A DNA stretch of 64,000 nucleotides from Ascoidea asiatica JCM 7603 (Eukaryota > Fungi > Ascomycota): the NCBI GenBank assembly GCA_001600695.1, contig BCKQ01000001.1:2028615-2092614 (forward strand), given 5' to 3'. The notes under the pieces are model-generated. The model saw nothing but the letters and a program-made list of their open reading frames with translations. It made no database searches and was not told where the DNA came from. The position numbers were made by a program, and so were the translations under genes. Numbering within the stretch: the stretch's first letter is position 1; every line of letters begins with the position of its first letter. Positions 1 to 64,000 of this stretch are shown piece after piece.

Positions 1-529
1 TCCAGTGGTGTGGTCTCAGTGCAGAGTGATGTAGACAATATGCACTACCAATCTTTCTACCATTAGAAGAAAAAATGATAGTAATCTTGCAAGATATTGC
101 ACGAATTGCTTTTGAATTCATGAAGACAGTATTACAAGAAAGTGCTATATAAAGAAGAAGCTGAATATATATTGAATTGAGATTTTATCAGCAAATCAAT
201 TAGTTTATTGTTTGATTATTCTTTTTGTGTATTTGATAGAAAGATAATCCGTTTTTGTCAGTGAAAAAAATGTATCACTAAACATTTTTTTTTTGAAAAT
301 GACAATGATAAAAATTTACAGACTTGAAAATATAATAATAATAACTATATTATTCTATAGAAGTTTTAATAAATAAAAGAGGAGAAATAAAAGGGCAAAG
401 TCAAGTAACTTATAAAATAAAGTTGTTTTTTTTAGAAAAGCAAAAATTTAAAAAATCAATATATAATTATTCATAAAAATTTCAATTAATAATGAAATGA
501 AAAGAAATCGAGTTAATTCTTGAATTCTT

Positions 530-1537
530 TTAAAGAAGTAAACCAGCCATTAATGCAACAGATGCTCCCATACCAGCAGATTTAGCAACTAAACCACGAG
601 CACCATTTTCACAATCCGATGTAGTAGTTGTTTTATCATCATCATCACCACAATCACTTGAAGTAGATGATTCTTCAGAAGCATATTTAGCATTATAAGC
701 AAAATAATTTCCATTTTTTCCTTCTTCATCATCAACATTAGTTAATTCAACTTCTTCATCTTCTTCTTGATTTTCTTCTATTGACATATTATCACTCTGT
801 GTTTCAATAGATTCTTGTTGTACTTCTTCTGCTCCTTCTTCAACTTCTTGATCTTGTCCTTCAATTTCTTCGAATTCTAATTCTTCATCTTCATCATCAT
901 AATCTTCTAATTCAGATTCATTAATTTTATCAAGTGCAGATTTTTTTAAATTTCCATCAGAATCTAAATTAATTAATGATAATCTTTCAGCTTCTTCAAC
1001 AGATTCATCAACTAAATAAATATTTGAACAAGCAAATTTTTTCAATTTTTTTTTATAATGTAAAACAACTGAATGGCCAACAATATATGAAGGATCTTTT
1101 GGATCTAAAGATAAATAAGGATCATAATAAGATTGTTCAAAACATGTTGTATTTATCCAACCATGTTTACCACTTAAATCACCAACTTGACATTGACTAT
1201 CATTTTCAACAGAATCACAATCAGCAGGACCATTGAAAGGATTAAAATGTAAACCAGTGGCTTCACAATTACCATTAGAAGGAACAGCATTTTCATGAAT
1301 ATGATAATAAAAAGGACCTTTTCTTTTTGGTAATTTTGTTACATCAATATGAACTTTAACAGTACCATTAACAGCAAAAAATTTAACAATACCAGTTACT
1401 TTTTTATTTTTACCACTTGCAGGAAAATCAGCTCTTGCAACAACTCTTGGATTATTATGATATTCAGGAGCATAATCTGCAATAACAGTTGAAAGCCATA
1501 AAGCAATTGGTAATAAAACTTTTTTATTAAAAATCAT
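530..1537 (-). CDS. Secreted GPI-anchored Cu-only superoxide dismutase (Candida Sod4/5/6 type)
   Basis: N-terminal signal peptide. Cu ligands in YHIHE, GLHFNP and VVLH. CQVGDLSGKHG has Gln where Sod1 has a Zn-binding His. Acidic stalk and a C-terminal GPI-like signal (ENGA...ASVALMAGLLL). Confidence 0.9.
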   Translation of the reverse strand: MIFNKKVLLPIALWLSTVIADYAPEYHNNPRVVARADFPASGKNKKVTGIVKFFAVNGTVKVHIDVTKLPKRKGPFYYHIHENAVPSNGNCEATGLHFNPFNGPADCDSVENDSQCQVGDLSGKHGWINTTCFEQSYYDPYLSLDPKDPSYIVGHSVVLHYKKKLKKFACSNIYLVDESVEEAERLSLINLDSDGNLKKSALDKINESELEDYDDEDEELEFEEIEGQDQEVEEGAEEVQQESIETQSDNMSIEENQEEDEEVELTNVDDEEGKNGNYFAYNAKYASEESSTSSDCGDDDDKTTTTSDCENGARGLVAKSAGMGASVALMAGLLL

Positions 1538-2578
1538 TTTTGTAAGAATTTTTTAAAGTTGAAAATTAATTAATTATAAAAATATAAATTAAAAAAAAAT
1601 GATAAGATGAATTAAGTAAATAAGTTTGTTAATTTCAGTTAATTGAGCTAATTTAACTAAGAATTTAATAATTAATTTGTAAATGATATAATTATTATTG
1701 ATGATCAATATTAATAGATTATAGTTAAATTGATAAAAGAAAATTAAAGTAAATTTAATTAAATTATTATTTTGGATAAAAAAAGTACATTATATTGTAA
1801 TATTGTCATATTCCCTGAAAAGTTAAAAGATCAAGATCTTTGTTATTTAGTAACACAAAAACAATATTCAAACTGGAATTGAGGCTAAGAGAATGAACAA
1901 AAAGAACATTATCGATAAAGAATACAGTTGATTACAAAAGAACTGAAGTAAAATAAGCAAAAATGAAGGAATTATGAGAAAGAAACTCTTTGTGGTTTAA
2001 ATCACAAACATGAAAGCTTTGGAAAACCACCACTGGTCTGTACCATTTTATTGAATCCTTTAGAAGAGAGACATTAATCCCATGGTGTGATCAGAGTAAC
2101 CAAGACCATACCGAAACTAGAGATTGCTTGCAATCGAAAGTTATTTGATTCGATTAAATGTGTTTCTTTCTATCTTCTTTATTTTCAGATCAGATATTTT
2201 CCATGAGAAGCATTCTTTTTATTTCTTTGTTTACAAATTCTCGAATTTGTCTCTCTTTTTTAAGTGTCAGATTCTTATCGCCATCGAAAACGAGTATATA
2301 TCAGGGCTCTTGCGATAATGTAGGGCTCTGCGGTCAGCTCTTTAATGTTTATCTATTAATCTTTTATTACTATTATTACTATTATTGTTAGTTTTAGTAT
2401 GAGTATTAATATTAGTAATTAGTTTATCTATTAATCTATTTTATCTAAAAGCGATTAATTATTGAAAGTTGATATTTGATAATTGATTATGAGAAATTGA
2501 AAAAAAAAAATTAAAGATTGGTAATTGGGAATTAGTGACTGTAATTGAGAGTAGTTAGAAAGAAATAGAAAGTAATGA

Positions 2579-3532
2579 TTATTGATTTATATTTCTATTC
2601 AAAATATCAGATTCTAAAAAATTATAAACATGATCCCAATATTCAGGTTGAATACATGTATCATTATGATAACCATTTTTAAATTTCATTAAAAATTTTT
2701 TATTACTTTTACTTAATTTGAATAAAGTTTTCATATGATCTGGAGGTACAATTTCATCTTTTTCACCAGATAAAAATAAAATTGGTAAATTTTTTGATAA
2801 AATTTTTATTCTTTCTTCTGATGGCCATATTTCATGACATAAATATTTAAAAAATTTTAAAAATGGAAAAATATGTGGTATAACTTTTTGAATATTTAAA
2901 AATGTATTTTCTAAAATTAATCCAGAAATTTTGAAATTTTTTTCTTTAAATTTTATTGAAATTTCATTTAAATATGCCATATAAATTGCAACTGCACCAC
3001 CAATTGATCTACCATATAAAACTATTGAAGTTTTATTAAATTGAGAATCATTTGAAACAAAATCTAAAATTGTTTCAGCATCTATCATAATTCCAGATTC
3101 ATTTGGACTACCAGTTGATTTACCATAACCTCTATATGAAAAAATAATTACATTATAATTAAAATTTTGAAAAAAAATTTTAACAGTTGGTAAAAAATGT
3201 CCAATATTACCAGCATTTGGTGATAATAATATTATTGTTTTATCTTTATAAGTTGATTTATTATATTGATTATGTCTTAAGATATAAGTTTGTAAAAATT
3301 CACCATCTTTTGTTTTAATATTTTTTGATTCATATGGTAAACCATATTTTGAAGGATTATCAACAATTTTTCTACCATTATTTGCATATGATGGATAAAC
3401 AATTTTATTTTGAAAAGTATATAAAGAAATTAAACCAATTGCAGATAATGATGCAAATATTTGAAACATTATTTTTCCAGTTTTTAATAGATAATAAGCT
3501 ATTGAAGATAAAATGGTTAAAGTAAAAGCCAT
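2579..3532 (-). CDS. Bem46/ABHD13-family alpha/beta hydrolase (YNL320W-like)
   Basis: PNAGNIG, YRGYGKS, GRSIGG nucleophile elbow, ILENTF, DEIVPP and HNDT. N-terminal hydrophobic anchor. First ATG is at 3532; the ORF-track start at 3550 is non-ATG. Confidence 0.9.
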   Translation of the reverse strand: MAFTLTILSSIAYYLLKTGKIMFQIFASLSAIGLISLYTFQNKIVYPSYANNGRKIVDNPSKYGLPYESKNIKTKDGEFLQTYILRHNQYNKSTYKDKTIILLSPNAGNIGHFLPTVKIFFQNFNYNVIIFSYRGYGKSTGSPNESGIMIDAETILDFVSNDSQFNKTSIVLYGRSIGGAVAIYMAYLNEISIKFKEKNFKISGLILENTFLNIQKVIPHIFPFLKFFKYLCHEIWPSEERIKILSKNLPILFLSGEKDEIVPPDHMKTLFKLSKSNKKFLMKFKNGYHNDTCIQPEYWDHVYNFLESDILNRNINQ

Positions 3533-3912
3533 GCTTTTTAATATTATCACTACAAAATATATTTTTATAAGTTTATTATTTTATTTATGAAAAGTATTAT
3601 AAATTGAATTAAAGTAAAGAATTAATTGAATAAATACTATTTTCATTTATATACTTTATGAATATATTACATTTTACAGTAAATAATTTATTGAATTTAA
3701 CTTGATTATTTATTACTGAGTGATGGATAAATATAAAATACAGGCTAAAAAGTAATGGAACGTATTAAAAAGACATGCGCCGCAATTAAAGATTTACAAT
3801 AATAATAGTAATAATAACATTACCATAAAAAGATTAATATTATTATTATTATTATTATTATTACGATAAGATAAATCAAATATCATGAATAATTCAAATA
3901 ATCTTTGTTCAA

Positions 3913-3959
<47 letters not shown>

Positions 3960-4060
3960 TTTATGTTCTTATTATTGAATTAAAGTCATTATTATTAATA
4001 TTAAATGTATATAAGGAACTATAGATTATAAATTGTTAACAGTATACTACATTTTATTAA

Positions 4061-4915
4061 TTAAAAATCCAAAGATCTAACTGATTCATTATCAGAAATT
4101 ACATCAAGAGGAGGAATTGATTGATTTTGAAATTCAGAATTAGTTGATGAAGATTCAAGTTCATTTGAAGAATTAGATATATTAAAAGAAGGTGAAGTAT
4201 AAGAAGGAGAATTTATACCAGGCATTCTTGTTGGTATAATTTTAACAGGTATAACTGGAGTTTTATCTTTATAAATTGTATTTATAACTAATTCTTCATT
4301 TTTTGGAGGATCTAATAAAATTATTGGATTTTCTAGTAAATGAGTTTCATTATTATTGATTATTGTATTTGAATAAATTCTTTTTAATTTTAAATTATCT
4401 TCATTATCTTCATTATCCTCATTATCTAAGTTATTTGAAGGCAGTTGTAGATGATTTTGTTCTTGTTGCTTTTGTCTTTTATATAAAATACTTTTGAATT
4501 CTTTTGGATCTAACATATCTATTTTACTTGGTTCATCTTCATGTCTTGATTCCCATTCAGGGGGTGGAGAAGGAGGTGGAGATATAATAAAAGTATTACC
4601 AGCTTCAGGTAATCTTAAAAATTCAATATTATTATAATTATTTGAATTAATATTATAAATTTCATTAAAATTATTAATTGGTGCAAAATAAATATTAAAT
4701 TTACATTTTTTTAAAATTTGATAAATAAAATTTGATGTTTCTATTTTTTCAAAGAAAATTAAAATTCTTTTTAATGATTTTAAAATTGTAAATTTGATTA
4801 TTTCATTTGATGGAGTATTTTCAACTATTTGTTCTTGTAAAAATGTGATTAGTTCTTCATCATCCAATTCTTCTTTTGAAAAATCAGTTAATATTAAAGT
4901 ATTTGTCTGTTTCAT
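4061..4915 (-). CDS. RCN1: Calcipressin / regulator of calcineurin (RCAN family)
   Basis: FIISPPPSPPPEW signature, N-terminal RRM-like region (TNTLILT...LKSLKRILIFF) and a TxxP-type motif (PTRMP). Confidence 0.85.
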   Translation of the reverse strand: MKQTNTLILTDFSKEELDDEELITFLQEQIVENTPSNEIIKFTILKSLKRILIFFEKIETSNFIYQILKKCKFNIYFAPINNFNEIYNINSNNYNNIEFLRLPEAGNTFIISPPPSPPPEWESRHEDEPSKIDMLDPKEFKSILYKRQKQQEQNHLQLPSNNLDNEDNEDNEDNLKLKRIYSNTIINNNETHLLENPIILLDPPKNEELVINTIYKDKTPVIPVKIIPTRMPGINSPSYTSPSFNISNSSNELESSSTNSEFQNQSIPPLDVISDNESVRSLDF

Positions 4916-5129
4916 ATCTGAAGCAGTATTGTGATATGGTGTCTTATTTTTTTAGATATTTGAAATACTTTCAATAATATGAATGATTTGAATAAAATGA
5001 GTAAATTTGATTTATTTGAATGAAAAAGGATAATGAAGATAGATGGATATATTTAGTATGCTTTATCTTTTATATATTTAGCAGTTAGTACTTAATATTC
5101 ACTACAGCAGTTGCCTTCAACTCTGCCAT

Positions 5130-5400
5130 GGGGCTGGTGCATTTTAAATCTTCCCCGTTGCCAACCTTCCCAGAAGTACCCCAAAACTGGCCTCAATTTA
5201 AAACCCAATTCTGCCCCAGATTTTTAATTTTGTCCCTACCCTAAAATAGTCATATTATTGCACCATTTGTAAAATTAAAATTGCATCACGTGAACAGTTT
5301 ACTTTACTGCTGACTCTGTTTTCCACGTGACTTCCTTTGCTGCTGCCGCTATTGACTTTAAATCTCGGGAACCGATCCGCGCCCAAGTCTCTATCTCCAA
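5130..5400. promoter_or_regulatory. GC-richer divergent promoter core (RCN1 / SDR) with two Cbf1-type E-boxes
   Basis: ATCACGTGA at 5285-5293 and CACGTGAC at 5324-5331. GGGGCTG at 5130-5136 is only a weak Crz1-like match. Confidence 0.45.
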
Positions 5401-5652
5401 TATCTCCATAAAGATTACAATGTCGATTATTACGATAACTTAACTATTACTAGTACTGTATGTAATAAATACATCTTATTTATTCATCCTATTTATAATC
5501 ACCAATTTCCCCCATTTTGAAGACTATATTTCACTTTTTTTCCATTGTTTGATTTTGTCATCATTTATATCATTTACTCTTTATAATCATTATCATTTAA
5601 TTTTGATCAATTCATATTCTAAATCACTAAATTACTTCTTAAAAATTCAAAA

Positions 5653-6459
5653 ATGGCTTTTAAAGAAACTGCAGCTGAAAGATTAGCTAATAAAGTTATA
5701 TTAATAACTGGTGCTTCTGCTGGTATTGGAGAAGCAACTGCAATTGAATTTGCAAGTATTGCAAATGGTCAAATTAAATTAATTTTAGCTGCAAGAAGAT
5801 TAGAAAATTTAGAAAATTTAAAAAAAAAATTAATTTCAAAATTTCCAAATATTAAAATTTTAATTTATAAATTAGATGTAAGTAAAATTGAAACAATTAG
5901 ACCATTTATTAATAATTTACCAGATGATTTTAAAAATATTGATATTTTAATTAATAATGCTGGTAAAGCTTTAGGTGTTGATAAAGTTGGTGAAATTAAA
6001 AATGATGATATTAATGATATGTTTCAAGTTAATGTTTTAGGTATGATTGAAGTTGTTCAAGCTGTTTTACCAATTATGATTAAAAATAAAAAAGGTGATA
6101 TTGTTCAATTAGGTTCAATTGCTGGTAGAGAACCTTATCCAGGTGGATCAATTTATTGTGCAACAAAACATGCTTTAAGAGCTTTTACTTCTGCTTTAAG
6201 AAAAGAAATTATTAATACTCCAATAAGAGTTATTGAAATTCAACCTGGCGCTGTTGAAACTGAATTTTCTGACATTAGATTTAATGGTAATAAAGATCTT
6301 GCTAAAAAAGTTTATGAAGGTGGTGAACCTTTAATTGCTGATGATATTGCTGAAATTATTGTATTTGCTTGTTCAAGAAGATCAAATACTGTAATGGCTG
6401 AAAATTTAATATTCCCAACTTGTCAAGCTTCTCCTTTCCATTATTATCGTGGTAATTAG
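5653..6459 (+). CDS. NADP-dependent 3-hydroxyacid dehydrogenase, SDR family (YMR226C/YdfG-like)
   Basis: TGASAGIG Rossmann motif, NNAG, catalytic [14 protein letters not shown]. Confidence 0.92.
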
Positions 6460-6580
6460 CTAATAAATTAATTAATTAATTCATTAATTCATTAATTAAT
6501 AACATATTTTTGAATTTAATATACAATAGTACTGTAGTTTATAAATATCTTATTTAACATTGATATTTGACTAGTTTTGA

Positions 6581-7924
6581 TTAATCTCTATAACCAACAA
6601 CATCAACATTTTTCCATTGTTTAAGCTTCATGATTGCATAACCTAAATTGAAAAAATCTTTGATTATTACAACAATTAAACATCCAATTATATTATTAAT
6701 AAATTTACTATCATCTGGAGTATTTATAAATTCACTTAATTTTAATCCCAAACTTTTATTTACTAATAAATTTAAAATTTTATTAACAATTTTACTTACA
6801 AATTTGTTTTCTAGTAAACTATCTGAAATTATTCTACCAAAAAATGGCCATAATAATGTTGTTCCATATTTTAATGTACTTGAACTATGCATAAACATTT
6901 GTGAATAATCATTTAACATAATTCGAATAAATGTACTAAAAATTTTTTTGAATTTATTTTGGATAATTTTTTTGAAATTTTTAAAGTTTTTGAGATATTT
7001 AAAGTTTTTGGATTTTTTAAAATCTAATATGTTATTATTAATGGAATTTGGTGAATTCAAATTCAAAAGATTTCTTTTATTATAATTCCTTTGAATATTG
7101 AGATTTTCTTCTTCGATTTCTTCTTCAGATTCTTCTTCAACTTCATCTTCCAATTCCTCTTCAATGTCTTCTTCATTATCTTCCTCCCTTCCATCTGGAA
7201 TTTTCAAGAAAGAAAAACCTGAAAATTGAGTTAATCTATAATAACAATAATTAAAAGTTATTTTGAAAAAAAATACATAACCATATTTCATAGGAGATAA
7301 AAGAAGTAAAAATTTTAATGGTGATGATTGTTTAAAACATTCTTTAAATGACAAAGGATTTGTAGAGTATTGATTTTGTAACTTATCTAATAATACTTCA
7401 TTCCAAAAAAATGGAAAACTATTTAAAAATATTTTTTCAAAAATAGTATTTGTAATTCCTCTTAAAGAAAAAAAATAAAATGGAACAAAACATAATCTTT
7501 GAAATGATTTAATATTTAGTGTTAGAGGTATATTACTTTGACGAAAAAATGATGGTTTTATACCTAAATATCCTAATGCAATATTTCTTGGTGCAGCTTG
7601 AAAAAGTTGAAATCTTCCAACTGCTCCAATTCCTAAAGATATTCCAAGAAACAATCCAGTTGCTGCTGATGATGCTGAAATAATCACTATGAATTCTTCA
7701 GCAGCATGTACAAGTTCATTTTGAAATTCTATGAAATATCGTAATATTTTGTTACTTGGCATTAAAAAAATAATTCTTGATTTACATTGAGGGCATTTCA
7801 TTACCGTATTTCCTCTTGAAGCTTGAGAAACACTCCAGTTAATTAAACATGATTTATGAGCAACTAATGAACAAGAACATGGATGAATACAATCACCTTC
7901 TTCTAAACATATCCAACAAGCCAT
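6581..7924 (-). CDS. RING-CH (RINGv) membrane E3 ubiquitin ligase, MARCH5/MITOL-like
   Basis: CWIC...HPCSC..VAHKSCLINW...CPQC RINGv at the N-terminus (ATG 7924). Hydrophobic segments GTTLLWPFFGRII and IIGCLIVVIIKD resemble the MARCH5 C-terminal transmembrane helices. Confidence 0.75.
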   Translation of the reverse strand: MACWICLEEGDCIHPCSCSLVAHKSCLINWSVSQASRGNTVMKCPQCKSRIIFLMPSNKILRYFIEFQNELVHAAEEFIVIISASSAATGLFLGISLGIGAVGRFQLFQAAPRNIALGYLGIKPSFFRQSNIPLTLNIKSFQRLCFVPFYFFSLRGITNTIFEKIFLNSFPFFWNEVLLDKLQNQYSTNPLSFKECFKQSSPLKFLLLLSPMKYGYVFFFKITFNYCYYRLTQFSGFSFLKIPDGREEDNEEDIEEELEDEVEEESEEEIEEENLNIQRNYNKRNLLNLNSPNSINNNILDFKKSKNFKYLKNFKNFKKIIQNKFKKIFSTFIRIMLNDYSQMFMHSSSTLKYGTTLLWPFFGRIISDSLLENKFVSKIVNKILNLLVNKSLGLKLSEFINTPDDSKFINNIIGCLIVVIIKDFFNLGYAIMKLKQWKNVDVVGYRD

Positions 7925-8331
7925 TTGTTTTTTTAATATTTTAATATAAATTTCGATAATATATAATACACAAATAAAACCTTTATGATAATTTTCTTCA
8001 AAGGTTTGAATAAATTGATTATTGAATATACCAAGCAATATTAAATAATTCAACACTCAGTGGTTAATTAAATTAATATTTTTAATGGTTAACGTTCCTG
8101 TTCTTAATCGATCTCAAGTCCGATTAAATCTTACTTTCTTAGTCTTCCTTTCATTTCTGTAGTTCTGTGATCAAAATATATAAGTCACATGACCGTATAT
8201 GCATTGAAATTTTTACTTGAAAACAAGGAAATTATTTCGAATAAAAATAAATTATTTCCAAGACAGTTTGAAATAGATTTATTTTACAATAGGAAGTAGA
8301 AAGAATAAAGTGAAATAAATTTGTATTAATT

Positions 8332-9171
8332 ATGTCAAAAGTTGGAGTATTGGCATTAGGACCTGCAGGAGCTGGTAAAACCACTTTTTGTAACTCTTTA
8401 GTTAATCATATGCAAACTGTTGGAAGAAGTTGTGTTTTAGTAAATTTAGATCCTGCAGCAGAAGCAACAAAATATGAATTTACTATTGATATTAGAGATT
8501 TAATATCTGTTGCAGATGTAATGGAAGAAATGAATTTGGGACCCAATGGTGCTTTGATTTACTGTTTTGAATTTTTATTAAATAATCTAGATTGGTTAGA
8601 TGATGAAATTGGAGATTATATGGATGATTATTTAATTATTGATTGTCCAGGACAGATTGAATTATACACTCATATTCCAATATTACCTAAAATTATACAG
8701 CATTTCAAGATAAACTTAAATTATAATCTTTGTATTTCTTATTTAATGGAATCGTCTTTTATTATTGATAATTCAAAGTTTTTCTCAGGAACATTAAGTG
8801 CAATGTCTGCAATGTTATTATTAGAATTACCTCATATAAATATATTATCAAAATTTGATTTAATTAAAAAAACTTATAGTAAAAATTATGTTAAAAAATA
8901 TTTAAATCCAGATCCTTTATTATTGGTATCTTCAAATTCAACTAAAGATAAAAGTGAATATTATTTACATAATGAAAAATTCAGAAAATTAAATGGTGCA
9001 ATTGCTAACTTAATTGATGATTTTGGTATGGTACAATATTTAACTTTAGAAGCAAATGATACAGAATCAATTAAAGGTATATTATCTTATATTGATGATA
9101 TTACTCAATATAGTGAATCAGCTGAACCAAAAGAGCCACCAAATTTAGTAGATGAACCTGGCGACGACTAA
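8332..9171 (+). CDS. GPN3: GPN-loop GTPase 3
   Basis: [10 protein letters not shown]-loop, NLDPA, LGPNGAL (GPN loop), [21 protein letters not shown]-terminus matches Gpn3. Confidence 0.92.
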
Positions 9172-9470
9172 AAGACTTTTCTTATCATAATAAGATAATA
9201 AGAATAAAAAATCCTTTGTAATATACATTAATTAATGAATGCAGTTAGCATTAAAATTTATATAAATTAAATAAACTATTTTTCAAATCTTTTTTGGTTA
9301 CTTTTTTGAAATTATAAAAAAAAATATAAAACAAAACAAAATATACACTAAGAAGGAAAAAAAAATTACAAATCTTAAAAAAATAATAAATATTTGAAAA
9401 TAATGAAAACAGATTAAAATGGTCATTGGATTTTGTGAAGAAAAAATAGAAAAAAGAAAAACTAATTCCA

Positions 9471-11981
9471 TTAATAGTCAAGTGTTTTATATTTCCAAAT
9501 TCTAGCTTTACAATCACCACTACCAGTAGCAAAATAACCATTTCCACCAAGACCATTATTACTAACACACACACTAATAACTGAATTTCTATGACCTTGT
9601 AACATAAATAATGGATTACCAGCTTTTTTATCCCAGAATATAACACCTCTATCTTTACTACCACTTAAAATATAATTGTTATCTGGAGTAGAACATACAC
9701 TTAAAACAAAATCTTTATGACCAACATAAGTAACTTCACATTTAGCAGATTTTTTACCAGTACCACTCATATCTCTATCTATTGACCATAATTTAACAGT
9801 TGTATCTAAAGAACCCGAAGTGATTTCTTTACCATCATGAGTGAACTGTACAGAATAAACGGAATCTTTATGACCATTATCAGATTCAGTATCGTCTAAT
9901 CTTTCAACTAGGAAACCAGAATGAGCATCCCATACTCTAACTATACGATCAAGAGAACCAGCAGCGATCAAAGCTGAATCGGGAGAAACAGCAACAGTTG
10001 TAACACCATCTTCAATTGTTAAAGTTAAAGTTGAGGTTCCACTGGCAAGATCCCAAATTCTAACAGTTTTATCACCAGAACCTGAAACCAATTTTAGACC
10101 ATCTGGGAAATAATCTAATGAATAAATATCTTGTTCATGACCTTTTAAAATTTGAACAATTCTTCTTGAATTCAAATCCCAAATTCTAATTAATTTATCT
10201 TCAGCACCAGTAGCTAAATATCTACCACAAGGAGAAAATGTTACAGCTCTAATATATAAATCACCATTAGTATTTTCATTACGAGTAGAAGGATCATCAG
10301 AATTTGTAACACCATTTGAAGTTGAACTTGTAAAACTTCCATCATCAATTAATTTTGCAATACAAGTACCAGTATCAACACCATAAATTTGAGCAGATTT
10401 ATTACAACCAGTAGCTAAATATTTTCCATCTTTTGAAAAACGAACACAACAAACAACAGAACTATGATCAAAAGAATATAATAAATCAACATCTATTGAT
10501 CTTGGTAAAGCAGGATTATATAAAACATAATATTCTGAAGTTTGTTTTTTTAAATTAGCTGGAACCAAATCAGCATCTAAAACACTTAAAAAATTTGGAA
10601 ATGATTTTCGATGAGCAGCTCTATCTTCAAGTGAAACAACTCCAAAATTTTCAGCAGAAGTAGATTCATTTGAAGGTAATTGACTTGATTGTTGTTGCAG
10701 AGGTAATTGAGGAGTTTGAGGAGGAATAATAGATTGAGGAGATTGTTGAAGTTTAATTATTTGATTAGATTGACTTCCTTCAGAAGGTCGTTTTTGATGA
10801 TTTAAACCAATTGAAGGTTGTTGAGAAGTTAATTGAGGTTGAGGTTGTTGAGGTTGAGTGGATTGATTTGGTGTTGAAGAAAGAGGAGGACCTTGTAAAT
10901 GAGTTGATTTTCCTGGAGCATTTTTTAAAGGATGTAATAAAATTGAACTTGTTGGTGGTTGAGAATTTGTTGCAGATGAAACTGAAGGAGGAGTTGGAGC
11001 ACTATTTGAACTTTGATTTGTATTTAAAGGTAATATATTATTTTTTGGTGTTGGTTGACTTTGTTGTTGAGTTGTAGGTTGCAGAGAATTTTGAGTTTGT
11101 TGAACTTGAGAAAGTAAAGTTTGAACAGAATTTTGACCTGGAGGTTGAATTGAAGATGAACCAGGTCCAGCCATTGTAGGATTATGTTGTTGACTAGGTT
11201 GTTGAATATTTTTTTCAGGATGCTGTTGTTGTTGTTGAATATGAGATGGAACAGATACTTGTTGTTGAGAAGTATTTGGAGTTGAAGGATTATTTGAATA
11301 AAAATTTGGTTGTTGTAATTGTTGTTGTTGTTGAGCTTGTTGTTGTTCATACATTAATTTTTGAGTAAAATTTGGACTTTGTTGAGAACCTGGAGGAGGA
11401 GCTAATTGTTGTTGTTGTTGAGAAGCAGGAGGTAAAGCAGGATTTAATATACTTTGACGAGATGGAACACGGTCAAGTTGTTGAGCTTGTTGATGTTGTT
11501 GATGCTGTTGCTGCTGCTGTTGATGTTGCTGAGCTTGTTGTTGTTGAACTTGTTGTTGTTGTTGAGCCTGTTGTTGTTGCTGTTGTTGTGCTTGTTGTTG
11601 AGCTTGCTGTTGTTGTTGAACTTGCTGAACCTGTTGAACTTGTTGTTGCTGAACTTGTTGTTGTTGTTGTTGTTGTTGTTGAGCTTGTTGTAATTGAGAT
11701 TGAAAATTAACAGCTTGAGTATCTAAAGCAGATTTCAATCTTCTAATTTCATCTTCATAAGATTGTTTTAATTTTTCATGAGTTCTTTGTAAAGCAAAAA
11801 CAGTATTTTTAATTTCAACTAATTCACTTGCTTGTTTACTAAATTTTACATCAGATTCATCTTTATGATGTCTATAAGTAGAAGCTTCAGTTTTAACTTG
11901 CTCAAATTCTTGTTTAATAGCGTCTAATAACTCATTTAACCTTTGTTCGGGATTTAATGGTGGTCGTTGAGGATAAGACAT
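9471..11981 (-). CDS. TUP1: General transcriptional corepressor Tup1
   Basis: Tup_N ([13 protein letters not shown]...YEDEIRRLK), Q-rich linker, WD40 propeller ([44 protein letters not shown]). Confidence 0.97.
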
Positions 11982-12477
11982 TTTTTAAATAAAATATATT
12001 ATAATAAAGTATTCAAATATTTAAATGAGCTTAATTAATATATGGATATATAAATAATATGTATATAATTATATTATCAAATTATTTTTTTTTTATTTTT
12101 ATTACAATAGAAGTATATTATAATAGAAGTTTATTTTGAGGTTGGAAGATACAGATGATAATATATTATAAATAATATTATACAATAATTTTATATTGGG
12201 TACAAAAAGATAATTAATATAATAAATATAATTTTAATATACAATATTATAAGGGAGTAACTTAAGTATGTTTAATGAATGAAAGAGTGTGAGTAAATAA
12301 GTTAGTAAGTAATAATTTTGAATAATTTGAAATATAAATAAAAATAGCGAGAATTGAGTTTATATATGTAAAAAAGTGAGATATTTAATAGAAGCAATAA
12401 AGTGACAATTTAAAATTGAAAATTAAAAAAAGAGAAGAAAATAATAAAAGGGAAAAAAAAAAGGATAAAAGAGATAC

Positions 12478-12515
<38 letters not shown>

Positions 12516-14329
12516 GCTTATCACTGAAAATAAAACTAATATGAAACTGGAATTGGAATTGGGAAACTATTGGAATTCAAAAAGGGATATCAACGAACAA
12601 ACGAAAACAGAGGAAATTCGTAGTAAATTCAAAAATCAAAATTCAAATCTCAAAATCTCAAATTTTTAAAAAATATCAATAATTTAAAAATTTAATCTTT
12701 TTTTAAAGTGAAAATTGTTAAAGTGGTATTTTTGCTGTTTGTTTTTTTTAATTTTTATCTGGAAAACGGTGAAAAGTAAAGCATCCAACACTGTTGATGC
12801 TAGGCGGCTTCAGGTGGGTTGAAACCGTAAAAATAACACCAGCATTTACCTCTTTCTAAAACTTCAAACGCCCAGGCTGAAATTACCAAAGTTAACCAAG
12901 CCCAAAGGAAGACCAAAGTGACGAATCAATTGCGCAATTTCTGAATAAAACTTGGATAACAATAAATTACAGTAACTAATTTGCAACCTTACCAATCAGG
13001 TGTTTGCTGACAGATAAACGGATTATTGCAGAACCACACAGAACTATTGCATATTCTGAAAAAATTAAAAAGCAGTGCTCACAACCGCCGGGATCTTTAT
13101 TCTATTTAAGAATGCAATCTAAAATGTCTATTAGTTTTAACCCTAATTCCAGATTTCTAAATATTAAAATACTAAATCCTAAATAACGTATCTCACTGCA
13201 TACTATACTTCTATAAGTGAACTTTAGGATTTGTGCGGCTTCTGGGAAGATTTTATGTTGGTTTATCCACCGGAATACGGGGAAGTTCTATGTGTTGCAT
13301 AAATGGATTGTCATGTGATATTTCTTTAATTAGAGAAAATTATATCCGAGAGTGCCCAAAGCCGAAAAACTACAGTGGCAAATTTTTACCAGACGATGTA
13401 GCCAGCTTGTTAGAGAAAAGATAAGTCATAAGGTAATTTAGTCATATGACTTACAAGTCACAGGTAATGACCAAGCAAACCGGTGCTTTATGGAGCGGTT
13501 GCTTCCGTGGCAAATATAAATTTTTAAAGATTGAGAGTCGTTAAAGGAGTAAAATCAAAGTTACAATTATTCGTTACCCTCAGAATTCAATAGAAATTGG
13601 TTTAAAAGTTAACTTTTATTTGGTAAGCACATGTGACTTATTCTTTTTTGAGTAGAAAAGATGCTGGCTGGTTCTTCTTAAAACCAAATTCAGGGTAATC
13701 TCAGATAAGTGAGTTCAATGTTTAGCTTTTTTTTAGTGAGTTTAAGATATGAATAAAGTTGAGATATGAGGATATAAAGATATTTGTCATACATTTTGAA
13801 TAATAACTGATGATGAAACACGAAATAGTTCAATACTGATGATAATAATAGTAATAATAGTTAATATGGGGTAACATATATTTATTTACCTCTTTGATGA
13901 ATTGAATATTAATTGAATAATTTTAAATCAAAATTGCCACTAGAATATTCTGTTGATAATTGAATTGTTTTACTTAATATTAGAATTCTTAAGAATTATT
14001 ACTCTTTAAACAACTTACACACACATATTCATAATAGCCCACCTTAGAATCAAACGATGACTAGAATATTCTTTTAATTAAATATAGTAGTTAGTTAATA
14101 ATGAAATATAAATTATGAAATTAATATAAAATAGAGGTAATCACCTCCTTTTATTTACATATATTCAATTTAATTCTTCATCAATCAATTCAATTAATAT
14201 AATACAATATAATATATTCAAATTAAATCAATTCAATTCAATTTCAGTTAATCAATTAAACAAACAATTAAACAAACAATTAAAAAAACAAACAAACAAA
14301 CAAACAAATCAATAAATAATAAATTCAAA

Positions 14330-14578
14330 ATGGCAAGAACACAAAAATGGCAAATTAATTCAGCAGATGAAGCAAGATATTTTACAAAAACAGGACCAAT
14401 TAATCAAGATCCTAAAAAAATCAAAAAAAATGGTAATGGTAAATGTAATTGGGGTAATGAAGGTGATGAATTAGAAGATTTAATTGCACAAGGTGAATTA
14501 CCAGAATTTAGACCAAGAAGAGGTTCAAATCATATTCAAAATGAAAAAAAATTTGAAGATTTAGTTAGATTTCATTAA
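14330..14578 (+). CDS. STF2: Stf2/Tma10-family small hydrophilin
   Basis: MARTQKW...YFTKTG...KKNGNGKCNWG..GDE.EDL...RRGSN...EKKFE matches Stf2/Tma10. Good AAAATG context. Confidence 0.88.
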   Translation: MARTQKWQINSADEARYFTKTGPINQDPKKIKKNGNGKCNWGNEGDELEDLIAQGELPEFRPRRGSNHIQNEKKFEDLVRFH

Positions 14579-14862
14579 ACTTCATTAAATTTCATTCTCT
14601 TTCTTTTCTTTATTTTTTTTTTTTTATAACTAACAAATTCAACTTTCAATTCAAAAAAAAATATTAAAATGTTTATAGATTTTACTTATTTTATTTATTT
14701 TTACATAATTTACTTATTTTACATATCTTACATACTTTTTTTTAAAAATTTCATTAATTATTAGCTTATTTTTTTAGATTATTTGTATTAATATACAATT
14801 ATTCATATTATTATTTAATTATAAATATTAACTACTAACTATCAGAATTGTAATTAACTTAA

Positions 14863-15207
14863 TTATTTTTTATTTAAATCAGTTTTACTAATATCAGTTT
14901 TACCAATTTCGGTTTTACCTATCTCTGTTTTACCTACTTCAGTTTTACCAACTTCGGTTTTACCAACTTCGGTTTTACCAACTTCGGTTTTATCATTAAA
15001 ATTACAACCACCTTTTGAAGAATTTGAGTTTTTATCATTATTTGAACAAGTACAAGTTAAATTATTTTTAATTTCAGTTTTACCAAATTCATTTTTATTT
15101 GAAAATTTATTATTAATTGCACAATGATCACATTTACAATTACAATTACAATTTGAATTTGAATTTGAATTTGAATCAGATTTATTAGAATTACATGAAC
15201 AAACCAT
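14863..15207 (-). CDS. Small Cys-rich metallothionein-like protein with a C-terminal (G)KTE(V/I) pentapeptide array
   Basis: 10 Cys in CxC/CxCxCxCxxC patterns. Eight tandem 15-nt repeats differ mostly at synonymous positions. AAAAATGG start context and TATAAA about 190 nt upstream. Confidence 0.7.
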   Translation of the reverse strand: MVCSCNSNKSDSNSNSNSNCNCNCKCDHCAINNKFSNKNEFGKTEIKNNLTCTCSNNDKNSNSSKGGCNFNDKTEVGKTEVGKTEVGKTEVGKTEIGKTEIGKTDISKTDLNKK

Positions 15208-15747
15208 TTTTAAAAGATTTATATTAATTATATTATATTATATTATATTATATTATATTATATTATATTAAAGTATATATTATATTGAATTGAAAGTAAT
15301 TGACTTAAGTTGAATTGAATTGAAAGAATTGAATAAAAATAAAGAATTGAAAAGATTAGAATTTATTGAAATGAATTAAACGAGATATCATTCTAATTTA
15401 TATCATTTCATACACACCTTCTAAGAATAAAATTCATTTAATTACTCAATTTTACTATTAAAAGCATTAGACTAGTACTAGAAATTTATTCAAAATAGAA
15501 AGTCGAGAAAAAACATAAATCTGCTATAAGTGAACAAGCTGCTAGTAATAAGCAAGTAAGCAAGTAAGTAAGCAAGCAAGCAAGCAATCAAGCAAACAAA
15601 GATGCAGACAATTCAAATCCTCACTTCAGCAATGTAGCTTAAAGTGTAGCAAGAAGCGAGATTTGAAGTAATTTCAACTCCAGCGCTTAATTGATGTCTT
15701 TTGATTCCTTGCAGTTTGCCCCCCTGAATTTCCACCGGATTCTAGTT

Positions 15748-15814
15748 CTGTCTGCTCTGCTGTCTGCTCTGCTGTCTGCTCTGCTGTCTGCTCTGCTGTC
15801 AGTTCTGCTGTCTG
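15748..15814. repeat. 12-bp tandem repeat (CTGTCTGCTCTG) x4 plus degenerate units
   Basis: Read directly. Lies in the GC island between the divergent Cys-rich gene and PPZ1. Confidence 0.9.
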
Positions 15815-16931
15815 TGGTGCCCCTGCTGCTGTCAAAGGTTTCAGCGGCTATCCCTCCGCTGTTTCCAGTCTCTTCTCTTTTCCGTGCTCAGCCACAACCC
15901 ACAACCCTTAACCTAGCCACTTCTTTCCCAAATTCCCAAATTCCCAAATTCCCAAATCTAAGATACTTCCCTACTTACTGTATGTAACCTCGCTGTGTTA
16001 GTAGTTAAATCTAATTGTTATTCACCATCAAAACCAAATACAGCTTTATTTTGATGGGTTTCAATTATCCCCCATCCACACCAACATATTAATAACCACT
16101 CTTGACTCAATTCAATCATATTCATAGTCATAAGAAGACTAGTATTGGTATGATTATTACAAAAAAGTATTGAATTATTTAAAAAAATAAAAGATAATTA
16201 AAATCTTTCAACAAATTTCAATAAAAATCAACTAAAAAACTTTCAATTCTTTCAGTCTTCGTTCAATTTACCTCTTTCGGGGTTTAAACTATTTAATTTC
16301 TCTTTGACTTCACTCATAATTATAAATACATGTAAATTATTTATATTTCCTAAAAAATATTCTTAAAAAAAAAAAAGGTATTGTAAAAGTATATTTATAT
16401 TTTTTTATTTTTTATTTTTTATTTTTATCATCATTTTACACTAATAAAATTTTAAACTACTGTATCGTACTTAAATAATTCATTATTTTACTTTATTTTA
16501 TATATTCAATCATTTTTATATAGAAAATACAAATATAAAAAAAATTTATAAAAATTTATAAAAATTTATAAAAATTTATAAAAAATATATTCAAAATTCA
16601 AACGGTTTTAGCCTTCCTAATATCTTATATTCAATTTTACTTTTTATACTTACTGTATCAAAATTCTTATAAAATTTTCAATATTATATAAAAAAAAACT
16701 TGTAAATTTTATTTTTCTTTTCCTTTAAATATCACTAACACACTATTCATCAAAAATTATAACATTATCAACATACAATATACAATATACAATAAACCAT
16801 ATACCATATAAATATATATAATAAATACATATACAAATATAAACTAAAAATATATATCTTTATATATATATACTTTATGAATTATAATAATTTATACCAT
16901 AATATAATCATATTATTTCATTTATGATATA

Positions 16932-18263
16932 ATGGGTAATACTTCTTCAAAATCATCAAAATTTGATGGTTCAAAACCTCCATATTATAGATCTGAAACT
17001 TCTGCTTCTTCAAAATCTTCAAGATCTATAAAATCAAATAAATCAAATAAGTCAAATAAATCAAAAAAAAGTTTAAGAACTTTATTAAATAATTCATCTA
17101 CCCTTAATAATCAAAATATTATCAATAATAATAATATTACTACCACCACCAATAACAACAATAATCAACTGGATAATGAATCTTCTTTATTCATGACTGC
17201 TCAAAATTCTCCAAGTACTTTAATTCCTCAAACTCCTCCAGTTATATCAAGACTTAGTTCCTATAATCTATCAACTTCAAATAACAACAACAATAGCAAT
17301 AACAATAATAATAACACTATTAGTAATAATGATAAATCAGGTAGTAATCTAATCGAATTATTAAATTCTAAAATTAATAATTTGAATAACAATAACAATA
17401 ATGAGTCAAGTAATAATATTAAAAATCCTATTGATATTAATGATAAACTTGAAGATTTTGATAATTTTACTAATAACCATAATAATATTTCAAATAATAA
17501 TAAAGATATAAAGAACATTGAAAAAATTATTGATTCAAATACAATTAAGAATAAAAATAAAAATAAAAATAATAACATAAATAAGAATAAAAATAAATTA
17601 AAAACAAAAAAAGATAAAAAAAAACTTTTACCTCCTTCTATGTTATTAGTTGAACCAAAAGATCCAATTTTAATGAAAAGAGATTCAAATTCAATTCCTA
17701 TAAATACAGATAACAACAACAACAGCAATAATAATAATAATAATAATAATGATAATAATTTTAATAATAGCTATTTTGGTGAAATTAGTGATTTAAATTA
17801 TTTAACCGCCAATATAAATAATGATAATCAATCTGATTCTAAATCAAATACTAAATCTAATAGTAGATCAAATAGTAGATCAAATAGTTTTATAAGTCTG
17901 AATAATTCAACAAATGATCTTAATTTATCAAATGTAAATATATCTAAATTATCCCTAAATTCAAATAATAGTTCTTCCAGTATTAACATTAATAATAGTC
18001 ATCATCATCACCATCATCATCATAATCATAACCATAATAATAATAATGATAATAATTACAATAATAATACTAATAATAAAAATCATCTTAATCTTTCACT
18101 GAATACAAGATCAAGATCTGGTTCAACTTCATTTTCCTCAATTTCTTCAACTTTACCTGGAACTCCATTATCTCCATCTTTAGCTGTTACAAATTTATCA
18201 TCAAATCCAAATAGTAATATTATAACTCATATAACTGCAATAAGTAGTGATGATTTAACTTTA

Positions 18264-18294
<31 letters not shown>

Positions 18295-19949
18295 TTAATA
18301 TCAATGATGGTAATAATAATAATAATAATAATATTTCAAACTCATTTTTCAATCATAATTCAAATTCAAATTCAAATTCAAACTCAAATTCAAATAACAA
18401 TTCAACTTCTGACTTATATTTAAATCCAAATTCCAGTACTAATAATTCCAATAATCATGTTTCACCGTTATCAACTATAACTTTAGATCTTGAAGATATA
18501 ATTCAAAAATTATTAGATGCAGGTTATTCTGGTAAAAGAAGTAAATCAGTTTGTTTAAAAAATTCAGAAATTCAAGTAATTTGTTCAACTGCAAGAGAAA
18601 TTTTTTTAACTCAACCAACTTTATTAGAATTAAGTCCTCCAGTTAAAATTGTTGGTGATGTTCATGGTCAATATCCTGATTTAATTAGAATGTTTACAAA
18701 ATGTGGATTTCCACCAGCTTCAAATTATTTATTTTTAGGTGATTATGTTGATAGAGGTAAACAAAGTTTAGAAACTGCTTTATTATTATTATGTTATAAA
18801 ATTAAATATCCAGAAAATTTTTTTTTATTAAGAGGTAATCATGAATGTGCAAGTGTTACAAAAGTTTATGGATTTTTTGATGAATGTAAAAGAAGATGTA
18901 ATATTAAAACTTGGAAATCTTTTATTGATACATTTAATACATTACCAATTGCAGCAGTTGTTGCAAATAAAATATTTTGTGTTCATGGTGGATTATCACC
19001 AGTTTTAAATTCAATGGATGAAATTCGAAATATTTCAAGACCAACAGATGTACCAGATTATGGATTATTAAGTGATTTATTATGGTCAGATCCATCAGAT
19101 ACAATTAATGAATGGGAAGATAATGAAAGAGGTGTAAGTTATTGTTTTTCAAAAATGGCAATTAATAAATTTTTACAAAAATTTAATTTTGATTTAGTTT
19201 GTAGAGCGCATATGGTTGTTGAAGATGGATATGAATTTTTTAATGATAGAACTTTAGTTACAGTTTTTAGTGCACCAAATTATTGTGGAGAATTTGATAA
19301 TTGGGGAGCAGTTATGGGAGTTAGTGAAGAATTATTATGTAGTTTTGAATTATTAGATCCATTAGATTCAATTGGATTAAAAAAATTAATGAAACAAGGT
19401 AAACAAGAAAGAAAAATTGCTAATGAACTTCAAATGGAAGTTGAATCTGAAAGATTTGAATCTGAAAATATTGAATCTTCTAAATATAATTTAAATTCAA
19501 ATAATGATTTTAATAATTTTCCTCAAGATAATTCAAATTTAAATTCAAATTCAAATTTAAATTATAAGTCTGATATTAAATATAATGGAAAAATAAATGG
19601 GAAATTTAATGGAAAGTTTATTGAAAAATCCAATGAAAATTCTAATGAAAACTTTAATGATAAATATAATGACAACTTTAACGATAATTCTAATGAAAAA
19701 GATTCAAATGATAAATCAAATAATAATTTAAATGAGCATAAATCCAAGCATGAATTAAATGAACATAAATCAAAGCATAAATCCAAGAATGAACGAAATA
19801 ATAAATTGAATATTAATAATCAATCATCATCATCAAATAAATTAACAAATTTGAATATCAAAAATAATTGTGATTCTAATGAAATTTTAAATAATTTTAA
19901 TCATGGAAAAAAACTTAAGAATAAAAATAGAGATAGACAGATTAATTAA
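16932..19949 (+). CDS. PPZ1: Ser/Thr protein phosphatase Z (PPP family)
   Basis: MGNTSSK myristoylation start and long Asn/Ser-rich N-terminus. Catalytic motifs [33 protein letters not shown] and SAPNYCGEF. Ppz-typical [12 protein letters not shown]. Confidence 0.95.
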
Positions 19950-21210
19950 AATGATATTTTGTTAATATTAAATTATATTATTATAATAACTGTAGCTTTA
20001 TTCAAAGAAACTTTAAAAAAATTGAATTGGAAAATTGAATTTCCTTCTCAATTTTTTTTAGTTTTTTCAATTTTATTTTCAAAATCTTTTTATATTTTTT
20101 TTTTTTTTAGAAAAATTCCTATTTTTTAAATTTTTTTAAATTCAATTATTTTCTTGCATTAAAAAAATAAAAAAAAAAAATGGCCTCAATTAAGCTTTGT
20201 AATAATGATATATTCATAAAGCGAATTATGTTATAAAAACTTGCCAAAAGGCTCTACATTAACAAAATTATTTGCAATACTATTATTACTTTTATAATTT
20301 TTTTTTCTCTTATTTTTATGAATAAGTATATCTATATTGTTGTGTTTTATTATTTATTTCAAATTTTTTCTCACATTTTTTGTTTTTTCATTTTCATTTT
20401 CATTTGTATTGTTGAGTTTATTAGTTACTATTTTGTAATGATTTATATAATAATTTTTCTATTTTTAGTGTTTTTTTTTTGTCTGTTGTATCAATCTTAT
20501 GACTATAATGATAATATTAATGATAATAATAATAATAATTACAATAATAAATCAAATAACGAATATTTTTCTTTTTTTTCTAAGAAAAAAATAAAATTAA
20601 AAAAAAAAACAAAAAGAAGGTATATTTGGAAAATAAAAAAAAAGCAAGATGTACAAGATGAGTCCATAATCTTGGTTCTTCTTTTTTTTTTCTGCACTTA
20701 AAGCAGGGATTCCTAATATTTTGGCATTTTTACTTAAAAGTGCCTACAGCCACTGAGAATGATAAACTCGTTAACCCCTATTATTTTGAAAACCCATACG
20801 ATCTGAAAACAACAGAGCCTGATTGGCCAGAAGTTCCTTTTTTGCATGTGCTCTTGCGGCAGACAATACCATGGACGTTCTTGGAAGCTTCCATGGAACA
20901 CCAATTACGTGTTCGTAAGCAGGCTTCTGCTTTTTTTAGTTCACGTGAGCAGCATTCACCACATTTCCCAAATGGTATTATTCTATCTTGTTCAAGTTTG
21001 TCTGCGCATCAGCCTCCAAAATAGTTTCTCATTAAAGAGATTCCAGATAGCGTATGTGGCGTTAAATATTTATTTTCAGCAATGGAGATAAAACAGACCA
21101 ATCAGGAACGGGATAGCGAGCCCTTGAACGCCGGTCGACTGCCAGACCTGGCGCTAGCGCTGAGGGGCTGCTGTGGAAGCTCGGAGCCACAGACCGCCTT
21201 CTGGTTTTAA

Positions 21211-21280
21211 TTCTTCATGGTTCTTTCAGATTCTTTTTTATTCTTTCTGATTCTTTCTGATTCTTTCTGATTCTTTCGAC
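21211..21280. promoter_or_regulatory. 10-bp-period TTC array (TTCTTTCTGA-like x7), candidate step-type heat-shock element
   Basis: TTC at 21211, 21221, 21231, 21241, 21251, 21261 and 21271, about 750-820 nt upstream of a DnaJ gene. Confidence 0.45.
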
Positions 21281-22027
21281 GTGATTGTTTTTGGTTTCTT
21301 AGAGAATTGCTTGTAATTGCTTGTAGTAAATTTCTTTTATCTTTTTATCGGCGTTATCTTCACTGACTGCTTACCACATTTTACATTTTATCTGTTTCCA
21401 TCGTTTTTGGGTGCAACACTGGCGATATTCCACTGATATTTAATGAAAAGTGATGCGCTACTTCATCAAGCTATTTTGCTGATTTAGAACAGGAGAGTAG
21501 GTTCTATTTAATACAATATTATTATTATATTATTATTATATTCAATTATATTCAAATAGAAAATCTATTATTCTTAAGAAAATATATATATAATATATTA
21601 TATCCATACTCACTTACTTACCTTCGTAACATAATTCAAATTATCACTCTTCTATCTGATAATGAAAGAACTAATCATGTTTATATGATATACAATGAAA
21701 ACAAACCATTTATTATTATTCTCTCTGATTTGAATATATCTACTCACTTACTATATTATATTTCTTTAACTTCATATTAAACAATTCTTTCTCTTAATCA
21801 CTCTTAGCTTTTTTTGTTGTTGATATTGATAGAAAGCTAAATAAACAAATTTCTAATTCTCTAAAATTTTTGTCTTTTTTTCCCATTTTTTGCTTTTAGT
21901 TTTAGTTTATATTTACATTTCTTCTTAAGAAAATAAATCTCCAAATTTTTTATTATTTCATTTATTACAAAAATTTTTTAAAAATAACTTGTTAATGATA
22001 TATATTTATATCTTCAATTAATTAATA

Positions 22028-22596
22028 ATGGTCAAAGAAACTAATTTGTATTCAATTCTTGGTTTAAAAATTGATGCAAATGATGAACAAATTAAAAAAG
22101 CTTATAGATTATCTGCTTTAAAATATCATCCTGATAAAATTAAAAATCATGATTTATTAAAATCAAATACTGAAAAATTTAAAAATATTTCAAAAGCTTA
22201 TAATATCTTAAAAAATAAAAATAAAAGAAAAATTTATGATAATTTTGGTGAAGAAGCTTTAGAAAATTATGAATTTGAAGAAAATTCAGAATTTAATATT
22301 CAATCTCAATTTCAAAATCAAAATAAACCTCAAAATAATAATCAAAATAATAATCAAAATAATTGTCATAATCAGAATAATTTTCCTAATCAAAACAGTT
22401 TTTATAATCAAAAAAATCAATCTAATGAATTCAATAACTTTAATAACTTTAATAATATAAGTAATAATTTCACTAATTTCACAAATACAATCGATCAACT
22501 TTTTAATAATATGTCTAATTTCGATAAATCTTTTAACTCTTCATTTAATACTAATTTTAATACTAATACTACTTCAACTTCTTCAACTTCTTCAAC

Positions 22597-22660
<64 letters not shown>

Positions 22661-24280
22661 TTTAATGATTTTAATGATTTTAATAACCTATTCAATGATT
22701 CAATTCCTGATCCTTTAAGTTCTTTTACTTCTACAAATTCCTTCAACTCTTTCAACTCTTTTTCTAATCTAAATTCCTTAACTAATTCTTTTTTCAATAA
22801 TATAAATTCTTTCAATCCTTTTGAAAATTCTAACATTAACAATAATTCAAATAACATCAATATTAATGATAATAAAAATAATAAAAATAATATTAATAAA
22901 GATCAAAATGTTTTTGATTTTGATATAAATAACTTATTTTCATCTTCTACAACAACTACTACAACTTCAAATAAAACAACAACAAATAATATTAATATAA
23001 CTACAACTACAACTAATAATAATAATATTAGTGTGAATAACAATAATAAAAGTTTTAACAATAAAAATAATATTAAACATACTTTAAAATGTACTTTGAA
23101 AGATTTATATAATGGTAAAACAACAAAATTAGTTTTAAATAGAAATATAATATGTATGAATTGTAAAGGTCTTGGTTATAAACAAATTTATAATTGTCAA
23201 TGTTGTCAAGGTAAAGGAGTTTATTACAATAATAATAATAATAATAACAACGTAATCAAAAATTCATTTAAAAATTCAAAAATTAATTGTAAAAATTGTA
23301 ATGGTATTGGTTATAATTTTCTTAAAAAAGATTTATGTAATAATTGTAAAGGTTTTAAATTTATAAAAGAAAAAAAAATTTTAAATATTAATTTACCACC
23401 AGGTTCTAAAAATGGTGATTCAATAATATTTAAAAATGAAGGTGATTTATTAAATTTAAATTCATTACGTGGTGATGTAATTTTATCAATTTTAGAATTA
23501 AATGATAATAAATTTATTAGAAAAAAAAATGATTTAATAATGAAACAAAAAATTAATTTAATTACAGCTTTATGTGGTGGATTTTTTGAATTTAAATTTT
23601 TAAATAATAAATTTATAAAAATTGAAATAAAATCTGGTGAAATTATAAAGCCAGGTTCAATAAAAGTTATTGAAAATTATGGTATGCCAATTCTTGAATC
23701 AAATAAAGATAATAAAAAATTTGGTGATTTATTTATTGAATTTGAAATTTTATTTCCAAATAAAGGTGATTTAAGTGATTTTAATTTAAAAGAATTAGCT
23801 AATAATTTACCAAAACAAGTATTAAATGAATATAATGAAGAAGAAAAAGATGATGATTATGATGAAGGAGATGAAGAGAATCAAAGAAATTTAATTGAAA
23901 ATAATAATGAAATATTATTAAAAGATTTAGATCCATATATATTAAAAGAAAATAATAATTTTAAAAATAATAATTTTGAAAATAATAATTTTTTTAAATT
24001 TCTTGACAATAAAGATATAAATGATAAAAAACCAAATAATAAATTTTCAATACCGATACCAATTCCAATACCTGTTCCAGTTTCAATTGATATAAACAAA
24101 AAGGAAGAAAATGAATTTGAATTAAATCATTCTAAAAGTGAAAATGGAAATAATTATTCTTTAAAAGATGAATTAAAAAACAATGAAGAATATGGATTTA
24201 ATAATATTAATAATTCACAATATATGCAATTTAAGGAATATAAAGAATATAACCAATATAAACAATATCAAAATGTATAA
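22028..24280 (+). CDS. Type I (class A) DnaJ/Hsp40 co-chaperone, Apj1/Ydj1-like
   Basis: J domain with YHPDK, four CxxCxGxG-type Zn motifs, C-terminal domain (GDVIL, ALCGG, GMP, GDLFIEFEILFP). No C-terminal CaaX. Confidence 0.9.
22598..22660 (+). repeat. (AAT)n microsatellite encoding poly-Asn, representative of many in the window
   Basis: About 21 uninterrupted AAT units inside the DnaJ CDS. Similar tracts occur in PPZ1, ATG32, RSC2, DSF2, the LRR gene and intergenic DNA. Confidence 0.9.
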
Positions 24281-24807
24281 GTATAATAATATTATCTTAT
24301 CTTAATTTTTATTTGAATTGTATTTTTAATATTCAATTTATAAATTTATATTCATTTTTTCAAATTATAGAAGTTTATTACTTTTCTTTTCTTAGTTTCG
24401 AATTTATTAATTTGTCTTATATTAAAATTATCTATATTTTACCTTTCATGATTTATGTTTTATGTCATTGCTTTTTTTTCTTTTTTCAGTTTTTTTCATT
24501 ATTTCTCATAATTTTTACTACTCGTTTTGTTTTTAGATATTATTTTGGATATACAGTATTTCATTTTTGGTTTTTTTTCTATTTTCTCTATTATTTTCAA
24601 TAATGTTTTCTTATTGGTTTTTTATGTACTTTATTATATTCTCTTCAACATTTTATTTTTTAATTATGGATGTTATGTCTTCCAGTTTGTTAGATTTTAT
24701 TAATAAAATATTCTTTATTGATGGAATATTATTATTCTTCAAAAAATTAATTTGTGATTAAAAAGTAGTAAAAGGAAGCATTATTGTGTTATCCTATAAC
24801 CTTTAGT

Positions 24808-25160
24808 CTATAGCCTATAGGCTATAGTTGATACAGCTTAAACCCATAACCGATAGCCTGATGTGCGGTTCTACGGCCGTGGCAGAGATACCTGGTTTCC
24901 AGTTCCGTGACTGGAAAGTATCGGATACTGAAACATCCGCCAGTGTGGCAAAACTCCGCGATATTGCGTTGGTGGAGAGCGCGCTCCGGGAACGCCCCTG
25001 GAACGCAACGCAAAATCAGCCGCGTTGGGCTCTGGAGTGCTGAAGCGCAGTGCTGAAGCGCAGTGCTGATTGCGGTGCTGATTGCAGTGCTGGCAACGGT
25101 GCAAATTGCAGCGATGATTTCGATCCGTAGATCTGATCCACACCAGCGCTGAATCGAAGC
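24808..25160. other. GC-rich island with palindromes, hairpins and GTGCTG-based tandem repeats upstream of ATG32
   Basis: 20-bp perfect palindrome CTATAGCCTATAGGCTATAG at 24808-24827, TTTCCAGT/ACTGGAAA stem, CGGAT/ATCCG stem, GAGCGCGCTC, and GTGCTG(AAGCGCA/ATTGCR) repeats at about 25037-25093. Confidence 0.6.
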
Positions 25161-25821
25161 GACAGACTCAACAACGTTATCAGTGCTCACAGTAGTAAAG
25201 AGTATAAAGTGCTATCCAACAGATTCAGAAAACCACCATAATATTCATATAACAAACATTATCAATTTTAATATTATCTACATATCAATCACAGTAATAA
25301 TATATCAATATAATATAATACAATACAATATAATAACAATAATATAATAACAATAATATAATATAATATAAACCTGAATAATTATCTGAATCACTTTATT
25401 TGCACCTCTTGCTGGTATTCCTACTTAAAATCCTACTCTTATTTTTACTCTTATTTCTAACGTTACTCTATTTTTTATTCTTTACTTCTTGACATCTTGA
25501 ATGAGATAATTATACTCTTTTTATTTATCGTATTCATTATAAATTTTAAAAAAATATACTTTTAATTAACATTATTTTTATAATATTATTATTAAAATTA
25601 TTTCAAACTCACACCACCTTATTCATTATTCCTTCTTCAATTATTAATTATTTATTATTAATTTAAATATAATATAATATAATATAATATCTTGTATTTT
25701 AATAACTATTAATTTCAAATTAATTAAAAATTATATTCTATCTAAATACATTTCATATTTCTTTTTAATAAAATTAATATTCAGACTATTATTTAATATT
25801 AAAACAAAATTACTATAAAAA

Positions 25822-27307
25822 ATGAATTCATTAAATAAATCATCTATCAATCAAAATCAAAATCAAAATCAAAATCAAAATCAAAATCAAAATTTGAGAA
25901 ATTCTTCAAATACAGATTCAAGTTTATCCGAAAATAATATTTATTTTCAAAATATAAGTCAAAATCAAGATCATCAAGACCATCAAGATAATCAAGATAA
26001 TCAAATTCAAGATCAAGATCAAGATAATCAAGACAATCAAAATCAAAATCAAGATCAAAATCAAGATCAAAATTATAACGATAATGATCATGATAATTTC
26101 ATATTATCTTCACCTTCTTTCTCTTATCAAAATGTTTTATCTCCAAATATTCAACCACAATCTGCTTCAATGGATTTAAGTAATTCATTTTCTTTAATAT
26201 CTTGGAAATCTATCGATTCTGATAATTGGTCTCCAATTCCAAATAATACAATAAATAATCAATTAAATTTAAATTTAAATCAAAATTTAAATAATATTAT
26301 CAACAACAATAACAATAATAATAATTCTAATATCAGTAGTGGTAATGGTAATGGTAATGGTAGTGATAACAAAAGTAATGATAACGATATTATAAGTAGC
26401 GGTAATAGTAATTCTAATAGTAATTCTAATAGTAATACAAATAGTAATATAAACAGTAGGCTTAATTTATTAAATAAAAATAAAAATAAAAATAAAAATA
26501 GAAATAATGATTTAAAATCAGATAATGTTATAAATAATATAAATAATACATCTAAAGCAAATTCAATTTTATCAAGTTCAAGTGATAATGAAATCAGTGA
26601 TGATATCGATCATATAAATAATAAATCAAATATTAATTTAGATTCATATATAAATTTGAATATAAATTCAACTAAAATTAATCAAATTAATAATAAAGTA
26701 AAAGATAAAAATAAAAATAATGATAAAAATAATGATAAAAATAATAATTCTGATGATTCTGATGATTCAGAAACTTTTGATCTTAAATTAAATCAACCTT
26801 TATTAACTCCTCAAGAAATTTTTAATAATTTTAATATTAATACTGATAAATCTCAAGAGATTCAAAACTCAATTCAAAATTCAATTGATAATGATAATTT
26901 AGATAATAGTAATTCAACTTTAAAAAGTTCATTATCAAAATCATTATCATTATCATTATCAAAATCAAAATCAAAATCAAAATCAAAATCAAAATTAAAA
27001 TCAAAACAAAAATTTAAATTGAAATCAAATAAATCAAATAAAAATTTAAAAAATCTTAAAAATTTATCATCATCTTCATTTATTATGCCAAAAATGACAA
27101 TTCATAAATCTTTAATTTCTGGTGGAAAATTTGAAAAAAAATTTATAAAAATTTGTTTAGTTGGTGAAAAACCAATTTTAATCAATATTCAAAATAATTT
27201 ATTTAAATTATTATCTTTTTCAAATAATTTTAATAATAATAATAATACCAGTAATAATAATAATAATAATAATAATCCCAATCCAAATACCAATACCAAT
27301 ATCGGAG

Positions 27308-27340
<33 letters not shown>

Positions 27341-27516
27341 GATATGATTATGATTTACAATTTACAACATTAAATAATTCAATTGATTTAATAATATTAG
27401 TTTTTGATAGATTTAATGGATTATATTCAAAACAATTATTTGATGTAATTTCATCTTTTAATAAACCAATAATTCCTGTGATTTATACAATAAGTTCAAT
27501 TAATACTGGTTATACA

Positions 27517-27565
<49 letters not shown>

Positions 27566-28527
27566 GTGGGAATAAAAATTTAAATTTAAAAGATGAACTT
27601 GGATTTCAATTTAGTGATACTACACTTTTATCAATATTACAAACTAATTATAATTTAAGAATAAGTACATTACCAATTGTATTAAAAGATTCAAGAGATT
27701 ATTCAAAATTATTAAATGATATTTTTATAATTAAAACTTCACATTCATTAATTAATTCAAATAATAATCAATTAAGTTATGATAGTAATAATGATAGAAT
27801 TTTAATTCAACAATTAGCTTCAAATTGGGCATTTAATTTATTAAGACCTTCAAGAAAAATTTCAAATTCAAATTCAAATTCAAGTTTAAATTCAAATTTC
27901 AATAGAAATTTTATTAAATTATATAATTATAAAGAAGAATCTAATGAATCGAATTTAATTTTAAATCTTAATAATAAAAATAAAGATAAAGATAAAGATA
28001 AAGATAAAGATAAAGATAAAGTTAATAAAAGAACTAAAAAAAAGGATTTAAAAAATTCAACATTAGATAATATTGATCCATTTAATTTAAATGATAATAT
28101 TTTAGATATTGGATTGAAAATTGGAGCAAGTATTGGAATTATTTGTTTATTTTTTTATATTTATTATAATAAAAATAATAAAGAATTATTAATTAATTTA
28201 CTTATAAATTCATCATCAGAAAATAAAAATCTTAATATTTTAAATAATTTAAATTTAATTGATGAAAAACCAATATTAAATCCAATTTCAAAAACTAAAA
28301 AAATTATTTATAATTTTTTTTCAATTTTTTATCCATTAAAATTATTTTCAAATAAAAATAATTTCATTGAAGATATTTCTATTGGAAATCAAAATTTTAA
28401 TAATAATAATAATAATAATTTTATTAATGAAATTGGTATTTTAAAATCATTAGTAATTTCAAGTACTTATAATCTTATTGTAAATACAAAAGATTTTCTT
28501 TTCACATGTTTTTATTACCTTCATTAA
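25822..28527 (+). CDS. ATG32: Mitophagy receptor Atg32 (greatly expanded by low-complexity sequence)
   Basis: Collinear Atg32 landmarks: AIM-type SWKSI, Atg11-binding-type ILSSSSDNE, SSFIMPK motif, alpha/beta pseudo-receiver-like segment (KICLVG...IDLIILVFD), and a single C-proximal TM (IGLKIGASIGIICLFFYIYY). Confidence 0.75.
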
Positions 28528-29082
28528 TTCAATTTCTCAGATTTTTTTTCAAATCTAATTTACTTTTCATGGATTGGTTTTTTTGGATCAATTTTTTTTA
28601 TAATATTGGAATTATTATACTTGGCTGGTTTAATTTTTTTTGTTATAATTTATTATTTTTTAAAGATTTTTTGAAAATTGTTTTTTTTTTTTTTTTTTTG
28701 ATAACCTCATTGATTCTCTTCAATTTTTTCCAATTTCTTTTTAAGATTACTCTATTTTTTACAATTACAATATAAGTTTCTTAAATAATTGTATAATTTA
28801 GCTTAATCTCTTTTTGCTTTACAGTTCTATCAATCATATCACTTTTAATAATTTTAAATCAAATTGATTTTCTCTTTTTATATACAAATACATATACCGA
28901 AATTAATATTTATCAATACTTCATAATAATCCAAGCCCTACACTTTTTGTTTGGGTTCTTTAGTGCCATATTTCATACATGGCCTGCTGCCTGTGCTGCC
29001 TGTGCTGCCTGTGCTTCGTGCACTGCTTCCCTTGAATTGACTTCTGCTGCCTGTGGTTCGGTGGCAAATTTGACAACGGAGC

Positions 29083-29121
29083 GAGTCACGTGGATATCTC
29101 AGACAACAACCCACGTGACTC
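29083..29121. promoter_or_regulatory. Inverted pair of GTCACGTG (Cbf1-type) sites upstream of RSC1/2
   Basis: GAGTCACGTGG (29083-29093) and CCACGTGACTC (29111-29121) form a perfect 11-bp inverted repeat with a 17-nt spacer. Confidence 0.6.
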
Positions 29122-29528
29122 CGTTCAAATGACGATTTTCTGTCTTTTTCAATTACAAAACGAAAAACAAAAAAAACGAAAAACAGAAACAGACAAAGAC
29201 AAAGACAAAGAGAAAGAGAAAGAAAAACAAAGAAAAACGCCATTGAAAACCAGTTCAAATTCAATCTCAGAAAACAAAATTCAAAGGCAGATCAAATCCA
29301 AATCTTCAGTAGTTTCAAATTCAACTCTGGTAGAAACTCGATACTTTATCCCATTTGCACTGTTTGCACTGTTTGCACTGTTTACCTTTATCACTATTTT
29401 ATTTTAATCTCTATTTCGACATTATTATTCATTTTTCACTCAATATTCACATAATCTATCTCACTTTCGGATATATCCAATATTACCTAAATTTAACCTT
29501 AAATAAATCAACAATAATATTATTATTA

Positions 29529-29567
<39 letters not shown>

Positions 29568-29616
29568 TATATATATATACACAAATACAGTATATATTCT
29601 TTATCAATTAAGAAAT

Positions 29617-30075
29617 ATGGCTTTATCTCCTCAAGAGAAAAAAACTTTATCAAAAAGATTAACTCCATCTTTTGAAACAATTTATGATTTATCTGCTCCT
29701 CAAGGTTATAAAATTTCTGAAGTATTTCATAGATTACCAGATAGAAAATTAAATGATTATTATAGAATGATTAAAAAACCATTATCTTTACATTTAATTA
29801 AAACAAGTTTAAATAAATTAAAATATAATAATCCAAATGATTATATAAAAGATTTAGCACAAATTGTATGGAATGCAAAAACTTATAATAAAAAAAATAG
29901 TGAAATTTATAATTGTGCAATAATCTTAGAAAATCATATTTTTAATAAAATTTTACCTTCAATTTCTCAAATTAAATCAATTAAAGAAATTGAATCAAAT
30001 ATATTTTATCCAAATTTAGGTCCATTACCAATTGATGAATCTGATAATGAAGAATCAATAGAAAATAAAGTTATC

Positions 30076-30131
<56 letters not shown>

Positions 30132-32220
30132 AATAAATAATGAAATTGATATATATGCAACAAGTCCAATTTATGATCAAGAAAATGAAAATGAAAATGA
30201 AAATAATTCAAATTCTCCAAATGGAACTGTAAATAATTCTGAACCTGATTCTCAATTGATTTCTCATCAAAATATTTTAAAAGATCAATTAAAAAATGCT
30301 TTATATAAAAATAATTCAATTAATTCAATTAATTTAAATGATAATATAAATAATTTAAATAATTTAAATAATTTAAATAATTCAAAAAATATTAATGATG
30401 TAAATAATACAAATAACAACAATAGTAATATGAAAATTACTAGTACTCCAAATTCAACTATATCTAATATAACATCTTCTTCAAATCAACCCCAGATAAA
30501 TCAACAAGAATCAAATAATATTTCTATGATTCCAAAACAACTAAATTCTCAACAACAACAACAACAACAACAACCAGAATCTAATAATAATAATAATAAT
30601 AATAATACCAATAATAGTTATCAATTCTCAAATTTAACTTCAACTTCAAATTCAAATTCAAATTCAAATTCAAATTCAAGAGCTACAGCTTGGCCAAAAA
30701 GAAGAAGACCACCAGTAATTGATAAACCTCATGAACAAAGAATAAAATCTTTAAATAGATTAATTAGAAAAGAAAAATATTCAAATTCAAATTCAAATTC
30801 TTTTTTCTCAAATTATTTCGATAAAGAACCAATAATTAATTTAAATTTATATAATGATTTAATTTCTCAAAAAAATTCAATTTCTATAACTTTTGATATA
30901 ATTAAATTAAAAATTAAAAGAAGAAAATATAATTCTTTAAAAGAATTTATTAATGATTTAAATATTTTATTTAATAATTTTAAAAGTTTTTATTCTTCTC
31001 TTCTTATAAAAATTAATACTACTACTAATAATAATATAAACGTCAATAATAATATGGCAAATGATTTTGAAATTAAACAAGATGCTGAATTTAAATTACA
31101 ATTAACTATAATATTTGAAAATAAAGTTGCTCAAATTATTAAAGAAGAAGAAAAATCTTTTAAAGAAATGAATCAAATTAATTCAATAACTTCAAATAAT
31201 AATGATTCAATTCATCCAACAAAACAAAATAAAATTCCAATTGATATTTTAAATTTAAATGATAAAAACTATAAAGTTGGTGATTGGATTTTAATTAAAA
31301 ATCCTTCTGATTCATTAAAACCAATAATTGGTCAATTATTTAGAATTTGGAAATTATCTGATGGTACTAAATGGATTAATGCTTGTTGGTATTATAGACC
31401 TGAACAAACTGTTCATAGAGTTGATAGAATGTTTTATAAAAATGAAGTTTTTAAATCTGGTCAATATAGAGATCATTTAGCTTCTGATATTATTGGTAAA
31501 TGTTTTGTTGTCTTTTTCACAAAATATCAAAGAGCTGAAATTCAATTTGAATTAGAAGGTCCTTTATTTATTTGTGAATATAGATATGTGGAATCTGATA
31601 AACAATTTAATAAAATTAGAACTTGGAAAGCTTGTTTACCAGAAGAAGTTAGACATCTTGAAGATACCTATTCTTATACTCCTTTAAAACAAAATAGAAT
31701 TTTTAAAAAATTTGAAAGTCCAATAAAAAATCTTTTACCAAAAAATGCAACAATTAATGATCCAATTCCAAATTCTTTATTTACTGATATTAATTCTCCT
31801 CCAAAAGGTGCTGTATATTTAAGAGATCCAAATTCTTTAGAAAATTTAGATATTGATCATCCTGGTCTGGATAATAAAGCTCCAAAAAGTAGTAAAAAAG
31901 AAAGATCAAAAATAAATTCAATTACAAATTCTCCTCTGGGTTCTTCAAATTTATCTAGATCTATATCTCCAAATACTAATAATCTTACTATGAATACAAG
32001 ATTAAATAGTTTAAATACTCCAAATAATAAATTATTTAATCAATCACTTCAACATATTCCAAGTCCATTAGCTGGAATGCAAAATTATCCTTTTAGTTAT
32101 TATAATCCTTCTTCATTAAATAATTCTCCTGTTTTTGTTCCTAATGCTGGTTTAGGACAATCTATAATGCCAATGGTTGGTCAACAATATTCTTACCCAC
32201 AACAAAAAACTCATAATGCC

Positions 32221-32273
<53 letters not shown>

Positions 32274-32790
32274 AACTAATAATAATTATAATCACACTGA
32301 TAAAAGATTAATAACTTTAACATCTACTTCAGGATTGACTTTAACACTTCCTTCAAATATTCAAAGTTCTATAGATGAAGAAACCAAAAATAATTCAACA
32401 TTAGCAAAAATGGATAAACTTAATGTTTATACAAAAGCTAGTTTTTCATCAAATATTCGTAATGATAATTTTAATAAAAGAGTTAATCTTGAAGGGGCAA
32501 AAGATGGTCCAATGATATGGTATAAATCTCCTCCTGTTTATATAACGAGTCAAATTCAAAATAGTAATATAATGAATAACAATTACAACAAAAAAAGAAA
32601 ATTAGATCAATTTCATAATTCTAGTTTCAAAGTTGATCATGACCAGGAAAATAAAAATAATAATAATAATTTTGAATTAAATAATCATGGAATTAATTTT
32701 CCACTAAAGTGCTCTCATAGTATTGAATATTTGGCATATGCGATAAAAAAGAAAAAACTATTATCTCATGAAAATGATCTAACAGAATGA
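29617..32790 (+). CDS. RSC2: RSC chromatin-remodelling subunit Rsc1/Rsc2 (bromo-bromo-BAH)
   Basis: Bromodomain 1 (DYYRMIKKPLSL...WNAKTYN), RPPVIDKPHEQRIK linker, a second bromodomain, BAH domain (WYYRPEQTVHRVDR, FICEYRY, KIRTWKACLPEEVR), C-terminal HSIEYLAY motif. Single pre-duplication RSC1/2 orthologue. Confidence 0.9.
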
Positions 32791-32947
32791 ATTTATATTC
32801 AAAGAGTTAAAAAATGTAATTTGTATAATAAGATTATTGTAACTGATTGTCTGCTGTTATAAATGCATAATGTTTTTACTAGACTAAATATATATTATAT
32901 AGTGTATACTAAAGATTATTATTATGATCATAATAAACTGATATAAT

Positions 32948-34159
32948 TCAAACATAGACTTTCCTAGCACTAGCCTTATTCAATCTGTTGATTAATGCCA
33001 TTGATTCTACATCATCGCTTGTCGAACGAGTTAAAAGTACGAAAATTGTTTCAACATTATCACATTCATCCAATTCTCGAAATAATCCAAAAAGATTATG
33101 TTGCATTTCATCAATGTTCTTTCCTAAAGGTCTTACTTCACTAAAAGTAGAGTTTTTAATCTTGTCTCCTTTAGTAAACAACAATGAATCCTCATATATT
33201 AAACTCAATTTTTCTGCATCTTTGTAGTTGCTTGCTATAAAGTCAAGAAATACGTCAAGTTCTTTAGCAATAATAAGTATCACAGGAGCATTAGGGCAAT
33301 AATGTTCATATTTCATACCTGGAGTTCTAATTGGCCCTACTGTAGCTTTATTAGCTAATGGATAAGTGACATTTTCAAATCCTTTAATTTTTTGAATTTG
33401 ATTCATTTTTAACCCGCCTGGCCTTAAAATAACAGGTGGTTCAGACAATCCATTGATTACTGTACTTTCTAAACCTATATTACAAAATCCTCCATCAAGT
33501 ATTAAGGGTATTTTATCTTTCAAATCATGAAGAACATGACTAGCTGAAGTTGGAGATGGTTTTGTACTAGAATTTGCAGATGGAGCAGCCAAGGGAGTAT
33601 CGGAAATTGAAATGAGTGCTCTTGCAATTGGATCTGATGGCATTCGAACAGCGAAAGTAGAAACCCCATTGGTTGTTAATTTGGATAATGGTGAATTTTC
33701 CCCAACTGGTAATAGTATAGTCAAAGGGCCTGGCCAATATTTTTCAATTAATGGTCGATACACTTCCGGAATCTTTTGAGAATCTTTTGATAGAATTAAT
33801 CTTTCTAATTGTTCAATTGATGATATATGAGTAATTAAAGGATTATCTGCTGGTCTATTTTTGGCTGTATATATTAACTTGACTGCATCATCAGATAAAC
33901 AAGAACCACCAAGTCCATAAACAGTTTCGGTTGGAAAAGCCACAACTTGATTTCGAGCTAACAATGAAGATGCTTCTTGAAGATGTTTTAAAGTTGTTTG
34001 ATCTGTTATAACAGGTTTATCATTTTCGAATTTAATAGAACTTGGATCTATTTTCAACACTTTTGTATTTACAAGTTTAGAAAGCTTTCCAGGAGGTGAA
34101 TTGCTTGATGACATTTTTCTAATTAATCTAAAGTTACAGGAAAAAATAGTTTTCAACAT
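32948..34159 (-). CDS. SUA5: Threonylcarbamoyl-AMP synthase (t6A biosynthesis)
   Basis: VAFPTETVYGLG, KNRPADNPLITH, WPGPLT, APSAN, GLEST, LRPGG, PGMKYEHY. ATGs at 34159 and 34114. Confidence 0.95.
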   Translation of the reverse strand: MLKTIFSCNFRLIRKMSSSNSPPGKLSKLVNTKVLKIDPSSIKFENDKPVITDQTTLKHLQEASSLLARNQVVAFPTETVYGLGGSCLSDDAVKLIYTAKNRPADNPLITHISSIEQLERLILSKDSQKIPEVYRPLIEKYWPGPLTILLPVGENSPLSKLTTNGVSTFAVRMPSDPIARALISISDTPLAAPSANSSTKPSPTSASHVLHDLKDKIPLILDGGFCNIGLESTVINGLSEPPVILRPGGLKMNQIQKIKGFENVTYPLANKATVGPIRTPGMKYEHYCPNAPVILIIAKELDVFLDFIASNYKDAEKLSLIYEDSLLFTKGDKIKNSTFSEVRPLGKNIDEMQHNLFGLFRELDECDNVETIFVLLTRSTSDDVESMALINRLNKASARKVYV

Positions 34160-34593
34160 CAATTTTGAAAAAAAAACGAAAAGATTTCGAATAAATTTAA
34201 TTTCACCATAATTCTGCTTTAAAATTGAATTTATCAATGAATGATTTCGAAAATTAGTTAAAACTTCAATAACTAGATAAGCAACAAAGCAAATTAATCC
34301 AAGAGGGTCTCAAATTCCGTGTAAAAAAAGATATTCCAGTAAGCGCGGATTAATAAACCGTATATATACTAAATCCACAAAAATGGCTTCAGAAGACGAA
34401 AATATTGGGTTTTTTCTACAAAGTTCTTGATTTTAGTTATGTTCGTTTTCATTAGTTGTTAACAGTCCTTTAAGTTTTTTTTATCATTATTCATGATGTT
34501 TTCTCTATTAAAGTAATAAAAATGTTAGAAAACAGTTAAAATAAAAGAAGTAATCGTTGATCATCGTGAAGTACAAATAAAACTGCTCGTATC

Positions 34594-37089
34594 TCAAGCA
34601 AGATTCAAATCCCATTTTAGTTTTCTAGAAACATCAAACCAGTTGATGCAAATGTTTCCATCTTCATTTTGCTTCCAAGACTCTTGAACCAAAATTTTTC
34701 CCAACCTTATATTACCTGATCTTGGATAATGTTCATACCATAGTTTATCAAAACGTTTAATGCTTTCGTTTCTATCAGATAAAGAAACTGAATTTATTCC
34801 AGCTAAAATCATTGGTAGCAGTAGAGCAGATTTGACTGATGATTCAATTAGTATATCCAAAGATATATTGATTTTAATTATTAAACATTGTACATCTAAT
34901 GTGTTGGGAGATAATTTCTTTAATGTTTGCCTATTATATAATCTTAAAGTGTTTTGAAACAACTCAAATAAAGTTAAATGATATTCCATTTCTTTTGCAT
35001 CATTATTTTTCAAACAGTTTAAATCTGTTAATATTGGTTTACAATTTAAAATTTTTTCTTCAAATTCTTGAAATTTAAGATCATTTGATTCCAATAATTG
35101 TAGAATTTGTAAATTATTTGAATTTCTATTGAATTTTAAATTTGGAATTCCTGTAATATTATAATGATCTAAATCTTCCATATCATAACAAATTTTATGG
35201 AATTTACTTGAATAATTTATAATTTCACCTAATACTAAAAATAATGGTTTAACACAACTTTGTAAAGGATCTAATCCATATACACTAGAATTATTACTAT
35301 TTGATTTAACATCAAAATAAATTTCATTATAATCATTCATTTCAAAAAATGTTCCATTTTGACAACTTAAAGATGAAAGAACATCATGATAAGAAAAATT
35401 ACTTACAAGCCATTTTTCTTCAGTTGTATAGGTTAAAGCTTTAACTCCACCAGCTAATTCAATAATTTTTTTACAAATAAAAAATAATCTTGACCAAATT
35501 TTAACATCACCAGTTGATATTTGAATTGCAACACATATTGTAGCACAAGCTAAAGTTAATAATAATTCTTCTCTTTGTTGTGAAAATGGTTTAAAATAAT
35601 TTAATTTTATTCTATTTTCATCAATTATTGAATTAATTTCAATTTTAGATTTTATTTCATTTAAATGATTATTAAATTTTTTTAAAATTAATTCATATTT
35701 TTTTTTTAATAATATTAAAGTTTTATCCCAATAATCTTTTCCACTATTTTCTTTTAAAAATTTTCCACCCCAAGAAATTAAAGAATATAAAACTAATTCA
35801 CTTTTTGAAGCCATTGGTAAATAAACTTTTAAAAAATAATTTGATTCATCATTAACAGTTGAAAAAGATCTTGCAATTTTTTCACAATAATAATCTAAAA
35901 TTACAATTGTTTTTCCAGATGAATGAATTGATTCATCAATTGGAAGATAATAAAGTGGAATTTTATTATTTAAAAAATATGAAGAATAATCAATTAATTT
36001 ATGTTTTAATAAAATTTTAATTAAATTTTCTTTACTAACAATTTTTTTTATATCTATGGAAGAATTTATTCCACAATAATGATTATCATCATTATGTTGA
36101 TTATAATCATCATTATTATTATTATTATTATTAAATTGATTTTTATTAGAATTAAAATCAATTAAATTGAGTAAAGTTAAAAAATCATTACTTGAAGGAG
36201 GAAAAGATTTTTCAAATGTTAGTAGGTTTGAATTATAATTATTTACTTTGTCATTTGAATTAAAGTTTTGTGAAGAAGAATTAGAATAATCCATTGTTGT
36301 TATTAATGCGTTATTTAATTCTTCTAGATTATCAGTGGATAATTGAGTAGATTCAATAGGTAATTCAGAGGAAATACTGGGAGAATAAGAAGAATTTACT
36401 TTTTCACTATTTAGATTTTGTAACTGATTATTATTTTCAATTGATTTATTATTTGTAATATTAGATATATTATCAAATTTATTATTAAATTTATTATTAA
36501 TTGCAATACTTTTTAATTTTATTGAATTTAATGAATTTTTTTTTAATTTTCTTGATTTTTTTTTAATATAATTATTATATATAAAATTAGATGGATTAGT
36601 TAAATTAAATTTTGGATAATCACAAATTGAACTTGTTCTTTTACATAAACCACAAATTGGTTTTGATTCATCACATCTTTTTTTTTTTCTTTTACATTCT
36701 AAACATCCAAGTCTTGATCTTGCAGAAGTTCCAACAAATTTTAATTGAGATGTTTCAGAAGAAGAAGAAGAAGATGATGAAGATGAGTCTGAATTAGGTT
36801 TTGAATCTTGAGTTGAATCAAAACTTGTATTGGAACTTGTATTGGAACTTGTATTGGAACTTGGAGTTAAAATTGAGTTTGATATTGGAATTGAAATTGA
36901 ATCAGAAATGGAATCATAACTTGAATTTGAATTTGAAATTGTATCTATTGCATTTTCATGATTTAAAGATATTGAAGTACTTTTATTATTTGATTTCCTT
37001 ATATCTTTGAAATCATTTGGATTTAAGTTAACTACTTTTCTTAATTTCAATTTTTTTGAAGAATCATTAGAACTAAAAGTTGAAAACAT
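34594..37089 (-). CDS. Zn(II)2Cys6 transcription factor (Fungal_trans_2-type C-terminal domain)
   Basis: RSRLGCLECKRKKKRCDESKPICGLCKRTSSICDY binuclear cluster. Regulatory domain with NFSYHDVLSS, GLDPLQSC and terminal NWFDV...WDLNLA. Orthologue not determined. Confidence 0.9.
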   Translation of the reverse strand: MFSTFSSNDSSKKLKLRKVVNLNPNDFKDIRKSNNKSTSISLNHENAIDTISNSNSSYDSISDSISIPISNSILTPSSNTSSNTSSNTSFDSTQDSKPNSDSSSSSSSSSSETSQLKFVGTSARSRLGCLECKRKKKRCDESKPICGLCKRTSSICDYPKFNLTNPSNFIYNNYIKKKSRKLKKNSLNSIKLKSIAINNKFNNKFDNISNITNNKSIENNNQLQNLNSEKVNSSYSPSISSELPIESTQLSTDNLEELNNALITTMDYSNSSSQNFNSNDKVNNYNSNLLTFEKSFPPSSNDFLTLLNLIDFNSNKNQFNNNNNNNDDYNQHNDDNHYCGINSSIDIKKIVSKENLIKILLKHKLIDYSSYFLNNKIPLYYLPIDESIHSSGKTIVILDYYCEKIARSFSTVNDESNYFLKVYLPMASKSELVLYSLISWGGKFLKENSGKDYWDKTLILLKKKYELILKKFNNHLNEIKSKIEINSIIDENRIKLNYFKPFSQQREELLLTLACATICVAIQISTGDVKIWSRLFFICKKIIELAGGVKALTYTTEEKWLVSNFSYHDVLSSLSCQNGTFFEMNDYNEIYFDVKSNSNNSSVYGLDPLQSCVKPLFLVLGEIINYSSKFHKICYDMEDLDHYNITGIPNLKFNRNSNNLQILQLLESNDLKFQEFEEKILNCKPILTDLNCLKNNDAKEMEYHLTLFELFQNTLRLYNRQTLKKLSPNTLDVQCLIIKINISLDILIESSVKSALLLPMILAGINSVSLSDRNESIKRFDKLWYEHYPRSGNIRLGKILVQESWKQNEDGNICINWFDVSRKLKWDLNLA

Positions 37090-37578
37090 ATTGAATATAT
37101 ATAATGAGAATTCAAATATTTATTCTTCTTGAGGGTGAAATATTATTGGAATAAAGAAATCAAAGAAATAATTAATAACAATGATAATGATAGTGATTAT
37201 AATAATAACAATAGAAAGTCGAGATTTAAATTGAAATCGAGATTATAAATGAAATAGAAATAAAACTTTATTTGAGATATTTTCCTTAAAGGAAACACCA
37301 CTGTAGAATTTTAAAATGAGGGACACTGATTAAATGATTAAAATATCATTTCTCGATTTATCTGGAAAGTGATAAGTTTTACAAATAAATACATTTTTAT
37401 TTAATCAAACTCGAGTCAATCAATTCAATCATTTTCAAAATAATGTAAGAGTTAACAGATCTGAATTTGAGATGAATATCGACAGTTCTTATTTATATCG
37501 CTAAGACTGGTGATATGGCAATTTAACATTTTCAACGGCTTTCGCGAGGTCCAGCGGCGCACGATCCGGCAGCGCAGG

Positions 37579-37588
37579 CCGGAACCGG
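37579..37588. promoter_or_regulatory. CCGGAACCGG everted CGG repeat (Leu3/Uga3-type CCG-N4-CGG)
   Basis: Exact match inside a CGG-rich island (about 37535-37620) between the divergent Zn-cluster TF and YLF1. Confidence 0.4.
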
Positions 37589-37947
37589 TGCACGACGAGA
37601 ACGTCGCAGGCGGATCCTGAAAATGTGGAAAATGCGAGGCTGAAAAGAGAAAAAAACTGAACTCGAAGTCGAAACAGTTTTAGTAGGTTTGGTATCAGGT
37701 GACAGTCTAGTATGGGGTTTGTGGTCGGAATGGTTAAATAAGGTCGGAACTTCACCGGAAACGTTTATTTAAAGGCGTACCTTTGAGCATGAACTGTATA
37801 ATACAGCACTAACTAGAGAATAGTATTTCATCTAAATCTATGCTGTTGAATCAACTTTCATTGTTGTGTTTTTAGTTCATTTTACTCCCAATGGAGATGT
37901 GAAAGATTACATTTCTTTGAAGACAATGGTTGAAAGTGTTGAAAGAA

Positions 37948-39369
37948 ATGTTTAGAAATATAATATTGGAATCAGTTCCAAGAGTATCTACTACTTCTTG
38001 TTTACTTAAAGAAATTAGTTTGAATGTTTCATATACGAATTTATTTTCAAAAAGAAATTTTTCTAATTCTTCAAATTTATTTTATGCAAAAAAACAAGTG
38101 AAATCAAATTCTAAAGATAATAATTCTAAAAATGATAATGAAGATATATCTATTAAATTTTTTGGAAGAGATACAAATAATTTATCAGCAGGAATTGTTG
38201 GTTTAGCAAATGTTGGAAAATCAACTTTATTTCAAGCAATTACAAAATCTGAACTTGGTAATCCAGCAAATTATCCATTTGCAACAATTGATCCAGAAGA
38301 AGCAAGAGTAATTGTACCTTCAAAAAGGTTAGAAAATTTAAAAATTTTATATAAATCTAAAAAAGAAATTCCTGCAACTTTAAAAGTTATTGATATTGCA
38401 GGTTTAACAAGAGGTGCATCAAAAGGTGAAGGTTTAGGTAATAAATTTTTAAATGATATTAAAAATGTTGATGGTATATTTCAAGTTATCAGAGGTTTTA
38501 AAGATGAATCTATAACTCATATTGAAGGAAATGTTAATCCAATAAGAGATTTAGAAATTGTATTTGATGAATTAATTTTAAAAGATATGGAAATTATTGA
38601 AAATAATTTAATAAAATTAACAAAAAAATTAAAAAGTTCAATAAATATTAATGATAAATCAAATTTAAATAATGAAATAAAAATTTTAAATAAATCTTTA
38701 AATAATTGTCTTTATGAAAATAAAAGAATTTTAAATTTTAATTGGAAATTAAATGAAATTGAAATTTTAAATAAATATAATTTATTAACTGCAAAACCAA
38801 TAATTTATCTTTTAAATGTTACAAAAAATGATTATATTAATGATTTTTATATAAATAAAGAAAAAATTAAAGAATGGATTTCAAAAAATTCTCCAAATGA
38901 TGATTTAATTTTATTTTCAGCAAATTTTGAAGAAGAATTAAATAAAAATTTATCCACTTCTACTTCTACTTCATCATCATCATCATCATATTCATCATCA
39001 TCATTTCCTAAAATTATATCAAAAATGAGAAAAAGATTAAATTTAATAAGTTTTTTTACATGTGGACCATTGGAAGTTAGAGAATGGACAATTAGAAATG
39101 GAACTTATGCACCAGAAGCTGCAAGTGTAATTCATTCAGATTTAATGAAAACTTTTATATCTGCACAAATTTCAAAATATAAAGATTTTAATAATTTTAT
39201 AAAAGAAATTGAAGATGAAAATGAAAATGAAAATAAAAAATTTGATATAAATAAATTTGATGAAAAAAAATTTCAAGAAGAATTAAAAATATATAGAGGT
39301 AGTAAAAAATATATTGTTGAAGATGGTGATATAATTTTATTTAAAGCAGGAAGTGCAAAAGCAAGATAA
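37948..39369 (+). CDS. YLF1: Obg-like YchF/Ola1-family NTPase, mitochondrial type
   Basis: GIVGLANVGKST, NYPFATIDP, DIAGL, GEGLGNKFL, FFTCG, TGS domain, YIVEDGDII. Presequence-like N-terminus (FSKRNFS). ATG at 37948. Confidence 0.88.
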   Translation: MFRNIILESVPRVSTTSCLLKEISLNVSYTNLFSKRNFSNSSNLFYAKKQVKSNSKDNNSKNDNEDISIKFFGRDTNNLSAGIVGLANVGKSTLFQAITKSELGNPANYPFATIDPEEARVIVPSKRLENLKILYKSKKEIPATLKVIDIAGLTRGASKGEGLGNKFLNDIKNVDGIFQVIRGFKDESITHIEGNVNPIRDLEIVFDELILKDMEIIENNLIKLTKKLKSSININDKSNLNNEIKILNKSLNNCLYENKRILNFNWKLNEIEILNKYNLLTAKPIIYLLNVTKNDYINDFYINKEKIKEWISKNSPNDDLILFSANFEEELNKNLSTSTSTSSSSSSYSSSSFPKIISKMRKRLNLISFFTCGPLEVREWTIRNGTYAPEAASVIHSDLMKTFISAQISKYKDFNNFIKEIEDENENENKKFDINKFDEKKFQEELKIYRGSKKYIVEDGDIILFKAGSAKAR

Positions 39370-39595
39370 GTATTTAAATAATGTAAATATTGTAAATAAT
39401 GTAAATAAAGTGATAATATTAATTGTAATACAATAATTAATACAATATTTTATTTTAAGTAAAGAAAAAAAAAAAAAATTTGAAAAACTATAACTATTAT
39501 AAAAATTAACAAAATTTACAAAATTTACAAAATTAATAGATATATACACTTGATAATTTATTAGAACTAAAAGGTTTTTCTGAAAATAAATAATT

Positions 39596-39669
39596 GACTC
39601 CGTGGCCAAGCTGGCTAAGGCGTGAGACTGTTAATCTCAAGATCGACAGTTCGATCCTGTCCGGGGTCG
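39596..39669 (+). tRNA. tRNA-Asn (GTT)
   Basis: Cloverleaf with GACTCCG/CGGGGTC acceptor stem, TGAGA-CTGTTAA-TCTCA anticodon arm and GTTCGAT T-loop. T-rich terminator downstream. Confidence 0.97.
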
Positions 39670-39774
39670 TTATTATTTATTTTTGTTTATTTTTTTAATA
39701 ATTTAATTTAAATTTGAACTAAATTAATTTTAAAAGATAAATCTTTGAAAGATAAATTTAAAAATTGATATTTA

Positions 39775-40104
39775 TTATAAGAAAGATAAAAGTAAAGAAA
39801 TTGAGAAAAAAGAAAAGGTTGAAGGAAGTAATTTATTTGAACCACTATCGGAAGAAGCAGATGAAGAAGAAGAAGTAACAGATGCAGAAGAAGATGAACT
39901 AATTGCACTAGTTGTCATAGTTGTAGAATCCATACTCATACTCATATCCATGGTAGTAGTAGTACCATCCATTATCATTGTTGTTGATATCATATCCATT
40001 GATGATGAAGATGAACTCATATTCATATCACTCATATCCATTGCATTACAATTAATTAAAATTGAAGAAGATAATAAAGTTAATAATGGTAAAGATAATT
40101 TCAT
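39775..40104 (-). CDS. Small secreted, probably GPI-anchored Met/Ser/Thr-rich protein (Ctr1-ectodomain-like Met motifs)
   Basis: Signal peptide MKLSLPLL...INCNA. 13 Met in residues 22-63, mostly as MxM/MxxM. Ser-rich stalk, small-residue omega region (DSGS) and hydrophobic tail (TFSFFSISLLLSFL). TTCAAAATG context. Confidence 0.8.
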   Translation of the reverse strand: MKLSLPLLTLLSSSILINCNAMDMSDMNMSSSSSSMDMISTTMIMDGTTTTMDMSMSMDSTTMTTSAISSSSSASVTSSSSSASSDSGSNKLLPSTFSFFSISLLLSFL

Positions 40105-40432
40105 TTTGAATAAAAATTTAAAATAATTAATATGTTAAATTTTTATTGTTTTTTAAATATTGAAAATATTGAAAATATTGGAAATATTGGAAAATTGATT
40201 ATATTTAAATGAAAATTAATAAAAGAATTTTAATAAATAATAAATTCATTTTTGGAATAAATTATTATATACAGTATATAAAAAAAAGGTGTCATTAAAT
40301 TAACAAAATATCAGAATATTAATTAACAGTATTAATCTAATATTTTTCATTCATAATTGTAGCAAATTATGTAAAAATCAAGTTTTCAGATATTGTAAAT
40401 CAAATCAAAACAAAATCAACAAAAAAAAAAAA

Positions 40433-40443
40433 TGAGCAAATTT
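40433..40443 (-). promoter_or_regulatory. Mac1-type copper-response element (AAATTTGCTCA)
   Basis: Minus strand reads AAATTTGCTCA, matching WWWTTTGCTCR, about 330 nt upstream of the Met-rich gene ATG. Confidence 0.55.
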
Positions 40444-42189
40444 GAACAGATTTGGAGGTGGATACAGAAACAAACATTTCTTTAACTACAATAAGTGAAG
40501 TTGAAAACTTATTTTATTATTTTTGGTTGTTAAGAAAAGCTTCTAAGGCATCTTATTTTCTTTATTTCTTTAACAAATTGGGGTGGAAGTATTTTCATTC
40601 AGAATGCTTTCAAGATAATTTAAAAGAACTAATCAATATAAACTACCAGTGAATAATATCAATATTTCAATAATATTTCAGCAAAATTTCATTCATCCAT
40701 TTCTGGAAATTTCTAAATCAGAAATGCACCCTCGGATATTGGTAGCTGTCAGATGCATCACCTGACCAAGCTGTTTCCGGTGTCTCACGTGAGAACCATC
40801 TAGGTGGTACCCTTCCGTCGTTAAGTTTCTGTTTGCGAGCGTCCAGTTCTGGAAGAAGTTTTTACTGTTTTGACTCTGAGAGAATGAAGCAAAAAGGTAC
40901 AGAAAACTGATGATTGATTCAATCTTTACACAACTCACTCAAGAAGGTTGTTCCTTGTTTATTGAAGGAGAATTGAGAAAGAAAAGTACACCAGAAGAGA
41001 ATAAGGTGGAAGTTGAATGAAAACGAATCCAAGAAGAGTCGTGAACAGAGTTGAAGAGTTGAAGAGTTGAAGAGTTGGAAATAATACGCTTCAGCCTTTT
41101 AATAAATTATTTCCATTTCCATTTTCCTCTGTTGTTTTGGTGTTTTGCCGTAGGAATGAAAATAAAACGTAATTTCCAGTGAGATCTGAGAAACCACTGT
41201 CATTCTCCCACAGTACCACAGTACCACAGTACCACAGTGCTAGTACTGAAGTATCCAATTATTGTGTTGGTGTACTTTTCTCACTCTTTTCTCACTCTTT
41301 CTCAGGCACAACTTCCTCCACTTTCACTTTACTATTTTTCACTGCATTTCTATTCTATTTACGTAGTTCTAGTTTTAGTTCTATTCTATTCTACTATTCT
41401 ATTATTATTATTATTATTATCGATTTTAACAATACAATACAATACAATACAATACAATACAATATTTATATTTATATTCATAATTATAACTATCAGTTAT
41501 AATTATAACTACAATTATAATCATAATTCTTATCATCCTCATTATCATTATCTCATATCTCATATCTCATATCTCATATCTCATATACTACTAGTTCTTA
41601 TCAGAACTACTCTCAGTTTCAATTCTAAATATAAGTTCATCTTTATAAATAAAATTTTGGTAAAAAGCAAAAAAAAGAAAAAAGGAAAAAAAAACCCAAA
41701 AAAAGGTAAATAAATCAAATTAGAATCAAACAATCATTATCATTATCATATTCATTAGACATAATTGATTAATAAATTTATATTTTATTCAATATTAATA
41801 ACCATTATTCACTACTGTAGTAATTAATTTTTACTCTGATTAATAGCATAGCTCCCTCTGAAATATAAACAAGTTTTAAATTTTATACGTAATAATAATA
41901 ATTCACTTTAAATCTAAGATTATTTAATAATATTTATTTATTCCTAATTAATATAATATATTCAATATAACTATTTCAATCAATCAATCAATCAATCATA
42001 CATTATATATCCATTATATATCTTTTTAAAGATTTAACTATCTTCTTCTTTTTTTTTTTTATCAAATACCTTTTATGTTTCAAAAATATACCTTTTTTCA
42101 AACAATTTAATTAATATTCTTCATTAAATTACCTCTAATAATAAGTAATAATCATATAAATATCATTTTAAAATATTATTTTCCTAATA

Positions 42190-42486
42190 ATGAATAATAA
42201 TTCTTATAATGATCCAATGGATTCTATTGTAAATTATAATGAAGATCAACAAAATTCAATATATAGACATCAATCAACAATGTCAATGGCTTCTGTTGAT
42301 TCTGTTTCAACAACTGGTAGATTATTAGATAGACTTGGTTTAGATGATGATTGGGATGATGATGATTTAGATAATTATTCTTCCAATTCATTCAATTCAA
42401 ATATTAATATCAATAATAATATCAATAATATCAATAATATCAATAATATCAATAATATCAATAATATCAATAATAATATTAATAAT

Positions 42487-42524
<38 letters not shown>

Positions 42525-44613
42525 TAATACTTTTAACAACTTAAATAAAAATTTAAATTCAAATATAAATTCAAGTCGTATTCCAATTCAAAATCGTAAT
42601 AACAATAATAATAATCAAACAATGAATAATTTTATGAATCTTAATAATAATAATAATATACCTCAGAAATATCCTATTAATCAAGTTTCAAATAATTTTA
42701 AATCAAGAATAACTCAACCACAGCCCAGATATCCTCAACAACCTATTCAAAATAATCAAAATAATCAAAATAATCAACAAAGTCAACAAAATCAACAAAG
42801 TCAACAGAAAAATCAAATTAGACAACCAATTAATAACAACAACAACAACAATAATAATAACTCATCTTATGATAATAATCAAAAAAAACAAGGAGCTCCA
42901 ATTTTATCTCGTGGTATAAATCATAATTCAAATTCAAGATCAAAAAATAAAAAAATTTCAAATAATTTAGATTTAACTTTAGATATTATAAATAATACAA
43001 ATAATCCAAATGAATCTTTACATAGAAAACATCTGAATCCATTATCTCCATTTAAATCAAGATTTGGTAAAAGAAGTCCAATTCAACAAAATTTTTCAAA
43101 AGATCAATTAAATTCTCATTCAAATAAATCTAAATTTAATTCTCAACCTCAATCTCAATCACAATCTCAATCACAATCTCAATCCAAACCTCAACAACAA
43201 AATTCAGAATCTTTAATTAAATCTACTTCTCAATTAAAAAATAATTATCAAAGTAATCAAATTAATATTCAAAAACAAAATATTTCTCAAAATGATTTTA
43301 AAAATCCTCAACTTCCAAGAATGAATTCAAATGCAAGTTCAATTTCAAAATCAAATTCTTCAAGTCCAAATTTAAATTCTTTTAAACAACAACAACAACA
43401 ATCTTCTTCTTCTTCTTCCTCTTCTTCTCCTATAATGAAAAATTCATCTTCAAATTCATCTTTTAACTCAAAACAGCAGCATCAACAGCAACAACATCAA
43501 CAACAACATCAACAGCCAAAATATTCATCATTAGATCCTATTCCAAATTCTCCAATTCCTTTAACTACTCAAATTCAACCTCCTATTATATCTCAACAAA
43601 GAAAAAATTCTCCTCCTGTAAGAGTTGCTGCAAATAGATTTCCTTCTTTAAAAACTAGATTTCTGAAAAATAAAGTTCAAGATGATTCTTCTGCTTTAAA
43701 AACTGCAACTGCTCTTGGAAATGTTGTTGGACAAGTTAGTGCTCCTGTTGTTGTTAAAACTGTTTCAAATCCTCAAGTTGTTCATGCTTCATCAGCAGTA
43801 ATAAATATTGCAGATAATGAAGAAGATGATTCTGAAAATACTACTATTAATAATTCTAATGATATTAATCTTCTGAGACCAAGTATGTCTTCTTATAGAA
43901 ATGGTAGTAGTAATAGTATAAATCAAATTAAAGATAATTTAACTGTAAATTCATCTAGAAATTCTTTACTGCTACGTAAAGGTTCTTATAATTCTTTAAC
44001 TGATAGAAATTCAATAAGTTCAATTAATGATCAACCTCAAAGTTTTGATCCAGAAGAAGAAAGAGTTAAAAAAGCTATTAAATTACGAAAAGAAGGTTAT
44101 CCAAGAGAAGCTTCTTATGAATTAAATATTGCTGCAAATAATGGTTCAAGAGCTGCAATGCTTTTATATGGTCTTGCATTAAGATATGGTTCTGGATTAA
44201 GAGTTGATGAAAAAAAATCATTTCTTTGGATTTGTCGTGCTGCAAATGTTGATATAATTGTTTTAAATTCAAAAGATTTTTCTGTTGATCCATTTGATTT
44301 ATCTGAAGCTATAATACCTAAATCTCCTATTGTTCCTGATGCTCAAGCATATTTTGAAATTGGAATGTCAATGATTAATGGTTGGGGTGTTGAAAAAAAT
44401 GAAAATAAAGGTTTAGAATTTATTGAAAAAAGTGGAAGTTTAGCTTATGTTGAAGCAATGGTTGAAGCAGGTAATCTTTATTCTAAAAAAGGTAGTCATA
44501 GAAAGAAGAATTTACATAGAGCAGCTGCTTGGTATAGATTTGCAGATAAAAGAGATGGTAAACTTATTGGTCAGAGTTGGATTTACAAAGATAAATATAT
44601 GAAGAGAAAATGA
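42190..44613 (+). CDS. DSF2: Dsf2-like protein (disordered N-terminus, C-terminal Sel1-like repeats)
   Basis: C-terminal Sel1 repeats (AMLLYGLALRYGSG, AYFEIGMSMINGWGV, AAAWYRFA, GQSWIYKDKY) and N-terminal SVDSVSTTGRLLDRLGL motif. Confidence 0.72.
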
Positions 44614-45706
44614 TCCCACCTTAATACCAAATTCAAATACAAAAAAAAAAACATTTCAACCAATTCATTTCAGTTCAATTCCATAAACTTTTCTCATTTA
44701 AAAGAATTCGTTTTGATTGGGAAACCATTCTTGCTCCCTGGTGAAAAGATTCTCATTATTTCATTTTTTATCATTGTTTATTATAAATTAATTTTATGGT
44801 TGTCAATGTCAGTGATCTGTTCAATTCATTCATTCAACTTAATCTCTTTTTTCTTGCTCATGTATTCCCATAGGGTAATTAGTGATTTTTTTTTCATAAT
44901 TTCAAACTTAACATTTTGCTTTTTATATATTATATTGTCATTGATACCATTTGAGAATTTTGTTCAACTTTCATTTTAAATCCAGTCATGTCATATTAAC
45001 AATGTTTTTCATCTAAAAGTGTTCCTTTTTGAATTTTTTTCCCTCACAAGAGTGTTTTTCTTATATTTTTTTTTCCTACTAAAAATTTGTTTATCTTATA
45101 CTCTCTTCAATCTTTTATTCCAAATATTTTCATATGTTTTTTTTAAATTTTTTTTGATTTTTTTTATAAAATATTTTAAGATTTTTTGATTGTTTTATCT
45201 TTCATCTATATCCTAGTTATCTGTTTGTTGTTTATAAGCTTGCTTGCTTTTTGTTGATTTTATTTTTTTTTATTCTTATGTTTATTTTTGAACCTTTGTT
45301 TCTGTATTTTTGAAAAAAAGCTTACTATATATATATATTATTGTTATTTAAATCATTATTTCAATTAGATATTTTTCGTTTTCGTTTTCGTTAGTTTTCA
45401 TTTTTTTTTTTTACAATTATTTTTTTTTAACAAATTTCTATTATTAGTTTATAATTAATACAATAATTTTTCAAAGGATTTCAAATCTTTATATGTAAAT
45501 ATATTAAGGTAAAATGCTAAACGTAAAACTAAAAAGAAAAATATATAAAACGAATCCAAAAAGCAATTCAAAAACTGGTCATATATATAATTGAAGAAAA
45601 GAATTTGGAAAAAGGGATGTAAATTTTATAAGAAAAAATGAATTTGTTCAAGGAAATTTAAGTTGAATATTGACAATGAGAATAGTTGAGATTACTTTTT
45701 TTTTTT

Positions 45707-47641
45707 TTAATATGTTCTTGGTTCTAAGATTAATTGTCCTAAAGGTTTTGAAGTGTGACCTTTTCCAATTGCAAAAACAGTATTACCTCTAAGAATTGTT
45801 TCAACAACAACACCATATAATTCAAAACCATCATAAGCAGTTAATTTATTTTTAAAATGTAAATTTTTATTTTTTAATTTATATTTAACAGAAGGATCAA
45901 AAATTGCAAAATCAGCATCATAACCAAGTTTTATAAAACCTTTTTTATGACTTAAACCAACTTGTTTTGAAGTATTTTCACAAGTCCATTTTACAATTTC
46001 AGTTAATTTTAATGGTGGATTTAATTTTAAACCTTCAGTATATAAAATTGGTAAACCTAAACCAACTGAAGAAATTCCACCCCAAGCAGCAAAAAAATCA
46101 CCTTTTGATAAACCTTTTAATTTTGGTATACAAGGAGAATGATCTGAAACTACAGAAGTTATAATATTATCTCTTAAAGCTTTCCATAATAATTTTTTAT
46201 TTGATTCAGATCTTATTGGTGGACAACATTTAAAATGAGTTGCAGAATTTGGAATTTTTTCTGAACTTAAAGTTAAATAATGAAAACAAGTTTCAGTTGA
46301 TAATTTTAAACCAGATTTTTTTGCAATTTGAATTAAAGGTATTGCATGATGAGTAGCTAAATGAACAATATGAATTGGTACCGAAGGTTCTTTAGTTGCA
46401 CAATTTATAATTTCTGCAATTGCAGTTGTTTCAAAAGAATCTGGACGAGAAGATAAAAAAGAAATATAAGCAGTTGGATCAATATCTTTTAAAATTGAAT
46501 TTTCTTCAGCAGCATATAATAATGGAGAATTTAATGGAGAACTTAATTTATCAATTAATTTTGGTTCTGCAGCAGCTAAAATTGGAGATGAAGCCAATGC
46601 TTTTTTTTGTTTTTGAGTTAATGAATTATTTTCAATTTCAATATTATTTTCATTATTTTTATTATTTTTATTAATTTGATTAAAATTATCTGAATTTGAT
46701 TTATAATTTGATAAAGTTTCAGTATTATCTTTGATTAAATCCACTACTTTTTCAGGAGCTCTTTTTATAAAAGATGCAGAAACTCCAAGATTTAAACTTT
46801 CTAATTCTTCAGCTAAAGCAAATTCAGTACTTTTAACTGGAGGTACTGAAGAAGAAGAAGAAGAGGAAGGAGAAGGGGATTTAACTTTCTTAAGATCACT
46901 TTCTTCATCATTAAGATCATCATCAAGACTAAAATTTGGAATAGTATTTTCAATTTTCTTTTTAGTATTGGTAGAAGAAGATGAAGATGAAGATGAAGAT
47001 GGAATTGAATTTGAATTTGAATTTGAATTTGAGTGTTGATTTGGTTGCATTTCAGCATGAAACATAATTAAAGTATTTTTATTTTTAACAATTTTTAAAA
47101 CTTTATCAATATAATTTGGAGTAATTGCAGGAAATTCATCAACACCAGAATCTATTAAAAAGCCTTTAAAACCTCTTACACCCATATTAATTAAAGGTAT
47201 TAAATGATTTAAATTTGATGGAATTAAACCACCCCAAAAACCAACATCAATCCAAGTTTTATCCTTTGCAGCATTAATTTTTATATTAAAATTTTCTATA
47301 GTTGTTGTTGGTGGAATTGCATTTAATGGCATATCTATTACAGTTGTTACACCACCAGAAGAAGCAGATTTTGTACCAGATTCAAAACCTTCCCATTCAG
47401 TTCTTCCAGGTTCATTTAAATGAACATGAGAATCAACTAAACCAGGTAAAATTATTAATGGAGATAAATTTCTATAATTTTTTTTATTTATATTATATAA
47501 ATTTAAAATTGGATCATTAATTAATAAAATTTTATTTTTAATTATATTTATAATTTTACCAGAATTTATTGAAAAAATTATTGTTGCTGGAATTATTGAA
47601 TCATCAATAATAACATTTGTTGAAGCTATTGCTTTTGACAT
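45707..47641 (-). CDS. DAL1: Allantoinase
   Basis: LPGLVDSHVHLNEPGRTEWEGF, GGVTTVIDMPLN, FHAE, HIVHLA, ETCFHYL, FKCCPPIR, VSDHSPC, AWGGISS. Confidence 0.96.
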   Translation of the reverse strand: MSKAIASTNVIIDDSIIPATIIFSINSGKIINIIKNKILLINDPILNLYNINKKNYRNLSPLIILPGLVDSHVHLNEPGRTEWEGFESGTKSASSGGVTTVIDMPLNAIPPTTTIENFNIKINAAKDKTWIDVGFWGGLIPSNLNHLIPLINMGVRGFKGFLIDSGVDEFPAITPNYIDKVLKIVKNKNTLIMFHAEMQPNQHSNSNSNSNSIPSSSSSSSSSTNTKKKIENTIPNFSLDDDLNDEESDLKKVKSPSPSSSSSSSVPPVKSTEFALAEELESLNLGVSASFIKRAPEKVVDLIKDNTETLSNYKSNSDNFNQINKNNKNNENNIEIENNSLTQKQKKALASSPILAAAEPKLIDKLSSPLNSPLLYAAEENSILKDIDPTAYISFLSSRPDSFETTAIAEIINCATKEPSVPIHIVHLATHHAIPLIQIAKKSGLKLSTETCFHYLTLSSEKIPNSATHFKCCPPIRSESNKKLLWKALRDNIITSVVSDHSPCIPKLKGLSKGDFFAAWGGISSVGLGLPILYTEGLKLNPPLKLTEIVKWTCENTSKQVGLSHKKGFIKLGYDADFAIFDPSVKYKLKNKNLHFKNKLTAYDGFELYGVVVETILRGNTVFAIGKGHTSKPLGQLILEPRTY

Positions 47642-48603
47642 TTTTTTTTTTTTCTTTTCTTTTTTTTTTTTTTATAAATTTGATTTAAAAAGTAAATTAA
47701 AAAAAGCTATATATATATATATATATTGAAATTGCGAATCAAAAAAAGAATGAATTGAACGAAAGTAAAGTAAAATTATTATATATATTTTTCGGGAGGA
47801 AATTTTAAGAGGAAAATAAAAGAAAGTAAGAATATGAATGAGAATGTGAATGAGAATATGAATGAGAATATGAGTGAGAATATGAATTTAAGTCAAAATA
47901 ATACTTAAGAGGAGTGAACTTCTCCACTGATGCTAAGTTGTATGTTCTATTGGATAAACCAAATGTTAGTGATAGAGTCGATAGTTTGGTAATTGAAGAA
48001 GAAGAAAAAAAAGAAGAGAATAAAAAATATAAAATAAAGATAAAATAAAGATTAAAGATTAAAGGTTTATTTTCGATTTTAATGAAGAAGTGAAGAAGTG
48101 AAATAGATGCAAAGACAAATACCTGTGGTTTCCAGCACTTCAGTTTCTTTTTTGGAGAATAAGTAACTGTTTAACCCGTTAATAATGAAATATGCAACTT
48201 TAAATCCAGATTTAAATCCAGATTCCTCTGTACAGAAAACTGAAAAGAAAAATAGAGATTTCACTGATAAGAGCCCGCAGCGCGTCGCAGAGGAAAGAGG
48301 CAAGGAGGCAAGTAAATGAAATGCACGCATTTTCTGCAAATTGCATGCTGAACTGGATTGGGAAACAATTAAACCGAGACTCGAAACAGCGCAAACCGCG
48401 GAAATAGGTTCAAAAACGCAGCGGGCTGGGCTTCTGGCGCGCTATAGCTGTAAAAGGATGTTTAAAGCTGCTGCACACTGCTAACACGGACCGCCGAGCA
48501 GGCATACAGTCACGAGATCTTATCTTTTTTAAATAAACACCAATTAATATTAATCCAGTTCAATACGGCAGGTCAAAGATTATTACTGTTTATTCTAAAG
48601 TTT

Positions 48604-48676
48604 GGGCGTGTGGCGTAGTTGGTAGCGCGTCTGCTTAGCGTGCAGAAGGTCTCCGGTTCGACTCCGGACTCGTCCA
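48604..48676 (+). tRNA. tRNA-Ala (AGC), with G37
   Basis: G3:U70 acceptor stem, TCTGC-TTAGCGT-GCAGA anticodon arm, GTTCGAC T-loop, followed immediately by a T-tract. Confidence 0.97.
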
Positions 48677-49056
48677 TTTTTTTTTATGTATTGAATACAA
48701 TTCAATTCAATTTTGAATAAAGGTGATTAGGACATGGACAAGGTAAAACTTATTGTAGGACTGTATCAGTCCAGTTGGAGAAAGCTTGCCGAGTCTTCCA
48801 CCAACCAGGAATCAATTTTTTGGAAAGAAGAAGTTGATATTGAATATAAAGATTTTATTCAGTTTATTTTACTTTTAATGAACTATTTTTGTACAATTAA
48901 ATATTCATAATCAATATAATAAAGAAGAAGAGATCAATCTAAGAAGATTAATTGGGTCAATAGGATCAATCATAGGAACTGAAAAATCATTAACATAGAT
49001 CATTCATTATTCAAGATTATATAAGATTATATAAGATAACTTTATAAATTAATGAA

Positions 49057-50574
49057 ATGGATCAACAATATTCTTTATTAACACAAATTTTAGCATTAAT
49101 TTCATTTATTTGGTGTTTAATTGTTTTAATACTTGCATATTTTGGAGTTTATGATATTTTAATAAATTTTAATAAAATTAAAAAAATTCCAAATTTTAAA
49201 GAATCTGATCTTGAAGGTGTATCAATTTTAAGACCTTTAAAAGGTATTGATCCTGAAATTGAATATTGTCTTGAATCTTCTTTTTTACAAAATTATCCAA
49301 TAAATTTATTTGAAATTATATTTTGTGTTGAATCAAATATTGATCCAGTTATACCAATTGTTAAAAAATTAATTAAAAAATATCCAAAAATTAATTCAAC
49401 TTTATTAATAAATGATTTAAATAATAATAATAATAATAATAACTTAAATCATTTTGGTCCAAATCCAAAAATTAATAATTTAGCAAAAGGTTTTCAAAAT
49501 GCAAAATTTGATATTGTTTGGGTTATGGATTCAAATGTTTGGTCAACAAATGGTTGTTTAATAAGATCTGTATTATCTTTAAAAAATTCTTTAGATAATA
49601 ATTCAAAAACAAATTTAAGAAAAGTTAAAATTGTACATCATATACCACTTGCAGTATCTTTTAAATATTTAAATAATATTAATGATTTAGGTTCAAAATG
49701 TGATGAAATGTTTTTAAAAACTTCTCATGCAAAATTTTATGCAGGTTTTAATAAAATTTCAATTGCATCATGTGTTAATGGTAAATCAAATTTATATAGA
49801 ATTTCAGATGTTGATAAAGCTGTAAAAAAAATTGGTAATGGTTTTAAAGCTTCTTTAAATGGTAATTCAGGTAATTTAAAAAATGATGCAGCATTTTTTA
49901 GTTTAAAATCAAAAAATGGTATAAAATATTTTTCAAAATTTATTGGTGAAGATAATATGATTGGAATTTCAATTTGGAATTTAGGTGGTAGAACTGGATT
50001 TTCTGGTGATTGTGTTATTCAACCATTAGGTACATTATCAAATTCAACATTAATATCAATTAAAAATTATATTAAAAGAAGAGCAAGATGGTTAAGAGTT
50101 AGAAAATATATGGTTCTTGCAGCAACTATTGTTGAACCAACTACAGAATCTATAATTAATGGAATTATGTTATCATTTTCAATTTCTATTTTATTTATTA
50201 AAAATGGTAAATTATTTTCATGGAATTTTTTTTTTTTACATATTTTTCTTTGGTTTTTAACAGATTATTATCAATTTCATGTATTATTAAAATATTCTTC
50301 AAATGATGATCCAAATTTTAAAATTAATCAACCATTTTTTGTTAGTCCATATTATAATGGTTTTAATAATAATGATATTATAAATGATGATAATAATAAT
50401 AATTTAATTAAAAAAACACATTATAGAAATTTAAAAGAATGGATTTTAATATGGTTATTAAGAGAATTATTAGCATTACCAATTTGGATATTTGCAATGT
50501 GTGGAACAACAATTGATTGGAGAGGTAGACCATTTAAGATTAAATCAGATTTAACAGCAGAAGAAATTCAATAA
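49057..50574 (+). CDS. GCS1: Ceramide glucosyltransferase (glucosylceramide synthase, GT21; GCS1/HSX11)
   Basis: N-terminal TM, VSILRPLKGID, GPNPKINNL, WVMDSN, IGEDNMI, RRARWLRVRKY, IDWRGRPF. Confidence 0.93.
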   Translation: MDQQYSLLTQILALISFIWCLIVLILAYFGVYDILINFNKIKKIPNFKESDLEGVSILRPLKGIDPEIEYCLESSFLQNYPINLFEIIFCVESNIDPVIPIVKKLIKKYPKINSTLLINDLNNNNNNNNLNHFGPNPKINNLAKGFQNAKFDIVWVMDSNVWSTNGCLIRSVLSLKNSLDNNSKTNLRKVKIVHHIPLAVSFKYLNNINDLGSKCDEMFLKTSHAKFYAGFNKISIASCVNGKSNLYRISDVDKAVKKIGNGFKASLNGNSGNLKNDAAFFSLKSKNGIKYFSKFIGEDNMIGISIWNLGGRTGFSGDCVIQPLGTLSNSTLISIKNYIKRRARWLRVRKYMVLAATIVEPTTESIINGIMLSFSISILFIKNGKLFSWNFFFLHIFLWFLTDYYQFHVLLKYSSNDDPNFKINQPFFVSPYYNGFNNNDIINDDNNNNLIKKTHYRNLKEWILIWLLRELLALPIWIFAMCGTTIDWRGRPFKIKSDLTAEEIQ

Positions 50575-51728
50575 TTATTTTTTCATTTAAATAATGATTT
50601 TTTCATTATCATTCATTTCAATTCATTTCCATTCCTGTTTAAATCATATCAAATCATATTATACATCTATATATATATATATTTTTTTTTTTCAAACTCA
50701 TTTGCTTATTTATTTCTTTTAATTCTTTTGTATAAATTTGTTATTTTAATATATAGAAAAAAATTTAAATTTTCTCATTTTTTTTTGCTTTTTTTCTTTA
50801 TGATTATATAGAATTAATTATTTTTATGTTTCAAAATATATAACTTTAAATGTAAATTAAAGGAATAACCATTTTTATCTTAATCTTTTAAGATTTTTAG
50901 TTAATATATTCAATAAATTAAGTATTATAATCAAAAAGAGATCTTAAAATGAAGACCGGTCACGTGTTTTCTTTTTTTTTCTAATTAAAAAGTAAATTTT
51001 CAAAATTATCAATTACAATATCAGAATTCCAATAAATAAAAAGATATCAAGTTAAGTTGAAAATGTTAAAAGAAAAAGATTTCCTATTCAATAAAAATCA
51101 AAATCAAAACAAAATTCGAATAAAAAATAAATAGATGTATGTAACCTCTACTGATTCCCAATAATTCCTTACAAAAAGTTCATTATCGGGTGCCCAGCAA
51201 TGTGTTTGATTTATTCTACACTACTTCAAAATATTTTAAACGCTATTTATTCAGAGAAAAAGAATAGGAGCGATGGGAAGTGTGATTGATGTTGTAGAAA
51301 AGAAAAGAGAAATGAAAAAAAATTATATTACAAAAGAAGAAGACTTTTCAGTGTTTAAATAGTAATTGAGATCTGAAGAAAAGCAGTGGCTAAAAGCAAC
51401 AGGAAAAACTAACAGGGCAAAGTGTGTTACGTAATCAGCAAAGGACAGAGACCGGATGTGCGGTACTACCACTGCTGCGGGTTCTTGGATCTGTCTTGGA
51501 TCATATGAAAATCAGCTTTTTCTGTCTCTTCACAAGCAATGGTTATCAAAGCTGGGTGGGAACCCCTCCAGGAGAGAAGAAACTGGTATATAATACAAAA
51601 TGATTCTCAATTCCACTTCAAGTTATACATACAACTAAAAAAAATGCTCTTTGATAAACTAATCAATTGTTTATTAATCATTTAAATCTCAATTAAAAAA
51701 GAAGTAAAATAATTAATTATATTCAAAA

Positions 51729-52136
51729 ATGAGTTTAAAAGTTGATGGATTTTCATCTTCAAAATATTTAGAACAAATTAATAATTCAATTTCAAAAAAT
51801 GAAAATAATAAAAAAAATTTAATTAAAAAAACAAATGCAAAATTTTTATTTAATTTAAAAAATAAAAATGGTGATATTAAAAATTGGTTATTAGATTTAA
51901 AAGATTTTGGTAAAATTAATTTAATTAAAAATGAAAATAATGAAGAAATTGAAAATTTAAAATTTGATGCAAAAATTTCAACTTCTGATTTAAATTTTAA
52001 AAAATTATTATTAGGTAAAACTAATGCTCAAAAATTATTTATGACTGGAAAATTAAAAATTAAAGGTAATATGATGAAAGCTGCAAATATTGAAAAAATC
52101 TTACAACAATTTTTACCTCAAATAGCTAAATTATAA
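51729..52136 (+). CDS. POX18: Peroxisomal SCP2 sterol/lipid carrier protein (Pox18/PXP-18)
   Basis: WLLDLK and GKTNAQKLFMTGKLKIKGNMMKA SCP2 signature. C-terminal PTS1 AKL. Confidence 0.9.
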   Translation: MSLKVDGFSSSKYLEQINNSISKNENNKKNLIKKTNAKFLFNLKNKNGDIKNWLLDLKDFGKINLIKNENNEEIENLKFDAKISTSDLNFKKLLLGKTNAQKLFMTGKLKIKGNMMKAANIEKILQQFLPQIAKL

Positions 52137-52752
52137 TCATTTCTACTTATTTCCATCTATATTCAAATGATAATAAATAAATACTGTGAATTCAATTGTA
52201 TAATAATAGTTAATAAAACAAGACCCGTATAACTGGCGACTTTCTCCTTTTTAATTTTTTTTTTATAACCGATTGCCGAATGCCTATTTCAACTCTAGAA
52301 TAATAAACCTTATTTTCTAATATGGCAACTTTTAGCCCTTGATAACTTCAAATAAATCCCGGCGAGAAATTTGAATTGAATTTATTCTCTTTTTTTTATA
52401 TTTTTTATGCTTTCAATTTCCCAATTAGGAAGTGAAATAATCTTCATCATTTCTACCTAAATTTTGATTTCATTTCCATTTTCTTATCCATCCAATACTT
52501 TTAAAGACTCTTAATTTGATTCACTTTTATTTTTAATTCTTATTCAAGTTAAGAATCAATCTTTTGAAGAATGAGTATAAATACTTCTTAATCTCGTTCT
52601 TTCAAGTTTTTTATTACATGTAATTTATAATTTCAAATTCAAAATAATGAATATTTCTTTAATAATTAATTAATCAATTAGACTATAAAATAACAATAAC
52701 AAAAACAAAAATAAAAACAAAAACATATAAAAATAATGAAATAAAGATTAAT

Positions 52753-55700
52753 TTAATTGGTTAAGATTCCTTCTTTAATAAATCTTCTTCTAAGTGATGA
52801 AATATATTCTAAAAATTTTGCAGGATTTGAATCAATACCTCTTGTATAAACATATTGTGATGATAAATGTGTAGCAAAAATTGCTTTTAAATATGCTATT
52901 GGTACTCTTTTTAAAATATTTTCAATTCCAACATCATTTAATAATAATTTTGGAAATGCATCAATTAATGTTGCATTTCTAAATAATGAATCATCTTCCC
53001 ATAATTCTTTACTTGCTGCTAAATCATCTCCTAATTTATTAATTGAAAGTGATAATTCATCTGATAATTCACTAAATGTTTTTCCAGTTTCTAATTTTAA
53101 TTTCCATAACATTTCAAATTCTAATTTAGCATTTTCAATTACAATTTTTTGAATATTTTCAACATATTTTTTATAAAATTCTGATTTTTTACCATTTTCT
53201 TTATTCATACACATTTTTTCAAAAAAATTCTTATCATCAAATGTTAATGATGCTAAAACTTCTAAAGATGATGATGTTACACCACCTTTATTTGTTGAAG
53301 CATCTTTAAATACAATTGCACCTGAATTTTCTAAAATAATTTTTGCAGGTTGTGTAATAAATAAATTTGCACCTTCAATAATATATGGAATTAAACATTT
53401 ATTAGTTTTTTCATCAATTAAATTATTAACATTACTTGCATCAATTGCTGCTGGTCTACCACCACATGGTACAAATAAATCAACTTTACCAAATAATTCA
53501 ATCATTTTTAAATGTGCATTATTTCTTAAAACAATACCATTAGAATATTTTAAACCATTTGGTAAAGTTATATCAATATCATCAATTGAAATAAAAAAAC
53601 CATCTTTACTTAATTTTGTTTTATCAAAATATGATAAATCAAGTCTTTCAGTTGCTAATCTTTCTAATTCTTTTCTATCAATACCATTTGGATCACCAAC
53701 AACTGCAGGACCATCAATTACACCAACATATTTTTCATTTGATAAAAGAATTTCATTTGAACCAAGATCACCAGATGGTCCACCAGTTTGAACTTTTCTA
53801 ATAATTGAAGAATCTTTAATATTTAATTTTTCATAAATTTTATCAATATAAGCTCTAACAGATAATGTTGTCATACCATATTCATCATGTGGTATACCAC
53901 CAATTTCAGGTGATTTACCTGTAAAAAAAGATTTCCACCATGGTGCACCTCTTTCTTTTGCATGTAAAGTTGCCCAATCAACAAAACCTGCAGTATTTTC
54001 ATCTGGTCCCATAAAAATAATTTCTGGAATTTTTAATAAATCAACAATTTTTTCATTATTATTTGGTAATAATAAATCCATTAATGAATCAATATATTTA
54101 GAAAATGAGATTTTTGGTCTTGTTTGTGCTTTACCATAATCTAAAAGAATTACACCTTTAGAACCACCTTCAGGAATATCTTTATTTTTTCTTTGTTGAG
54201 TTGAAGCTAAATTATAATTTTCATCAAATAAATTTCTAATATTAACATTATAAGCATCATCAGATCTTGACATAACAATTCTAATACCACCTCTTGCAAT
54301 ATCTTTAAATCTAATATGAAAACCTCTAAATTCAGAACCAACAACAAAAAATAAACCAAATGGAGTTATTGGATACTCAGATTTTGGTAAAAAATTTGGA
54401 TTTAATCTAAAAGAAATTGCAACTTTTGATTTAAGGAAAAAATTAGTTTTTAAAATACTTTTATTAAAAGTCCATAAAGCTTTTAAAACTAAAATATCAT
54501 GAGGATTTTGAGAACAATATTTATCTAAAATTTTATTAAATTCATCATCATTATAAATTGGTTTAATTTGTTCTAATCTTTTATAAGATAAAGTTTTTTC
54601 AAGACCAGATTGAATATAATGAATTTCAGCAAAATGACGATATAATCTAGCAATAATTTTATAATGTTTTTTAAAAATTTCTTTAATATAAGATTGAGTA
54701 AAAGTTTCAGATCTTAATCTATTTTTTAATTTAAGTAAAATTTCATTTGATTCAATATTAGAATTTAATGATGATGGTGAAGATAATAAATTTTTTATAG
54801 TATTAAATTCAGGACCTAATCTATTTAAAAAATGAGTTACAAATATTACACCACAATGAGCATAAATACATTCTTGTAAAGATAATTGATGTAATTTAAA
54901 ATTTTCAATAAACATATTTTTTGGAATTGAATATAAAAGTGAAGCTTCTTTAATAATTTGATTAATTGCTAAATTTGTATTTGAAATTTTTTCTAAATTT
55001 GAAATTTCATCAATGTTATTATTGTTAATTGAATTATTTTTAATTGTTGAAGGTGGTGAAATATATAAAGATATTATTGTAATATTATTTTTAAATTGTT
55101 CAACATATTTTTTAGTTAAATTTAAATTATAATAAGAACATAAATCAGATAAAGCAGAAGAATAATATAAAGAAGATTTTTGTTTAAAACCAATAATAAT
55201 TCTATAATCTAAAGAATTTTCAATATTATAATTATGAATTACAGGACCTGAAGTTTTTAAAACTTGATTAATTAAATTTTGATAAATTTTTTTTGTATTT
55301 AAAGATACAATTTTATTAAAAGTTTCATCATAAATATCATTTAAAGAATTATTAAATTTACATTTATAAATAAAATTTAAAGTTAATGGATTTTTTAAAG
55401 AAGTTAAAGAATTATTTGTATAAGATTCTAATCTATAAGCTAAATTTTTAGAAGAATCTGAATTATCAAGATAATTTTCATCAATTTTTTTATTAAATAA
55501 ATTATTATTAATATTATTTAAAGTTGAGAAATAAATTGCATGATTTTTATCTTCAAAAGAATGATTAATAATTAAATTATCATTATTATTTGAAAAAGAA
55601 GATAATTTTGAAGAATATAAAGAATGAATATTTGAAATAATTTGATTAATTGATTCATTTTGAAAATATTTATTATCAATATTTAAATTATTATAAAAAA

Positions 55701-55908
55701 AATTAACTTCATTTTCAATTAAATTTTCAGGTATAAAACCAATTTCAAAAATTTTATTCATAACTTTTTCAATTTGAATTAATTTTTCATTATTTTTAAA
55801 TGGAATTGAATTATAATCATTAATTGAATCAGAAGATGAAATTTTTAAAGCACCTATACTTAAATCATTTGGATTTAAAAAAGATTTATCTTTTAAAATT
55901 TCAGTCAT
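52753..55908 (-). CDS. GDH2: NAD-specific glutamate dehydrogenase
   Basis: GFHIRFKDIARGGIR, TQQRKNKDIPEGGSKG, GPDENTA, FFTGK, QTGGPSGDLGSNE, FVPCGG, EGANLF, NKGGVTSSSLEV. Confidence 0.97.
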   Translation of the reverse strand: MTEILKDKSFLNPNDLSIGALKISSSDSINDYNSIPFKNNEKLIQIEKVMNKIFEIGFIPENLIENEVNFFYNNLNIDNKYFQNESINQIISNIHSLYSSKLSSFSNNNDNLIINHSFEDKNHAIYFSTLNNINNNLFNKKIDENYLDNSDSSKNLAYRLESYTNNSLTSLKNPLTLNFIYKCKFNNSLNDIYDETFNKIVSLNTKKIYQNLINQVLKTSGPVIHNYNIENSLDYRIIIGFKQKSSLYYSSALSDLCSYYNLNLTKKYVEQFKNNITIISLYISPPSTIKNNSINNNNIDEISNLEKISNTNLAINQIIKEASLLYSIPKNMFIENFKLHQLSLQECIYAHCGVIFVTHFLNRLGPEFNTIKNLLSSPSSLNSNIESNEILLKLKNRLRSETFTQSYIKEIFKKHYKIIARLYRHFAEIHYIQSGLEKTLSYKRLEQIKPIYNDDEFNKILDKYCSQNPHDILVLKALWTFNKSILKTNFFLKSKVAISFRLNPNFLPKSEYPITPFGLFFVVGSEFRGFHIRFKDIARGGIRIVMSRSDDAYNVNIRNLFDENYNLASTQQRKNKDIPEGGSKGVILLDYGKAQTRPKISFSKYIDSLMDLLLPNNNEKIVDLLKIPEIIFMGPDENTAGFVDWATLHAKERGAPWWKSFFTGKSPEIGGIPHDEYGMTTLSVRAYIDKIYEKLNIKDSSIIRKVQTGGPSGDLGSNEILLSNEKYVGVIDGPAVVGDPNGIDRKELERLATERLDLSYFDKTKLSKDGFFISIDDIDITLPNGLKYSNGIVLRNNAHLKMIELFGKVDLFVPCGGRPAAIDASNVNNLIDEKTNKCLIPYIIEGANLFITQPAKIILENSGAIVFKDASTNKGGVTSSSLEVLASLTFDDKNFFEKMCMNKENGKKSEFYKKYVENIQKIVIENAKLEFEMLWKLKLETGKTFSELSDELSLSINKLGDDLAASKELWEDDSLFRNATLIDAFPKLLLNDVGIENILKRVPIAYLKAIFATHLSSQYVYTRGIDSNPAKFLEYISSLRRRFIKEGILTN

Positions 55909-56536
55909 TTTAGAATAATTTGATATATTATTTGATATATGATATGATATGATATGATATGATATGATATGATATATGATATATGATATATGATATTATT
56001 ATATATAATGATATAATATATGAAATGATATGAAATGATATGAAATGAATTGATGTATTATAGAATAAGAGAATATAATATAATATAAATAAATAAAAGC
56101 AAAGAATAAATTGAAAGAAAAAGAGAATAAAAGAGAAGAAAAAGAGAATAAAAGAGAAGAAAATAGGGATATTTATATGAAATGGATATGATAATAATAT
56201 AAAGAATATTAAATATATTAAGTAAGTAAGTAAGAAAGTAAGTAAGTAAGTAGGTGATTGTTCAATGGAGATAGCTTATTCGTTGATAGTGAATTTTACG
56301 GTATTTTTGAAATTTAAACTCGACTTTTTTTAGTTCGGTTCTAATTCTGGATCCAATTTTGGTTCTTCTTTCGATCTTCTTTCGATATTCTTTCGATCTT
56401 CTTCTTCTTCACAATATCAATTCAATTCAATGCTCACTCTATTCTATTCAATATCTATTCAATATCTATTCAATATCTATTCACTCTGTTGTTAAAGATA
56501 AATAGTAATGATGAATCTTGGAGATGGATGACTGAC

Positions 56537-56893
56537 TGACTCAGCGGCACTGCCCAGAGGAGACTGAGCAGAAACAGACACAAAGAAAGAAACAGGAAAG
56601 AAAGAAGAAAGAGAACTTGAGGATCCTCGAAGTGCTCGAGCTGGAAGGGATTCGAAAACAAACAGAAATGAAAAAAGCGACAGAGGCCAGCCAGACGCAG
56701 CTGCACAGCGGGAGACACTGGCCCACAGTGCTCCGCCGTGTTCGCTAGCAGCTTTTCAAGAACTAGACTGTGGCGCAAACTGGCCTGGTATTTGGGTTTT
56801 TTGGGGTGGGTAGGTGTTCGCTAAGAAGTGCACTGCCATATCTATTTTTGGGACGACCCTGCCATTTAGTTTGTGGGTCCCGTGGTGAGTCAC
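56537..56893. promoter_or_regulatory. Two perfect Gcn4/AP-1 sites in the GDH2 upstream GC island
   Basis: TGACTCA at 56537-56543 and GTGAGTCAC at 56885-56893. Confidence 0.55.
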
Positions 56894-57617
56894 TCATTTT
56901 CTGGTTTACGGCTGGGTTTTTTTCATTGGAATTTTTTAATAGTTTTATTTACTGTGCCTGACAATATTTTCGGGGCTCTGGTCCTCATTCGGGAACAAAG
57001 ACGCGATTAAAAACATCATTTTTATTATCTTTATTGTCTTTATTGTCTTTATTGTAAATATCATTAGATAATTCTATAATTATTCAATACTTTTATTTCA
57101 AAAATCTTGAGAGTTTTGATTTTTTAACAAATTTTAGCATCTGTCATTATAACCATCAAGAAGTAAATATTTATTAGTCTATTTTATTTTTCTTTTCTTT
57201 TCTTTTCTTTAGTACCAATTCAACATTTATTCTATTTTAAAATTCACGTTCCTTAAAATTGGTACTCATTTAATTATAAAAAAAGAATCGCTAATTTGAA
57301 TAACTAAATCAAAATTTTCTGTTTCTGTTTTTTTTTTCTTATCTCTTATCTTCCAAACCACTTTTAAAACTCATTTCCCAATTCAATTCAAATGAAATTT
57401 TTTCTTCAATTTACTCATCATAATCATATAATCACTTCATTTCATATCTTCATTTCATATCTTCATTTCATATCTTTCTTTCAATTTTGTTATTTCCAGG
57501 AATGAAACACCCGAAAAACCCCCACAGAAATATTACGTAATCGCTCTGTCCTCGGTTCACTGAGCGGTATCAGCTATACTTCCGGTACACAAAGTACCCT
57601 ACATTTTTCTTTTCTTC

Positions 57618-57649
57618 ATAAACTGTAAATATAAATATTTACAGTTTAT
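57618..57649. repeat. Perfect 15-bp inverted repeat with 2-nt spacer
   Basis: ATAAACTGTAAATAT-AA-ATATTTACAGTTTAT. Confidence 0.85.
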
Positions 57650-57705
57650 ATTTATATATATCGGACTTTATTCCCAATTAGGAAATCGTATTCTATTCTA
57701 TTATA

Positions 57706-59923
57706 TCAACTTGTATTATTATTGACATTATTATTATTATTGGACTTTAAATCTATTAATTTTGTAAATCTACTAACAATTTCATTCACATAATTCTCAT
57801 CTTTAAATTCATTTCCTTTTAATGATAAAACTTTTAAAGATTTTTGTAAATTTAAACAATTTTTTAATTCTTCTAAATTATTAATTTCATTATGACCTAA
57901 ATTTAAATATTTTAATTCAATAAATTTATTTAAACTTTTTTTAATTGTTAAAATTTTATTATATCTTAAATTTAAAATTTTTAAATTTGGAAATAATTTA
58001 TCAATTCCTTCAATATTTCTTAATTTATTATGATGTAATGAAAGCCATTTTAATTTATTATTAATGTTTTTAATTTTTTTAAATTTAAAATTGTTTTATT
58101 ATCCGTTTCTTTATTTGATCCAGGATAATAAAATTTTATTAAATTATTTGATAAATCTATTTTTATTAAATTATTTAAATTATTTAAAATTATTGGAATT
58201 TTTGTTAATTTTGCAAATTGTATATATAAAATTTTTAAATTTTTTAAATTTTTTAACATTTCAAATTTCATATCATAATTTGTTGAATATAAATTATTAC
58301 TTAAATCTAAAAAATTTAAATTTATAAAATTCTCAATTGCTTTTAATGTTTTATATTGATAATCATTACTTGAAATATCAAGATATTTTAAATTATGATG
58401 ATTTAATTTTGTTAATCTTATATTATTTGTATTATATTCATTACCTGAAATATTTAAATTTTTTAAAAATGGTAATCTTGTTTTTGATATTAAAATTTCT
58501 GAAAGTGGAATTGTAAATCTATTTTTTAAATTTTTTGTTAAATCTATAATTCTTAATGAATTTATATTATCAATTTCAATTTTATTTAATTGATTTGAAT
58601 ATTTAATTCTACTAAATTCAAAAAAACAAAATATTAAATTTTTTGAAAATTTTAAAAATTCCTTATTTTTATAATAAAATTTATCTTCAATTGAAAAAAA
58701 ACTAATAATAAATAAATTATTAAAATTAAGATAATTTAAATTATTTAAAAAATTTTTATGATTTATATATTTATTTTCAATTATTATTTTATTATAATTA
58801 TTATAATTATTATTATTTGGTAAATCAATTATTACTAATACATTTTTATATAAAATTTTAATTGATTGATTTTTAATTAATGAATAATCTGATAATGTTA
58901 ATAATAAAATTTTTGATAATGAAATTGATTTTAAAATTTTTTTAATTATAATTGGTATATTAATTATTTTTTTAAATAAAATTTTATTATTATGAATTTT
59001 ATTTGAATTTTTAAATTTTTTAAAAATTTTATTATTATTAATACCTGGTTTAATTTCTTTAAAATCAAAAGATTGTTTTCTTTTTTTAGTTATTGAAATT
59101 GAAATTGGTTTTAAATTAATATTCAGATTTTTTTCTAATCTTTTTTTAATAATTTTTACAATAAATTTATCATTTTCTTTATTATTAATATCATTTTGAT
59201 TTTCACTTTCAACTGAATAATTATTTATTATCTTTTTGTTATTTAAAATGTTATCATTATATCTAATAGTATTATTGTTTGAATGTTCACTTAATTTTTC
59301 ATTTAATTTTTCATTTAATTTTTCATTTAACTTTTCATTTAACTTTTCATTTATATTATCATTTAAGGTTTCTCTTGAATTCTTTATTGGATTAGTTAAT
59401 GGATTAGTTAATTGATTAGTTATTGAATTGGGTGATGGATCAATTATAGGATCTATTATTGGAGTAATTTTAGGATTACTTTTAGTATTACTTTTAGGAT
59501 TACTTTTAGTATTACTTTTAGGATTACTTTTAGAATTAATTATTGAATTATTATTTTGATTTATGGTTTTATTTATAGAAGAAACTTTAGGATTATTTAA
59601 AGAAGAACTAGATCTTGAAGAATTATTTGGAATATTATGAGGAATTGAATTGAGAAAATGATTTTGATTATCATTTTGATTATTCACTTCTCGAGGATTA
59701 ACTTGAGAAGTATATTGAGAATTAGAATGAGAATTAGATTGAGAATTAGAATTAAGACTGGACTGGGGAATTGATTGAGGAATTGATTGAGGAATTGATT
59801 GAGGAATTGATTGAGGAATTGATTGAGGAATTGATTGAGGATTGAAATGAGAATTCAGTTCATTATTAGGAACCCTTTTATTGTCATTGTGAATAGTATG
59901 ATTACTATTATTGTTAATGTTAA

Positions 59924-59972
<49 letters not shown>

Positions 59973-60218
59973 TTTTGAAGCTTCTTCGAAAGTTTTTTCA
60001 ATTGAGAATATTTTATTTTTAACAGAATTAAAAGAAGTATTAGTTATGGTAATATCTTTTGTTAAATTTTGATAAGATTCAGAAATTGATTGCATTTTTG
60101 AAGTTAATTCAAAAAATTGAGAATTTATTGAATAAACTTCATTATTAATTTGATTTAAACAATTTAAAATTTCATTCATTGAATTTTTAAAATTTTTATT
60201 TATAAATGAAGATTCCAT
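57706..60218 (-). CDS. Leucine-rich-repeat protein with N-terminal coiled-coil and low-complexity region, interrupted by a frameshift at about 58053-58095 (possible pseudogene or assembly error)
   Basis: LRRs (LKNLNISGN, LKYLDISSN, LNFLDLSNN, LIKIDLSNN) in 58050-60218. LRRs resume in the -1 frame (LKWLSLHHN, LKILNLRYN, LKYLNLGHN, LKVLSLKGN) and run to TGA at 57706-57708. Confidence 0.75.
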
Positions 60219-60456
60219 AATATTAAGAAAATACTAATTTTGATAATGATCTTTCTTAAAGCTTCAAATGATTTATTATGAATCTGGTAATACTTCTTCT
60301 TCTTCTTCTTCTTCTACTTCAAGTGGTACATGTTCTGGTTGATATATTTCTTTATATTTCTTTATATTTCTTTATATTCTTTTGTCTGTTTACTTTTTTA
60401 ATCTTTGTTTTTTTTGATTTCAGAATAAAAACAATAAAAAAACATCAAAAAAAGAA

Positions 60457-60529
60457 TGGACGAGTCCGGAGTCGAACCGGAGACCTTCTGCACGCTAAGC
60501 AGACGCGCTACCAACTACGCCACACGCCC
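60457..60529 (-). tRNA. tRNA-Ala (AGC), identical to the copy at 48604-48676
   Basis: Reverse complement is 73/73 identical to the + strand copy and is followed by TTCTTTTTTT on the minus strand. Confidence 0.97.
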
Positions 60530-60624
60530 ATCTGATGTTGTTAAGTTGGTGTTTTTGTTAATTTGACTACCGAGGGTAAACTGGGCGGTGTAATGCTTCA
60601 TTTTATTCAAGTGTGGCTCGAACG

Positions 60625-60671
60625 TGGCTTATCCCATCTGGCTTATCCCATCTGGCTTATCTCATCTGGCT
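60625..60671. repeat. 14-bp tandem repeat TGGCTTATCYCATC x3, each unit containing a GATAAG site
   Basis: Read directly. CTTATC is the reverse complement of GATAAG. Confidence 0.8.
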
Positions 60672-60912
60672 ACTGTGGTGTGGTGTTTCGAGTGTCTGCG
60701 GTGACTGAAAAAAGTGTAACGTTGAAGAAAGTGAAATTGGAAATTGACAAAAAAAAAGAAGGTGTAATTATTGACTGAGTAAAAATACCAATTCAGAATT
60801 ATCAACAGAAACTAAAGAATAGATATAATAGATCAATTACTATCAGCTTATCATTATCATTATCATTATCATTATCATTATCATTATAATCATTTATAAA
60901 TAACACAAAGCA

Positions 60913-61176
60913 ATGTCAAGTCCTGCTCAATTTCATGCTCTTTTACAAGAATGGACAAATTCTGCAGATTTTGAAGAAAATATATCTTTAAATAATCAAA
61001 AATCATTTTCAATATTTTATTTTATTTTATCTTTAATTTTTATCTTTTTATGTTTATTTACTGATAAATCAAAGACTTCTTCAACTTTTAATTATATAAT
61101 ATATTCAATTTTTGCAAGTATATTTTTTGGTTTTGGTACTGTTTTATTATCTGATTCTGTTGGCGTTTATGTTTAA
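60913..61176 (+). CDS. OST5: Oligosaccharyltransferase subunit Ost5 (TMEM258 family)
   Basis: 87 aa, two TMs, C-terminal ASIFFGFGTVLLSDSVGVYV typical of Ost5/TMEM258. Confidence 0.88.
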   Translation: MSSPAQFHALLQEWTNSADFEENISLNNQKSFSIFYFILSLIFIFLCLFTDKSKTSSTFNYIIYSIFASIFFGFGTVLLSDSVGVYV

Positions 61177-61280
61177 AATTTTATTAAATTATATATATAT
61201 ATATATCTCATATATATATCTCATATATATATCTCATATATATATCTCATATATATTATTATTACTATTATTTAATATTA

Positions 61281-62016
61281 TTATCCAAATATTTCATAAC
61301 TATTAAATGGTTTAATTAAAATTAATTTATATCCACAAATAAACATAACTATACCTTCTTCATTAATTGTACCACATTTAATCTCTTTACTTGGTAATAT
61401 TAATCTTATCTGATTAAGATTATGATTTATATTATCTTTTTTAATATTCCTCTTATTATTCCTCTTCTTATTCTTTTCTTTATCTTTATCTTTATCTTTA
61501 TCTTTATTATCATTCATAACAGATATCATTTTATTATTATTATCTTTAACATTAACATTATCTTTATGATCAATACTATTATCAATATTATTATCAATAT
61601 TATTATCATTATCATTAATAACTTCAAATTGATTTTCACTTAAATCATAAAAAAAACAATTTTTCATTGATAAATTTCCAATTAATAAATTTCTTTTATT
61701 ATTTGATAAACTTGAACATAAAAAAAAACTATTATCATTATTATTATTTAAATTTAAATTTGAATTTGAATTTGAATTTGAATTTGAAAAACCTTTTAAT
61801 TGTTCAATTTTTATTGGTATATTATATCCTGCTCCACCTTTAATTAATGAATTATTAAATTTTAATTTAATTTTATTCTCTTTTTCAAATCCAAATATTT
61901 TATAAATACCATTTTTAAATAAAATTAAAATTTTATCTTTTGAAATTAAAAAAATTTCATTAATTAAAAAAATTTCATTATTATTATAACAATCCATTGG
62001 AAAAATTGTATAATTA

Positions 62017-62051
<35 letters not shown>

Positions 62052-62885
62052 ATCATTATCATTAATATAATTTAAATTTCGAATTAAATTAGTTTCTTCA
62101 ATTATTAAAATTGAATTATCTTTAAATTTATTAAATTTTATCTTTAATCCATTATTTTTTAATTTAAATAATTTTATTGGTTTAATTAATGAAATTTTAT
62201 AATCAAAAATTAAAACTTCTTTATTATCTGTAATTAATCCAATTAATCCATCTTCATTTTCTTTTAAATCAATTGAATTTACACTTTTCTTATTTCCAAT
62301 ATTTATAGTTAAATATTCTAATTTATCTTCATTAATATTATTATTAATATTATTATTATTATTATTATTATTATTATCATTATTATCACTATCATTACTA
62401 TTTAAAAATGAATAATAATTTGAATGATTAATTAAAAAAATTAAATTTGAAGTAAATGAAGCTAAAACTATAAATTTAGAATTAATTCTAATTAAATCAA
62501 TTGAATAATTTTCTTTAATTTTAAAATTTTTACTTAAAAATATTTTTTCTTTTTGAAAATTTGATGATAATGAATTAATAATTAAATTTTTCTCTTTTAA
62601 AGATTTTTTATTTAAATCATTAGATTTATTTGAATTATTTGAATTATATGAAGGATATAAAGGTGATAAAATTGTTAAATTTTCTTCAGATCCTAAAGCA
62701 ATTATATCATTATAACAATCCATACAATTGATTATTTCATTTAATTGAAAAGAAATTGAAATTGAATCATTTGTATTATCAATTAAATCTCCAAAAATTT
62801 CTGGTATTAAAACATCAGATTTTTTCACTTTAAGTTGATTCAAACTTGAAGAACTTGAAGAGACTTTCGAATGAATTAATTTCAT
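61281..62885 (-). CDS. Divergent WD40/beta-propeller protein, tentatively nucleoporin Nup37-like
   Basis: 534-aa ORF with beta-strand repeats (IALGSEENLTIL, SVNSIDL, LITDNKEVLIFD, ILIIEETNLIR, KGGAGY) interrupted by Asn runs. Family assignment is from memory of motif order only. Confidence 0.5.
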
Positions 62886-63417
62886 ATTTTCTTTTGAATA
62901 CTACTTTTAAATAATACTCTTTCACTAATTCTATTTGATTATTCTATGATTAAAGTTATAATATTATATTTAAATGCTAATAACTTCTTGTTGGTTATTC
63001 TCAATTACTGATTGTATTTATTTATTTGTTTTCAAATTCATCTTTCAAAAAGATTGTTTATAAACTGAAAAAATTCAAAACTGAACCTGGAACAAGAAGT
63101 ACCGCAAAACCGGCGTCGCTTTAAATTTTTTATAACTTTTTGTGACCAGTTTTATTGATTATTTTTCAATTAAAATAAATATTCGTTTGAAGTTGAAAGA
63201 ATTTAAAATCAATTGGTCTACAAATATGAAAATGAAAGTGGGTTATTGTTTCAATGAGAATAAAAAAAGAAATATCTATGAAAAAAGAATAAGAAATGAT
63301 TGAAATGAAAAAAAAAAATAAATAAAAAAAAAAGAACATTAATAGTGAAACTGACATTAGAGATATAGACATTATAGAAATAAAAATTTAGAAAATATAC
63401 TGTATTGTAGAATATTA

Positions 63418-63999
63418 TTATATTCCACCAATTTTAGTTAATGGTTTTTGTTTTTTTCTTTCATTCCAATGTAAAGTTTCACTTAATCTTTTAAACCAAA
63501 TTAAATTTGAATTACCATTTTTAATAAAAGGTAATGGATATCTACTTGCAGTTATTGTAACTAAATCACCTCTTTTTAATTCAATTCTATTTTTACCATC
63601 AAATGAACACCAAACTGTTGTTCTTGAATTATAAGGTACACCAACTCTTAAAATTATTGATTCTGGAATTACCAAAGGTCTAAAAGATAAAGTATGTGGA
63701 CAAATTGGAGATATTAAAATTCCAGGAATTTCAGGATGAACTAAAGAACCACCTGCAGATAATGAATAAGCAGTTGAACCAGATGGAGTTGCAATCACAC
63801 AACCATCAGCTTCAATTGAAGTTATTTTTTCAAAATCACCATATAAATCAATTGAAGTCATTGTTGAATTTGGACCTCTATCAATGACAATATCATTAAA
63901 TACAGTAAAAGTTTCAAAAACTGAATGAGTTAAAGAAAGACTACAAATATCTTTATTAATATTTTTTTTATAAGTACTTTTTGAAATTTCTTCAGATAA
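63418..63999 (-). CDS. NAD(H) kinase C-terminal part (Utr1/Yef1 type); 5' end lies beyond the window
   Basis: Frame is open to the window edge: VFNDIVIDRGP, ADGCVIATPSGSTAYSLSAGGSLVHP, PICPHTLSFRP, SFDG, LHWNERKKQK. Confidence 0.92.
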   Translation of the reverse strand, partial: LSEEISKSTYKKNINKDICSLSLTHSVFETFTVFNDIVIDRGPNSTMTSIDLYGDFEKITSIEADGCVIATPSGSTAYSLSAGGSLVHPEIPGILISPICPHTLSFRPLVIPESIILRVGVPYNSRTTVWCSFDGKNRIELKRGDLVTITASRYPLPFIKNGNSNLIWFKRLSETLHWNERKKQKPLTKIGGI

Positions 64000-64000
64000 A

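Follow-up and report, generated by a model that had tools for sequence, protein, structure and literature searches.

The locus described here lies in the very AT-rich genome of a budding yeast (20.3 Mb, 23% GC), within a window, i.e., the whole 64-kb stretch of DNA that was analysed, of 23.5% GC. Between the genes for a YchF/Ylf2 GTPase and a Sel1-repeat protein, the minus strand contains an open reading frame (ORF) for a protein of 109 aa, together with the following features of the protein and of its upstream region:

39775..40104, minus strand: the 109-aa ORF, from ATG to TAA, with the stop codon within the coordinates; single copy in the 20.3-Mb genome
40042..40104, minus strand: predicted signal peptide MKLSLPLLTLLSSSILINCNA, residues 1-21 (hydropathy and -3/-1 rule; AlphaFold helix at residues 5-18)
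39916..40041, minus strand: Met-motif region, residues 22-63 (13 Met, 7 MxM and one MxxMxM, in Ser/Thr/Asp context)
39853..39915, minus strand: Ser/Thr-rich stalk, residues 64-84 (from the sequence; pLDDT <50)
39778..39852, minus strand: GPI-attachment-like signal, residues 85-109 (pattern match, hydropathy 1.9; terminal helix at residues 95-108)
40264..40280, minus strand: TATA-like boxes (TATATAC and TATATAAT), 160-176 nt upstream of the ATG, read from the sequence
40359..40366, minus strand: near-match TTTGCTAC at -255, with GCTA in place of the GCTC core; the perfect site lies 74 nt further upstream
40433..40443, minus strand: perfect Mac1-type element AAATTTGCTCA, 329-339 nt upstream of the ATG, in the orientation of the gene

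A tRNA-Asn(GTT) gene (39595-39670, plus strand) converges on the ORF, its end lying 105 nt from the stop codon.

The architecture reported in the initial annotation, namely, 109 aa with a signal peptide, 13 Met among 42 residues, a Ser stalk and a GPI-like C-terminus, was seen again at 39775-40104 on the minus strand, and the signal-peptide and GPI predictions that it had proposed as checks both gave pattern matches by rule (-3/-1 rule, regular expression and hydropathy). The putative signal peptide MKLSLPLLTLLSSSILINCNA, followed directly by MDM, combines a basic n-region (K2) with a hydrophobic core at residues 3-17 (Kyte-Doolittle 1.6-1.7), and the cleavage site predicted by rule has small residues at -3 and -1 (C-N-A at positions -3 to -1). 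Residues 22-63 (MDMSDMNMSSSSSSMDMISTTMIMDGTTTTMDMSMSMDSTTM), with the predicted mature start MDMSDMNM, hold 13 of the 14 Met residues of the protein. By composition count, the protein contains no His, and its mature part no Cys, the single Cys being located within the signal peptide; there are 7 Asp, and Lys2 and Lys91 are the only basic residues. The Met region is no microsatellite, given that Tandem Repeats Finder reports CATACT x2.7 within it and nothing else. Nor does the ORF contain any CTG codon, so that the CTG ambiguity of the clade is irrelevant to its translation. AlphaFold, run on the single sequence, returns only a hydrophobic helix at each terminus, with low confidence in between (mean pLDDT 55), and the acidic Met region, for which no confident fold is predicted, is probably disordered. 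The stalk at residues 64-84 is, by its composition, probably O-mannosylated.

The C-terminus reads SSDSGSN-KLLPST-FSFFSISLLLSFL, with omega-site candidates S85, D86 and S87, the spacer NKLLPST and the hydrophobic tail FSFFSISLLLSFL, and no dibasic residues precede the omega site. The GPI signal was called with a regular expression modelled on the fungal pattern that De Groot is said to have described in 2003, in combination with hydropathy; on this basis, the protein is probably GPI-anchored at the cell surface. The earlier statement that there is no transporter domain held up: no Pfam domain matches the protein at E<=1, the Ctr domain (PF04145) included, and, apart from the signal peptide and a C-terminal tail of 13 residues, it has no hydrophobic segment. 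Members of the Ctr family have three transmembrane helices, with MxxxM in TM2 and GxxxG in TM3. Because it has no transporter domain, the 109-aa protein is not a member of this family; in place of the Ctr transmembrane domain, it has a predicted cleavable signal peptide and a predicted GPI-type tail.

The Met region nevertheless resembles the ectodomain of the yeast's own Ctr1, a protein of 299 aa (L006:1174-2073) that starts with MDMSGMDMGTSSMDMNMDMDTTSSTMDM and in which 16 MxM motifs precede the Ctr domain. In a BLASTP search with compositional adjustment, residues 22-57 of the ORF align with residues 1-38 of Ctr1, with 19 of 38 positions identical (50%) and an E value of 2e-4, which refers to a single pairwise comparison. 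The aligned segment starts at the predicted mature N-terminus (MDMSDMNM, against MDMSGMDM... in Ctr1), and CTR1 opens with the identical 12 nt that encode the first four mature residues, MDMS, of the ORF product. At the DNA level, the best local alignment, between MDMSDMNMSSSS of the ORF and the stretch encoding MDMDMDMSSSS in Ctr1, scores 44, compared with 28.9 +/- 4.3 for codon shuffles, none of which (0/500) reached this value. The 11-mer encoding MDM[S/T] occurs 48 times in the 20-Mb genome against 41 for the control, i.e., at chance level; the only loci with more than one such word are the 109-aa ORF (2) and Ctr1 (3). The description of the protein as Ctr1-like is thus better founded than originally noted, considering the alignment to the N-terminus of the yeast's own Ctr1, the DNA score above codon shuffles and the repeated MDM[S/T] words. 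Among the new findings, this likeness speaks most strongly for the copper reading. It could have originated either by partial duplication of the 5' end of CTR1 or by convergence, a sequence this short and biased being compatible with either.

The copper system encoded elsewhere in the genome provides the context for this resemblance. There are two copper-fist factors, both of which exceed 600 aa through long poly-Asn tracts. The first (L071 1098-2945), in which a copper fist is followed by two CxCxxxxCxCxxCxxH (Cys-His REP) motifs, is, by these sequence features, the Mac1 orthologue; the second (L072 1010-2983) has a fist with an Ace1/Cup2-like Cys-rich continuation. Three Ctr loci were detected, all away from the 109-aa ORF, and two of these form a head-to-head pair on contig 5 (L005/L006, G000:C5:1077480-1080471) encoding proteins of 248 aa and 299 aa. 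The 1.35-kb intergenic region of this pair contains four TTTGCTCG sites (WATTTGCTCGT), against about 0.06 expected, three of them within 110 bp, and these elements sit in a patch of raised GC content. Thus, this species evidently uses the Mac1-type element. The Fre-family reductase genes do not stand out in this respect, with an upstream element in 2 of 13, which is not above chance; the best-scoring member nonetheless parallels the 109-aa ORF in having one TTTGCTCA upstream, at -362 and likewise in gene orientation.

Two further loci came to light in this survey. One encodes a Ytp1-family membrane protein (PF10355, E 4.5e-66; L013:202-1671, minus strand, G000:C1:1453661-1455130) with a signal peptide and a Mets-like motif, SDMDMGMDMSS, ahead of the transmembrane part; copies of TTTGCTCA are found 868 nt upstream of the gene, inside the signal-peptide codons and about 240 nt past the stop codon, and the product may be another copper-related surface protein. 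The other, at G000:C17:84455-84476, holds AATTTGCTCAT twice in direct succession, the sole tandem pair among 78 extended sites, and is a candidate strong Mac1 target.

At the 109-aa ORF itself, there is one perfect element. A perfect site about 330 nt upstream had been listed in the initial annotation; it was found at a distance of 329 nt from the ATG, and the whole 64-kb window has no other match to TTTGC[TG]C[AG]. The near-match at 40359-40366 was also recovered, as TTTGCTAC on the minus strand, and, with its core broken, it is probably non-binding, judging from work on S. cerevisiae Mac1, which bears out the original caveat that there is one perfect site only. In S. cerevisiae, Mac1 targets usually have two or more elements, and the Ctr pair of the present genome has four. 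Across the genome, TTTGCTCR occurs 927 times, compared with 443 occurrences of the reversed control (4.6e-5 per bp), so that hundreds of unrelated promoters carry one; by chance, about 0.027 sites are expected in the approximately 590 bp that separate the ATG from the next feature, i.e., about 3% of promoters would have one. The flanks of the site at the ORF (AA...T) are the same as in two of the four Ctr-pair sites, and the extended form AATTTGCTCRT, which was chosen after the site had been seen, occurs 29 times in the genome, two of these at the Ctr pair. Taken together, the single element is compatible with real Mac1 regulation and is no proof of it.

Other features of the upstream region can be noted in their own right. 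A six-copy repeat of 9 nt at 40155-40209 (AAATATTGA on the plus strand, TCAATATTT in the orientation of the gene) is located 50-105 nt upstream of the ATG and likely belongs to the core promoter or the 5' UTR. Between the promoter and the Sel1-repeat gene, positions 40600-41400 form a single-copy, ORF-less island of 35-44% GC within intergenic DNA of 11-18% GC. The island includes tandem motifs, GTTGAAGA x3 near 41050-41078 and CCACAGTA x4 near 41207-41238; it has no Rfam match, and its predicted fold gives z = -3.1 on the minus strand versus -1.1 on the plus strand (20 shuffles). Being single copy, it was rejected as a solo LTR; an undescribed ncRNA is one possible reading, and a GC-rich regulatory island comparable to that around the CuREs of the Ctr genes is another.

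These observations support the copper reading in part, and we weighed several alternatives. A somewhat unlikely one is that the ORF encodes an ordinary small Ser/Thr-rich GPI mannoprotein, that its Met richness is a by-product of AT-rich low complexity, that the TTTGCTCA site is due to chance, and that copper plays no role. Indeed, a scan of the genome for the coding pattern MxM...MxM...MxM returned 1368 matches, and one for MDM...MDM mostly recovered Asn/Asp-rich nuclear proteins and microsatellites; in this genome, MDMDM and MNMNM blocks occur in non-coding microsatellites as well as in several nuclear proteins rich in Asn/Asp. MDM/MNM alternation being this widespread, the alternation of Met as such is not specific. 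The 927 genomic TTTGCTCR sites, the absence of an orthologue in Ascoidea rubescens (see below) and the ESM Atlas, where the 109-aa protein has no homologue and the nearest clusters are generic small surface proteins (KRE1 and CFEM, with scores <0.9), point in the same direction. Against this explanation, the Met region is not a microsatellite and is embedded in a Ser/Thr context, as in Ctr1, rather than in an Asn context; repeated MDM[S/T] words are confined to the ORF and Ctr1; and the Ctr1-like motif coincides with the sole CuRE in 64 kb.

A second alternative questions the gene itself, which could be a non-functional chance frame or a very young one (proto-gene), perhaps the remnant of a partial duplication of the 5' end of Ctr1. 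The ORF is short and an orphan: no homologue was found among 5.8 billion proteins (E<=10), HMMER detected no relative among 1.8 billion representatives, and look-ups by exact sequence, made for the ORF and for its Sel1 neighbour, returned no record, blank searches being, however, weak evidence for a low-complexity protein of 109 aa. The genes surrounding the ORF are of budding-yeast type. The product of the adjoining YchF/Ylf2 GTPase gene is closest to that of A. rubescens; this nearest match is only 54% identical, and therefore the databases contain no close relative. In A. rubescens, as here, YLF2 and the Sel1-repeat gene are adjacent, with an interval of about 600 bp there versus 2.8 kb here, and the A. 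rubescens interval (L009 11465-12065) contains neither a Met-rich ORF nor a tRNA-Asn gene. Going by this comparison, the 109-aa gene is lineage-specific, or was inserted or lost since the split from the A. rubescens lineage. Several features nonetheless argue against a chance frame. Not one of 2000 shuffles of the local 500 nt yielded an ORF of at least 109 codons. Excluding the ATG codons, the GC content at codon positions 1/2/3 is 0.19/0.61/0.05, the third-position value being at the same low level as in eight neighbouring genes (0.03-0.09), whereas the flanking intergenic DNA has 0.08-0.18 GC at all positions; it is this frame specificity that marks the ORF as coding. In addition, the frame includes a full signal peptide and a full GPI signal, both by prediction, starts in an A-rich context (AAAATG) and is preceded by TATA-like boxes. 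Accordingly, a non-functional or nascent frame appears distinctly unlikely, and the ORF is, on these sequence criteria, very probably a real gene.

The last alternative is a protective surface Met buffer that would act either as a Cu(I)/Ag(I) sponge limiting entry, similar in principle to bacterial SilE/PcoE, or as a sacrificial Met sink for extracellular oxidants. It draws on the same architecture and Met chemistry, on the acidic and probably disordered nature of the region and on the presence of the Ace1/Cup2-like second copper-fist factor, but is very unlikely. The element has the GCTC core of the Mac1 type; an Ace1-type GCTG core is missing from the 356 nt that precede the ATG, for which reason Ace1-type regulation of the ORF was rejected; and the closest sequence likeness is to the ectodomain of an uptake transporter.

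Starting from the observed architecture, Ctr1 likeness, element and Mac1 and Ctr genes, we tentatively propose that the ORF encodes a lineage-specific, Mac1-induced surface helper of Ctr1 in copper capture; that the protein is anchored, binds Cu(I) and passes it to Ctr1, and that copper regulates the ORF, is what we infer beyond these observations. The product would enter the secretory pathway, shed its 21-residue signal peptide, acquire a GPI anchor and heavy O-mannosylation, and end up at the plasma membrane or in the cell wall. There, the O-mannosylated stalk would present an acidic region of about 45 residues in which Met provides the only soft metal ligands and in which the MxM/MxxMxM motifs would reproduce the Mets motifs of the ectodomain of the yeast's own Ctr1. 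Thioether-only MxM/MxxM clusters of Ctr1 peptides bind Cu(I) and Ag(I) selectively, with micromolar affinity and in an oxidation-resistant manner. The Met region could likewise bind a few Cu(I) ions with micromolar affinity, each through about three thioethers, so that 13 Met would accommodate about four Cu(I). Cu(I) made by surface (Fre) reductases would be kept near the membrane, raising the local Cu(I) concentration beside Ctr1, and would be handed to the matching motifs of Ctr1 by ligand exchange. When copper is scarce, Mac1 would act on the lone TTTGCTCA at -330 to raise transcription. A point against the proposal is that the Met motifs could be hidden by dense O-mannosylation. The copper-capture interpretation of the initial annotation has thus gained from the architecture, the Ctr1 likeness, the Mac1 orthologue and the clustered elements at the Ctr genes, and is weakened by the presence of only one site at the ORF.

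Comparison with known systems places this helper protein, if it is one, among several partial analogues. The nearest counterpart is the ectodomain of the yeast's own Ctr1, which shares with the ORF product MxM/MxxMxM motifs in a Ser/Thr/Asp context and, at the level of the gene, TTTGCTCR upstream. S. cerevisiae Fit1-3, which are small Ser/Thr-rich GPI wall mannoproteins induced by the low-iron regulator Aft1, retain siderophores at the wall for transporters; they are similar in size and type, but lack Met motifs and are unrelated in sequence to the ORF product. The bacterial SilE and PcoE proteins are small disordered periplasmic Cu(I)/Ag(I) sponges that use mixed Met/His ligands, are induced by metal excess and are unanchored. 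The protein described here is likewise small, Met-rich and, by prediction, extracytoplasmic, but has Met without His and is eukaryotic. Cbi1 is a folded, LPMO-like copper-binding protein with histidine coordination. In Cryptococcus neoformans, GPI-anchored Cbi1/Bim1 is strongly induced by copper starvation and works with Ctr1 in copper uptake (PMC9258870). By contrast, the ORF product has no His, no confident fold and no Pfam match.

A conceptual precedent comes from an alga. Chlamydomonas CTR3 is a stand-alone secreted Ctr ectodomain that belongs to the CRR1 low-copper regulon and arose from a duplicated CTR N-terminal region, with a soluble P80-derived protein of Dictyostelium as an independent analogue; the ctr3 mutant shows no clear phenotype (bioRxiv 10.1101/2023.10.19.563170). 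CTR3, a soluble periplasmic protein, is composed of Cys-rich CTRA domains that are folded, whereas the mature part of the ORF product is free of Cys, relies on Met only, has no confident fold and is probably GPI-anchored, and the two are not related in sequence. Thus, of the original claim that no described family has this architecture, the novelty of the concept did not survive, given the precedents of Chlamydomonas CTR3 and Cbi1/Bim1; the novelty of the chemistry did, neither of these being a Met-only peptide, and no Met-only GPI copper protein of fungi turned up in our searches of the literature. With slightly more reserve than for a role as a helper of Ctr1, we suggest that the ORF may represent the first stand-alone Mets-motif protein in fungi. 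It would be a disordered Cu(I) relay held by a GPI anchor and based on Met alone, a copy of the Ctr1 ectodomain made by partial duplication or convergence, and, as a member of the Mac1 regulon, would concentrate Cu(I) at the cell surface for Ctr1 or extracellular cuproenzymes.

How surface Cu(I) passes to Ctr1 without re-oxidation or loss is poorly understood, and Cbi1/Bim1 of Cryptococcus is the only known molecular handle on this process. A minimal tethered Met-only peptide in which the capture motifs of the transporter are duplicated would be a very simple model of an extracellular Cu(I) relay that operates by ligand exchange. Should the Met pattern prove to be a low-complexity accident, the case would serve as a warning on reading metal motifs in extremely AT-rich genomes. 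In either event, the combination of a signal peptide, dense MxM motifs and a GPI signal, in a protein without a Ctr domain, provides a search rule for other yeasts. If the copper-relay reading is true, the protein would be a third, chemically distinct solution beside Cbi1/Bim1 and the algal CTR3, and would show how the ectodomain of a transporter can give rise to a surface module of its own.
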